Shown: piece after piece, positions 1 through 64,000 of the stretch
How positions within the stretch are numbered: the first letter of the stretch is position 1
How the letters are laid out: the number at the start of each line of letters is the position of its first letter
IMG/VR virus record: IMGVR_UViG_2529292913_000008
DNA from: a virus
Lineage: Duplodnaviria; Heunggongvirae; Uroviricota; Caudoviricetes
Direction: 5' to 3' (one strand)
DNA length: 64,000 nt
Made by a program: the position numbers and the translations under genes
The notes under the pieces: generated by a model
What the model was told of the DNA's origin: nothing
The model's database searches: none
Seen by the model: only the letters and a program-made list of their open reading frames with translations

Positions 1-36040: not shown

Positions 36041-36067
36041 CGGTTCTCATCAAGCAGTGGTATTGAT

Positions 36068-36595
36068 ATGCAAGAAGAGAAACAACACTACCTCTACGTT
36101 CTGGTGCCGGAGAACGGAGATACTTTTAAAATCGGCATTTCATGTGGTCCATTGGCACGGTTTAAAGGGCTACAAGTGAGTCCCGATTTTGCGCTTTCAC
36201 GGGTCTATCGTGGTACGCGTTTGGCAATGGTTAATCTTGAGCGGGCTTTACACGCAACCTTTTTCCCCTGGAATGCGCCGTGGGAGAAAAGCGCAGGTGG
36301 CGGGCATACTGAATGGTTTACACGAGAGTGTCTTGATAAGGTTTTGGCTCATATCGAATATCTAAATGATATGTGGGGAGGGATTCTCGAGCGCATTAAG
36401 TCGAATGATTTACTTCAGCGTCCAGTAGATGCTGCTTGCTCTTTCGAAAAAGAGCTGGATGTTACTTCTATCGTGACTTTCAAAGATGACGCAGGAATGA
36501 GGGACGTGGCTTATGTCTCCATATCTGGCTATGAACCGGACGCGATCCGCGCTCAGTGTGAATTGCTGAAAGCAATGTTTATGCTTCGGACTTAA
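36068..36595 (+). CDS. T5orf172/GIY-YIG-like domain protein
   Basis: N-terminal YLYVLVPENGDTFKIGIS...RF pattern. Confidence 0.45.
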   Translation: MQEEKQHYLYVLVPENGDTFKIGISCGPLARFKGLQVSPDFALSRVYRGTRLAMVNLERALHATFFPWNAPWEKSAGGGHTEWFTRECLDKVLAHIEYLNDMWGGILERIKSNDLLQRPVDAACSFEKELDVTSIVTFKDDAGMRDVAYVSISGYEPDAIRAQCELLKAMFMLRT

Positions 36596-36616
36596 TATCC
36601 CTGGGATACAGGGCGG

Positions 36617-36877
36617 GTGTGCTTCCCTATGGAAGAGTTAACCGCCACCATTGATTCCCAGCTTTACCACGATAATCCAGAGAAGTTTTTTAGCCTTTTA
36701 GCCGGTAATGGGCTTAACTGTGTGTCCGGGCTGGGGCGAAGTAGAATCCAACATGCCTCGCTCTTCGGTCCCATCTTTTACGATCGACATGGGTACTTTG
36801 AGGCTGAACTTCCGGCGCTTACGCGTGCTATAGATACTATCGATTTCGAACGATTATTCGCTGCTCTTAGCAAATAA
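36617..36877 (+). CDS. hypothetical protein (86 aa)
   Basis: ORF followed by terminator GCCCC-TGAAC-GGGGC-T6 (36885-36905). Confidence 0.4.
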   Translation: MCFPMEELTATIDSQLYHDNPEKFFSLLAGNGLNCVSGLGRSRIQHASLFGPIFYDRHGYFEAELPALTRAIDTIDFERLFAALSK

Positions 36878-37045
36878 CACTGATGCCCCTGAACGGGGCT
36901 TTTTTGTGCCCTCCTTGTAACTCTCAATCGTGCAAAATGAACCAAACACGCAGAGAATGCTATGTACAAGCATCTACGCATACATTATTATTTTATGCAG
37001 CTTTTTTAATTAAATTCAAAAATACAGCATAAAGGATGACTTTCG

Positions 37046-38242
37046 ATGAGTGATTCCAGCCAGCTTCACAAGGTTGCTCAAAGAGCAAATAGAATGCTCA
37101 ATGTTCTGACTGAACAAGTACAGTTGCAAAAGGATGAGCTACACGCGAACGAGTTTTACCAGGTCTATGCGAAAGCGGCACTGGCAAAATTGCCTCTACT
37201 GACTCGAGCGAACGTTGACTATGCTGTAAGTGAAATGGAAGAAAAGGGTTATGTTTTCGATAAGCGCCCTGCTGGCTCTTCAATGAAATATGCGATGTCA
37301 ATTCAGAACATCATTGACATATATGAACATCGCGGAGTGCCAAAATACCGGGATCGCTACAGCGAAGCGTATGTGATTTTCATCTCCAATCTTAAAGGCG
37401 GTGTGTCAAAAACTGTATCGACGGTTTCTCTGGCGCATGCAATGCGTGCTCACCCTCATCTTCTGATGGAAGATTTAAGGATTCTGGTTATTGACCTTGA
37501 TCCGCAATCTTCAGCAACGATGTTTTTAAGCCATAAACACTCTATTGGTATCGTAAACGCAACATCTGCACAGGCTATGTTGCAGAATGTAAGCCGTGAA
37601 GAGCTGTTAGAGGAGTTTATTGTTCCTTCTGTTGTACCTGGGGTTGACGTTATGCCTGCGTCGATTGACGATGCCTTTATTGCATCCGATTGGAGAGAGC
37701 TGTGCAATGAGCATCTACCGGGTCAGAACATCCATGCTGTCCTGAAAGAAAATGTGATTGATAAGCTGAAGAGCGATTATGATTTTATCCTCGTTGATAG
37801 TGGTCCTCACCTTGACGCCTTCCTGAAAAATGCTTTGGCCTCGGCCAATATACTGTTTACACCTCTGCCGCCAGCAACTGTCGATTTCCACTCATCGCTT
37901 AAATACGTTGCCCGCCTTCCTGAGTTGGTGAAACTCATTTCGGATGAAGGCTGCGAGTGCCAGCTTGCGACTAACATTGGTTTTATGTCCAAGTTGAGTA
38001 ACAAGGCAGATCATAAGTATTGCCATAGCCTGGCTAAAGAAGTGTTCGGTGGGGATATGCTCGATGTCGTCCTCCCTCGCCTTGACGGTTTTGAACGTTG
38101 CGGCGAGTCTTTTGACACTGTTATTTCAGCTAACCCGGCAACGTATGTTGGTAGTGCTGATGCATTGAAGAACGCGCGAATTGCCGCGGAAGATTTTGCT
38201 AAAGCAGTTTTTGACCGTATTGAATTTATCAGATCTAACTGA
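37046..38242 (+). CDS. parA: partition ATPase ParA (type Ia with N-terminal DNA-binding extension)
   Basis: 398 aa; deviant Walker A KGGVSKT. Confidence 0.92.
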   Translation: MSDSSQLHKVAQRANRMLNVLTEQVQLQKDELHANEFYQVYAKAALAKLPLLTRANVDYAVSEMEEKGYVFDKRPAGSSMKYAMSIQNIIDIYEHRGVPKYRDRYSEAYVIFISNLKGGVSKTVSTVSLAHAMRAHPHLLMEDLRILVIDLDPQSSATMFLSHKHSIGIVNATSAQAMLQNVSREELLEEFIVPSVVPGVDVMPASIDDAFIASDWRELCNEHLPGQNIHAVLKENVIDKLKSDYDFILVDSGPHLDAFLKNALASANILFTPLPPATVDFHSSLKYVARLPELVKLISDEGCECQLATNIGFMSKLSNKADHKYCHSLAKEVFGGDMLDVVLPRLDGFERCGESFDTVISANPATYVGSADALKNARIAAEDFAKAVFDRIEFIRSN

Positions 38243-38258
38243 GGAGTAAGAAACCCCC

Positions 38259-39260
38259 ATGTCAAAGAAAAACAGACCAACAATTGGGCGAACCCTTAAT
38301 CCTTCAATATTAAGCGGATTTGATAGTTCTTCAGCCTCTGGCGATCGAGTCGAGCAGGTATTCAAGTTATCAACTGGTCGCCAGGCCACATTTATTGAAG
38401 AGGTAATACCTCCGAACCAGGTAGAAAGCGATACCTTTGTTGATCAGCATAACAACGGGCGTGACCAGGCATCTCTTACGCCAAAATCATTAAAAAGTAT
38501 CCGAAGCACTATTAAGCATCAGCAATTTTACCCTGCAATAGGTGTTAGACGGGCAACAGGGAAAATTGAAATTTTGGATGGTTCCCGGCGTCGAGCTTCT
38601 GCCATCTTAGAGAACGTAGGGTTGCGGGTTTTAGTCACGGACCAGGAGATCAGCGTTCAGGAAGCGCTAAATTTAGCGAAAGACGTTCAGACAGCATTGC
38701 AGCACAGCATTCGAGAAATAGGTCTGCGTTTGATGCGAATGAAAAATGATGGGATGAGTCAGAAGGATATTGCAGCCAAAGAAGGGCTGTCTCAGGCGAA
38801 GGTCACGCGTGCTCTCCAGGCAGCGAGTGCTCCGGAAGAATTAGTCGCCCTTTTCCCTGTGCAGTCGGAATTAACCTTTTCGGACTACAAAACGCTTTGT
38901 GCTGTTGGCGACGAAATGGGGAACAAGAATTTAGAGTTTGATCAGCTTATTCAAAATATATCCCCGGAAATAAACGACATCTTATCCATTGAAGAAATGG
39001 CCGAAGATGAAGTTAAAAATAAAATCCTGCGCTTGATAACAAAGGAAGCCTCACTACTCACGGATAAAGGTTCTAAAGATAAGTCCGTAGTTACTGAATT
39101 ATGGAAATTTGAGGACAAGGATCGCTTTGCAAGGAAGCGCGTGAAAGGCCGTGCATTTTCTTATGAGTTTAATCGACTTTCAAAAGAGCTACAGGAAGAA
39201 CTCGACAGGATGATTGGGCATATCCTTAGAAAGAGCCTCGATAAAAAGCCGAAGCCTTAA
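38259..39260 (+). CDS. parB: partition protein ParB
   Basis: 333 aa; ParB fold, downstream of parA, followed by parS-like site. Confidence 0.9.
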   Translation: MSKKNRPTIGRTLNPSILSGFDSSSASGDRVEQVFKLSTGRQATFIEEVIPPNQVESDTFVDQHNNGRDQASLTPKSLKSIRSTIKHQQFYPAIGVRRATGKIEILDGSRRRASAILENVGLRVLVTDQEISVQEALNLAKDVQTALQHSIREIGLRLMRMKNDGMSQKDIAAKEGLSQAKVTRALQAASAPEELVALFPVQSELTFSDYKTLCAVGDEMGNKNLEFDQLIQNISPEINDILSIEEMAEDEVKNKILRLITKEASLLTDKGSKDKSVVTELWKFEDKDRFARKRVKGRAFSYEFNRLSKELQEELDRMIGHILRKSLDKKPKP

Positions 39261-39261
39261 A

Positions 39262-39350
39262 CTTTCGCCATTCAAATTTCACTATTAAACTACTGTTTTT
39301 AAAGTAAATCCCTCTAAAATTTCAAGGTGAAATCGCCACGACTTCACCTT
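39262..39350 (+). promoter_or_regulatory. parS-like centromere: heptamer ATTTCAC and hexamer TCGCCA boxes flanking an AT-rich segment
   Basis: TCGCCA at 39264 and 39333; ATTTCAC at 39276; GTGAAATCGCCACGACTTCACC at 39327-39348. Confidence 0.7.
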
Positions 39351-39463
39351 GGATTTTACCTTCCTCCCCTACTCCCGAAAAAATAAAAAAATTGCTTGTC
39401 ACGAGAAAGTCAACAAGTGACTTTCAATAAAATCTCTTCCGAAAAGGGATTCACACAAGTGCC

Positions 39464-41191
39464 TTGTGTTTAAGGAAGAGTAAATTGAGTAACTTACGCG
39501 AATACCAGAATCGTATTGCAGATATCGCAAAACGCTCTAAAGCTGTGCTTGGCTGGGCAAGCACTGCGCAGTTCGGTACTGATAACCAATTCATTAAAGA
39601 TGATGCCGCGCGTGCCGCATCTATCCTTGAAGCTGCACGTAAAGACCCGGTTTTTGCGGGTATCTCTGATAATGCCACCGCTCAAATCGCTACAGCGTGG
39701 GCAAGTGCACTGGCTGACTACGCCGCAGCACATAAATCTATGCCGCGTCCGGAAATTCTGGCCTCCTGCCACCAGACGCTGGAAAACTGCCTGATTGAGT
39801 CCACCCGCAATAGCATGGATGCCACTAATAAAGCGATGCTGGAATCCGTCGCAGCAGAGATGATGAGCGTTTCTGACGGTGTTATGCGTCTGCCTTTATT
39901 CCTCGCGATGATCCTGCCTGTTCAGTTGGGGGCAGCTACCGCTGATGCGTGTACCTTCATTCCGGTTACGCGTGACCAGTCCGACATCTATGAAGTCTTT
40001 AACGTGGCAGGTTCCTCTTTTGGTTCTTATGCTGCTGGTGATGTTCTGGACATGCAATCCGTCGGTGTGTACAGCCAGTTACGTCGCCGCTATGTGCTGG
40101 TGGCAAGCTCCGATGGCACCAGCAAAACCGCAACCTTCAAGATGGAAGACTTCGAAGGCCAGAATGTACCAATCCGAAAAGGTCGTACTAACATCTACGT
40201 TAACCGTATTAAGTCTGTTGTTGATAACGGTTCCGGCAGCCTACTTCACTCGTTTACTAATGCTGCTGGTGAGCAAATCACTGTTACCTGCTCTCTGAAC
40301 TACAACATTGGTCAGATTGCCCTGTCGTTCTCCAAAGCGCCGGATAAAGGCACTGAGATCGCAATTGAGACGGAAATCAATATTGAAGCCGCTCCTGAGC
40401 TGATCCCGCTGATCAACCACGAAATGAAGAAATACACCCTGTTCCCAAGCCAGTTCGTTATCGCGGCTGAGCACACGGTACAGGCGGCGTATGAAGCACA
40501 GCGTGAATTTGGTCTGGACCTGGGTTCCCTACAGTTCCGCACCCTGAAGGAATACCTGTCTCATGAACAGGATATGCTGCGTCTTCGCATCATGATCTGG
40601 CGTACTCTTGCGACCGACACCTTTGACATCGCTCTGCCGGTTAACCAGTCCTTTGATGTATGGGCAACCATCATTCGTGGCAAATTCCAGACTGTATATC
40701 GCGACATTATTGAGCGCGTTAAATCTTCTGGTGCGATGGGGATGTTTGCTGGTGCTGATGCAGCATCTTTCTTCAAACAGTTGCCGAAGGATTTCTTCCA
40801 GCCAGCCGAAGACTATATCCAGACTCCGTATGTTCACTACATCGGTACCCTGTTCGGTAACGTGAAAGTGTACGAAGTACCTGCTGGTATTTGTAAGAAC
40901 TTAACGACAGAGAACATTCAGTTCAGCTCGATGGATGTGCTGTGCTACGTCCGTGATGAAAATCCGGGTAAAGCAGGCTTCGTGACTGGTGATGCTGTCC
41001 CGGCCATCCCGTTCCAGCATCCGACCACTCCGGCGCTGGTCAACCGTACCACGCTGTGGGGTTCGGCTATCAACGATATGCACCCACGCAACGGCGCTGA
41101 TTACTTCACTCGTGTAACGCTGACAATGGCCAAAAAAGGCGGGCTTAACTTCATTAGCGGCGACACGATTGATGCCGGTGACTCTGAGTAA
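39464..41191 (+). CDS. phage structural protein, probably major head protein
   Basis: large ORF adjacent to par locus; start uncertain (ATG 39464 or TTG 39485 after AAGGAAG). Confidence 0.55.
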   Translation: MCLRKSKLSNLREYQNRIADIAKRSKAVLGWASTAQFGTDNQFIKDDAARAASILEAARKDPVFAGISDNATAQIATAWASALADYAAAHKSMPRPEILASCHQTLENCLIESTRNSMDATNKAMLESVAAEMMSVSDGVMRLPLFLAMILPVQLGAATADACTFIPVTRDQSDIYEVFNVAGSSFGSYAAGDVLDMQSVGVYSQLRRRYVLVASSDGTSKTATFKMEDFEGQNVPIRKGRTNIYVNRIKSVVDNGSGSLLHSFTNAAGEQITVTCSLNYNIGQIALSFSKAPDKGTEIAIETEINIEAAPELIPLINHEMKKYTLFPSQFVIAAEHTVQAAYEAQREFGLDLGSLQFRTLKEYLSHEQDMLRLRIMIWRTLATDTFDIALPVNQSFDVWATIIRGKFQTVYRDIIERVKSSGAMGMFAGADAASFFKQLPKDFFQPAEDYIQTPYVHYIGTLFGNVKVYEVPAGICKNLTTENIQFSSMDVLCYVRDENPGKAGFVTGDAVPAIPFQHPTTPALVNRTTLWGSAINDMHPRNGADYFTRVTLTMAKKGGLNFISGDTIDAGDSE

Positions 41192-41251
41192 TCAGGGGAA
41201 GTTCTCCGTTTAACATAGCGCCCCCGTGCGGGGCGCATAACAGGGAAAGTT

Positions 41252-42841
41252 ATGTCTCAATATTCAATTCAACAGTCATTAGGTAATGCATCCGGCGTCG
41301 CGGTTAGCCCGATCAATGCCGATGCGACGTTATCTACCGGTGTTGCATTAAATAGCAGCTTGTGGGCTGGTATTGGCGTATTTGCGCGTGGCAAGCCGTT
41401 TACTGTTCTTGCGGTTACTGAGTCCAATTACGAAGATGTTCTCGGCGAACCGCTGAAGCCGTCTTCCGGCCCACAGTTCGAACCAATTCGCCATGTATAC
41501 GAAGCTATTCAGCAAACGTCTGGTTATGTTGTCCGTGCTGTTCCGGATGATGCGAAGTTCCCGATTATTATGTTCGATGAATCAGGCGAACCGGCTTACA
41601 GTGCGTTGCCATACGGTTCTGAAATTGAACTTGATAGCGGCGAAGCCTTTGCTATCTACGTTGATGATGGTGATCCGTGTATTTCACCTACCCGTGAGTT
41701 AACCATCGAAACGGCAACAGCGGACAGCGCGAGTAATGAACGCTTCATCTTAAAACTGACCCAGACGACTTCGCTTGGTGTGGTAACGACCCTGGAGACA
41801 CACACTGTGTCTTTGGCGGAAGAAGCGAAAGATGACATGGGCCGCTTGTGTTATCTGCCTACGGCTCTGGAAGCTCGTTCTAAATATCTGCGCGCGGTTG
41901 TTAATGAAGATCTGATTTCTACAGCGAAAGTAACAAACAAAAAATCGTTGGCGTTCACTGGTGGTACCAACGGTGATCAGTCGAAAATCTCAACCGCTGC
42001 GTACCTGCGTGCGGTGAAAGTGCTGAACAATGCGCCGTACATGTACACCGCTGTTCTTGGCCTGGGCTGCTATGACAATGCGGCTATCACCGCATTAGGT
42101 AAAATCTGTGCAGATCGCCTGATTGATGGCTTCTTTGATGTCAAACCGACATTAAGGTACGCAGAAGCACTAACAGCTGTTGAGGGTACCGGTTTACTTG
42201 GTACCGATTATGTAAGCTGTTCTGTCTATCACTACCCGTTCTCCTGCAAAGACAAATGGACCCAATCCCGTGTGGTCTTTGGTCTGTCTGGCGTGGCGTA
42301 TGCGGCGAAAGCTCATGGCGTCAAGAAAAACTCTGATGTCGGCGGTTGGCATTACTCACCGGCTGGTGAAGAACGTGCCGTCATTGCTCGTGCGTCAATT
42401 CAACCGCTGTATCCGGAAGATACCCCGGACGAAGAAGCAATGGTCAAGGGCCGTCTCAATAAAGTATCTGTTGGCACCTCTGGCCAGATGATCATCGACG
42501 ATGCTTTAACTTGCTGCACGCAGGATAACTATCTGCACTTCCAGCACGTCCCATCCCTGATGAATGCAATCAGCCGTTTCTTTGTCCAGTTAGCCCGACA
42601 GATGAAGCATAGCCCGGACGGTATTACTGCGGCTGGCCTGACTAAAGGGATGACCAAACTTTTAGATCGCTTTGTCGCCTCCGGCGCTCTGGTGGCTCCT
42701 CGTGATCCCGATGCTGACGGTACAGAACCGTATGTGCTGAAAGTTACGCAGGCGGAATTCGATAAATGGGAAGTAGTCTGGGCCTGCTGCCCGACTGGCG
42801 TAGCCCGTCGTATCCAGGGCGTACCGCTGCTTATTAAGTAA
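41252..42841 (+). CDS. phage structural protein (possibly tail sheath-like)
   Basis: 529 aa ORF following the putative head gene; assignment by position only. Confidence 0.45.
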   Translation: MSQYSIQQSLGNASGVAVSPINADATLSTGVALNSSLWAGIGVFARGKPFTVLAVTESNYEDVLGEPLKPSSGPQFEPIRHVYEAIQQTSGYVVRAVPDDAKFPIIMFDESGEPAYSALPYGSEIELDSGEAFAIYVDDGDPCISPTRELTIETATADSASNERFILKLTQTTSLGVVTTLETHTVSLAEEAKDDMGRLCYLPTALEARSKYLRAVVNEDLISTAKVTNKKSLAFTGGTNGDQSKISTAAYLRAVKVLNNAPYMYTAVLGLGCYDNAAITALGKICADRLIDGFFDVKPTLRYAEALTAVEGTGLLGTDYVSCSVYHYPFSCKDKWTQSRVVFGLSGVAYAAKAHGVKKNSDVGGWHYSPAGEERAVIARASIQPLYPEDTPDEEAMVKGRLNKVSVGTSGQMIIDDALTCCTQDNYLHFQHVPSLMNAISRFFVQLARQMKHSPDGITAAGLTKGMTKLLDRFVASGALVAPRDPDADGTEPYVLKVTQAEFDKWEVVWACCPTGVARRIQGVPLLIK

Positions 42842-42850
42842 GGGAATACA

Positions 42851-43666
42851 ATGAGCAAAAACTTTTTTCAATCCGGGGCATTTTTGGGGAATGGACTGTC
42901 CCGTTTCGCTTTGAACTCTGATCCTGTGCAGCTGATGGAGTCTGCCCGAGCAAGCGCCGAACCGCCAACAGATCCGGTTATTAATAATAATCCGGAACCG
43001 GCGGCACAGACTAACGATAATGTTCCATCTGATCCGGCTCCTGAGCAAATCCTGGAAGGGAAAGATGGTAAAGAATGGACCGTCGAACAGGCGCACCAGA
43101 TGATTCTGGAAGCTGCAAATCGAAGTGCTATGCAGAATGCGTTGAGTGATGCGGCCGACGCCGTTTTCTCCTGGGCTGATAGCGGTGATCTGACTTTCGA
43201 CTCCCTTGATGGTTTCGTTCAGGCTATCGCTGGTATCTCTGATGACGACGACTCCGAAGTTACAGAAGAACAGGACGATGCCTATAACGAAGCATGGGCA
43301 AATGTTGCTGACTTCCTCGCAGCATGCGGTGTAGATGATGACCTGATCGAAGCACTGGCTGACGATGAAGACGACGACGCTGCTGCTGATGTTGGTGCCT
43401 CTATCGCTGGTTTAGATAGCGACGACCGCGACGAACTGGAAGCGGCGTTTGTTGTTGCTGGCACTTCTGATGAAATGCTGACTGAAGCATTTAAGAAGGT
43501 TGTTCGTAACGGTGAGATCAAACTCATCCGTAAACGCCTGCGTAAAAAACGTCTGACTGCGGCTCAAAAATCGGCGCTGAAAAAAGCGCGTCGAAAAGCC
43601 CAGACCGGCGCGGCAAAACTTGCCCGCAAAAAGTCAATGAAACTGCGCCGTAAGCGCCTTGGCTAA
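42851..43666 (+). CDS. highly acidic protein with basic C-terminal tail
   Basis: 271 aa; D/E-rich body, K/R-rich last 50 aa. Confidence 0.55.
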   Translation: MSKNFFQSGAFLGNGLSRFALNSDPVQLMESARASAEPPTDPVINNNPEPAAQTNDNVPSDPAPEQILEGKDGKEWTVEQAHQMILEAANRSAMQNALSDAADAVFSWADSGDLTFDSLDGFVQAIAGISDDDDSEVTEEQDDAYNEAWANVADFLAACGVDDDLIEALADDEDDDAAADVGASIAGLDSDDRDELEAAFVVAGTSDEMLTEAFKKVVRNGEIKLIRKRLRKKRLTAAQKSALKKARRKAQTGAAKLARKKSMKLRRKRLG

Positions 43667-43701
43667 AGGAGGAGGCCGGAGAACTCCGGCCTTTAACTTG
43701 A

Positions 43702-44283
43702 ATGGCACCTATACCTTATGGGGTTTACAGCCAGGCTGACGGTGTATCGCCATTTCTGAAAGTTACTTTAACGAACTCTCAGTACCAGGTTACCGGATAT
43801 ATCAGCCAGGGGGCAGCAATGAACATGGCCCAGAATTGGGAAGCGCCGTTTACCGGTATGTCCATGGGGTCTGTTGCTGGTGCTTTCAGTGGTTTTGCGC
43901 AGGTTGGTACTGAAACAACGTCGGTGGCCCGTTGGAACAGCTTAATGGTTTGGGAGGGGGGAACACCGCCGACTTTCACGCTGCCAGTAACTTTCATCGC
44001 TTTGTTTGACCCATTCACGGAGGTTTCAGGAGCTATCGCCGCATTGTCAGCGATGATTAGCCCGGAACTTAAAGATGCCAGCATTGGTGGTCGAATCCCG
44101 GAGCGTGTGACGCTAAACATTGGTCGCCGGATCAACATCATTGATGTCGCTATCCAGGACATAAGTTTCGATCTCGATGCGCCCAGGGACAGCAATGGGC
44201 ATTTCCTGAAAAACACCGTCAACCTCCAGTTGACCGGTTCTTCGATATATAATAGCTCCGATATTGTTCGGGCGTTCCAGTAA
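43702..44283 (+). CDS. hypothetical phage structural protein
   Basis: 193 aa ORF in operon. Confidence 0.55.
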   Translation: MAPIPYGVYSQADGVSPFLKVTLTNSQYQVTGYISQGAAMNMAQNWEAPFTGMSMGSVAGAFSGFAQVGTETTSVARWNSLMVWEGGTPPTFTLPVTFIALFDPFTEVSGAIAALSAMISPELKDASIGGRIPERVTLNIGRRINIIDVAIQDISFDLDAPRDSNGHFLKNTVNLQLTGSSIYNSSDIVRAFQ

Positions 44284-44294
44284 AAGGATTTTAT

Positions 44295-44804
44295 ATGGGG
44301 CACAATAACACTAAGGGAAACCGTAAATTTATTAAGGGCCGCTATACTGCCAACGCGGCCAAAGGCGAACGACTGGTATCTTCTGAATTCCAGCTCACTT
44401 TTGCAGGCCATGAAGATATCAGCGTACTGGTTCGCACGTCGCAAATTCCTGAAATGACCCGCGAGGATGTGGAGGACTATGGTCCGAATGGTGTGAAGTT
44501 CAACCAGCACGGTCCAATCCGTAACTCCGGGGAAATCCAGGTCCAGTGCGTGGAGACTATCGAAGGCGATATTCTTCAGTTCATTAAAGATCGCATTGCG
44601 GCGAAGGACTATGTTGATATCACGATGGCTGCTACCCCTGAATCCAAATCTTCCGGGGTTAACGCTGTGACAAAAGCTGCTACAACAATTGAAATGTTGG
44701 ACTGCAAAATCTACAGTGATGCAATCGACTTTAGTACCGAAGATGTGACTGCTGCTGTGCGCCCGTCACTTCGTATCGTCTACAACTGGATTGATTGGGA
44801 TTAA
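44295..44804 (+). CDS. hypothetical phage structural protein
   Basis: 169 aa ORF followed by terminator. Confidence 0.55.
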   Translation: MGHNNTKGNRKFIKGRYTANAAKGERLVSSEFQLTFAGHEDISVLVRTSQIPEMTREDVEDYGPNGVKFNQHGPIRNSGEIQVQCVETIEGDILQFIKDRIAAKDYVDITMAATPESKSSGVNAVTKAATTIEMLDCKIYSDAIDFSTEDVTAAVRPSLRIVYNWIDWD

Positions 44805-44822
44805 GAGTCATCCCTTGTATTT

Positions 44823-44849
44823 TAAAGCTCCTTCGGGAGCTTTTTTATT
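44823..44849. terminator. rho-independent terminator (bidirectional)
   Basis: AGCTCC-TTCG-GGAGCT-T5 flanked by an A-run. Confidence 0.75.
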
Positions 44850-44908
44850 TGGAGAGGAAAGGGTGCATTGAGGATACCTGACACACGAAGAGTGGCGGGG
44901 ATCTCTCC

Positions 44909-46247
44909 CATAAGCGCTAACTTAAGGGTTGAACCATCTGAAGAATGCGACGCCTCGGTGCCTCGTTAAGACGATGCCTCGCGTTCTTCAATTGCGTTTT
45001 GTAGGCTGTCAGGGATACTGTCCCACGAATGGCCACCTGTAAGCTCCAGATGACCATTTTTGTTATTCTCCACAACGAGTTAGTTCTTCTTTTCGGATCC
45101 GGCACTTCTGGGGGGGAAATCCAGCGATGGCTGGATTATGTCGTCAATTAAAAATGCGGCGAGTAGATTAGCAAATATCCACGCTTTCGCGAGTTCAGGT
45201 TCCTTTGCACGCAAAGCATCCAGGTGCAGCAAACTTTTGAGCCGCTTAAAAGCCAGTTCAATTTGCCATCGCAGACGGTAACAATCAGCCACTTGCTCTG
45301 CTGAATATTCATCTTCCGGTAATGATGTTAGCAATAGCACATGGCCCGCTGCTTCCAGCGTTTCCGCCTGAACTACTCGTCCTTTTCGACGATTCTCGCT
45401 GAGCAGTCGGGTTTTACTGATTAATGCTTTTTCGGGAGGAAGTGATACGGCAATGAGACGTGCCGGAAAGGGAGCTCCGGCTTTTTTATTACCTGAATTG
45501 CCTATCATTACAGTGGTTTCACCGTTCTTACCGCAATCCAGCCCGCGCAGAAAACCCATCATGTCAAAGCGCATTCCTTCTGCAGTTAACCAGCGCAATC
45601 CTCGCCAGTGAACCCGGACGATATAATCAGCTTCTCCAAAAGCAAGTGAGCGGATACATTCGGGACGCGAACCGAATCCCCGGTCAGCAATGCGTATCTC
45701 GTCTGCCGTTTGCGCAAATCGGTCCAGCCGTTCAGCGTCTCTGCTGTCGGTTAGCTCAAAATCAGTGAACTGACAGGTATGAGGATCATATCCCATATGT
45801 AGTCGCCATTCAGCGCTGCCGCCCCCGGGCGCACTGATTGCTGTTCCATCGACAAGACGCAATCTCTTTCCGCTTGTACAACCCGTAACTGCGGCGCGTA
45901 CAGCAAGTGTTTGTGCGGCAAGTATGCCAAACCAGTCGGCGGCATTCCGCAGCCGCTTCAGGAGAGCCACGTCAGATAATGTTGCAACGTCATGGAGCTG
46001 AGCCCATGCAGTGACTTCACGTAATGACATCCCCCCGGGGCCGTAAGCCAGCCCCAGACGTAGCAGAGTTGCAGCATCACGAATTTCGCGGCGGCGGGTT
46101 AGAGCCCCGGCATTACGTGCCGAAGTATCCAGTTCTTCGGGCTTACCAATATGGGCCAGAATTGCTGACCAGTTATCGTGAGAGTAATTCATCGGCACGT
46201 TAAATCATATCAGGCGTAATACCACAACCCTTAAGTTAGCGCTTATG
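44909..46247 (-). mobile_element. IS186 (IS4 family), complete 1339 bp, 10 bp target duplication GGATCTCTCC
   Basis: terminal inverted repeats CATAAGCGCTAACTTAAGGGTTG at both ends; duplication at 44899-44908 and 46248-46257; reconstructed target GGGGATCTCTCCCC. Confidence 0.92.
45080..46198 (-). CDS. IS186 transposase
   Basis: 372 aa, matches IS186 transposase as recalled (MNYSHDNWSAILAHIGKPEELD...). Confidence 0.92.
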   Translation of the reverse strand: MPMNYSHDNWSAILAHIGKPEELDTSARNAGALTRRREIRDAATLLRLGLAYGPGGMSLREVTAWAQLHDVATLSDVALLKRLRNAADWFGILAAQTLAVRAAVTGCTSGKRLRLVDGTAISAPGGGSAEWRLHMGYDPHTCQFTDFELTDSRDAERLDRFAQTADEIRIADRGFGSRPECIRSLAFGEADYIVRVHWRGLRWLTAEGMRFDMMGFLRGLDCGKNGETTVMIGNSGNKKAGAPFPARLIAVSLPPEKALISKTRLLSENRRKGRVVQAETLEAAGHVLLLTSLPEDEYSAEQVADCYRLRWQIELAFKRLKSLLHLDALRAKEPELAKAWIFANLLAAFLIDDIIQPSLDFPPRSAGSEKKN

Positions 46248-46269
46248 GGATCTCTCCCCGCCAGGTCTC

Positions 46270-46425
46270 TTACCTTTCAGATTCGTAGGCTGTGAAGACA
46301 GTGACCTCCGTCTGGCCGGTTCGGATTCGTACCTCGCAGAGGTCTTTCCTCGTTACCAGTGCCGTCACAATGACGGTTAAACAGATGACGATCAGAGCGA
46401 TTAATATCGCTTTATGCTGCTTCAT
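46270..46425 (-). CDS. hok: Hok/Gef-family type I toxin
   Basis: 51 aa MKQHKAILIALIVICLTVIVTALVTRKDLCEVRIRTGQTEVTVFTAYESER; AGGAGA upstream. Confidence 0.85.
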   Translation of the reverse strand: MKQHKAILIALIVICLTVIVTALVTRKDLCEVRIRTGQTEVTVFTAYESER

Positions 46426-46606
46426 AGCCTGCTTCTCCTTGACCTTTTGGTCGGTAAGAGGCTAATCTACGTATGCTAAGCATAGATATGGCCTCAGATT
46501 AATGTTAAGCGTCTTGCAGGACGCGTAATGTTATCTGGGGCTTTCTTCTATCTGCTTTTCGGGTAATGCCTGAAGCAGATAGCCTCAAGCACCCGCAACG
46601 ATTGTA

Positions 46607-46852
46607 TCAATGTCTGGCTTTTTTTCTATAGAAATCACCTGGAAGGGTGAATATCCACATCAGAAGAAATGTTGCAGCAAACATGATCCCTAATGGCCAG
46701 ACCGCGCCAAAGAAAATCCATACTAAGATCTCCTCTGCTTGTTCTTTGCGGTCGATATCGACAAGCATTTTTCGGCTGATCATGTATACACAGAAGCCAA
46801 TACAAACATATCCTGCAAAAGCGATCGCTAACTGTAAAAAATCAGATTGCAT
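46607..46852 (-). CDS. small membrane protein (81 aa, two TM segments)
   Basis: start taken at MQSDFLQ with GAGG upstream; weak operator-like box 40 bp upstream. Confidence 0.45.
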   Translation of the reverse strand: MQSDFLQLAIAFAGYVCIGFCVYMISRKMLVDIDRKEQAEEILVWIFFGAVWPLGIMFAATFLLMWIFTLPGDFYRKKARH

Positions 46853-46902
46853 CTCCGACCTCAAACCGAAAACGCCAGGTGACTCCAGATTAGAGCAATC
46901 TA

Positions 46903-47172
46903 TCACCCTCTGAATCCTGCCGGTATACCCCATTGTTCGTTATCTTTATTTTTGGCTAAAACCGCATTAAGAGCTTCGTTTACCGTCATGCAATGCGGCA
47001 GATTATCGAAGTTTGATATCCCGCCAATATCAGGAGAACGCTTGTCCTTCAGGTAAGCATATTTCCGCGCTGCCGCCTCTACTTTCTGCTTGAACTCATG
47101 TTTTTGAGCGCGTTTTTTGGATAACCGCAGATTGTCAGCCTTTGCTTTTGCCTCAGCGATCCATGAAGTCAA
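46903..47172 (-). CDS. hypothetical basic protein (89 aa)
   Basis: ORF overlapping the stop of the upstream gene. Confidence 0.45.
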   Translation of the reverse strand: MTSWIAEAKAKADNLRLSKKRAQKHEFKQKVEAAARKYAYLKDKRSPDIGGISNFDNLPHCMTVNEALNAVLAKNKDNEQWGIPAGFRG

Positions 47173-47747
47173 TTTTTTGAGTCTGGTCGTTCCGGCACCG
47201 CCGGAAACTGATCTTTTTGTTTTTTAACTTGTGACTTCTTATTCTTTATTGCCACGTCATCCTGACAGGGGGAGGGGGTATCATTTTGACATGGGGGTGT
47301 GGATAAAAAATTAAATAAAGCCAATGTCTTAGCGAGAACAGCTTTAACCTTGGTTGCCGCTGAAGAGATCTTTAATTTGCTTTCAATCAGCGCATTTTTG
47401 GCTTGTTGTGCGAAGGCCAAAAAGGATGGTGTAAACCGGTACAGGTTAGCGCGACGTTCACGGTGATCGCCGATAACAATCTCTACAGACAGGATTCCTT
47501 TGTTTACAGCTTCACGGAATGCACGAACGACGGTTGATTGGCTATAACCAGTTTCTGCCGCGATCAGGCGGTGAGGCTTGTGAATGAAGTATTCACTGGT
47601 TGTTGCCGCGAGATTTGCACATTGCGACAAGATATGCCCGGCGCTACGGGATAGACCGGAGTGTGTTACAAAGCAGGCCAATTCATAGCCAGAAAAAGTA
47701 AAATCGCTCATCGTTATACAGCTCAGGAAAGTGACTTTAGCCAGCAT
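47169..47747 (-). CDS. winged-helix DNA-binding protein, possible RepL-like lytic replication protein
   Basis: 192 aa with HTH-like GYSQSTVVRAFREAVNKGIL; real start may be internal (MSDFTF); assignment by position after the KilA-N gene. Confidence 0.45.
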   Translation of the reverse strand: MLAKVTFLSCITMSDFTFSGYELACFVTHSGLSRSAGHILSQCANLAATTSEYFIHKPHRLIAAETGYSQSTVVRAFREAVNKGILSVEIVIGDHRERRANLYRFTPSFLAFAQQAKNALIESKLKISSAATKVKAVLAKTLALFNFLSTPPCQNDTPSPCQDDVAIKNKKSQVKKQKDQFPAVPERPDSKN

Positions 47748-47776
47748 TACAATGCTGGTGGTTCTTACTACGTCTG

Positions 47777-48577
47777 TTAGCGCGTCGCCGCGACAGGCAC
47801 CAGCACACCAGCATCAAGCAATCGCTTCATAAGCCACTGCTGACCTTTGCCGGTTATACGAGTCGTGAAAGAAATCCTGCTTCCATTGCTTGTATCGATC
47901 ACGGTTTCTTTAAGGGTGAAATACCCACGGGATATGTATTCTTGTTTGGGGACGTTCCTGCGTTCACCGGTTGCGATCAGAATTCCGTTATCACGCAACC
48001 AGGTGAAGAGATAGTTTTGGCCCAGGCCGAGCACTTTGGCATAGTTGCCGATTAGAACCCCGCTGGCGGTAGCAACGCGTTCGGCGAATTCGACTTTAGG
48101 TGCATCCATAAGCATTTTTTGCTCCAGCCGTTGCTTTTGCTCTGCCAGGTCGGCAGCCAAACGGAGAGCTTCAGGGAGACTCTGCGGAATAGCAGGTTGT
48201 AATCTTCCAGCTCGATAGTCGATAAATGTCTGGTTTACCTTCAGCCGAAACGCGGGAGAAATCCAGCCTGCGTACTCCACAGCGAGCAATTCATGGGCAA
48301 AAGTGCCGCCGCCACGGCCTTCGAACGAAACTATGCAATTCTGCATAGTTTCTTTTTCAAGCTCTTCGATGAGCTGTTTAGCTGACAGCGTTCTTAGCCA
48401 TTGAGCTGGCGCTTTATGGGCACCGAGTCCGCTCGCTCTGTGTAGAGCATTAAGGTTGTAACGGCCAGCGCGGTCGGTCGTAATTTCAACACCACAAATA
48501 ACGGGCAGAGTGGTTGAAGGATCGACATTTTGATGAAGGTTTGATATATTCATATCCGCATTGAATGTTTGTTGCAT
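47777..48577 (-). CDS. KilA-N domain / antirepressor C-terminal domain protein
   Basis: 266 aa; C-terminal 150 aa paralogous to the C-terminus of the next gene. Confidence 0.7.
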   Translation of the reverse strand: MQQTFNADMNISNLHQNVDPSTTLPVICGVEITTDRAGRYNLNALHRASGLGAHKAPAQWLRTLSAKQLIEELEKETMQNCIVSFEGRGGGTFAHELLAVEYAGWISPAFRLKVNQTFIDYRAGRLQPAIPQSLPEALRLAADLAEQKQRLEQKMLMDAPKVEFAERVATASGVLIGNYAKVLGLGQNYLFTWLRDNGILIATGERRNVPKQEYISRGYFTLKETVIDTSNGSRISFTTRITGKGQQWLMKRLLDAGVLVPVAATR

Positions 48578-48646
48578 TTTTTCTCCAAATTTGCATCAAC
48601 CTTCAATCACCAGCTCGAAATGGTGATTCTTTGCACTTAGAAAACG

Positions 48647-48663
48647 AAATTTATTAGAGCAAA
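48647..48663 (-). promoter_or_regulatory. operator-like box TTTGCTCTAATAAATTT (16/17)
   Basis: minus-strand reading, 70 bp upstream of the KilA-N gene start. Confidence 0.55.
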
Positions 48664-48740
48664 TTTTTCTGACTCGATCCAGATCGGGTTGGACGATCTG
48701 CTCAGAAACCTGCCAGTTTGCTGGCAGGTTTTTTCTTTTG

Positions 48741-49784
48741 TTAACCTATTGCTACTGGTTTTAACAAACCAGCATCAAGTAGCTTGCGAGTTAACCACTG
48801 CTGGCCTTTACCCGTTAATTGGGGCGTCAGCCGTATCTGGTAGCCATTTTCATCATCCAGCACCACTTCTTTCACCGTGAAATACCCGGCGTTGATGTAC
48901 TGTTGGCGCGGTACGTTTTTGCGCGCACCAAAAGCCATGAGAATGCCGTTCTGGCGCAACCATGAGAAAAGGGCGTTTTGCTTAAGTCCAACGACCTTTG
49001 CAAAGTTCCCGATCAGGATTCCATTAGCCGCTGATACCCGGTCGGCAAAATCGACTTTAGGGGCTGCGGCCACCAGCTGTTGTTCCAACTGCATTTTCTG
49101 TTCTGCCAACTCGGCAGCCAGGCGTAGAGCGTCTGGTAATGTTTGGGGGATCGATGGGGCAGGGGAGTTTGCCTGCTGCAATTCTTCCAGTTTGTCGATC
49201 AGCGAACGGCGGACTGCTTTTGACTCGCGCGCGGCGACTCGCAGGGCTTGTTTGTAGGTCATGGTTATGACAACCATAGGCGTACCGCCACCTGGCGGCA
49301 CGGTTGCACTTTTTGTGTAACCGTCCTCACCTTCTAATTCGTCGAGTATTTTTTTGATGAATTTGTTGTTCCGAACCTCTGGTTCCCCACATAACTTACG
49401 CGCTTCATTGACCATCTTTAACAGCGTCTGGCTGTCGATTGTGTCTCCAGTGTTGGAGATAACATTCACAGCTGGTGATGGCGTAGCTGAAGCAACAGAT
49501 GCTGGTTTTTTAACATTCAAATTATTACTGGTCATTCTATGTGCCTCCTTTCTCATTTCTGCTGCCACCGTTGCGTAACGTAGACGTCCTTGTTCAATCA
49601 AATAATCCCTGATCTCGGCTATCAGTAGCCTGTTGATCACAGCCTTATCTGTTCGGGTATAAAAACGTCTGGTTATCATGAAATAGTTGGCAATTGCGCC
49701 GGGGATCTCCCGTGTCGGCATACAGGCAGTATGCAGGGCGATCGCTTCGGCTATGTCATTACGGGTGACGAGAGGTTTTTTCAT
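48741..49784 (-). CDS. ant: antirepressor (Ant-like)
   Basis: 347 aa; C-terminal domain shared with the KilA-N gene; start overlaps icd-like stop. Confidence 0.7.
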   Translation of the reverse strand: MKKPLVTRNDIAEAIALHTACMPTREIPGAIANYFMITRRFYTRTDKAVINRLLIAEIRDYLIEQGRLRYATVAAEMRKEAHRMTSNNLNVKKPASVASATPSPAVNVISNTGDTIDSQTLLKMVNEARKLCGEPEVRNNKFIKKILDELEGEDGYTKSATVPPGGGTPMVVITMTYKQALRVAARESKAVRRSLIDKLEELQQANSPAPSIPQTLPDALRLAAELAEQKMQLEQQLVAAAPKVDFADRVSAANGILIGNFAKVVGLKQNALFSWLRQNGILMAFGARKNVPRQQYINAGYFTVKEVVLDDENGYQIRLTPQLTGKGQQWLTRKLLDAGLLKPVAIG

Positions 49785-50002
49785 AAAACCCCCTGAACGT
49801 CGGCAGAGAAGGGGAGGTTCCAGTAACTAAGTGAATTGCGCGAGTTAGTTGAAAAACGGGCAGTAAAAATGCAGGGGCCATCAGGCAATTGAGAGCGTGC
49901 TTCGTCTTCTGTTGCTGCGATGACGAAGTGATAGTGGTGTTTTTTGCAGGAATAGAAACGCCAGATGAATTCTTGGCGTGCGCAAGGATTGGCATTAACC
50001 AT
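49781..50002 (-). CDS. icd: Icd-like cell-division inhibitor
   Basis: 73 aa with QEFIWRF...HFVIAATEDEARSQL pattern recalled for Icd-like proteins; GAGG at 8 nt. Confidence 0.5.
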   Translation of the reverse strand: MVNANPCARQEFIWRFYSCKKHHYHFVIAATEDEARSQLPDGPCIFTARFSTNSRNSLSYWNLPFSADVQGVL

Positions 50003-50029
50003 AGTTACGGCCTCGTAAGTTGATAAACA

Positions 50030-50241
50030 ACCTGCGACCCGCTGCTAAACAGGTGGCAGGACGTGACGGGGTTAGCAGACTGGCACTTACGAAACCAGCA
50101 GGCCGAAGCCTCCCCATCACGCCCCACCATAATTCGGGCGTAACGTGGTTTACGGACACAAAAATACCGCAATATCGGAAATCTGCGGTTGTCCGCGTAA
50201 GTATTCAGGCTGCTAAACCCGGTCGCAGAATTTGCTACGAC
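50030..50241 (-). ncRNA. immI-like leader; candidate c4-like antisense regulatory RNA region
   Basis: minus-strand GGGUUUAGCAGC twice (plus 50209-50220 and 50039-50050) and a near-complementary GUCUGCUAACCCC (plus 50069-50081). Confidence 0.35.
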
Positions 50242-50247
50242 GGCGAA

Positions 50248-50276
50248 ACTATAAGCCTGAACGATTAAAAGGTCAA
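50248..50276 (-). promoter_or_regulatory. sigma70-type promoter for the immI-like operon (TTGACC-17-TATAGT)
   Basis: minus-strand -35 at plus 50271-50276 and -10 at 50248-50253. Confidence 0.55.
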
Positions 50277-50313
50277 TATGATGCAAAAAGATAGCATTCG
50301 CGACTTAAAAATA

Positions 50314-50330
50314 CAAATTTATTAGAGCAG
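50314..50330 (-). promoter_or_regulatory. operator-like box (15/17) upstream of the immI-like promoter
   Basis: minus-strand reading CTGCTCTAATAAATTTG. Confidence 0.5.
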
Positions 50331-50612
50331 ATTAGTGTCGTGCAATAGATATATTATTTGTGATGAAAAATAATGCAGATGGATATTGTAACTTTAAGAT
50401 GGATATCAATAGTCGATACATAAATTAAGTTAGCAATAAACTATTAACTTAAGAAATAATGCAGATGGTGAACTTGTCTCTGACTTTTCAGCTATACACA
50501 ATAAGTTAGGGATAGCTTATAAAAAGTTGATTAATTGATATAAGTCAATGGGAGTATTCTTGTTTACTTTCCGTTCTTGTGGTAACTTCTCGCCGGTTTT
50601 TGTTTTTCTGGG

Positions 50613-51134
50613 ATGATTCTTATGTCTAAAAAGTATACTTTATGCGCTCTTGTTGTATCTGCAATTCTTCTTTCTGGGTGTCAATCTAGCGGTGCTGATT
50701 ATGCTGCCGATGTTTATGATACCGCTCAATTGAATTCGAAGCAGGAAACAAAGACAGTCAATATTATCTCTGTGCTTCCAGCTAAAGTGAAAGTTGATAA
50801 TAAAGCTAATAAAGAAGCGGCACAGACATTTGGTGCGGTACTGGGAGCTGTTGCTGGGGGCGTTGCCGGTTATAATGTTAAAGGCACATCGACACTGGGT
50901 GCTGTAGCTGGCGGTACTGGTGGTGCGGCTCTTGGTGCAGCGGCTGGTTCTTTGGTTAGTGATAAAACAATTGTTGAAGGTGTTTCACTGACTTATAAAG
51001 AAGGAACTAAGGTGTTCACTTCAACTCAAGTTGGTAAAGCATGCCAGTTTACAACGGGGCTTGCTGTGCTTATTTCAACTAAAGATAATGAAACTCGAAT
51101 TCAGCCAAATGCTACTTGTCCAGAAAAGAAATAA
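50613..51134 (+). CDS. lipoprotein with Gly-zipper region
   Basis: lipobox LLSGC; GAVAGGxGG repeats; AT-rich gene. Confidence 0.6.
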   Translation: MILMSKKYTLCALVVSAILLSGCQSSGADYAADVYDTAQLNSKQETKTVNIISVLPAKVKVDNKANKEAAQTFGAVLGAVAGGVAGYNVKGTSTLGAVAGGTGGAALGAAAGSLVSDKTIVEGVSLTYKEGTKVFTSTQVGKACQFTTGLAVLISTKDNETRIQPNATCPEKK

Positions 51135-51137
51135 TTT

Positions 51138-51677
51138 ATGAATAAAATTATTTTATTTCTAATCTTTTCTACGTTTAGTGTAGGCACTGCCTTGGCTAAC
51201 TCGTTGCAAAGTCAAATTGCTGCTATTGCTCAAGCGGAAAATGAAGGGCGAGCTAAAGAGCAGCAAGCTGAGGATGCCAGAAAAGAACTTATTCGCCAAC
51301 AAGCACAAGCTGAACGTATTAGAAGAGAAAAAGCAGCATCTGCCGCTGCTGCACGCGAAAAACAGCGTGTTGCTGCAGAAAATGAACGTAGAGCGAAACG
51401 AGAAGCCGAGCTAGCAAATGACAAGAAGCGAGATCAAGCTTATGAGGATGAGCTTCGCAAGCTGCAACTCGAAAGCATGAAACTCGAACTGCAAGCAAAA
51501 GCGGCTCGTGTCCAGCGAGAAAACGATTTTATAGAGCAGGAGTTGAAGGAGAGAGCAGCTAAGACAGATGTAATTCAGTCTGAGGCTGATGCAAATAGAA
51601 ATATTTCTACAGGAAGTAAAGATTTACTGCAAAGCGAAGGAAAAGCTAGAGAGAAGAAAGCTAGCAGTTGGTGGTAG
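51138..51677 (+). CDS. secreted coiled-coil protein
   Basis: N-terminal signal peptide; E/R/K/A-rich heptad-like body. Confidence 0.6.
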   Translation: MNKIILFLIFSTFSVGTALANSLQSQIAAIAQAENEGRAKEQQAEDARKELIRQQAQAERIRREKAASAAAAREKQRVAAENERRAKREAELANDKKRDQAYEDELRKLQLESMKLELQAKAARVQRENDFIEQELKERAAKTDVIQSEADANRNISTGSKDLLQSEGKAREKKASSWW

Positions 51678-51733
51678 TAATCACTACGATTGCGAGCATA
51701 CTGTCACAAATGACAACTCGTAGAATCTGTTAA

Positions 51734-52324
<591 letters not shown>

Positions 52325-52334
52325 GAGGGCTGAT

Positions 52335-52946
52335 ATGGGGTTTAATGTTGCTTCAGTAAAGTCTTATGTATCTTCGGCATTAACGACGACATTATTTGGC
52401 TCCGGCGTTGGTGAACGGGAAGTTGGTAAGCTGACGTCAATCATCATGAACAAAATGCTGTTCGCGCAAGGATGGCAGTTCTCTGTCGAAGTTGATGGAC
52501 TGGAGGGGGCAGACTTCTTTGCCAAAGATATTACCTACCACGATTACAGCATCGAATATGAAACGATTAAAATCGGCGGAGGGAATATCCTTCAACCAAC
52601 GGAGCGTTCGCCTGGGCAGATAACAATGATGGTCAGGGATACCGTTGATGGCCTCGTTTTGGACTGGTTTAAGACGGCAAAAAGTCGGGTGATCAATCCG
52701 GACGGTACCGGGAATATACCGTCTAAATATTTGCTCAATGTGCGTATTTATCGGTTGCTGTCTTCCGGCTTAACCAAACTGGAAAATGAGATGACGGTAT
52801 TCCCGGTCACTACCGGCGATGTCACCTATGCGCGAGATCAGGTTACTGAATTTAAGTCATTCCCAATGACCTTCGCATTGCACAGCACGTTTAACCAATC
52901 CTCAAGTTCTTTGGCTTCCCTTCTGGGCTTTAGCTTTTCTCTTTGA
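52335..52946 (+). CDS. hypothetical phage tail protein (possibly tube)
   Basis: 203 aa ORF; position only. Confidence 0.45.
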   Translation: MGFNVASVKSYVSSALTTTLFGSGVGEREVGKLTSIIMNKMLFAQGWQFSVEVDGLEGADFFAKDITYHDYSIEYETIKIGGGNILQPTERSPGQITMMVRDTVDGLVLDWFKTAKSRVINPDGTGNIPSKYLLNVRIYRLLSSGLTKLENEMTVFPVTTGDVTYARDQVTEFKSFPMTFALHSTFNQSSSSLASLLGFSFSL

Positions 52947-52960
52947 ATTAAGGAGCAAGG

Positions 52961-53842
52961 ATGCTTTTACCTCTTTTCCCGCTACCATCGCGGCCAACTG
53001 AATTGATCCAGTTCCGTCAGCCAAATATTGCTGATGCGATGCGTTTCAACTCGATAACACCGGAGGAACAAGAACAACAGACAACGGCGTATTTAAAAGC
53101 CTTGCTGGCTGAACCCGCGAAACATGATCCCCTGACATGGACGGCGCAGGACCGGATTACCGCGTTATGGTGGATATTTACCGGCTCCCGTGAAACACCG
53201 GTCGAGACATTCACCTACACCTGTAAACATTGCGGTAAAGAGCATTATTACGATTGCGATATGAATGCTCTGGCTGAAGATATCCAGGTCCTGGAAGTGG
53301 AACCTTTCATTGACGATATTGAGGTGTCTGTAGAGGGAGTACCTTATCAATGGCGTATCGTGCCGCTTGATGGTTGGGCAATGGAAATGCTGGAGATGCG
53401 CCGTGCAGCATTGCCACCTGAAGACGACGCGGAATTCAAAGAAGCGATCGTTGATTTGCGTTTTTGGGAATTCGCTTATCAGTGTGAGCTTTATAACGAT
53501 GTTAGCGGTACTCGTGAAGATCAGGCTGAGCGTCGTTATGAAACGATTAAACGGATGGCCATTGATACTGAATTTATGAAGCTGGCGGCACACATCCGAC
53601 TGGCTCATGAAAAGCTCGAACATGGTTTACCGTGCTACATCGATAAAGGTGAAATGCGTCTTCGTCTCCCGCCGCATAAATGCCCAAATCAGGATAAAAA
53701 GGAGTCCACAGAGGGTGCATATACCCGTCTGTGGGTGCCCTTTCGGGCTACCGACTTCATTCCACAGGTGGGGATTGAAAAGCTATCAGACCTTAGTGTC
53801 CAACCTGGTTTTGTATGGGGGTATACCGATTCAGGACGCTGA
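52961..53842 (+). CDS. hypothetical phage tail protein
   Basis: 293 aa ORF. Confidence 0.5.
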   Translation: MLLPLFPLPSRPTELIQFRQPNIADAMRFNSITPEEQEQQTTAYLKALLAEPAKHDPLTWTAQDRITALWWIFTGSRETPVETFTYTCKHCGKEHYYDCDMNALAEDIQVLEVEPFIDDIEVSVEGVPYQWRIVPLDGWAMEMLEMRRAALPPEDDAEFKEAIVDLRFWEFAYQCELYNDVSGTREDQAERRYETIKRMAIDTEFMKLAAHIRLAHEKLEHGLPCYIDKGEMRLRLPPHKCPNQDKKESTEGAYTRLWVPFRATDFIPQVGIEKLSDLSVQPGFVWGYTDSGR

Positions 53843-53923
53843 AAGGCTTACTGAATCCTATGCGTTTTTCCTGTTGGAGAAACTGGAAGAAAAACTTAAA
53901 CCGAAACGGTAGGCGATAAGATC

Positions 53924-54583
53924 ATGGAAAGAAAAAACGCCAATATTGACGATGTTATAAGGACAGTTGAAACCGCCAGCGCGAAAGAGCTGGAAGAGCT
54001 TGCAGGTATTCGGGAAGCTGTTGAAGATTTGAAAGGGGAACGAGTTGCAACTGTTGATCCTGTCTCTCGCAGTGTGTCGGCATTAAATCGCACAATCGAA
54101 AATTCACGTCCTGACTTTGTGACCAATGCGCCATCAGTGGACCCTATTGTTGACGCAATAAAACGGCTTAATTTAGGGGACGTTTCTCGTATACGGGAGG
54201 ACAAAGTCACTAACCGTGCACAGCAGGCTGCACCAACAGCGCACAATCCCCCAAATAGACGAAGAGAGGCAATAACAGAGGATGTTAAAGCACAGCGGTT
54301 AGAAACGGTCAAACTCGCTCGTGATTTGAAAGGGGAACGCGTTGCAACGGTTGACCCAGTATCTCGCAGTGTGTCGGCATTAAATCGAACAATCGAAAAT
54401 TCCCGGCCAGACTTTGTGGCCAATGCGCCATCAGTAGACCCTATTGTTGACGCAATGAAACGGCTTAATTTAGGGGACGTTTCTCGTGTAGTTCAGGAGG
54501 GCATTGCTCAACAGGAACAGCAGGCCAAATCAACTACACCAAAGGGTAAAAACGACGCAGGAAGGCTATACCAGAGGATATAA
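53924..54583 (+). CDS. N-terminal segment of tape-measure protein (or chaperone) with an internal ~55 aa duplication
   Basis: direct repeats of about 160 bp at 54027-54190 and 54325-54488; downstream ORF frame is open from 54550, overlapping this stop. Confidence 0.5.
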   Translation: MERKNANIDDVIRTVETASAKELEELAGIREAVEDLKGERVATVDPVSRSVSALNRTIENSRPDFVTNAPSVDPIVDAIKRLNLGDVSRIREDKVTNRAQQAAPTAHNPPNRRREAITEDVKAQRLETVKLARDLKGERVATVDPVSRSVSALNRTIENSRPDFVANAPSVDPIVDAMKRLNLGDVSRVVQEGIAQQEQQAKSTTPKGKNDAGRLYQRI

Positions 54584-54621
54584 AGGCACAACGGACCGAA
54601 GCAGCCGAACACGCTCGCGAA

Positions 54622-64000: not shown

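What the first reader, a model, noticed from the sequence alone, without database searches (positions are those of the whole stretch)
36068..36877. Two extra genes inserted between incA and parA
A T5orf172/GIY-YIG-like protein and an 86-residue protein sit between the replicon control locus and the partition operon, each with its own terminator. As I recall P1, incA runs almost directly into the par promoter, so this looks like a small insertion, possibly a homing-endonuclease-like or accessory DNA-binding module.
Basis: inference. Interest (0 to 1): 0.4.

Follow-up and report, generated by a model that had tools for sequence, protein, structure and literature searches.

The report
One nuclease gene split by stop
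The "two extra genes" between the replication-control repeats and parA are one 269-codon nuclease-like gene cut in two by a single stop-codon mutation. The gene belongs to a well-known alternative replication cassette (p0111 type) of P1-like phage-plasmids, so the finding is largely ordinary, with one intriguing structural lead.

Summary
They are not two genes. They share a reading frame and are separated only by TAA at 36593-36595. In 354 complete plasmids that codon is AAA (Lys), giving one 269-aa "GIY-YIG nuclease family protein"; the TAA allele is in 3.

It is not a small insertion into a P1 replicon either. The whole block 34695-36943 (origin iterons, repA, incA iterons, this gene, terminator) replaces P1's equivalent block. 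This is the known p0111 replicon type, found in about 400 plasmids.

Three diverged P1-like elements carry homologues at the same place, next to three different Rep types. In a second clade the cassette swaps at the same two boundaries.

The gene is weakly constrained (pN/pS 0.34, against 0.01-0.02 for repA and parA). It has been broken independently at least seven times.

The N-terminus is a T5orf172/GIY-YIG nuclease fold with its conserved residues intact. The orphan C-terminal domain weakly resembles the winged-helix domain of iteron-binding Rep initiators.

Best reading: a free-standing homing-endonuclease-like gene at the edge of an exchangeable replicon cassette, inactivated in this window. 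An iteron-directed nuclease like ICP1 Odn is the more novel alternative. Only one terminator exists, after the second ORF.

The parts
34695..36943 (.). Replicon cassette (p0111 type) that replaces P1's incC-repA-incA block. It has no detectable DNA homology to P1, apart from one 59-nt, 76% match inside repA.
   Evidence: blastn against P1: homology covers 32197-34694 (94.9%) and 36944-40000 (99.1%). The block is 98-100% identical in 404 PLSDB plasmids.
34600..34694 (+). P1-type left part of oriR, retained here: a DnaA box (TTATCCACA at 34600) and a cluster of GATC sites. The left cassette boundary lies at its end.
   Evidence: Read from the sequence. This stretch is still within P1 homology; the P1 annotation of the DnaA box and Dam sites is.
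34710..34810 (+). Five origin (incC-like) iterons, core TTGACTRTRCRCGA, spaced 21-22 bp apart.
   Evidence: the repeat finder family D1; regex scan.
34891..35775 (+). repA, p0111 type, 294 aa. 41% identical to P1 RepA and 84% identical to the Rep of L006.
   Evidence: ORF list. PGAP annotates the same 885-nt CDS as a 'RepB family plasmid replication initiator'. Identities.
35776..36038 (.). incA-like iteron array: two direct and four inverted copies of the same core. The last copy ends about 30 bp before the nuclease-gene ATG.
   Evidence: the repeat finder D1/D4 and the inverted pairs; regex scan.
36068..36877 (+). A single T5orf172/GIY-YIG-family gene of 269 codons, carrying a premature stop in this window (a pseudogene or truncated allele).
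   Evidence: Same frame; PHROG 2876 is matched end to end by the two ORFs. It is one 810-nt CDS (WP_032247076.1) in NZ_CP044294. Alignment A1.
36068..36595 (+). N-terminal fragment (175 aa). It holds the complete T5orf172 nuclease domain (about residues 1-105) plus the linker and roughly the first third of the C-terminal domain.
36593..36595 (+). Premature ochre codon TAA. It is AAA (Lys176) in relatives, so the change is A->T at 36593.
   Evidence: Alignment A1. Exact 31-mer counts in PLSDB: TAA in 3 records, AAA in 354.
36617..36877 (+). It is the last third of the same gene and has no convincing Shine-Dalgarno sequence of its own.
   Evidence: PHROG 2876 positions 184-269. Sequence upstream of the GTG at 36617 and the ATG at 36629. 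PGAP calls an 82-aa 'hypothetical protein' here in NZ_CP043337.
36885..36905 (+). Intrinsic terminator (GCCCC-TGAAC-GGGGC followed by TTTTTTG) that closes the cassette transcript ahead of Ppar.
   Evidence: Terminator scan. An equivalent hairpin plus T-run follows the homologue in L009.
36944..37045 (+). P1 homology resumes here. Contains Ppar and the par operator (-35 at 36963, -10 ending at 36991).
   Evidence: blastn boundary. The promoter-scan hit at 36963-36991 maps exactly onto P1's annotated Ppar.
37046..38242 (+). parA, 99.7% identical to P1 ParA.

Best explanation
Window 36068-36877 is a single gene for a 269-aa protein. Its N-terminal domain (about residues 1-105) belongs to the T5orf172 branch of the GIY-YIG nucleases. 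Its C-terminal domain (about residues 120-269) is an orphan, probably DNA-binding.

The gene is the last component of the p0111-type replicon cassette (origin iterons, repA, incA iterons, this gene, terminator; 34695-36943). In many P1-like phage-plasmids this cassette takes the place of P1's IncY cassette.

In this window a point mutation (AAA->TAA, codon 176) truncates the protein inside the C-terminal domain. The two ORFs are therefore the halves of a broken gene.

The most likely function of the intact gene is a free-standing, homing-endonuclease-like selfish nuclease. It would cut a related P1-like genome that lacks it or carries another cassette. Repair from the donor would then copy the gene, together with the adjacent replicon cassette, between the conserved flanks (the left part of oriR, and Ppar/parA). 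After spreading, such a gene decays.

It is probably transcribed by read-through from the RepA-autoregulated repA promoter, because only 25-35 bp separate the last iteron from its ATG.

Shown: one gene, the nonsense allele, cassette membership, conserved synteny, the nuclease fold with conserved residues, weak constraint, and repeated disruption. Inferred: cleavage activity, its target, homing, and the mode of transcription.
For: One gene, split:
- Both ORFs share a frame and together cover the 269-position PHROG 2876.
- It is a single CDS in NZ_CP044294.
- TAA versus AAA is shown in alignment A1. PLSDB holds 3 records with TAA and 354 with AAA.

Cassette:
- P1 homology breaks at 34694/34695 and resumes at 36944.
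- The block occurs in 404 plasmids at 98-100% identity.

Conserved synteny:
- The only full-length homologues found by HMMER among 1.84 billion cluster representatives are P0004, P0052 and P0053. Each lies between rep/incA and parA in a diverged P1-like element.
- They accompany three Rep types.
- L006 and L007 belong to one clade (ParA 99.7% identical) yet differ by a cassette swap. Its boundaries match those seen between the window and P1: about -176 to -196 before rep, and about -102 to -110 before parA.
- C-terminal domains of the two subfamilies align by hhalign at E = 6e-5 over 111 columns.

Nuclease:
- Pfam T5orf172.
- Y10, K21, G23, R31, E58, H62 and E82 are invariant across 16 homologues.

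Homing-endonuclease signatures, as listed for T5orf172 genes in PMC10448857:
- Variable presence: P1 lacks the gene.
- Position beside essential genes and at an exchange boundary.
- Decay: nonsense mutations at codons 68, 112, 176 and 228; frameshifts at nt 99 and nt 201/237; an IS200/IS605 insertion with a 229-bp deletion.
- Weak constraint: pN/pS 0.34, against 0.02 for repA and 0.01 for parA in the same loci.

Transcription: no terminator was found between repA and the gene, and no + strand promoter upstream of it.
Against: - No cleavage or homing has been demonstrated for this protein or for any close relative. T5orf172 homing in ICP1 is itself only inferred.
- 75-90% of sampled copies with full-length coverage are intact (37 of 48; 23 of 25), and pN/pS is below 1. 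Some purifying selection therefore persists, which could equally reflect a useful function for the host element.
- Nucleotide diversity shows no step at the right cassette boundary.
- P1's incA-Ppar spacer contains no remnant of the gene, so gain versus loss is decided only by parsimony.
Confidence: 0.6

Rival explanations
1. An iteron- or origin-directed nuclease used in conflict between replicons, working like ICP1 Odn. The C-terminal Rep-like winged-helix domain would bind iterons or origin DNA of a competing P1-like replicon. The T5orf172 domain would cut it, either excluding the rival or destroying it, so the gene would act as an active incompatibility weapon. This overlaps with the homing model if repair then copies the cassette.
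For: - Foldseek independently ranks RctB (E 0.012, probability 0.92), the Rep WH1 and RepE54 first.
- The gene lies directly beside the incA iterons and its variants travel with Rep/iteron cassettes.
- Precedent: Odn combines a T5orf172 domain with a RepA_N domain and cleaves the PLE origin in an iteron-dependent way (PMC8263062; PMC10448857).
- The C-terminal domain diverges fast. It is 33% identical between the window type and L006, although their Reps are 84% identical and their iteron cores are the same. That fits a target other than the cognate iterons.
Against: - There is no sequence similarity to the adjacent Rep family (hhalign probability 0.2%). Odn, by contrast, is 42% identical to its target's RepA_N.
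- The domain order is the reverse of Odn's.
- No target is known.
Confidence: 0.2
2. A domesticated, non-cutting accessory factor of the replicon. A T5orf172-derived DNA-binding protein, comparable to PLE CapR, would modulate incA handcuffing, repA expression or Ppar, and so fine-tune copy number or partition.
For: - The gene sits between the copy-control locus and the par promoter and is probably co-transcribed with repA.
- Most copies are intact and pN/pS is below 1.
- Precedent for a domesticated T5orf172-related repressor: CapR (PMC10448857).
Against: - All GIY-YIG/T5orf172 core residues are invariant in homologues, which argues for retained catalysis.
- The gene is dispensable. P1 lacks it, and lineages with stops persist widely: the 175-aa product is on 264 contigs and pO111_2-type alleles are common.
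- Constraint is 15-30 times weaker than on repA and parA.
Confidence: 0.1
3. One reading: two separate small genes, a T5orf172 protein and an 86-residue DNA-binding or accessory protein. Each would have its own terminator, and together they would have been inserted into a P1-type incA-par junction.
For: - PGAP annotates two CDS in records that carry the TAA allele.
- The region is absent from P1.
Against: - The ORFs share a frame and are separated by a single stop. The region is one CDS in about 99% of complete plasmids that carry it.
- There is no terminator after the first ORF.
- The flanking repA and iterons are not P1-type either.
Confidence: 0.03

Closest known systems
p0111-type replicon region of P1-like phage-plasmids (pO111_2 NC_013370, SJ46, RCS47, JL22, phi456)
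   Same: The DNA is 98-100% identical over the whole cassette, including this gene. The literature already notes that repA' (p0111) plus an unknown gene ('gp57' in JL22) replaces P1's repA (PMC9603915).
   Different: This window carries the rare K176* allele: 3 of about 357 PLSDB records scored. pO111_2 and SJ46 carry different stops, at codons 112 and 228.
Free-standing T5orf172 (GIY-YIG superfamily) homing-endonuclease genes of phages such as ICP1 (Barth, Dunham & Seed 2023, PMC10448857); more distantly, the T4 Seg endonucleases
   Same: A nuclease domain at one end and a putative DNA-binding domain at the other. Presence varies between close relatives. Stops and frameshifts are frequent. 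The gene lies next to essential genes and at a boundary of genetic exchange.
   Different: The C-terminal domain is none of the DNA-binding modules described for these genes (CapR, DUF723, DUF4397 zinc fingers, or RepA_N). It has no sequence relatives outside four P1-like lineages. The host here is a plasmid-prophage maintenance region, not a lytic-phage gene cluster. Homing has not been tested.
ICP1 Odn (Gp88), the origin-directed nuclease (Barth et al. 2021, PMC8263062)
   Same: A T5orf172 nuclease joined to a domain related to a replication initiator's DNA-binding domain. It is associated with replicon-type polymorphism.
   Different: - Odn's DNA-binding domain is N-terminal, belongs to the RepA_N family, and is 42% identical to its target's initiator.
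- It shows no sequence similarity to the neighbouring RepA.
P1 (IncY) oriR-repA-incA-parAB region
   Same: Same overall layout and the same flanks. The DnaA-box/GATC part of oriR is 95% identical, and Ppar-parA-parB is 99% identical.
   Different: RepA is 41% identical, the iterons are different, and P1 has a 190-bp non-coding spacer where this gene sits.

Membership tests
T5orf172 domain (Pfam PF10544; GIY-YIG clan) | Match to the family HMM above the curated cut-off | tested here: met
   28.7 bits against a cut-off of 20, residues 8-85. Homologues P0004, P0053, P0054 and others also match.
T5orf172 domain (Pfam PF10544; GIY-YIG clan) | GIY-YIG (URI) alpha/beta fold | tested here: met
T5orf172 domain (Pfam PF10544; GIY-YIG clan) | Conserved core residues: the Tyr of 'GIY', the 'KIG/YIG' strand, and the catalytic Arg and Glu | tested here: met
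   Y10, K21, G23, R31, E58, H62, E82, W83 and F84 are invariant in 16 homologues. Mapping them onto the I-TevI and Odn catalytic residues is by inference from motif order (PMC8263062).
T5orf172 domain (Pfam PF10544; GIY-YIG clan) | Endonuclease activity | not testable with these tools
   Needs biochemistry.
Free-standing homing endonuclease gene | Present or absent at the same locus in otherwise homologous genomes | tested here: met
   P1 lacks it, while the window, L006, L007 and L009 carry it between incA and parA.
Free-standing homing endonuclease gene | Recurrent degeneration (stops, frameshifts, insertions) and relaxed constraint | tested here: met
   At least seven independent disruptions. 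pN/pS is 0.34 against 0.01-0.02 for the neighbouring genes.
Free-standing homing endonuclease gene | Nuclease domain plus a separate sequence-specific DNA-binding domain | tested here: inconclusive
   The C-terminal domain folds confidently (pTM 0.78). It resembles winged-helix DNA-binding domains only weakly and matches no Pfam family.
Free-standing homing endonuclease gene | Cuts the gene-less allele and is inherited preferentially with co-conversion of flanks | not testable with these tools
   Needs crosses and cleavage assays. The diversity profile across the flanks was uninformative.
Odn-like origin-directed nuclease | DNA-binding domain homologous in sequence to a replication initiator's DNA-binding domain | tested here: not met
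   hhalign against the window RepA and against a five-Rep alignment gives probability 0.2%. Only weak fold-level similarity to Rep WH1 is seen.
Odn-like origin-directed nuclease | Iteron-dependent cleavage of a rival origin | not testable with these tools
   Needs biochemistry and genetics.
p0111 replicon type of P1-like phage-plasmids | repA and iteron cassette near-identical to the reference pO111_2 (NC_013370), within a P1-like backbone | tested here: met
   The gene region is 98.8% identical to pO111_2. RepA is at least 99% identical in 394 plasmids. The flanks are P1-like.
P1 IncY replicon | P1-type RepA and 19-bp iterons | tested here: not met
   RepA is 41% identical to P1 RepA, and the iteron core TTGACTATACGCGA differs from P1's.

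The most novel reading that the evidence does not exclude
The intact gene encodes a nuclease whose Rep-WH1-like C-terminal domain recognises the iteron or origin region of rival P1-like replicons. By cutting them it would both enforce exclusion and drive wholesale replacement of the replicon cassette (iterons, repA, incA and the nuclease gene) by gene conversion between the conserved oriR-left and Ppar flanks. That would amount to homing of an entire incompatibility module. It would explain why the same cassette boundaries recur in two P1-like clades, and why IncY and p0111 types coexist at similar frequencies.
Probability: 0.15. Interest if true: 0.7.

Novelty: new member of a known kind. Interest (0 to 1): 0.33.

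Why it matters
The locus is the standard p0111 replicon cassette, seen in hundreds of sequenced P1-like phage-plasmids, many of which carry ESBL or mcr resistance genes. The "two genes" are an annotation artefact of a nonsense allele.

What could matter is the gene's role, which has not been studied. A T5orf172 nuclease sits at the edge of the exchangeable replicon/incompatibility module and is syntenic across diverged P1-like elements. If it drives cassette exchange or attacks rival replicons, it would give a mechanism for how phage-plasmids switch incompatibility type and coexist or compete in one host. It would also extend the idea that nuclease genes mark boundaries of genetic exchange from lytic phages to plasmid maintenance modules.

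Tried and rejected
- PADLOC and NCBIfam scans of both ORFs gave no hits. There is no support for a known defence system.
- PDB sequence search found nothing significant. The best hit was a UPF0213 GIY-YIG protein at E = 0.14.
- hhalign of the full protein, and of its C-terminal domain, against the window RepA and a five-Rep alignment found no similarity.
- I searched P1's incA-Ppar spacer for remnants of the gene (tblastn with four homologues; blastn with word size 7). Nothing scored better than E = 0.3, so a deletion scar is not demonstrable.
- Scans for more diverged family members gave only the close p0111 type or nothing. I scanned genome contigs, IMG/VR three times, metagenome contigs, and PLSDB by tblastn with P0052. 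An N-terminal-domain match in a Flavobacteriaceae MAG and another in a TARA contig are not the same family.
- The sliding-window nucleotide diversity across 57 loci showed no step at the cassette's right edge. It is uninformative for homing.
- The promoter scan found no + strand sigma-70 promoter between repA and the gene. A self-contained transcription unit was therefore dropped in favour of read-through from PrepA.
- I considered programmed read-through of the TAA, or a functional two-subunit split. I rejected both as unsupported: the TAA allele is rare, and other lineages carry different stops at other codons.
- The afdb50 fold library was unavailable.

Full report
**What is in the window.**
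- The region lies in a P1-like phage-plasmid. Window 35700-37200 is 99% identical to phages phi456, SJ46, JL22 and RCS47. Canonical P1 matches only from the par promoter onwards.
- ORFs of 175 aa (36068-36595) and 86 aa (36617-36877) lie between an iteron array that ends at about 36038 and parA at 37046.
- In P1 (NC_005856) the last incA iteron is followed by about 190 bp without any CDS, then Ppar and parA.

**The two ORFs are one gene.**
- Both ORFs are in the same frame and are separated by TAA plus seven codons.
- PHROG 2876 has 269 positions. The first ORF matches positions 1-175 and the second matches 184-269.
- In plasmid p276M-CTX-M-55 the same 810 nt are annotated as one CDS, WP_032247076.1, "GIY-YIG nuclease family protein".
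- The alignment shows one difference at that codon: TAA in the window against AAA in p276M, pO111_2 and phage 673R5.
- Exact 31-mers spanning the codon occur in 3 PLSDB records with TAA and in 354 with AAA. The exact 175-aa product was nevertheless seen on 264 contigs of the large collection, so the allele marks a successful sublineage.
- Only one intrinsic terminator exists, at 36885-36899 plus a T-run. The hairpin after the first ORF has no T-tract and is coding sequence in intact alleles.

**It is a cassette replacement, not a small insertion.**
- blastn against P1 gives homology at 32197-34694 (94.9%) and 36944-40000 (99.1%).
- The 2,249 bp in between replace 1,491 bp of P1.
- The replaced block holds five origin iterons (34710-34810), repA (34891-35775; 41% identical to P1 RepA), the incA-like iterons, the nuclease gene and the terminator.
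- The left boundary lies inside oriR, just after the DnaA box and GATC cluster shared with P1. The right boundary lies 19 bp before the -35 of Ppar.
- The block is 98-100% identical in 404 PLSDB plasmids from Escherichia, Salmonella, Shigella and Klebsiella. These include pO111_2, the reference for the "p0111" replicon type.
[quoted passage not shown] It also reports IncY and p0111 at similar frequencies among P1-like phage-plasmids (PMC9603915).

**The gene is a regular tenant of this locus in P1-like elements.**
- In a collection of 5.8 billion proteins the family consists of one 269-aa cluster (1,241 member sequences), truncated derivatives, and one 44%-identical homologue, P0004.
- An exhaustive HMMER search of 1.84 billion representatives found 76 hits. 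Only P0004 aligned over the full length. The rest matched just the N-terminal ~100 residues.
- P0052 and P0053 align along the whole length in a multiple alignment. Their C-terminal domains match the window-type C-terminal domain by hhalign at E = 6e-5 over 111 columns.
- All three homologues lie between rep/incA and parA in P1-like elements about 70% identical in DNA to the window (loci L006, L007/L008 and L009).
- Their Reps are of three types. L006 is 84% identical to the window RepA, L007 is 83% identical to P1 RepA, and L009 is 41-48% identical to either.
- L006 and L007 belong to one clade (ParA 99.7% and gp23 99.5% identical). They differ by a cassette swap whose boundaries match those between the window and P1: about -176 to -196 before rep and about -102 to -110 before parA.
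- An IncY-like cassette with the gene therefore exists (L007), and canonical P1 is the exception. Parsimony favours loss in P1's lineage. P1's spacer holds no recognisable remnant, and a mobile gene could also have been gained repeatedly.

**Population genetics.**
- Among 50 sequences (IMG/VR, reference plasmids and phages), 37 are intact. Among 25 full-length metagenomic copies, 23 are intact.
- Independent disruptions found:
  - nonsense at codon 68;
  - nonsense at codon 112 (pO111_2 type);
  - nonsense at codon 176 (this window);
  - nonsense at codon 228 (SJ46 type);
  - frameshift at nt 99;
  - frameshifts at nt 201/237 (673R5);
  - an IS200/IS605 insertion with a 229-bp deletion in L052.
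- Segregating sites give 34 synonymous, 36 nonsynonymous and 4 stop changes, so pN/pS is about 0.34.
- In the same loci, repA has 48 synonymous and 4 nonsynonymous changes (0.02). parA has 50 and 1 (0.01).
- The gene is thus real and under some constraint, but that constraint is far weaker than on its neighbours, and the gene is dispensable.

**The protein.**
- The N-terminal domain matches Pfam T5orf172.
- Y10, K21, G23, R31, E58, H62, E82, W83 and F84 are invariant in 16 homologues. These are consistent with the Tyr, Arg and Glu core, whose Glu is required for the T5orf172 nuclease Odn (PMC8263062).
- The C-terminal domain has no Pfam, PHROG-function, NCBIfam or PADLOC assignment.
- Modelled alone it folds confidently (pLDDT 79.7, pTM 0.78).
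- Foldseek independently ranks RctB, Rep WH1 and RepE54 first, but at non-significant E-values (0.012-1) and TM of about 0.35-0.43.
- There is no sequence similarity to the adjacent Rep family.
- I treat "Rep-WH1-like, probably DNA-binding" as a lead, not a result.
- The K176* product keeps the whole nuclease domain but loses the last 94 residues, which is most of this domain. It is therefore probably non-functional (inference).

**Expression (inference).**
- The ATG lies 25-35 bp after the last iteron in the window, L006 and L007.
- No + strand promoter and no terminator were found between repA and the gene. A strong terminator follows it.
- Co-transcription with repA from the RepA-autoregulated promoter is the simplest reading.

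**Mechanism.**
- Barth, Dunham and Seed list genomic signatures of T5orf172 homing-endonuclease genes (PMC10448857):
  - variable presence among close relatives;
  - frameshifts and variable stops;
  - location beside essential genes.

  The same paper reports that such nuclease genes sit at the boundaries of genetic exchange.
- All of these are met here. My best explanation is therefore a free-standing homing-endonuclease-like gene at the right edge of an exchangeable replicon cassette, inactivated in this window.
- The main rival is an Odn-like nuclease aimed at rival replicon origins. It is suggested by the Rep-like fold and by the gene's position beside the iterons.
- A domesticated regulator is a further possibility.
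- None of these can be settled without cleavage, binding and cross experiments.

**Verdict.**
- The locus is a known, very common cassette, and the "two genes" are a pseudogenised allele. The finding as written is of low-to-moderate interest.
- The conserved synteny, the recurring cassette boundaries and the possible Rep-like targeting domain are new observations and worth a modest follow-up.

Noticed in passing
window 34600-34810: The plasmid origin is chimeric. The DnaA box (TTATCCACA at 34600) and the GATC cluster are P1-type (95% identical to P1). The five iterons immediately to their right are p0111-type. The cassette boundary therefore falls inside oriR, between the host-factor part and the Rep-specific part.
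   Followed up: partly
window 35495-35508; L006 7613-7626: An iteron-like sequence (TTGACTATAAGCGA) lies inside the repA coding region. It is conserved at the equivalent position in the 70%-identical element L006.
   Followed up: no
L052 6295-8057 (IMG/VR UViG_2645727563_000002): An IS200/IS605-family element (Y1 TnpA plus TnpB/OrfB) is inserted in the nuclease gene, and 229 bp of the gene are deleted.
   Followed up: yes
L006 6831-9019 vs L007 6656-8944: A second, diverged P1-like clade (draft genomes and Logan assemblies; absent from PLSDB and IMG/VR) shows the same two-type replicon cassette polymorphism as E. coli P1-likes: p0111-like versus IncY-like. In this clade both cassette types carry a T5orf172 gene.
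   Followed up: partly
PLSDB records NZ_CP044294, NC_013370, NZ_CP043337; phage phi456 OR339795: Database labels are misleading. The MOB-suite typing in PLSDB calls this replicon 'IncHI1B'. The phi456 record annotates the nuclease gene as 'terminase small subunit'.
   Followed up: no
window 32250-33500: The left flank (upfB/upfC-like region, including a Gly/Ser-rich 281-aa ORF) is much more diverse among p0111-type loci (pi up to 0.05) than the cassette or the par operon (pi 0.004-0.018).
   Followed up: no
L004 1-1518 (pSvP1_F, NZ_MN510446): The only PLSDB record 100% identical to the window across the cassette has an IS91-family transposase immediately upstream, where the window has P1-like upfA. 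This is a 139-kb IncFIB co-integrate, so the window is not simply that plasmid.
   Followed up: no

Follow-up and report, generated by a model that had tools for sequence, protein, structure and literature searches.

What becomes of a hok-family toxin gene when an insertion sequence lands just behind its stop codon? The question is raised by a 64 000-nucleotide stretch of Caudoviricetes DNA (IMG/VR record IMGVR_UViG_2529292913_000008; hereafter the window), for which the original prediction, made from the sequence alone, proposed that IS186 had inserted into a GC hairpin downstream of a hok gene. The host is a P1-like phage-plasmid (Punavirus): the locus is surrounded by P1 backbone, with the C4 antisense RNA, its a1b1 targets and tRNAs; bplB, repL, kilA, ant and icd are annotated in near-identical records, and an intact phd/doc is present at 1437-2038.

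IS186 and its target site

The inserted element is IS186, an insertion sequence of the IS4 family, as had been proposed. It is 1339 bp long and identical to K-12 IS186A at 1339/1339 positions, with a single DDE transposase ORF between perfect 23-bp terminal inverted repeats, CATAAGCGCTAACTTAAGGGTTG, for which no further occurrence was found elsewhere in the 64-kb window. Of 5426 complete E. coli genomes, 2221 contain IS186. The element and its flanks are laid out as follows (positions in the window, strand in parentheses):

44295-44804 (+): bplB, P1 tail-tube/baseplate gene, upstream neighbour and marker of the P1-like backbone
44824-44843 (no strand): terminator-like hairpin between bplB and the hok locus (terminator scan; IS-free transcript fold)
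44861-44873 (-): fbi (fold-back inhibitory element; mRNA-strand sequence CCUCAAUGCACCC), now separated from hok by the IS
44894-44908 (no strand): left target half, GGCGG followed by duplication copy 1
44909-46247 (-): IS186, labelled 'IS421 family' by PGAP, transposase co-directional with hok
44909-44931 (+): IS186 inverted repeat, transposase C-terminus side
45080-46192 (-): IS186 transposase InsL, 370 aa, intact ORF (Pfam DDE_Tnp_1, E=1.6e-26)
46225-46247 (-): IS186 inverted repeat, transposase-start side, adjoining hok
46248-46262 (no strand): right target half, duplication copy 2 followed by CCGCC

In P1-like records the stretch homologous to bplB is labelled BplB or tail tube protein. 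The element is flanked by a 10-bp target duplication, GGATCTCTCC (44899-44908 and 46248-46257). The IS has C...G as its ends, and a reading as a 12-nt repeat, GGGATCTCTCCC, is for this reason also possible. We rebuilt the empty site in silico by deleting the IS and one repeat copy, which gave GGCGGGGATCTCTCCCCGCC, and matched the result to plasmid records. The reconstruction is found in one unbroken piece, at ~99.5% identity, in 256 of them; the empty site is therefore real, and the GC stem-loop that removal of the IS was expected to restore does exist. The restored target, GGGG-ATCTCT-CCCC, fits the GGGG(N6/N7)CCCC palindrome, a preference that was named in the original prediction and that has been defined experimentally from 59 new IS186 insertions in either orientation, with a single GGGG-N6-CCCC site taking 16 independent hits (PMC5009759). 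The window in its present form has no GGGG-N6-CCCC motif (0 versus 0.41 expected by chance), so that the IS occupies what would be the sole such site in 64 kb. The insertion had been placed in the loop of the hairpin. The hairpin is indeed split, but the staggered cut duplicated not only the 6-nt loop but also two closing pairs on each side.

The interrupted hok locus

The IS ends exactly 22 nt from the hok stop codon (46248-46269), and the GC stem-loop lies 7 nt downstream of this codon. The assignment of the neighbour as a 51-codon Hok/Gef toxin is borne out by Pfam (HOK_GEF), and PGAP names the gene 'HokD' in relatives. Besides this ORF of ~50 aa, the locus has the structured 5′ leader with a Sok target and the antisense gene, here a probable one, that characterize hok/sok systems:

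46270-46425 (-): hok-family toxin gene, 51 codons, intact (Pfam HOK_GEF, E=1.3e-21, 76.3 bits)
46412-46483 (-): mok leader ORF, 23 codons
46420-46594 (-): hok mRNA 5′ leader with tac, mok Shine-Dalgarno and start, and Sok target (Rfam RF01794)
46475-46552, approximate (+): probable Sok antisense RNA (alignment to annotated K-12 sokC)
46583-46594 (-): tac element GGGUGCUUGAGG, 5′ end of the hok mRNA (Rfam model start), pairs with fbi
46601-46628 (-): promoter-like site for the hok mRNA, TAGAAA, 16 nt, TG-TACAAT

The RF01794 match spans the full length of the model with 114.9 bits (gathering score 59) and E=2e-25. The promoter-like site places the predicted hok transcription start near 46594, and a putative Sok promoter can be read as TTGACC at 46439-46444, 18 nt, TAATCT. 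The fbi element aligns with the corresponding element of K-12 hokC; the sampled P1-like loci show almost no variation in tac and fbi, the single fbi variant giving a G·U pair. In relatives without the IS, the full-length hok mRNA probably has its 3′ end in the region of the hairpin at 44824-44843.

The window carries a Hok Q4H variant, shared with its twin plasmid, and the same change (CAA>CAT) shortens mok to 23 codons, compared with 68 codons in 43 other loci. We considered this truncation as a second inactivating lesion and rejected it: the mok start lies 58 nt before the hok ATG and the shortened ORF stops 12 nt past this ATG, and in R1 hok, stops downstream of the hok start leave hok translation unaffected.

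RNA folding and the terminal stem

In the minimum free energy (MFE) fold of the IS-free transcript, nt 1-12 (tac) pair with nt 373-385 (fbi) and the GC stem is formed at nt 333-352. This predicted pairing is in agreement with the proposal that the 3′ end of the mRNA is needed for fold-back. The split hairpin corresponds to the terminal stem of the processed, truncated hok mRNA; the right half of the target, read on the mRNA, is the 5′ arm and loop of this former stem-loop. The IS splits the stem after its 15th nucleotide and fbi is now ~1.35 kb off, beyond the IS, so that the window has neither the protective stem nor the tac/fbi end-pairing of a hok/sok mRNA. Interrupted transcripts of 347-500 nt fold tac locally, like the truncated form, and no tac-complementary partner was seen in the first 150 nt of the IS in folds of transcripts of up to 500 nt. 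The accessibility of the mok and hok Shine-Dalgarno sequences, computed from base-pair probabilities, does not separate full-length, truncated and interrupted RNAs and is not counted as evidence here. The displaced fbi and the split stem lend in silico support to the prediction that the insertion alters or abolishes toxin regulation.

The sensitivity of this stem is documented in plasmid R1, where a single-base disruption abolishes both the truncated mRNA and toxicity, and where, of 22 substitutions in the 3′ UTR that cause loss of function, 19 break the terminal stem, with disappearance of the truncated mRNA (PMC9841398). Among the P1-like loci, all natural stem variants (25/25) are G·U-preserving transitions, which argues for selection on the RNA stem. 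The stem is intact or kept via G·U pairs in 32/32 empty sites examined; these often carry G-to-A changes by which the G-run is broken and the RNA stem retained.

The site in the plasmid population

The comparison with IS-free relatives that had been suggested as a check can draw on hundreds of uninterrupted sites, plasmid NZ_CP028125.1 being one IS-free example. Of the 405 records from complete E. coli genomes that have the site, 203 are occupied by the IS, 32 in the orientation of the window and 171 in the opposite one, and 202 are empty. The junction positions are identical in 15/15 sampled occupied loci with both IS ends readable, in both orientations. This recurrence in both orientations is directly observed, as are the anatomy of the locus, its empty site, the target motif and the positions of tac, fbi and the stem.

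Occupancy follows the state of the G-run, which is intact in 16/16 reconstructable sampled occupied sites and in three IMG/VR loci with a truncated IS. Among the IMG/VR loci, those with a broken G-run are occupied in 0/21 cases versus 6/12 for those with an intact one (Fisher p=8e-4). The 202 empty sites include at least 49 intact, at least 16 GGCAGGG and at least 58 GGCGAGG alleles; these counts come from exact 40-mer searches and are lower bounds, with ~79/202 sites unclassified. The occupancy of ~50% could stem from clonal sampling or selection and not from a neutral hot spot.

Comparison with known systems

The closest counterpart is K-12 hokC (gef)/sokC with IS186A, a homologous locus with 75% identity over ~400 nt between IS-free reconstructions, in an alignment that takes in tac, the hairpin and fbi. 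There too, IS186 lies in the homologous hairpin (GGCGGGG-ATCACT-CCCCGCC, one loop base different from the window), with a 10-bp duplication, exactly 22 nt after the stop codon, and fbi is stranded on the far side of the IS. The two loci differ in that hokC is chromosomal (dnaJ-nhaA region) whereas the locus in the window is on a phage-plasmid, in that the hokC IS has the opposite orientation, with its transposase convergent with hokC, and in that mokC extends hokC N-terminally in frame, whereas mok of the window is out of frame. The IS-bearing K-12 loci have been described as having a disrupted fbi (PMC3562002) and, in the statement of Pedersen & Gerdes (1999) relayed by PMC7232551, as being inactivated by insertion elements. 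In a second K-12 locus, hokE/sokE, IS186B sits in a GC hairpin (GCGGGG-AGTAAT-CCCCGC) at a distance of 21 nt from the hokE stop, flanked by the 10-bp duplication GGAGTAATCC; transposase and toxin gene point the same way, as they do in the window, although hokE is a more distant chromosomal paralogue with another loop sequence.

The same insertion with the same repeat has been reported, as IS186B, in the P1-like plasmid pSvP1 (Venturini et al., 2019; PMC6906374). The window is not pSvP1 itself: its IS10 (3205-4533) has the direct repeat AGCCCAGCA, whereas the repeat published for pSvP1 is TGCTCTGCA. That paper makes no connection between the pSvP1 insertion and the hok mRNA 3′ hairpin or fbi, and holds the IS responsible for the missing rlfA, rlfB and pmgF genes (PMC6906374). 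We rejected the idea that IS186 caused the swap of these genes for the hok segment, since IS-free plasmids share the arrangement; 202 IS-free records read across the same empty bplB-hok junction, which does not fit this attribution.

With regard to the IS-free reconstruction, plasmid R1 hok/sok (parB) resembles it in its tac/fbi end-pairing, mok leader ORF, Sok target region and GC terminal stem directly after the stop codon, but has no IS and has tac and fbi sequences unlike those of the window; function has been tested in R1 alone. Finally, the other IS186 hot spots, namely the lon promoter of E. coli B and fimA and menC in mutation-accumulation lines, share with the window the same motif, repeated independent hits at one site, and both orientations (PMC5009759, and the title of SaiSree 2001). 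These hot spots lie in promoter or coding sequence, whereas the motif of the window doubles as the stem of a type I toxin mRNA. The arrangement is thus an ordinary one, already known in kind from hokC/IS186A, hokE/IS186B and the pSvP1 insertion. The original prediction named neither the K-12 precedents nor the P1-like host, in which this insertion is very common.

Effect of the insertion on the toxin

The reading that we favour, with a probability of about 0.72, is that IS186 inserted into its preferred hairpin target and that no stable inert hok mRNA is made any longer, so that post-segregational killing is lost. A host copy of IS186 transposed into the GGGG-N6-CCCC palindrome that encodes the hok GC stem-loop. 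In IS-free relatives, a hok mRNA of ~400 nt would end in the stem-loop, a spacer, fbi and the terminator; tac/fbi pairing would hold this full-length mRNA closed, stable and untranslatable, and slow 3′ trimming back to the GC stem-loop would yield the active truncated mRNA, guarded by that stem-loop. The insertion separates the stem's 5′ arm and loop from the 3′ arm, fbi and terminator by 1349 bp. Transcripts from the intact hok promoter would then enter IS186, which in this orientation they read in the transposase sense, and would lack tac/fbi pairing, adopt the open 5′ fold of the truncated type and be deprived of the protective 3′ stem. The long-lived reservoir of inert hok mRNA would be absent, any transcript would soon be bound by Sok or degraded, and the toxin ORF would remain intact yet silent. 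We infer this transcript fate and the resulting loss of killing; the outcome is likely to be inactivation of the killer system rather than de-repression of the toxin. We propose that the plasmid tolerates the loss of killing because it also carries phd/doc.

The insertion might instead be neutral or mildly impairing, if IS186 happened to supply the transcripts with another 3′ end and a protective structure that keep hok/sok working. For K-12 gef, whose homologous site also contains IS186, continued transcription, regulation by the antisense RNA and termination inside the IS are reported (PMC3562002), and a new 3′ end of this kind could give some stability. Moreover, half of such plasmids bear the insertion, and promoter, tac, mok start, Sok region and hok ORF are intact in 16/16 sampled occupied loci. 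Signs of decay are scarce, amounting to two independent mok truncations (p ~0.1), which is less than would be expected of a long-dead locus and argues against inactivation. We nevertheless consider a working system unlikely: fbi is 1.35 kb distant, the terminal stem is split, no tac partner appears within the first 150 nt of the IS in the folds, single-base weakening of the stem suffices in R1 to remove truncated mRNA and toxicity (PMC9841398), and the IS-carrying K-12 loci are regarded as non-functional (PMC7232551). The opposite effect, in which an mRNA without fbi is always open and the toxin becomes more toxic or is repurposed, for instance for stress- or phage-triggered killing, would agree with the intact hok ORF and with the open, truncated-type 5′ fold predicted for interrupted transcripts. 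It is nonetheless very improbable, since the open form is the one that Sok binds and directs to RNase III (PMC9841398) and the Sok region is intact, the interrupted transcript is without a protective 3′ stem, and the presence of a toxic allele in as many as 203 of 405 natural plasmids would be unexpected.

A further alternative concerns only the history of the insertion. Plasmid NZ_CP122822.1 differs from the window by three substitutions in ~45 kb, yet its IS186 has the opposite orientation, and a second flank haplotype, 2-3 differences apart, also has both orientations. The orientation in the window could have arisen by in-place inversion of an opposite-oriented IS186, through recombination between its inverted ends, which the palindromic target extends to 39-nt arms with 90% complementarity; the identical junctions of the two orientation classes are consistent with this. 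For RecA-dependent recombination, however, 23 bp of perfect homology is marginal. IS10, IS1203 and IS91 events also separate the two plasmids, which indicates high IS traffic since their split, and IS186 can hit one GGGG-N6-CCCC site repeatedly in either orientation, as the 16 independent hits show (PMC5009759). In-place inversion and separate transposition would leave an identical sequence, and we hold the inversion to be the less probable course, albeit one with a real chance.

Meaning for hok loci and P1-like plasmids

The significance of the locus itself is small, as a further case of the textbook setting of IS186 downstream of hokC and hokE. A broader and rather doubtful reading is that IS186 comes into recurrent evolutionary conflict with the terminal stem of hok mRNAs, the G-to-A alleles being selected escape variants: as the RNA stem must be a G-rich/C-rich palindrome, it would be an unavoidable landing pad for IS186, and hok loci would be disarmed repeatedly. 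If true, this would account for two of the three K-12 copies and for about half of the P1-like plasmids, and the GGCAGGG and GGCGAGG alleles would destroy the DNA target while keeping the RNA structure by G·U pairing. The population pattern, with 50% occupancy, both orientations and empty sites enriched for stem-preserving alleles that break the G-run, offers an inexpensive natural experiment in which IS target specificity is set against RNA-structure constraint; it lends itself to follow-up and opens no new question. For the plasmids themselves, the annotation 'HokD toxin-antitoxin' probably denotes a disabled stabilization module in about half of the P1-like phage-plasmids, which would bear on predictions of plasmid persistence and curing.

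An IS186 copy next to the hok gene of a P1-like phage-plasmid

The window is a P1-like phage-plasmid, a replicon identified by its C4 RNA with a1b1 sites and its tRNA genes, which are standard P1 features. The elements considered here are the following.

1437-2038, minus strand: phd/doc, the P1 addiction module, intact
25967-26039 and 28248-28398, minus strand: three tRNA genes
44824-44843: terminator-like hairpin at the 3' end of the IS-free transcript
44909-46247: IS186, 1339 bp including inverted repeats, 100% identity to K-12 IS186A
46270-46425, minus strand: Hok/Gef toxin gene, 51 codons (Pfam HOK_GEF, E=1.3e-21)
46412-46483, minus strand: mok, shortened
about 46475-46552, plus strand: putative Sok gene, located by aligning the window with the annotated sokC of K-12
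46594-46420, minus strand: Rfam RF01794 match, full model length, 114.9 bits, its start coinciding with the predicted transcription start
46601-46628: promoter-like site for the hok mRNA, which puts the transcription start near 46594
50049-50254, minus strand: C4 antisense RNA with a1b1 target sites (P1 immI region)

At each end of IS186 stands a perfect 23-bp inverted repeat, CATAAGCGCTAACTTAAGGGTTG, found nowhere else in the window, and the element codes on the minus strand for an intact DDE transposase of 370 aa; 'IS421 family' is the PGAP label of the same element in related records. A 10-bp direct repeat, GGATCTCTCC, lies on either side of it (44899-44908 and 46248-46257); since IS186 ends in C...G, a 12-nt reading of the repeat is also possible. 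The original prediction held that IS186 had entered the loop of a GC hairpin 22 nt after a 51-codon hok-family gene, and this observation is correct in every detail: the gap from the hok stop codon to IS186 is exactly 22 nt, and deletion of the element with one repeat copy restores the hairpin, GGCGGGGATCTCTCCCCGCC. The target preference that it named agrees with mutation-accumulation lines, in which IS186 inserted almost exclusively at GGGG(N6/N7)CCCC (PMC5009759). GGGG-N6-CCCC is absent from the 64-kb window in its present form (0.41 occurrences expected), so that IS186 occupies what would be the sole such site; the association of element and motif is not due to chance.

Two K-12 loci are closely comparable. 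In hokC/IS186A the element has split the homologous hairpin, GGCGGGG-ATCACT-CCCCGCC, 22 nt past the stop codon, and is flanked by a duplication of 10 bp; its orientation is opposite to that of the window. In hokE/IS186B it lies in GCGGGG-AGTAAT-CCCCGC, 21 nt past the stop, and is co-directional as in the window. An IS186B insertion has also been reported in the P1-like plasmid pSvP1 (Venturini et al.), whose authors drew no connection to the hok mRNA and blamed the element for the missing rlfA, rlfB and pmgF, an explanation contradicted by IS-free plasmids. The window is not pSvP1, since the IS10 target duplications differ; its complete IS10 (3205-4533, with Rfam RNA-OUT at 4419-4488) has the 9-bp duplication AGCCCAGCA.

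Organization of the hok locus

From the sequence, the hok locus 5' of IS186 looks intact. The leader begins with GGGUGCUUGAGG, the tac element, and the start of the mok ORF lies 58 nt before the hok ATG. It should be noted that the Rfam 'sok antitoxin' model RF01794 hits the mRNA leader on the hok-sense strand, opposite to the K-12 sokC annotation, and its strand call should not be taken as the Sok gene itself.

At hok codon 4 (46414-46416), CAT replaces CAA, giving Hok Q4H, a change common only to the window and the near-identical plasmid NZ_CP122822.1. In both it also places a UAA stop in frame with mok, leaving that ORF with 23 codons instead of 68. We considered this truncation as a second lesion and rejected it, since the new stop falls after the hok ATG and stops downstream of the hok start leave hok translation unaffected in plasmid R1 (PMC9841398). 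The 68-codon mok is kept in 30/30 empty loci with a readable mok. Another occupied locus (L013) carries a 1-nt indel in mok; mok changes in occupied loci give a weak hint of relaxed constraint after insertion (p about 0.04-0.1).

According to the annotations of near-identical records, bplB lies directly upstream of the hok locus, which is followed by repL-like, kilA, ant and icd genes. Similarity to canonical P1 and P7 ends after bplB, and the hok segment is a common substitution among P1-like plasmids. An ORF of up to 108 aa (46607-46933, minus strand) between the hok locus and the repL-like gene has no Pfam match; a shorter version is annotated in relatives as a hypothetical or 'membrane domain' protein.

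Predicted folds with and without IS186

The original prediction assigned the mRNA 3' end a role in fold-back inhibition. In the MFE fold of the IS-free reconstruction (the locus minus IS186 and one duplication copy; transcript of about 396-423 nt), tac (nt 1-12) is base-paired to the fold-back inhibitory element fbi at nt 373-385 (CCUCAAUGCACCC, window 44861-44873), and nt 333-352 adopt the GC stem-loop. By chance, a 100-nt stretch should contain about 7e-5 complements of 12 nt with a single bulge. The whole arrangement can be aligned with K-12 hokC and agrees with the R1 model, where tac/fbi pairing closes the full-length mRNA and slow 3' processing yields a truncated, open, translatable and Sok-binding form (PMC9841398). 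The GC stem corresponds to the terminal stem of the truncated hok mRNA. In R1, 19 of 22 loss-of-function 3' UTR substitutions break a C-G pair of this stem and the truncated mRNA is gone, which the authors blame on 3'-5' exonucleases (PMC9841398).

In the window, IS186 parts the 5' arm and loop of the stem from the 3' arm, fbi and terminator, all now beyond the element. Folds of the actual transcript (347-500 nt) place the 5' end in a local tac stem like that of the truncated form. The terminator scan found no terminator-like site on the minus strand within the first kilobase of IS186, and read-through into the transposase gene is therefore likely.

Occupied and empty sites among related plasmids

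The comparison with IS-free relatives proposed with the original prediction bears out the reconstruction, which has uninterrupted matches, at about 99-99.5% identity, in 256 PLSDB plasmids and in several P1-like phage records. Site states were counted with 700-nt junction-specific queries against complete E. coli genomes.

State of the hok site in complete E. coli genomes
Empty: 202 records
IS186 with its transposase convergent with hok: 171 records
IS186 in the orientation of the window: 32 records

Half of these plasmids are thus occupied. Junction positions are identical in 15/15 sampled occupied loci with both IS ends readable, and occupied loci are dispersed among empty ones in flank-distance clustering. 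The window and NZ_CP122822.1 show 3 substitutions in about 45 kb, yet their IS186 orientations are opposite; NZ_CP122822.1 also lacks the IS10 and has IS1203 and IS91 copies missing from the window. In a second flank haplotype, too, loci only 2-3 differences apart carry IS186 in either orientation. Occupancy does not go back to a single inherited event. Recurrence and both orientations fit known IS186 behaviour, with repeat insertions at one site up to 16 times in either orientation and very rare excision (PMC5009759). In individual pairs, in-place inversion is a possible explanation of opposite orientations: because the target is itself palindromic, the inverted repeats are lengthened to 39-nt arms (44893-44931 and 46225-46263, 90% complementary), a possible substrate. 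In L011 (NZ_CP019054.1, p1540-3), the duplication copies differ (GGATCTCTCC left, GGATCACTCC right); the right copy carries the loop sequence of K-12 hokC and could reflect either a point mutation or the conversion of a short tract by a chromosomal hokC-IS186 junction.

Empty sites are polymorphic in the G-run (homologous to window 44894-44900). Exact 40-mer matches in complete genomes gave GGCGGGG in at least 49 records, GGCAGGG in at least 16 and GGCGAGG in at least 58, leaving about 79 of the 202 empty sites unclassified. The run is intact in 16/16 reconstructable occupied loci. In an independent IMG/VR scan, G-to-A alleles were found at 21/27 empty sites and an intact run at 6/6 occupied ones (Fisher p=8e-4, indicative only, given relatedness and recombination among the plasmids). 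Among sampled loci, GGCAGGG and GGCGAGG are frequent at empty sites (L015-L017, L020-L051) and present on no occupied site. The pattern would fit a need of IS186 for the G-run in its target; the G-to-A alleles may be either escape variants that were selected or markers of lineages. On the mRNA strand all stem variants seen (three positions, 25 loci) are transitions that replace a G-C pair by G·U and leave the 7-bp stem unbroken, which argues that the RNA stem is under purifying selection in uninterrupted loci.

Consequences for the toxin-antitoxin system

The insertion is a further case of a known phenomenon rather than a new one: insertion elements are described as having inactivated the K-12 hok loci (Pedersen & Gerdes 1999, cited in PMC7232551), and both fbi and normal processing are reportedly disrupted by the IS186 copy that follows gef/hokC (PMC3562002). 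Only the population pattern goes beyond the literature within reach, namely half of the sites occupied, both orientations, and stem-preserving, G-run-breaking alleles at empty sites.

The original interpretation, that toxin regulation is altered or abolished, is supported and sharpened. We consider that the insertion silences the locus while leaving the toxin gene intact, with a probability of roughly 0.7; the same conclusion was drawn for the K-12 loci. Function might instead be retained through a new 3' end inside IS186, a reading that we regard as rather unlikely; it is supported to some degree by the absence of decay in occupied loci and by K-12 gef, which is reported to be still transcribed and antisense-regulated (PMC3562002). 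De-repression of the toxin is highly improbable, being hard to square with 50% natural occupancy and with an intact Sok region.

If silencing is correct, the stable inert hok mRNA pool needed for post-segregational killing could no longer form, and the remaining transcripts would be open to Sok without 3' protection. The toxin gene, although intact, would be effectively silenced. Since phd/doc is intact, a second stabilization system remains even if hok/sok is disabled, and phd/doc would be left as the addiction system of the plasmid.

What the first reader, a model, noticed from the sequence alone, without database searches (positions are those of the whole stretch)
47777..50330. immI-like antirepressor module with a candidate antisense RNA, plus a tandem paralog
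A sigma70-type promoter (TTGACC-17-TATAGT) and an operator-like box precede a 235 nt leader, an Icd-like ORF and an overlapping Ant-like ORF. The leader holds two copies of GGGUUUAGCAGC and one near-complementary GUCUGCUAACCCC, the pattern expected for a c4-type antisense RNA pairing with target sites on its own transcript. A second gene with a KilA-N N-terminus shares the Ant C-terminal domain.
Basis: partly seen in the sequence, partly recalled or inferred. Interest (0 to 1): 0.6.

Follow-up and report, generated by a model that had tools for sequence, protein, structure and literature searches.

The report
Phage P1-type immI antirepressor control module
This stretch is the well-known secondary immunity region (immI) of a P1/P7-like phage-plasmid, in which a small processed antisense RNA (C4) keeps an antirepressor gene silent. 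It is ordinary for this phage family, although its RNA carries a recognition-site combination that differs from the textbook P1 and P7 versions.

Summary
Window 50331-48741 (minus strand) is the immI operon of a P1/P7/D6-family phage-plasmid, in this order:
- C1 operator Op51
- promoters P51a and P51b
- a1/b1 leader
- c4 antisense RNA (50128-50052)
- a2/b2 targets at the icd ribosome site
- icd
- ant1/ant2

The "tandem paralog" is kilA. It is the first gene of the separate C1-controlled kilA-repL lytic replicon.

Main evidence:
- The region is 96-98% identical to P1, P7 and other Punavirus records.
- Rfam C4 (70.8 bits) and c4-a1b1 (55.3 bits) both score above their gathering thresholds.
- Every annotated P1 signal maps onto the window.
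- In 116/116 related loci the two exposed C4 segments have exact complements on both sides. All pairs are Watson-Crick, and 8 of 14 pairs show changes on both sides.

Here it is the phage D6 type (CGUAAGU/ACUUACG), combined with the P7-type a element. That is one of 12 a×b combinations seen in the sample.

The a1b1 leader plus a weak terminator also matches Rfam isrK, a link I did not find in the papers I could read.

The system is already known, so interest is low.

The parts
50315..50331 (-). C1 repressor operator Op51 (Oc4), overlapping the -35 of P51a
   Evidence: The exact 15-nt core TGCTCTAATAAATTT is present. The window has 8 matches against 0.24 expected. Position maps from the P1 annotation.
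50288..50317 (-). Promoter P51a (P2c4), C1-controlled; hexamers TTTGTAT / TATCTT
   Evidence: The hexamers are identical to those annotated in P1 AF234172.
50248..50276 (-). Promoter P51b (P1c4), TTGACC-17-TATAGT.
   Evidence: Found by the promoter scan with a 10/12 match. Identical to the P1 annotation.
50160..50241 (-). 5' leader RNA. It has two hairpins (the c4-a1b1 motif) carrying a1 and followed by b1, then a weak terminator-like hairpin (50189-50166) and a U run (50164-50160). It is homologous to the IsrK sRNA.
   Evidence: Rfam c4-a1b1 scores 55.3 bits (gathering score 46.7). Rfam isrK scores 47.9 bits (gathering score 50) with the full model length matched. Folding is; the hairpin energy is -8.5 kcal/mol.
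50210..50216 (-). a1 target UUAGCAG (P7-type a element)
   Evidence: Maps from the P1 annotation. It is the exact complement of a'.
50196..50202 (-). b1 target ACUUACG (D6-type b element)
   Evidence: Covaries with b' in 36 distinct leaders.
50052..50128 (-). c4 antisense RNA, predicted mature 77-nt form
   Evidence: Rfam C4 scores 70.8 bits (gathering score 45) at 50134-50049. The ends are mapped from the P1 misc_RNA feature. The fold is -45.7 kcal/mol, z -5.2, and leaves a' and b' unpaired.
50085..50091 (-). b' recognition segment CGUAAGU in the 9-nt hairpin loop of C4
50072..50078 (-). a' recognition segment CUGCUAA in the single-stranded junction of C4
50042..50048 (-). a2 target UUAGCAG
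50011..50020 (-). b2 target ACUUACG (50020-50014), overlapping the icd Shine-Dalgarno GAGG (50014-50011)
   Evidence: Read from the sequence. Supported.
49781..50002 (-). icd, cell-division inhibitor, 73 aa. Its stop overlaps the ant1 start (ATGA).
   Evidence: 70/73 residues identical to P1 Icd and 72/73 to P7 Icd. NCBIfam phage_ICD_like scores 52.7 bits.
48741..49784 (-). ant1 (347 aa) with the in-frame internal start of ant2 at 49535 (AAGGAGG upstream). Together these form the antirepressor.
   Evidence: 322/347 residues identical to P1 Ant1 and 314/348 to P7 Ant1. Pfam ANT/KilAC, E 5e-31. The ant2 start is mapped.
48704..48733 (.). 13-bp hairpin between ant and kilA, terminator-like. The T run is stronger on the + strand.
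   Evidence: Terminator scan.
48647..48681 (-). Promoter P53 (PkilA) with C1 operator Op53 (48663-48647), preceded by Dam GATC sites
   Evidence: Identical to the P1 annotation. Exact operator match.
48522..48550 (+). Promoter P53as (PaskilA), giving an RNA antisense to the kilA 5' end
   Evidence: Promoter scan: TCGACA-17-TATATT, 10/12 match, with an extended TG. Identical to the P1 annotation.
47777..48577 (-). kilA (266 aa), KilA-N plus KilAC/ANT domains.
   Evidence: Pfam KilA-N, E 3.7e-21, and ANT, E 2e-32. 265/266 residues identical to P1 KilA and 266/266 to P7 KilA. 50% identical to the Ant C-terminal half.
46903..47747 (-). repL with oriL, the lytic replicon. It is frameshifted here by loss of one A in an A7 run near 47225-47220.
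   Evidence: Alignment with P1 and P7 repL. The window reads as ORFs of 192 aa and 89 aa.

Best explanation
This is the immI operon of a P1/P7/D6-family phage-plasmid, and it most likely works as the P1 paradigm does.

1. Transcription starts at P51b, and also at the C1-repressible P51a. It produces one transcript carrying a1/b1, c4, a2/b2, icd and ant1/ant2.
2. The c4 segment folds into a tRNA-like long stem with two inner elements. It is cut out as a roughly 77-nt RNA, by RNase P at the 5' end in P1.
3. The junction segment a' (CUGCUAA) and the loop segment b' (CGUAAGU) pair with a2 and b2 on the same kind of transcript.
4. b2 abuts the icd Shine-Dalgarno sequence, so icd translation is blocked.
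5. ant depends on icd translation, through the overlapping ATGA and through Rho-dependent polarity in P1. Antirepressor is therefore not made, and C1 repression (lysogeny and immunity) holds.
6. The upstream a1/b1 copy sits in a structured leader that ends in a weak terminator. It probably acts as a competing decoy for C4.

Specificity lies in the a and b sequences. This element has the P7 a type and the D6 b type, so its C4 should not silence P1 or P7 ant fully, and theirs should not silence this one.

kilA-repL downstream is a separate C1-controlled (Op53) lytic replicon.

What is shown here: homology, the anatomy, the RNA fold and the covariation of the pairings. What is inferred from P1/P7 genetics: processing, the translational block and the consequence for immunity.
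For: - The region is 98.0% identical over its full length to Punavirus records, 97.5% to P7 and 95.9% to P1, with c4, icd, ant1/2, kilA and repL annotated under the match.
- It is 100.0% identical over 6.3 kb to plasmid pSvP1.
- Rfam C4 scores 70.8 bits and c4-a1b1 55.3 bits, both above their gathering scores.
- The C4 fold is -45.7 kcal/mol with z -5.2, and a' and b' are unpaired.
- Predicted duplex energy of the window's own b' with the window's b1 and b2 is -11.5 and -14.4 kcal/mol. The P1 and P7 b' segments give only -4.3 to -8.3.
- In 36 distinct leaders, 100% of 504 cells are Watson-Crick paired for a'/b' with a1/b1 and equally with a2/b2. Eight of 14 pairs change on both sides and none changes on one side only. 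Versions slid by 1-3 columns pair at only 26-52%.
- 116/116 loci with full flanks carry exact 7-nt a and b targets on both sides of their own c4.
- The chance of the four sites in this leader is about 3e-10.
- All P1 promoters, operators and starts map with identical hexamers.
- Icd, Ant1 and KilA are 90-100% identical to their P1 and P7 counterparts.
- C1 operators are enriched in the window, 8 against 0.24 expected.
- The mechanism in P1 is summarised in PMC8198154, PMC8546580, PMC12197685 and PMC2864571 supplement 1. RNase P processing is cited in PMC11143913.
Against: - Nothing in the sequence contradicts this reading.
- There is no expression or processing data for this element.
- The c1 repressor gene was not located in the window. 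Only its operators were found.
- repL next door is frameshifted, so the element may not be a fully viable phage.
- The decoy role of a1/b1 is only a proposal, even for P1.
- Whether the a and b pairings are each necessary for repression was not tested. The predicted heteroimmunity toward P1, P7 and D6 is therefore an inference.
Confidence: 0.95

Rival explanations
1. The module is an inactive relic. The plasmid has lost phage competence, and the immI region is carried along without regulating anything.
For: - repL carries a 1-nt deletion in an A7 run, giving ORFs of 192 aa and 89 aa in place of the 281-aa protein.
- P1 homology ends inside Op55 at about 46889. It is followed by hok/sok and an IS421-family transposase.
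- pSvP1, which is 100.0% identical over this part, is described as a rearranged P1-like plasmid with IS-mediated insertions (PMC6906374).
Against: - Every immI signal and ORF is intact.
- All six recognition sites are exactly complementary.
- The identical 245-nt leader occurs in 14 other IMG/VR loci.
- The repL change sits in a homopolymer and is absent from pSvP1, which has an 846-nt CDS, so it may be a sequencing error.
Confidence: 0.1
2. The c4 region encodes a protein repressor, as some database records still annotate it ('c4: CDS' in X15639 and 'transcriptional regulator C4' in RCS47), rather than an RNA.
For: - ORFs overlap the leader on the minus strand: 50286-50005 (93 aa) and 50159-49995 (54 aa).
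- Those annotations appear.
Against: - The variation among relatives is confined to the paired 7-nt segments.
- That variation is strictly compensatory at three separate sites. This is an RNA-pairing signature, not a coding one.
- The Rfam covariance model matches above its gathering score.
- The P1 and P7 genome records annotate c4 as a misc_RNA.
Confidence: 0.02
3. Besides, or instead of, blocking icd translation, C4 acts through the a1/b1 leader. In this reading the first 82 nt are released at the weak terminator as an IsrK-like sRNA that titrates C4 and so turns ant on, and C4 pairing at b1 may modulate that terminator as phage P4 CI RNA does. This is an extension of the classical model rather than a replacement.
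For: - Rfam isrK matches the full model length at 50241-50160 (47.9 bits, E 2e-9).
- The segment has a hairpin plus a U run.
- An isrK match lies about 25-30 nt upstream of a C4 match in three other phage records, and all three isrK matches are above the gathering score.
- In Gifsy-1 a short IsrK ends at its terminator. Read-through gives an RNA of about 80 nt (STnc1160) that is processed and is complementary to IsrK. IsrK supplied in trans raises translation of the antirepressor AnrP more than 100-fold (PMC4825925).
- Competition of a1/b1 with a2/b2 was proposed for P1 (PMC2864571 supplement).
Against: - The isrK score here is just below the gathering score (47.9 against 50).
- The hairpin is weak: -8.5 kcal/mol, z -1.1, and 30 of 200 shuffles fold as well.
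- The terminator scan did not list it.
- The P1 annotation has no terminator there.
- The IsrK authors explain their data by alternative mRNA structures rather than by titration of an antisense RNA.
Confidence: 0.4

Closest known systems
Phage P7 immI operon (c4-icd-ant1/ant2), AF503408
   Same: - Same gene order and the same signals.
- 97.5% DNA identity over the region.
- Identical a element (a' CUGCUAA, a1/a2 UUAGCAG).
- The same upstream neighbours, upf50.5 and upf50.0, in place of the P1 sim genes.
- Icd 72/73 and KilA 266/266 residues identical.
   Different: - The b element differs at all three sites: window CGUAAGU/ACUUACG against P7 CACAAUC/GAUUGUG.
- Ant1 is only 314/348 identical.
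Phage P1 immI operon, AF234172 / NC_005856
   Same: - All annotated features (Op51, P51a, P51b, a1, b1, c4, a2, b2, icd, ant1, ant2, P53/Op53, P53as, kilA, repL) map with the same spacing and identical hexamers.
- 95.9% DNA identity.
   Different: - Both recognition elements differ: P1 a is UUGACAG and P1 b is GUUAGUG.
- P1 has simABC upstream of c4, and the window does not.
Phage D6 c4-icd region, MF356679
   Same: - Identical b element (b' CGUAAGU, b1/b2 ACUUACG) and identical sequence flanking b2.
- The leader is 95.2% identical.
- Rfam C4 and c4-a1b1 are both found.
   Different: - D6 has the P1-type a element.
- Its antirepressor is a different, Roi-like protein.
- Its repL lies upstream of c4 rather than downstream.
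IsrK-STnc1160-anrP locus of Salmonella prophage Gifsy-1 and related lambdoid modules (Rfam isrK RF01394)
   Same: - The layout is the same: promoter, two-hairpin leader with a terminator, an RNA of about 80 nt that is processed and is complementary to the leader, then a short ORF coupled to an antirepressor gene (PMC4825925).
- isrK and C4 models hit side by side in lambdoid phages.
- The window leader matches the full isrK model.
   Different: - The window scores 47.9 bits, just under the isrK gathering score.
- The published mechanism is activation by the short RNA through mRNA refolding.
- I did not find the relation to c4 stated in the papers read.
- I did not examine the Gifsy-1 sequence itself.
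Phage P4 CI RNA immunity
   Same: An RNA processed out of an untranslated transcript pairs with complementary sequences located both upstream and downstream of itself on that transcript (as described in PMC4825925).
   Different: - CI RNA causes premature transcription termination of replication genes rather than blocking an antirepressor ribosome site.
- No sequence comparison was made here.

Membership tests
P1/P7-type immI operon | C1 operator (Op51) overlapping promoter P51a, plus a second promoter P51b upstream of c4 | tested here: met
   There is an exact operator core at 50329-50315. The hexamers are identical to the P1 annotation. P51b was found independently by the promoter scan.
P1/P7-type immI operon | A c4 RNA gene with the C4 fold (long closing stem, tetraloop hairpin, second hairpin, single-stranded junction) | tested here: met
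   Rfam RF01695 scores 70.8 bits against a gathering score of 45, with the full model matched. The minimum-energy fold has the same architecture, z -5.2.
P1/P7-type immI operon | Two exposed segments a' and b' complementary to a2/b2 at the icd ribosome site and to a1/b1 upstream of c4 | tested here: met
   Exact 7-nt complements occur at all four sites. Pairing is 100% Watson-Crick with changes on both sides across 36 distinct leaders. 116/116 loci show the exact targets on both sides.
P1/P7-type immI operon | An icd ORF followed by ant1, with nested in-frame ant2, overlapping the icd stop | tested here: met
   Icd is 70-72/73 identical and Ant1 90-93% identical to the P1 and P7 proteins. The ATGA overlap is at 49784-49781. 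The ant2 ATG at 49535 has AAGGAGG upstream.
P1/P7-type immI operon | C4 is processed to about 77 nt (RNase P at the 5' end) and represses ant in trans | not testable with these tools
   This is known for P1 and P7 only from the literature (reference lists). No expression data exist for this element.
P1/P7-type immI operon | Immunity specificity equal to P1 or to P7 | tested here: not met
   The a element is P7 type. The b element matches neither phage; it is D6 type. This does not affect membership of the family. It affects only which specificity class the element belongs to.
P1 lytic replicon (kilA-repL under P53/Op53) | Op53 overlapping P53, the antisense promoter P53as, kilA, then repL containing oriL | tested here: met
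   All the signals are identical to P1. KilA is 265-266/266 identical. repL is 99% identical in DNA but has a 1-nt deletion that shifts the reading frame.
Rfam isrK (RF01394) | Score at or above the curated gathering threshold of 50 bits | tested here: not met
   The score is 47.9 bits over the full model (1-77) with E 2e-9. Homology is likely, but formal membership is just missed. D6 gives 46.5 bits. The lambdoid examples give 53.8-67 bits.

The most novel reading that the evidence does not exclude
The a and b recognition elements of C4 may form a combinatorial immunity code among P1-like phage-plasmids.

- In a sample of 124 loci, two a types and seven b types occur in 12 combinations.
- Five of the b types are found with both a types.
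- All three copies (target 1, antisense, target 2) match exactly in every locus that has full flanks.
- The window carries the P7-a/D6-b combination. It would therefore be heteroimmune at immI to P1, to P7 and to D6.
- The copies are interleaved along the transcript (a1 b1 ... b' a' a2 ... b2). A new combination therefore cannot arise from a single crossover, which raises the question of how triple-matched sets are generated.
- Linked to this, the a1b1-terminator leader would be the same entity as the IsrK sRNA family, acting as an anti-antisense decoy. That would unify the P1 c4 literature with the Salmonella IsrK literature.

I found no description of either point in the papers available to me.
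Probability: 0.35. Interest if true: 0.5.

Novelty: already known. Interest (0 to 1): 0.2.

Why it matters
For annotation, it matters that this region is recognised as immI with an unannotated c4 RNA. The closest plasmid records list only Icd-like, Ant and KilAC proteins, and some phage records still call c4 a protein.

Biologically, the region decides whether a superinfecting relative is silenced. Which a/b allele a phage-plasmid carries should therefore determine which P1-like elements can invade a cell that already holds one. P1-like plasmids spread resistance and virulence genes in E. coli and Salmonella (PMC6906374), so this has practical relevance.

As a discovery it adds little, because the system has been understood since about 1990.

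Tried and rejected
- The first IMG/VR scan used seven Ns in the C4 loop instead of six and found nothing. The corrected scan is.
- Motif counting alone does not show significance: GTTTAGCAGC with up to 1 mismatch gives 4 matches against 4.3 expected, and ACTTACG gives 8 against 4.75. I relied on position, complementarity and covariation instead.
- Pfam gives nothing for Icd, or for RepL in either fragment. NCBIfam names only Icd.
- Weak Rfam hits in the region (ctRNA_p42d, mir-1231, Six3os1, ceN48, mir-10) lie far below their gathering scores and were dismissed as chance.
- A second C4 module in the window was considered, because pSvP1 is reported to carry extra icd-ant homologues. The whole-window Rfam scan shows only one.
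- Literature was searched for a description of more than two c4 specificity alleles, or of an IsrK-c4 link. Nothing was found.
- These papers are not held in the library: Gilcrease and Casjens 2018, Lobocka 2004, Citron and Schuster 1992, and Heinrich 1994. What I say about RNase P cleavage, the 77-nt size, Rho-dependent polarity and P1/P7 heteroimmunity rests on secondary citations and on my own knowledge.
Full report
**What is there.** The finding region reads on the minus strand. Megablast against phage genomes gives full-length matches. Identity is 98.0% to three 'Punavirus P1' records, 97.5% to P7 and 95.9% to P1. The features annotated under the match are c4, icd, ant1, ant2, kilA and repL. 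Against plasmids, window 52500-46225 is 100.0% identical to E. coli plasmid pSvP1 and to a pig-faeces plasmid. 88 plasmids cover at least 80% of the 7.5-kb query (window 45000-52500). The window also carries eight matches to the C1 operator core against 0.24 expected, three tRNAs, and IS elements. It therefore comes from a P1-like phage-plasmid.

**Checking the observation.** The operator-like box is Op51. The leader from about 50241 to the icd ATG at 50002 is about 239 nt. The icd and ant ORFs overlap in an ATGA. The downstream gene has KilA-N and KilAC/ANT domains and is 50% identical to the C-terminal 200 residues of Ant. One detail is off. Only the 10-mer GUUUAGCAGC is repeated exactly, and the second copy is preceded by CU rather than GG.

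**Anatomy.** I aligned the region with the richly annotated P1 record and transferred the coordinates. All coordinates below are on the minus strand unless marked.

| Feature | Window coordinates |
|---|---|
| Op51 | 50331-50315 |
| P51a | 50317-50288 |
| P51b | 50276-50248 |
| a1 | 50216-50210 |
| b1 | 50202-50196 |
| c4 RNA | 50128-50052 |
| a2 | 50048-50042 |
| b2 | 50020-50014, touching the icd Shine-Dalgarno GAGG |
| icd | 50002-49781 |
| ant1 | 49784-48741 |
| ant2 | starts at 49535 |
| Three Dam sites, P53 and Op53 | 48698-48647 |
| Antisense promoter P53as | 48522-48550, plus strand |
| kilA | 48577-47777 |
| repL | 47747-46903 |

All hexamers are identical to P1. Identity to the P1 and P7 proteins is as follows.

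| Protein | vs P1 | vs P7 |
|---|---|---|
| Icd | 70/73 | 72/73 |
| Ant1 | 322/347 | 314/348 |
| KilA | 265/266 | 266/266 |

**The RNA.**
- Rfam places C4 (70.8 bits, gathering score 45) at 50134-50049.
- It places the c4-a1b1 target motif (55.3 bits, gathering score 46.7) at 50254-50202.
- The 77-nt RNA folds at -45.7 kcal/mol (z -5.2). The fold is a long closing stem, a UUCG hairpin, a second hairpin with a 9-nt loop, and a 7-nt single-stranded junction.
- The junction holds a' (CUGCUAA) and the loop holds b' (CGUAAGU). Each has an exact 7-nt complement once upstream and once downstream of c4.
- The chance of those four sites, given the leader's composition, is about 3e-10.

**Evidence from relatives.**
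- I scanned IMG/VR for the conserved C4 backbone with the loop left free.
- The 117 leaders with full flanks (116 fetched loci plus the window itself) reduce to 36 distinct sequences. The window's exact 245-nt leader is shared by 14 of the IMG/VR loci.
- On the alignment of the 36 I counted the intermolecular pairs a'/b' with a1/b1, and separately with a2/b2.
- In both cases all 504 cells are Watson-Crick pairs. Eight of 14 pairs change on both sides and none changes on one side only. No shuffle reaches the observed covariation score. Versions slid by 1-3 columns pair at only 26-52%.
- Across the fetched loci with full flanks, 116 of 116 carry the exact targets of their own C4 on both sides.
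- This is as strong a comparative proof of the pairing model as sequence can give. One caveat applies: the sample is restricted to close relatives by the search pattern.

**Specificity.**
- P1 and P7 differ in both elements. P1 has a = UUGACAG and b = GUUAGUG. P7 has a = UUAGCAG and b = GAUUGUG.
- The window has the P7 a element. Its b element (ACUUACG) belongs to neither phage. It is the b element of phage D6, which in turn has the P1 a element.
- In the sample there are two a types and seven b types in 12 combinations. The window's combination accounts for 18 of 124 loci.
- Predicted duplexes of the window's targets are much weaker with the P1 or P7 b' segment (-4.3 to -8.3 kcal/mol) than with its own (-11.5 and -14.4).
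- I infer that this element forms an immI specificity class of its own. That needs genetic tests.

**Mechanism.** The steps are taken from P1 and P7 work as summarised in the papers I could read and from my own knowledge of Citron and Schuster 1990/1992, Biere et al. 1992 and Hartmann et al. 1995.
1. C4 is cut out of the operon's own transcript.
2. It pairs with a2 and b2 and blocks the icd ribosome site.
3. This prevents ant expression, which depends on icd translation.
4. Without Ant1/Ant2, C1 stays active.
5. C1 also represses P51a through Op51.

All sequence requirements for these steps are present here. Processing and repression themselves are not shown for this element.

**The leader.**
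- The first 82 nt of the transcript (50241-50160) match the whole Rfam isrK model (47.9 bits, just under the gathering score of 50, E 2e-9).
- The match covers the two a1b1 hairpins, a linker containing b1, and a hairpin followed by a U run. The hairpin is weak (-8.5 kcal/mol, not better than shuffles).
- The same pair of models lies side by side in three other phage records, an E. coli O157 phage-derived contig, phage mEp460 and a Salmonella phage. There the isrK scores are 53.8-67 bits and the C4 scores 80-84 bits.
- The Gifsy-1 IsrK study describes a short terminated IsrK and read-through into an antirepressor operon. It also describes a processed RNA of about 80 nt, complementary to IsrK, and more than 100-fold activation of antirepressor translation by IsrK in trans. 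It does not cite c4.
- A 2025 review lists IsrK and c4 as unrelated items.
- The simplest reading is that IsrK is the a1b1 decoy proposed for P1 and that STnc1160 is a C4 homologue. I did not examine the Gifsy-1 sequence itself, so this stays a lead.

**What kilA is.** The 'tandem paralog' is P1 kilA. It has its own C1-controlled promoter P53/Op53 and is followed by repL/oriL, the lytic replicon. It shares the KilAC/ANT domain with Ant but is not part of immI.

**Verdict.** The system is already known, and the sequence itself is in public records. The points that go beyond the textbook are the D6-type b element combined with a P7-type a element, the combinatorial set of alleles, and the isrK homology of the leader. 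They are modest and may already be in literature I could not reach.

Noticed in passing
window 47220-47225 (within repL, 46903-47747, minus strand): One A is missing from an A7 run compared with P1 and P7. This splits the 281-aa RepL into ORFs of 192 aa and 89 aa. The near-identical plasmid pSvP1 has an intact 846-nt CDS. The change is either a homopolymer sequencing error or an inactivated lytic replicon.
   Followed up: partly
window 50160-50241 (minus strand); L125 514-709; L126 and L127 1492-1680: The a1b1 leader plus a weak terminator matches Rfam isrK over the full model. isrK and C4 hits sit about 25-30 nt apart in three other phage records (an E. coli O157 phage-derived contig, mEp460 and a Salmonella phage). 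This suggests that the Salmonella IsrK sRNA is the a1b1 part of a C4-type antirepressor switch. The papers I read do not make this connection.
   Followed up: partly
L003-L122 (IMG/VR loci), L124 (phage D6): Among P1-like elements the C4 recognition elements come in two a types and seven b types, in 12 combinations. Five b types occur with both a types. The three copies of each element are interleaved (a1 b1 b' a' a2 b2), so a single crossover cannot create a new matched combination.
   Followed up: partly
window 46879-46899: Homology to P1 and P7 ends inside the C1 operator Op55 just after repL (ATTGCTCTAAT, then unrelated sequence). The rlfA/rapA region is replaced by other DNA.
   Followed up: no
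window 46270-46594 (minus strand): A hok/sok-type toxin-antitoxin locus: Rfam sok scores 114.9 bits at 46594-46420, and a 51-aa Hok-like ORF lies at 46425-46270.
   Followed up: no
window 45080-46198 (minus strand): An ORF for an IS4-family transposase (372 aa), annotated as IS421 family in matching plasmids.
   Followed up: no
window 50613-51677 (plus strand): Upstream of c4, and divergently oriented, lie a lipoprotein gene and a DUF5384 gene, as in P7 (upf50.5, upf50.0). P1 has the simABC superimmunity genes at this position.
   Followed up: partly
window 29060-29083, 12664, 17524, 18431, 32345: Further matches to the C1 operator core, including an overlapping inverted pair at 29060-29083 that looks like a bivalent operator.
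   Followed up: no
window 4419-4488; 25967-26039; 28248-28398: An RNA-OUT match (IS10-type antisense RNA, 98.8 bits) and three tRNA genes.
   Followed up: no
L127 (phage mEp460) 1132-2283: The annotated 'regulatory protein Rha' CDS runs straight across the isrK and C4 RNA matches (1492-1680). The CDS start is probably annotated too far upstream.
   Followed up: no
window 48704-48733: A 13-bp perfect hairpin between ant and kilA. It has a better T run on the plus strand than on the strand of the genes, and it is not annotated in P1.
   Followed up: no

What the first reader, a model, noticed from the sequence alone, without database searches (positions are those of the whole stretch)
50613..51677. 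AT-rich lipoprotein and secreted coiled-coil gene pair diverging from the immunity module
Two envelope-targeted proteins are encoded in markedly AT-rich DNA immediately beside the immI-like promoter, on the opposite strand. This position and targeting fit a superinfection-exclusion or surface-modification function, and the composition suggests separate acquisition.
Basis: inference. Interest (0 to 1): 0.4.

Follow-up and report, generated by a model that had tools for sequence, protein, structure and literature searches.

The report
Phage-borne yfgH–yfgI envelope gene pair
These two genes are a phage P7-type copy of the bacterial yfgH–yfgI outer-membrane operon, sitting where phage P1 keeps its sim "superimmunity" genes; the pair is already annotated in P7, but what it does for the phage has never been tested.

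Summary
50613-51134 encodes a lipoprotein (lipobox LSGC) and 51138-51677 a Sec-exported, highly charged protein predicted as one long helix. They diverge from the immI operon (C4 RNA, C1 operator) in a 1376-nt cassette whose 40% GC is in the lowest 1% of the window. The window is a P1/P7-family phage-plasmid, and the pair is identical in protein sequence to P7 Upf50.5/Upf50.0. The cassette exactly replaces P1 simABC, between the C1 operator Op(c4) and the late promoter LPsit. The proteins are not related to Sim, Cor or Llp. They are diverged mobile copies (67% and 47% identity) of the core E. coli operon yfgH-yfgI. YfgH is a SlyB-like glycine-zipper outer-membrane lipoprotein that stabilises the outer membrane; YfgI belongs to DUF5384. 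Related pairs under strong purifying selection (dN/dS 0.03-0.08) occupy the same slot in other P1-like elements, sit beside tail-fibre genes of P2-like prophages, and occur on other ~100-kb plasmid-like elements. About 27% of P1-like plasmids in PLSDB carry this cassette. My best reading is a lysogenic-conversion operon that remodels or reinforces the host outer membrane. A Sim-like exclusion role is plausible from position only and is untested. It is a new member of a known kind, of modest interest.

The parts
50049..50134 (-). C4 antisense RNA of the immI operon (context; c4-icd-ant runs leftwards from here)
   Evidence: Rfam RF01695, 70.8 bits against a gathering score of 45. The P7 and P1 records annotate c4 at the equivalent position.
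50248..50276 (-). Sigma-70 promoter of the c4-icd-ant operon (equivalent to P1 promoter P1c4)
   Evidence: TTGACC-17-TATAGT, 10 of 12 matches. It corresponds to the annotated P1c4 promoter in the P1 record.
50315..50331 (-). C1 repressor operator Op(c4). The left boundary of the cassette lies in its outermost two bases (50329/50330).
   Evidence: TCTGCTCTAATAAATTT, 2 mismatches to the operator consensus; 10 such sites in the window against 0.4 expected. Annotated as Op(c4) in P7. Homology with P1 ends here.
50330..50612 (+). Cassette-specific AT-rich upstream region (about 30% GC), presumed to hold the pair's own promoter and regulatory sites
   Evidence: Composition. Absent from P1 and present in P7. 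The scan found no strong sigma-70 consensus on the + strand, only a weak TAGATA-17-AATAAT at 50346-50374. A possible extended -10, TGaTATAAG at 50536-50544, lies inside the palindrome at 50534-50549; this is inference from reading the sequence.
50368..50382 (+). Direct repeat copy 1, AAATAATGCAGATGG (function unknown)
   Evidence: two perfect copies in the window against 0.2 expected.
50454..50468 (+). Direct repeat copy 2, AAATAATGCAGATGG, 86 nt from copy 1
   Evidence: Not found upstream of any other allele or of chromosomal yfgH.
50613..51134 (+). yfgH-like outer-membrane lipoprotein (P7 upf50.5): signal peptide plus lipobox, two-helix glycine-zipper hairpin (about residues 64-112) and a small beta domain
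   Evidence: 100% identical in protein sequence to P7 Upf50.5. 67% identical to E. coli K-12 YfgH, E 6e-73. Lipobox and GxxxG/A runs. The AlphaFold secondary structure matches this layout, and the top Foldseek hit is SlyB 7ojf_A, E 3.9e-6.
51138..51677 (+). yfgI-like periplasmic protein (P7 upf50.0, DUF5384): Sec signal peptide, then about 155 residues predicted as a single helix
   Evidence: Pfam DUF5384, E 3e-43, 147.8 bits against a cut-off of 25. 47% identical to K-12 YfgI, E 3e-45. AlphaFold pLDDT 87.7, helix 3-178.
51706..51757 (+). The conserved P1 backbone resumes here (right boundary at 51705/51706). It carries late promoter LPsit (-22 region about 51708-51715, -10 TAGAAT at 51721-51726) and a strong hairpin at 51717-51751, just before pmgC (51758-).
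   Evidence: Alignment with P1 and P7. LPsit position transferred from the P7 annotation. Hairpin -32.3 kcal/mol, z = -5.4.

Best explanation
The pair is the P7-type allele of the variable cargo slot of P1-family phage-plasmids, the slot that carries simABC in P1. It is a mobile-element copy of the enterobacterial yfgH-yfgI operon.

Proposed mechanism:
- The lipoprotein is exported, lipidated and sorted to the outer membrane. There its two glycine-zipper helices insert as a hairpin.
- Like SlyB, and as modelled for YfgH, it oligomerises into rings that enclose patches of lipid and outer-membrane proteins.
- The partner is a periplasmic rod of about 155 residues. It is co-translated from the same transcript and probably works with the lipoprotein.
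- The pair lies outside the late operon (LPsit is downstream) and brings its own AT-rich upstream region, so it is most likely expressed from the prophage as a lysogenic-conversion ('moron') operon.
- Its effect is to reinforce or remodel the lysogen's outer membrane, giving tolerance of detergent, bile, chelator or peptide stress. Any block to incoming phage would be a secondary or additional effect.

Shown: gene structure, targeting signals, family membership, slot equivalence with sim, cassette boundaries, purifying selection, and recurrence on other temperate elements.

Inferred: outer-membrane location, ring formation, cooperation of the two proteins, expression in the lysogen, and the phenotype.
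For: Identity:
- The region is 98-99.5% identical in DNA to P7, SJ46, RCS47 and P1-like records, and the two proteins are identical to P7 Upf50.5 and Upf50.0.

Homology to yfgH-yfgI:
- The DNA is about 69% identical to yfgH-yfgI, which is present in 5420 of 5426 complete E. coli genomes.
- The proteins are 67% and 47% identical to K-12 YfgH and YfgI, with the same lengths and gene order.
- DUF5384 matches at 147.8 bits.
- The top structural match is SlyB, E 3.9e-6.

Published function of the homologue (bioRxiv 10.64898/2025.12.22.696046):
- YfgH stabilises the outer membrane.
- It co-purifies with BamA, LptD, OmpF/C/A, LamB and TonB-dependent receptors.
- It protects when overexpressed.

Little sign of a changed activity:
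- Only 5 positions in the mature lipoprotein separate the mobile clade from the other homologues.
- Alleles in the same slot have dN/dS of 0.03-0.08 at near-saturated dS. That indicates a conserved, constrained activity rather than an arms race.

The slot is a cargo site:
- The breakpoints lie at the edge of Op(c4) and 28 nt after the second stop codon, upstream of LPsit.
- P1 has simABC there. Phage Ro157c2YLVW has two other secreted proteins there.
- L013 and L017 hold further alleles of the pair plus extra cargo genes.

Recurrent cargo elsewhere:
- The pair lies next to the tail-fibre modules of related P2-like prophages integrated at two different chromosomal sites, and in a Salmonella prophage.
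- It also lies on two different ~100-kb elements carrying Rep3, ParA and primase genes.
Against: - No expression data exist, and no convincing sigma-70 promoter was found on the + strand.
- E. coli hosts already carry chromosomal yfgHI, so a simple 'extra copy' benefit is not obvious. That redundancy favours a specialised role such as exclusion.
- The only function ever assigned to this slot is superimmunity.
- The lipoprotein model is of low confidence (pLDDT 55.6).
- Ring formation is so far only modelled even for YfgH itself.
- The role of YfgI is unknown in any organism.
Confidence: 0.5

Rival explanations
1. Dedicated superinfection exclusion, as a functional analogue of Sim. The phage-encoded YfgH-like rings, with the periplasmic rod, would mask or sequester outer-membrane receptors. 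Alternatively they would block tail penetration or DNA transit across the envelope, protecting the lysogen from P1-family or other phages.
For: - It occupies the same slot and orientation as simABC. All cassettes seen in that slot encode exported proteins.
- In P2-like prophages the pair lies next to the tail-fibre genes. From my own knowledge, that is a typical place for exclusion lipoproteins such as Cor.
- YfgH co-purifies with classic phage receptors: OmpF/C/A, LamB and TonB-dependent transporters.
- The host already has yfgHI, which suggests a specialised role.
- The mobile clade has its own fixed residues in the hairpin turn, G91 and T92.
- There is a precedent: TraT appears to be a chromosomal outer-membrane lipoprotein co-opted by plasmids for exclusion (PMC11733297).
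Against: - No homology to Sim. The only Cor match covers just the signal peptide. No PADLOC hit.
- Very strong purifying selection and few clade-specific residues.
- From my own knowledge, P1 adsorbs to the LPS core rather than to an outer-membrane protein.
- The slot also takes cargo with no obvious envelope role beyond a membrane anchor, such as a DUF559/MTES_1575 protein in L017.
Confidence: 0.3
2. TraT-like role. The lipoprotein would form an outer-membrane oligomer that reduces conjugative DNA entry (surface exclusion) and/or confers serum or complement resistance. It would be a fitness or virulence moron comparable to TraT, or to lambda Bor.
For: - Weak Pfam TraT match: E 7e-5, residues 59-145. 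Many homologues carry precomputed TraT hits.
- The TraT decamer structures rank 3rd and 4th in Foldseek.
- The element is a plasmid prophage that competes with other plasmids.
Against: - The TraT score of 23.1 bits is below the 31-bit cut-off.
- The Foldseek matches are not significant: E 0.23-0.28 and TM 0.2-0.25.
- The protein is about 50 residues shorter than TraT (173 against about 225 residues in the solved chains). In TraT, specificity maps to an extracellular ring domain.
- The similarity is probably confined to the glycine-rich helices.
Confidence: 0.08
3. Lytic-cycle function. The pair would hold the outer membrane together until lysis, or otherwise tune lysis timing or virion release. 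It would be transcribed after induction rather than in the lysogen.
For: - The left end of the cassette abuts the C1 operator, so derepression could open the region.
- The pair lies immediately upstream of the late tail operon.
Against: - It lies upstream of, not within, the LPsit late transcription unit.
- The slot's cargo is dispensable for P1 lytic growth: simA, simB and simC scored non-essential in a genome-wide CRISPRi screen (PMC10695390).
- Most P1-like elements lack the pair.
Confidence: 0.07
4. Functionless hitch-hiker DNA, captured from a chromosome by aberrant prophage excision and carried passively.
For: - Many E. coli strains have a prophage integrated directly downstream of chromosomal yfgI, which gives an obvious capture route.
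Against: - Both ORFs are intact in 168 plasmids at 99% identity or more.
- dN/dS is 0.03-0.08 between old alleles.
- The pair has been retained as a pair on at least three kinds of element.
Confidence: 0.03

Closest known systems
E. coli YfgH / YfgI (chromosomal yfgH-yfgI operon; srgI-srgL in S. Typhi)
   Same: - Same two-gene order, the same protein lengths (172/179 against 173/179 aa) and a short intergenic gap.
- 67% and 47% protein identity.
- Lipobox, glycine-zipper hairpin and C-terminal beta domain with two conserved Cys.
- DUF5384 partner with a signal peptide.
- AT-rich upstream region, 30.6% GC in K-12.
   Different: - Carried on a phage-plasmid, in the sim slot.
- GC3 of 0.24/0.31 against 0.43/0.49.
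- A different upstream region.
- A separate clade with a few fixed differences: K60, G91, T92 and L153 in the lipoprotein, and a C-terminus ending -SSWW instead of -WFN in the partner.
- Regulation is unknown. The Typhi orthologues respond to SdiA, but the E. coli yfgHI reporter did not (PMC11619404).
SlyB (PhoPQ-regulated glycine-zipper outer-membrane lipoprotein; PDB 7ojf/7ojg)
   Same: - Best structural match: Foldseek E 3.9e-6, probability 1.00, TM 0.52-0.62.
- Same architecture: lipid anchor, helical hairpin and small beta domain.
- SlyB forms rings around outer-membrane proteins and lipid patches; the same is modelled for YfgH.
   Different: - Only 24% identity.
- No detectable sequence match to any PDB chain.
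- SlyB has no DUF5384 partner gene (my own knowledge).
- The model used for the comparison is of low confidence.
P1 simABC (superimmunity)
   Same: - Identical genomic slot and orientation, between Op(c4) and LPsit/pmgC.
- Low GC: 33.5% for sim against 40.2% here.
- Exported products.
- The simABC region is listed as one of the eight variable regions of P1-like phage-plasmids (PMC9603915).
   Different: - No sequence similarity.
- Sim proteins are not lipoproteins.
- A Sim-type phenotype has not been tested for this pair.
TraT (IncF surface-exclusion lipoprotein)
   Same: - An outer-membrane lipoprotein that oligomerises through an alpha-helical membrane domain.
- It appears to be a chromosomal gene repeatedly co-opted by mobile elements (PMC11733297).
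- Weak profile similarity over the glycine-rich helices.
   Different: - Below the Pfam threshold, and not significant by fold comparison.
- TraT is larger and has an extracellular ring domain.
- TraT has no partner gene of this type.
Cor (phi80/N15/T1) and Llp (T5) exclusion lipoproteins; lambda Bor and Lom morons
   Same: - Small envelope proteins encoded by prophage accessory genes, often beside tail-fibre genes (my own knowledge).
- All are lysogenic-conversion style cargo.
   Different: - There is no real homology. The PHROG Cor match has E 0.022 and covers only residues 10-54, the signal peptide and lipobox.
- Those proteins have no glycine zipper and no paired helical partner.

Membership tests
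YfgH family (glycine-zipper 2TM outer-membrane lipoprotein, SlyB-like) | Significant full-length sequence similarity to E. coli YfgH | tested here: met
   67% identity over 171 residues with no gaps, E 6e-73. 481 homologues at E <= 1e-10.
YfgH family (glycine-zipper 2TM outer-membrane lipoprotein, SlyB-like) | Lipoprotein signal peptide with a lipobox Cys and no Asp at +2 | tested here: met
   LSGC at residues 20-23, followed by Q. Cys23 is invariant in 57 homologues.
YfgH family (glycine-zipper 2TM outer-membrane lipoprotein, SlyB-like) | Two helices with GxxxG/A repeats (Pfam glycine zipper 2TM, PF05433) | tested here: inconclusive
   GxxxG/A runs at residues 74-86 and 96-112, and predicted helices at 64-87 and 94-112. 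The Pfam PF05433 score is only 18.2 bits against a cut-off of 24.2.
YfgH family (glycine-zipper 2TM outer-membrane lipoprotein, SlyB-like) | SlyB-type fold | tested here: met
   Foldseek top hit is 7ojf_A (SlyB), E 3.9e-6, the only hit at E <= 0.001. Caveat: the model has a mean pLDDT of 55.6.
YfgH family (glycine-zipper 2TM outer-membrane lipoprotein, SlyB-like) | Outer-membrane location, oligomeric rings and stabilisation of the outer membrane under stress | not testable with these tools
   Needs fractionation, cryo-EM and complementation of a yfgH deletion.
YfgI / DUF5384 | Pfam PF17358 above the gathering score | tested here: met
   147.8 bits against 25, E 3e-43, covering residues 39-179. 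47% identity to K-12 YfgI.
YfgI / DUF5384 | Sec signal peptide, and a position immediately downstream of a yfgH-type gene | tested here: met
   The signal peptide was read from the sequence. The two genes were adjacent in every locus examined, with spacers from -4 to 15 nt in the seven loci measured.
P1 Sim (superimmunity) proteins | Sequence homology to SimA, SimB or SimC | tested here: not met
   Best BLASTP E-value is 0.31-0.5, over 17-35 residues.
P1 Sim (superimmunity) proteins | Genomic position between Op(c4) and LPsit, diverging from c4 | tested here: met
P1 Sim (superimmunity) proteins | Confers immunity to superinfecting P1 when expressed | not testable with these tools
   Needs efficiency-of-plating and DNA-entry assays.
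Cor / Llp-type exclusion lipoproteins | Profile match to the family beyond the signal peptide | tested here: not met
   PHROG 1119 (Cor) matches at E 0.022 over residues 10-54 only. No other exclusion family was listed at E <= 0.1.
TraT surface-exclusion lipoprotein | Pfam PF05818 above the gathering score, or a TraT-like fold | tested here: not met
   23.1 bits against a cut-off of 31. Foldseek to 9fs5 and 9fsm gives E 0.23-0.28 and TM 0.21-0.25.
Known anti-phage defence systems (PADLOC) | Any PADLOC model hit | tested here: not met
   0 families for either protein at E <= 1.

The most novel reading that the evidence does not exclude
Temperate phages of several families (P1-like phage-plasmids, P2-like prophages and other ~100-kb plasmid-like elements, possibly plasmid prophages) have co-opted the host's YfgH/YfgI outer-membrane nanodomain system as a new kind of superinfection or surface exclusion device. 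Rings of the phage-encoded lipoprotein, braced by the periplasmic rod, would cage receptors or seal the outer membrane against tail penetration and DNA entry. This would be the phage counterpart of the apparent co-option of chromosomal TraT by plasmids, and a functional replacement for Sim.
Probability: 0.25. Interest if true: 0.65.

Novelty: new member of a known kind. Interest (0 to 1): 0.3.

Why it matters
The pair is carried by about a quarter of the P1-like phage-plasmids in PLSDB (168 of 628 with the flanks) and by 177 of 5426 complete E. coli genomes. Many of these elements spread ESBL and mcr genes. No function has ever been tested for the pair.

This analysis gives its protein family and a concrete molecular model. 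It also gives a sharp either/or experiment: envelope hardening against Sim-like exclusion.

If the exclusion reading were right, it would link the newly described SlyB/YfgH 'nanodomain' lipoproteins to phage resistance. It would also give YfgI/DUF5384 its first functional handle.

If the conservative reading is right, this is an ordinary lysogenic-conversion moron. Even so, it warns against the 'DNA methyltransferase' label now attached to the lipoprotein in RefSeq phage records.

Tried and rejected
- I first recalled, from memory, that the K-12 homologues were YfjS/YfjT of prophage CP4-57. This was wrong: a DNA search shows they are yfgH/yfgI. A YfjT-family protein does occur in the same slot of other P1-like phages.
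- The PHROG annotation 'DNA methyltransferase' for the lipoprotein family (phrog_1277) is rejected. The protein is a 173-aa lipoprotein with a glycine zipper and has no methyltransferase domain in Pfam or NCBIfam.
- Sequence search of PDB chains gave nothing for either protein.
- NCBIfam gave only sub-threshold noise.
- Heptad analysis did not support a canonical coiled coil.
- I looked for a shared regulatory motif upstream of all alleles. The 15-nt repeat is private to this cassette.
- I looked for an SdiA box, because the Typhi orthologues respond to SdiA. The paper gives no motif, and a consensus I recalled from memory does not fit the sequence I inspected.
- The IMG/VR scan looked like 146 'viral' carriers. 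About 59 of the best 80 turned out to be the chromosomal yfgH at the edge of predicted prophages, so I did not use that count as evidence of phage carriage.
- There is no paralogue of either gene elsewhere in the window, including the P1 mlp/ppfA region.
- The P1 genome paper (PMC523184) is not held in the library.
- Full-text searches for DUF5384 and for upf50.x found nothing relevant.
Full report
**What is there**

The window is a P1/P7-family phage-plasmid. The stretch 49800-52400 is 99.5% identical to P1-like records, 99.3% to Salmonella phage SJ46 and 98.0% to phage P7.

The two ORFs lie exactly at the reported coordinates on the + strand. Their products are identical in sequence to P7 Upf50.5 and Upf50.0.

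- ORF1 (50613-51134) has a lipoprotein signal peptide with lipobox LSGC. It also has two runs of GxxxG/A motifs.
- ORF2 (51138-51677) starts 3 nt after ORF1 and has a Sec signal peptide. Its mature part is 41% charged residues.
- AlphaFold predicts ORF2 as a single uninterrupted helix, pLDDT 87.7.
- I found no significant heptad periodicity in ORF2. It is therefore a long secreted helix, but not demonstrably a coiled coil.

To the left, on the opposite strand, lies the immI module:

- C4 RNA and its a1b1 target (Rfam);
- a near-consensus promoter at 50276-50248;
- the C1 operator at 50315-50331;
- then icd, ant1/2, kilA and repL.

**Composition and cassette boundaries**

The coding GC is only mildly low: 42.0% and 43.5% against 47.2% for the window. 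Third-position GC is far lower, 0.24 and 0.31 against 0.47-0.52 in the adjacent tail genes. The 326 nt upstream are 30.4% GC, the 0.3rd percentile. The whole cassette is 40.2% GC, the 1.1st percentile of equal-sized windows.

Alignment with P1 and P7 fixes the boundaries:

- Homology with P1 stops inside the last two bases of the C1 operator (50329/50330).
- It resumes at 51706, which is 28 nt after the ORF2 stop codon and immediately before the -22 and -10 elements of late promoter LPsit. A strong hairpin lies there at 51717-51751 (z = -5.4).

The unit is therefore a 1376-nt cassette that brings its own upstream region.

**The slot**

In P1 the same interval, in the same orientation, holds simA-simB-simC (superimmunity).

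In phage Ro157c2YLVW it holds a 215-aa and a 158-aa protein. P1 SimA is the N-terminal stub of the former. All of these products have signal peptides.

Other P1-like elements carry diverged alleles of the present pair in this slot:

- L013, from E. albertii, is 88% identical in the lipoprotein. The pair there is nested among remnants of the Ro157-type cassette and comes with three further genes.
- L017 is 83% identical. The pair there is followed by a membrane-anchored DUF559/MTES_1575 protein.

The literature already lists simABC as one of eight variable, low-GC regions of P1-like phage-plasmids (PMC9603915).

Counts in PLSDB:

- 628 plasmids match the flanks.
- 168 carry this cassette, all at 99% identity or more.
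- 298 match the P1 sim cassette at least in part.

Among complete E. coli genomes, 177 of 5426 carry the cassette.

**What the proteins are**

There is no similarity to Sim proteins. The only Cor match covers just the signal peptide. There are no PADLOC hits.

Instead, the DNA is about 69% identical to the chromosomal operon yfgH-yfgI, which is present in 5420 of 5426 E. coli genomes. The proteins are 67% and 47% identical to K-12 YfgH and YfgI, with the same lengths and order. ORF2 is a clear DUF5384 member at 147.8 bits.

The lipoprotein model is of low confidence (pLDDT 55.6). Its layout is nonetheless a strand, a helical hairpin and a small beta domain. Its only significant structural match is SlyB, at E 3.9e-6. 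The TraT decamers follow, but not significantly. The Pfam TraT match is below threshold.

A December 2025 preprint (10.64898/2025.12.22.696046) reports the following for YfgH:

- It is an outer-membrane glycine-zipper lipoprotein that maintains outer-membrane integrity.
- It co-purifies with BamA, LptD, OmpF/C/A, LamB and TonB-dependent receptors.
- It protects when overexpressed.
- It is modelled to form SlyB-like rings.

For YfgI, only a reported DNA-damage sensitivity of mutants is on record. The yfgHI orthologues in S. Typhi respond to SdiA, but the E. coli promoter fusion did not (PMC11619404).

**Evolution**

The window allele groups with four other mobile alleles in a distinct clade.

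- Only about five positions in the mature lipoprotein are fixed in that clade and rare elsewhere. Two of them are in the hairpin turn.
- The partner ends in -SSWW rather than -WFN.
- Between alleles in the same P1 slot, synonymous sites are near saturation (dS 0.8-1.8), yet dN/dS is 0.03-0.08.

These are old, strongly constrained proteins moved in by recombination. They are neither decaying passengers nor fast-evolving arms-race proteins.

The pair is also cargo elsewhere:

- It lies next to the tail-fibre modules of related P2-like prophages integrated at two different E. coli sites, and of a Salmonella prophage.
- It lies on two unrelated ~100-kb elements with Rep3, ParA and primase genes in Salmonella.
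- It lies in a transposase-rich island.

Closer chromosomal relatives (74-80% identity) occur in Kluyvera and Pantoea.

**Interpretation**

The molecular identity is secure: this is a mobile yfgH-yfgI operon. The biological role in the phage is not.

I favour, at about 0.5, a lysogenic-conversion operon that builds YfgH/SlyB-type assemblies in the lysogen's outer membrane and so reinforces or remodels it. The reasons are that the proteins have changed little from the chromosomal ones, they are under tight constraint, and the homologue's activity is known.

The main rival, at about 0.3, is a Sim-like or receptor-masking exclusion function. In its favour:

- the slot is the sim slot;
- the pair lies next to tail fibres in other prophages;
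- E. coli already has its own yfgHI;
- YfgH binds phage-receptor proteins;
- TraT sets a precedent (PMC11733297).

Three minor rivals are a TraT-like role, a lytic-cycle role and a passive passenger; the evidence for and against each is given under rival explanations.

No promoter could be assigned with confidence. Two perfect 15-nt repeats private to this cassette remain unexplained.

**Verdict**

Envelope targeting, separate acquisition and the sim-equivalent position hold. Exclusion is unproven, and there is no homology to known exclusion proteins.
- The pair has been annotated in P7 since that record was deposited, and it belongs to known families.
- What I did not find stated in the papers searched: it is a mobile allele of yfgHI, it is an alternative to sim, and it is recurrent cargo of temperate phages.
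- Novelty is 'new member of a known kind', and interest is modest.

Noticed in passing
window 46903-47747 (-): repL is split into two overlapping ORFs: 47169-47747 (192 aa) and 46903-47172 (89 aa). Together they make the 281 aa of the intact RepL seen in other P1-like elements (L013, L014). This points to a frameshift near 47170, either a pseudogene or a sequencing error. An IS-type transposase ORF lies close by at 45080-46198 (-).
   Followed up: partly
window 50613-51134; RefSeq records NC_050152 (P7), NC_031129 (SJ46), NC_042128 (RCS47): The lipoprotein family is labelled 'DNA methyltransferase' in PHROGs (phrog_1277), and that label appears on the gene in the RefSeq phage records. Pfam and NCBIfam show no methyltransferase domain. 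The label is an annotation error that has been propagated.
   Followed up: yes
window 50368-50382 and 50454-50468 (also AGATGGATAT at 50377 and 50397): Two perfect 15-nt direct repeats, AAATAATGCAGATGG, lie 86 nt apart in the 30%-GC region upstream of the lipoprotein gene. They are the only copies in the window (0.2 expected). They are absent upstream of every other allele and of chromosomal yfgH. They could be a regulator site; this is unexplained.
   Followed up: partly
L004 829-2004 (phage Ro157c2YLVW); L002 2103-2261 (P1 simA); L013 6175-7127: P1 SimA (53 aa) is the N-terminal stub of a 215-aa secreted protein that is intact in Ro157c2YLVW. In L013, the counterpart of the neighbouring 158-aa secreted protein carries a Pfam YfjT-family hit. 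In the E. albertii P1-like element L013 the yfgHI-like pair is nested among remnants of that cassette.
   Followed up: partly
L042-L103 (IMG/VR contigs), e.g. L047 1-4510: In many E. coli strains a prophage (holin, endolysin, Rz-like protein, tailspike) is integrated directly downstream of chromosomal yfgI. Predicted 'viral' contigs therefore end in the host yfgH-yfgI, at 98-100% nt identity to K-12. This inflates counts of viral carriage. It also offers a plausible route for capture of yfgHI by aberrant excision.
   Followed up: partly
L007 (NZ_VPEO01000039.1, labelled Acinetobacter sp., 7.6 kb, about 4x coverage): The contig carries IS1, then a 536-aa AT-rich membrane protein that I judged, by eye only, to be sulfatase/phosphoethanolamine-transferase-like. 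Then come a yfgH-like gene with a broken N-terminus and a truncated yfgI-like gene. It is probably an enterobacterial plasmid fragment or a contaminant.
   Followed up: no
L006 3992-5062 (Kluyvera genomosp. 1): A yfgHI pair 77% identical to the window lipoprotein lies between genes I recognised by eye as ridA (after pyrBI) and mgtA, not at the E. coli yfgG-guaA position. The chromosomal location of the operon therefore varies among genera.
   Followed up: no
PLSDB hits: Salmonella hosts account for 22 of 168 plasmids with the yfgHI-type cassette, but only 10 of 298 with sim-type sequence (Fisher p = 1.7e-4, not corrected for clonality). S. Typhimurium is reported to lack yfgHI orthologues (PMC11619404).
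   Followed up: partly
window 51717-51751: A 12-13-bp stem hairpin (z = -5.4) is conserved in P1 and P7. It overlaps the -10 element of late promoter LPsit and ends 6 nt before the pmgC start codon. It could terminate read-through from the cargo slot, or structure the leader of the late mRNA.
   Followed up: partly
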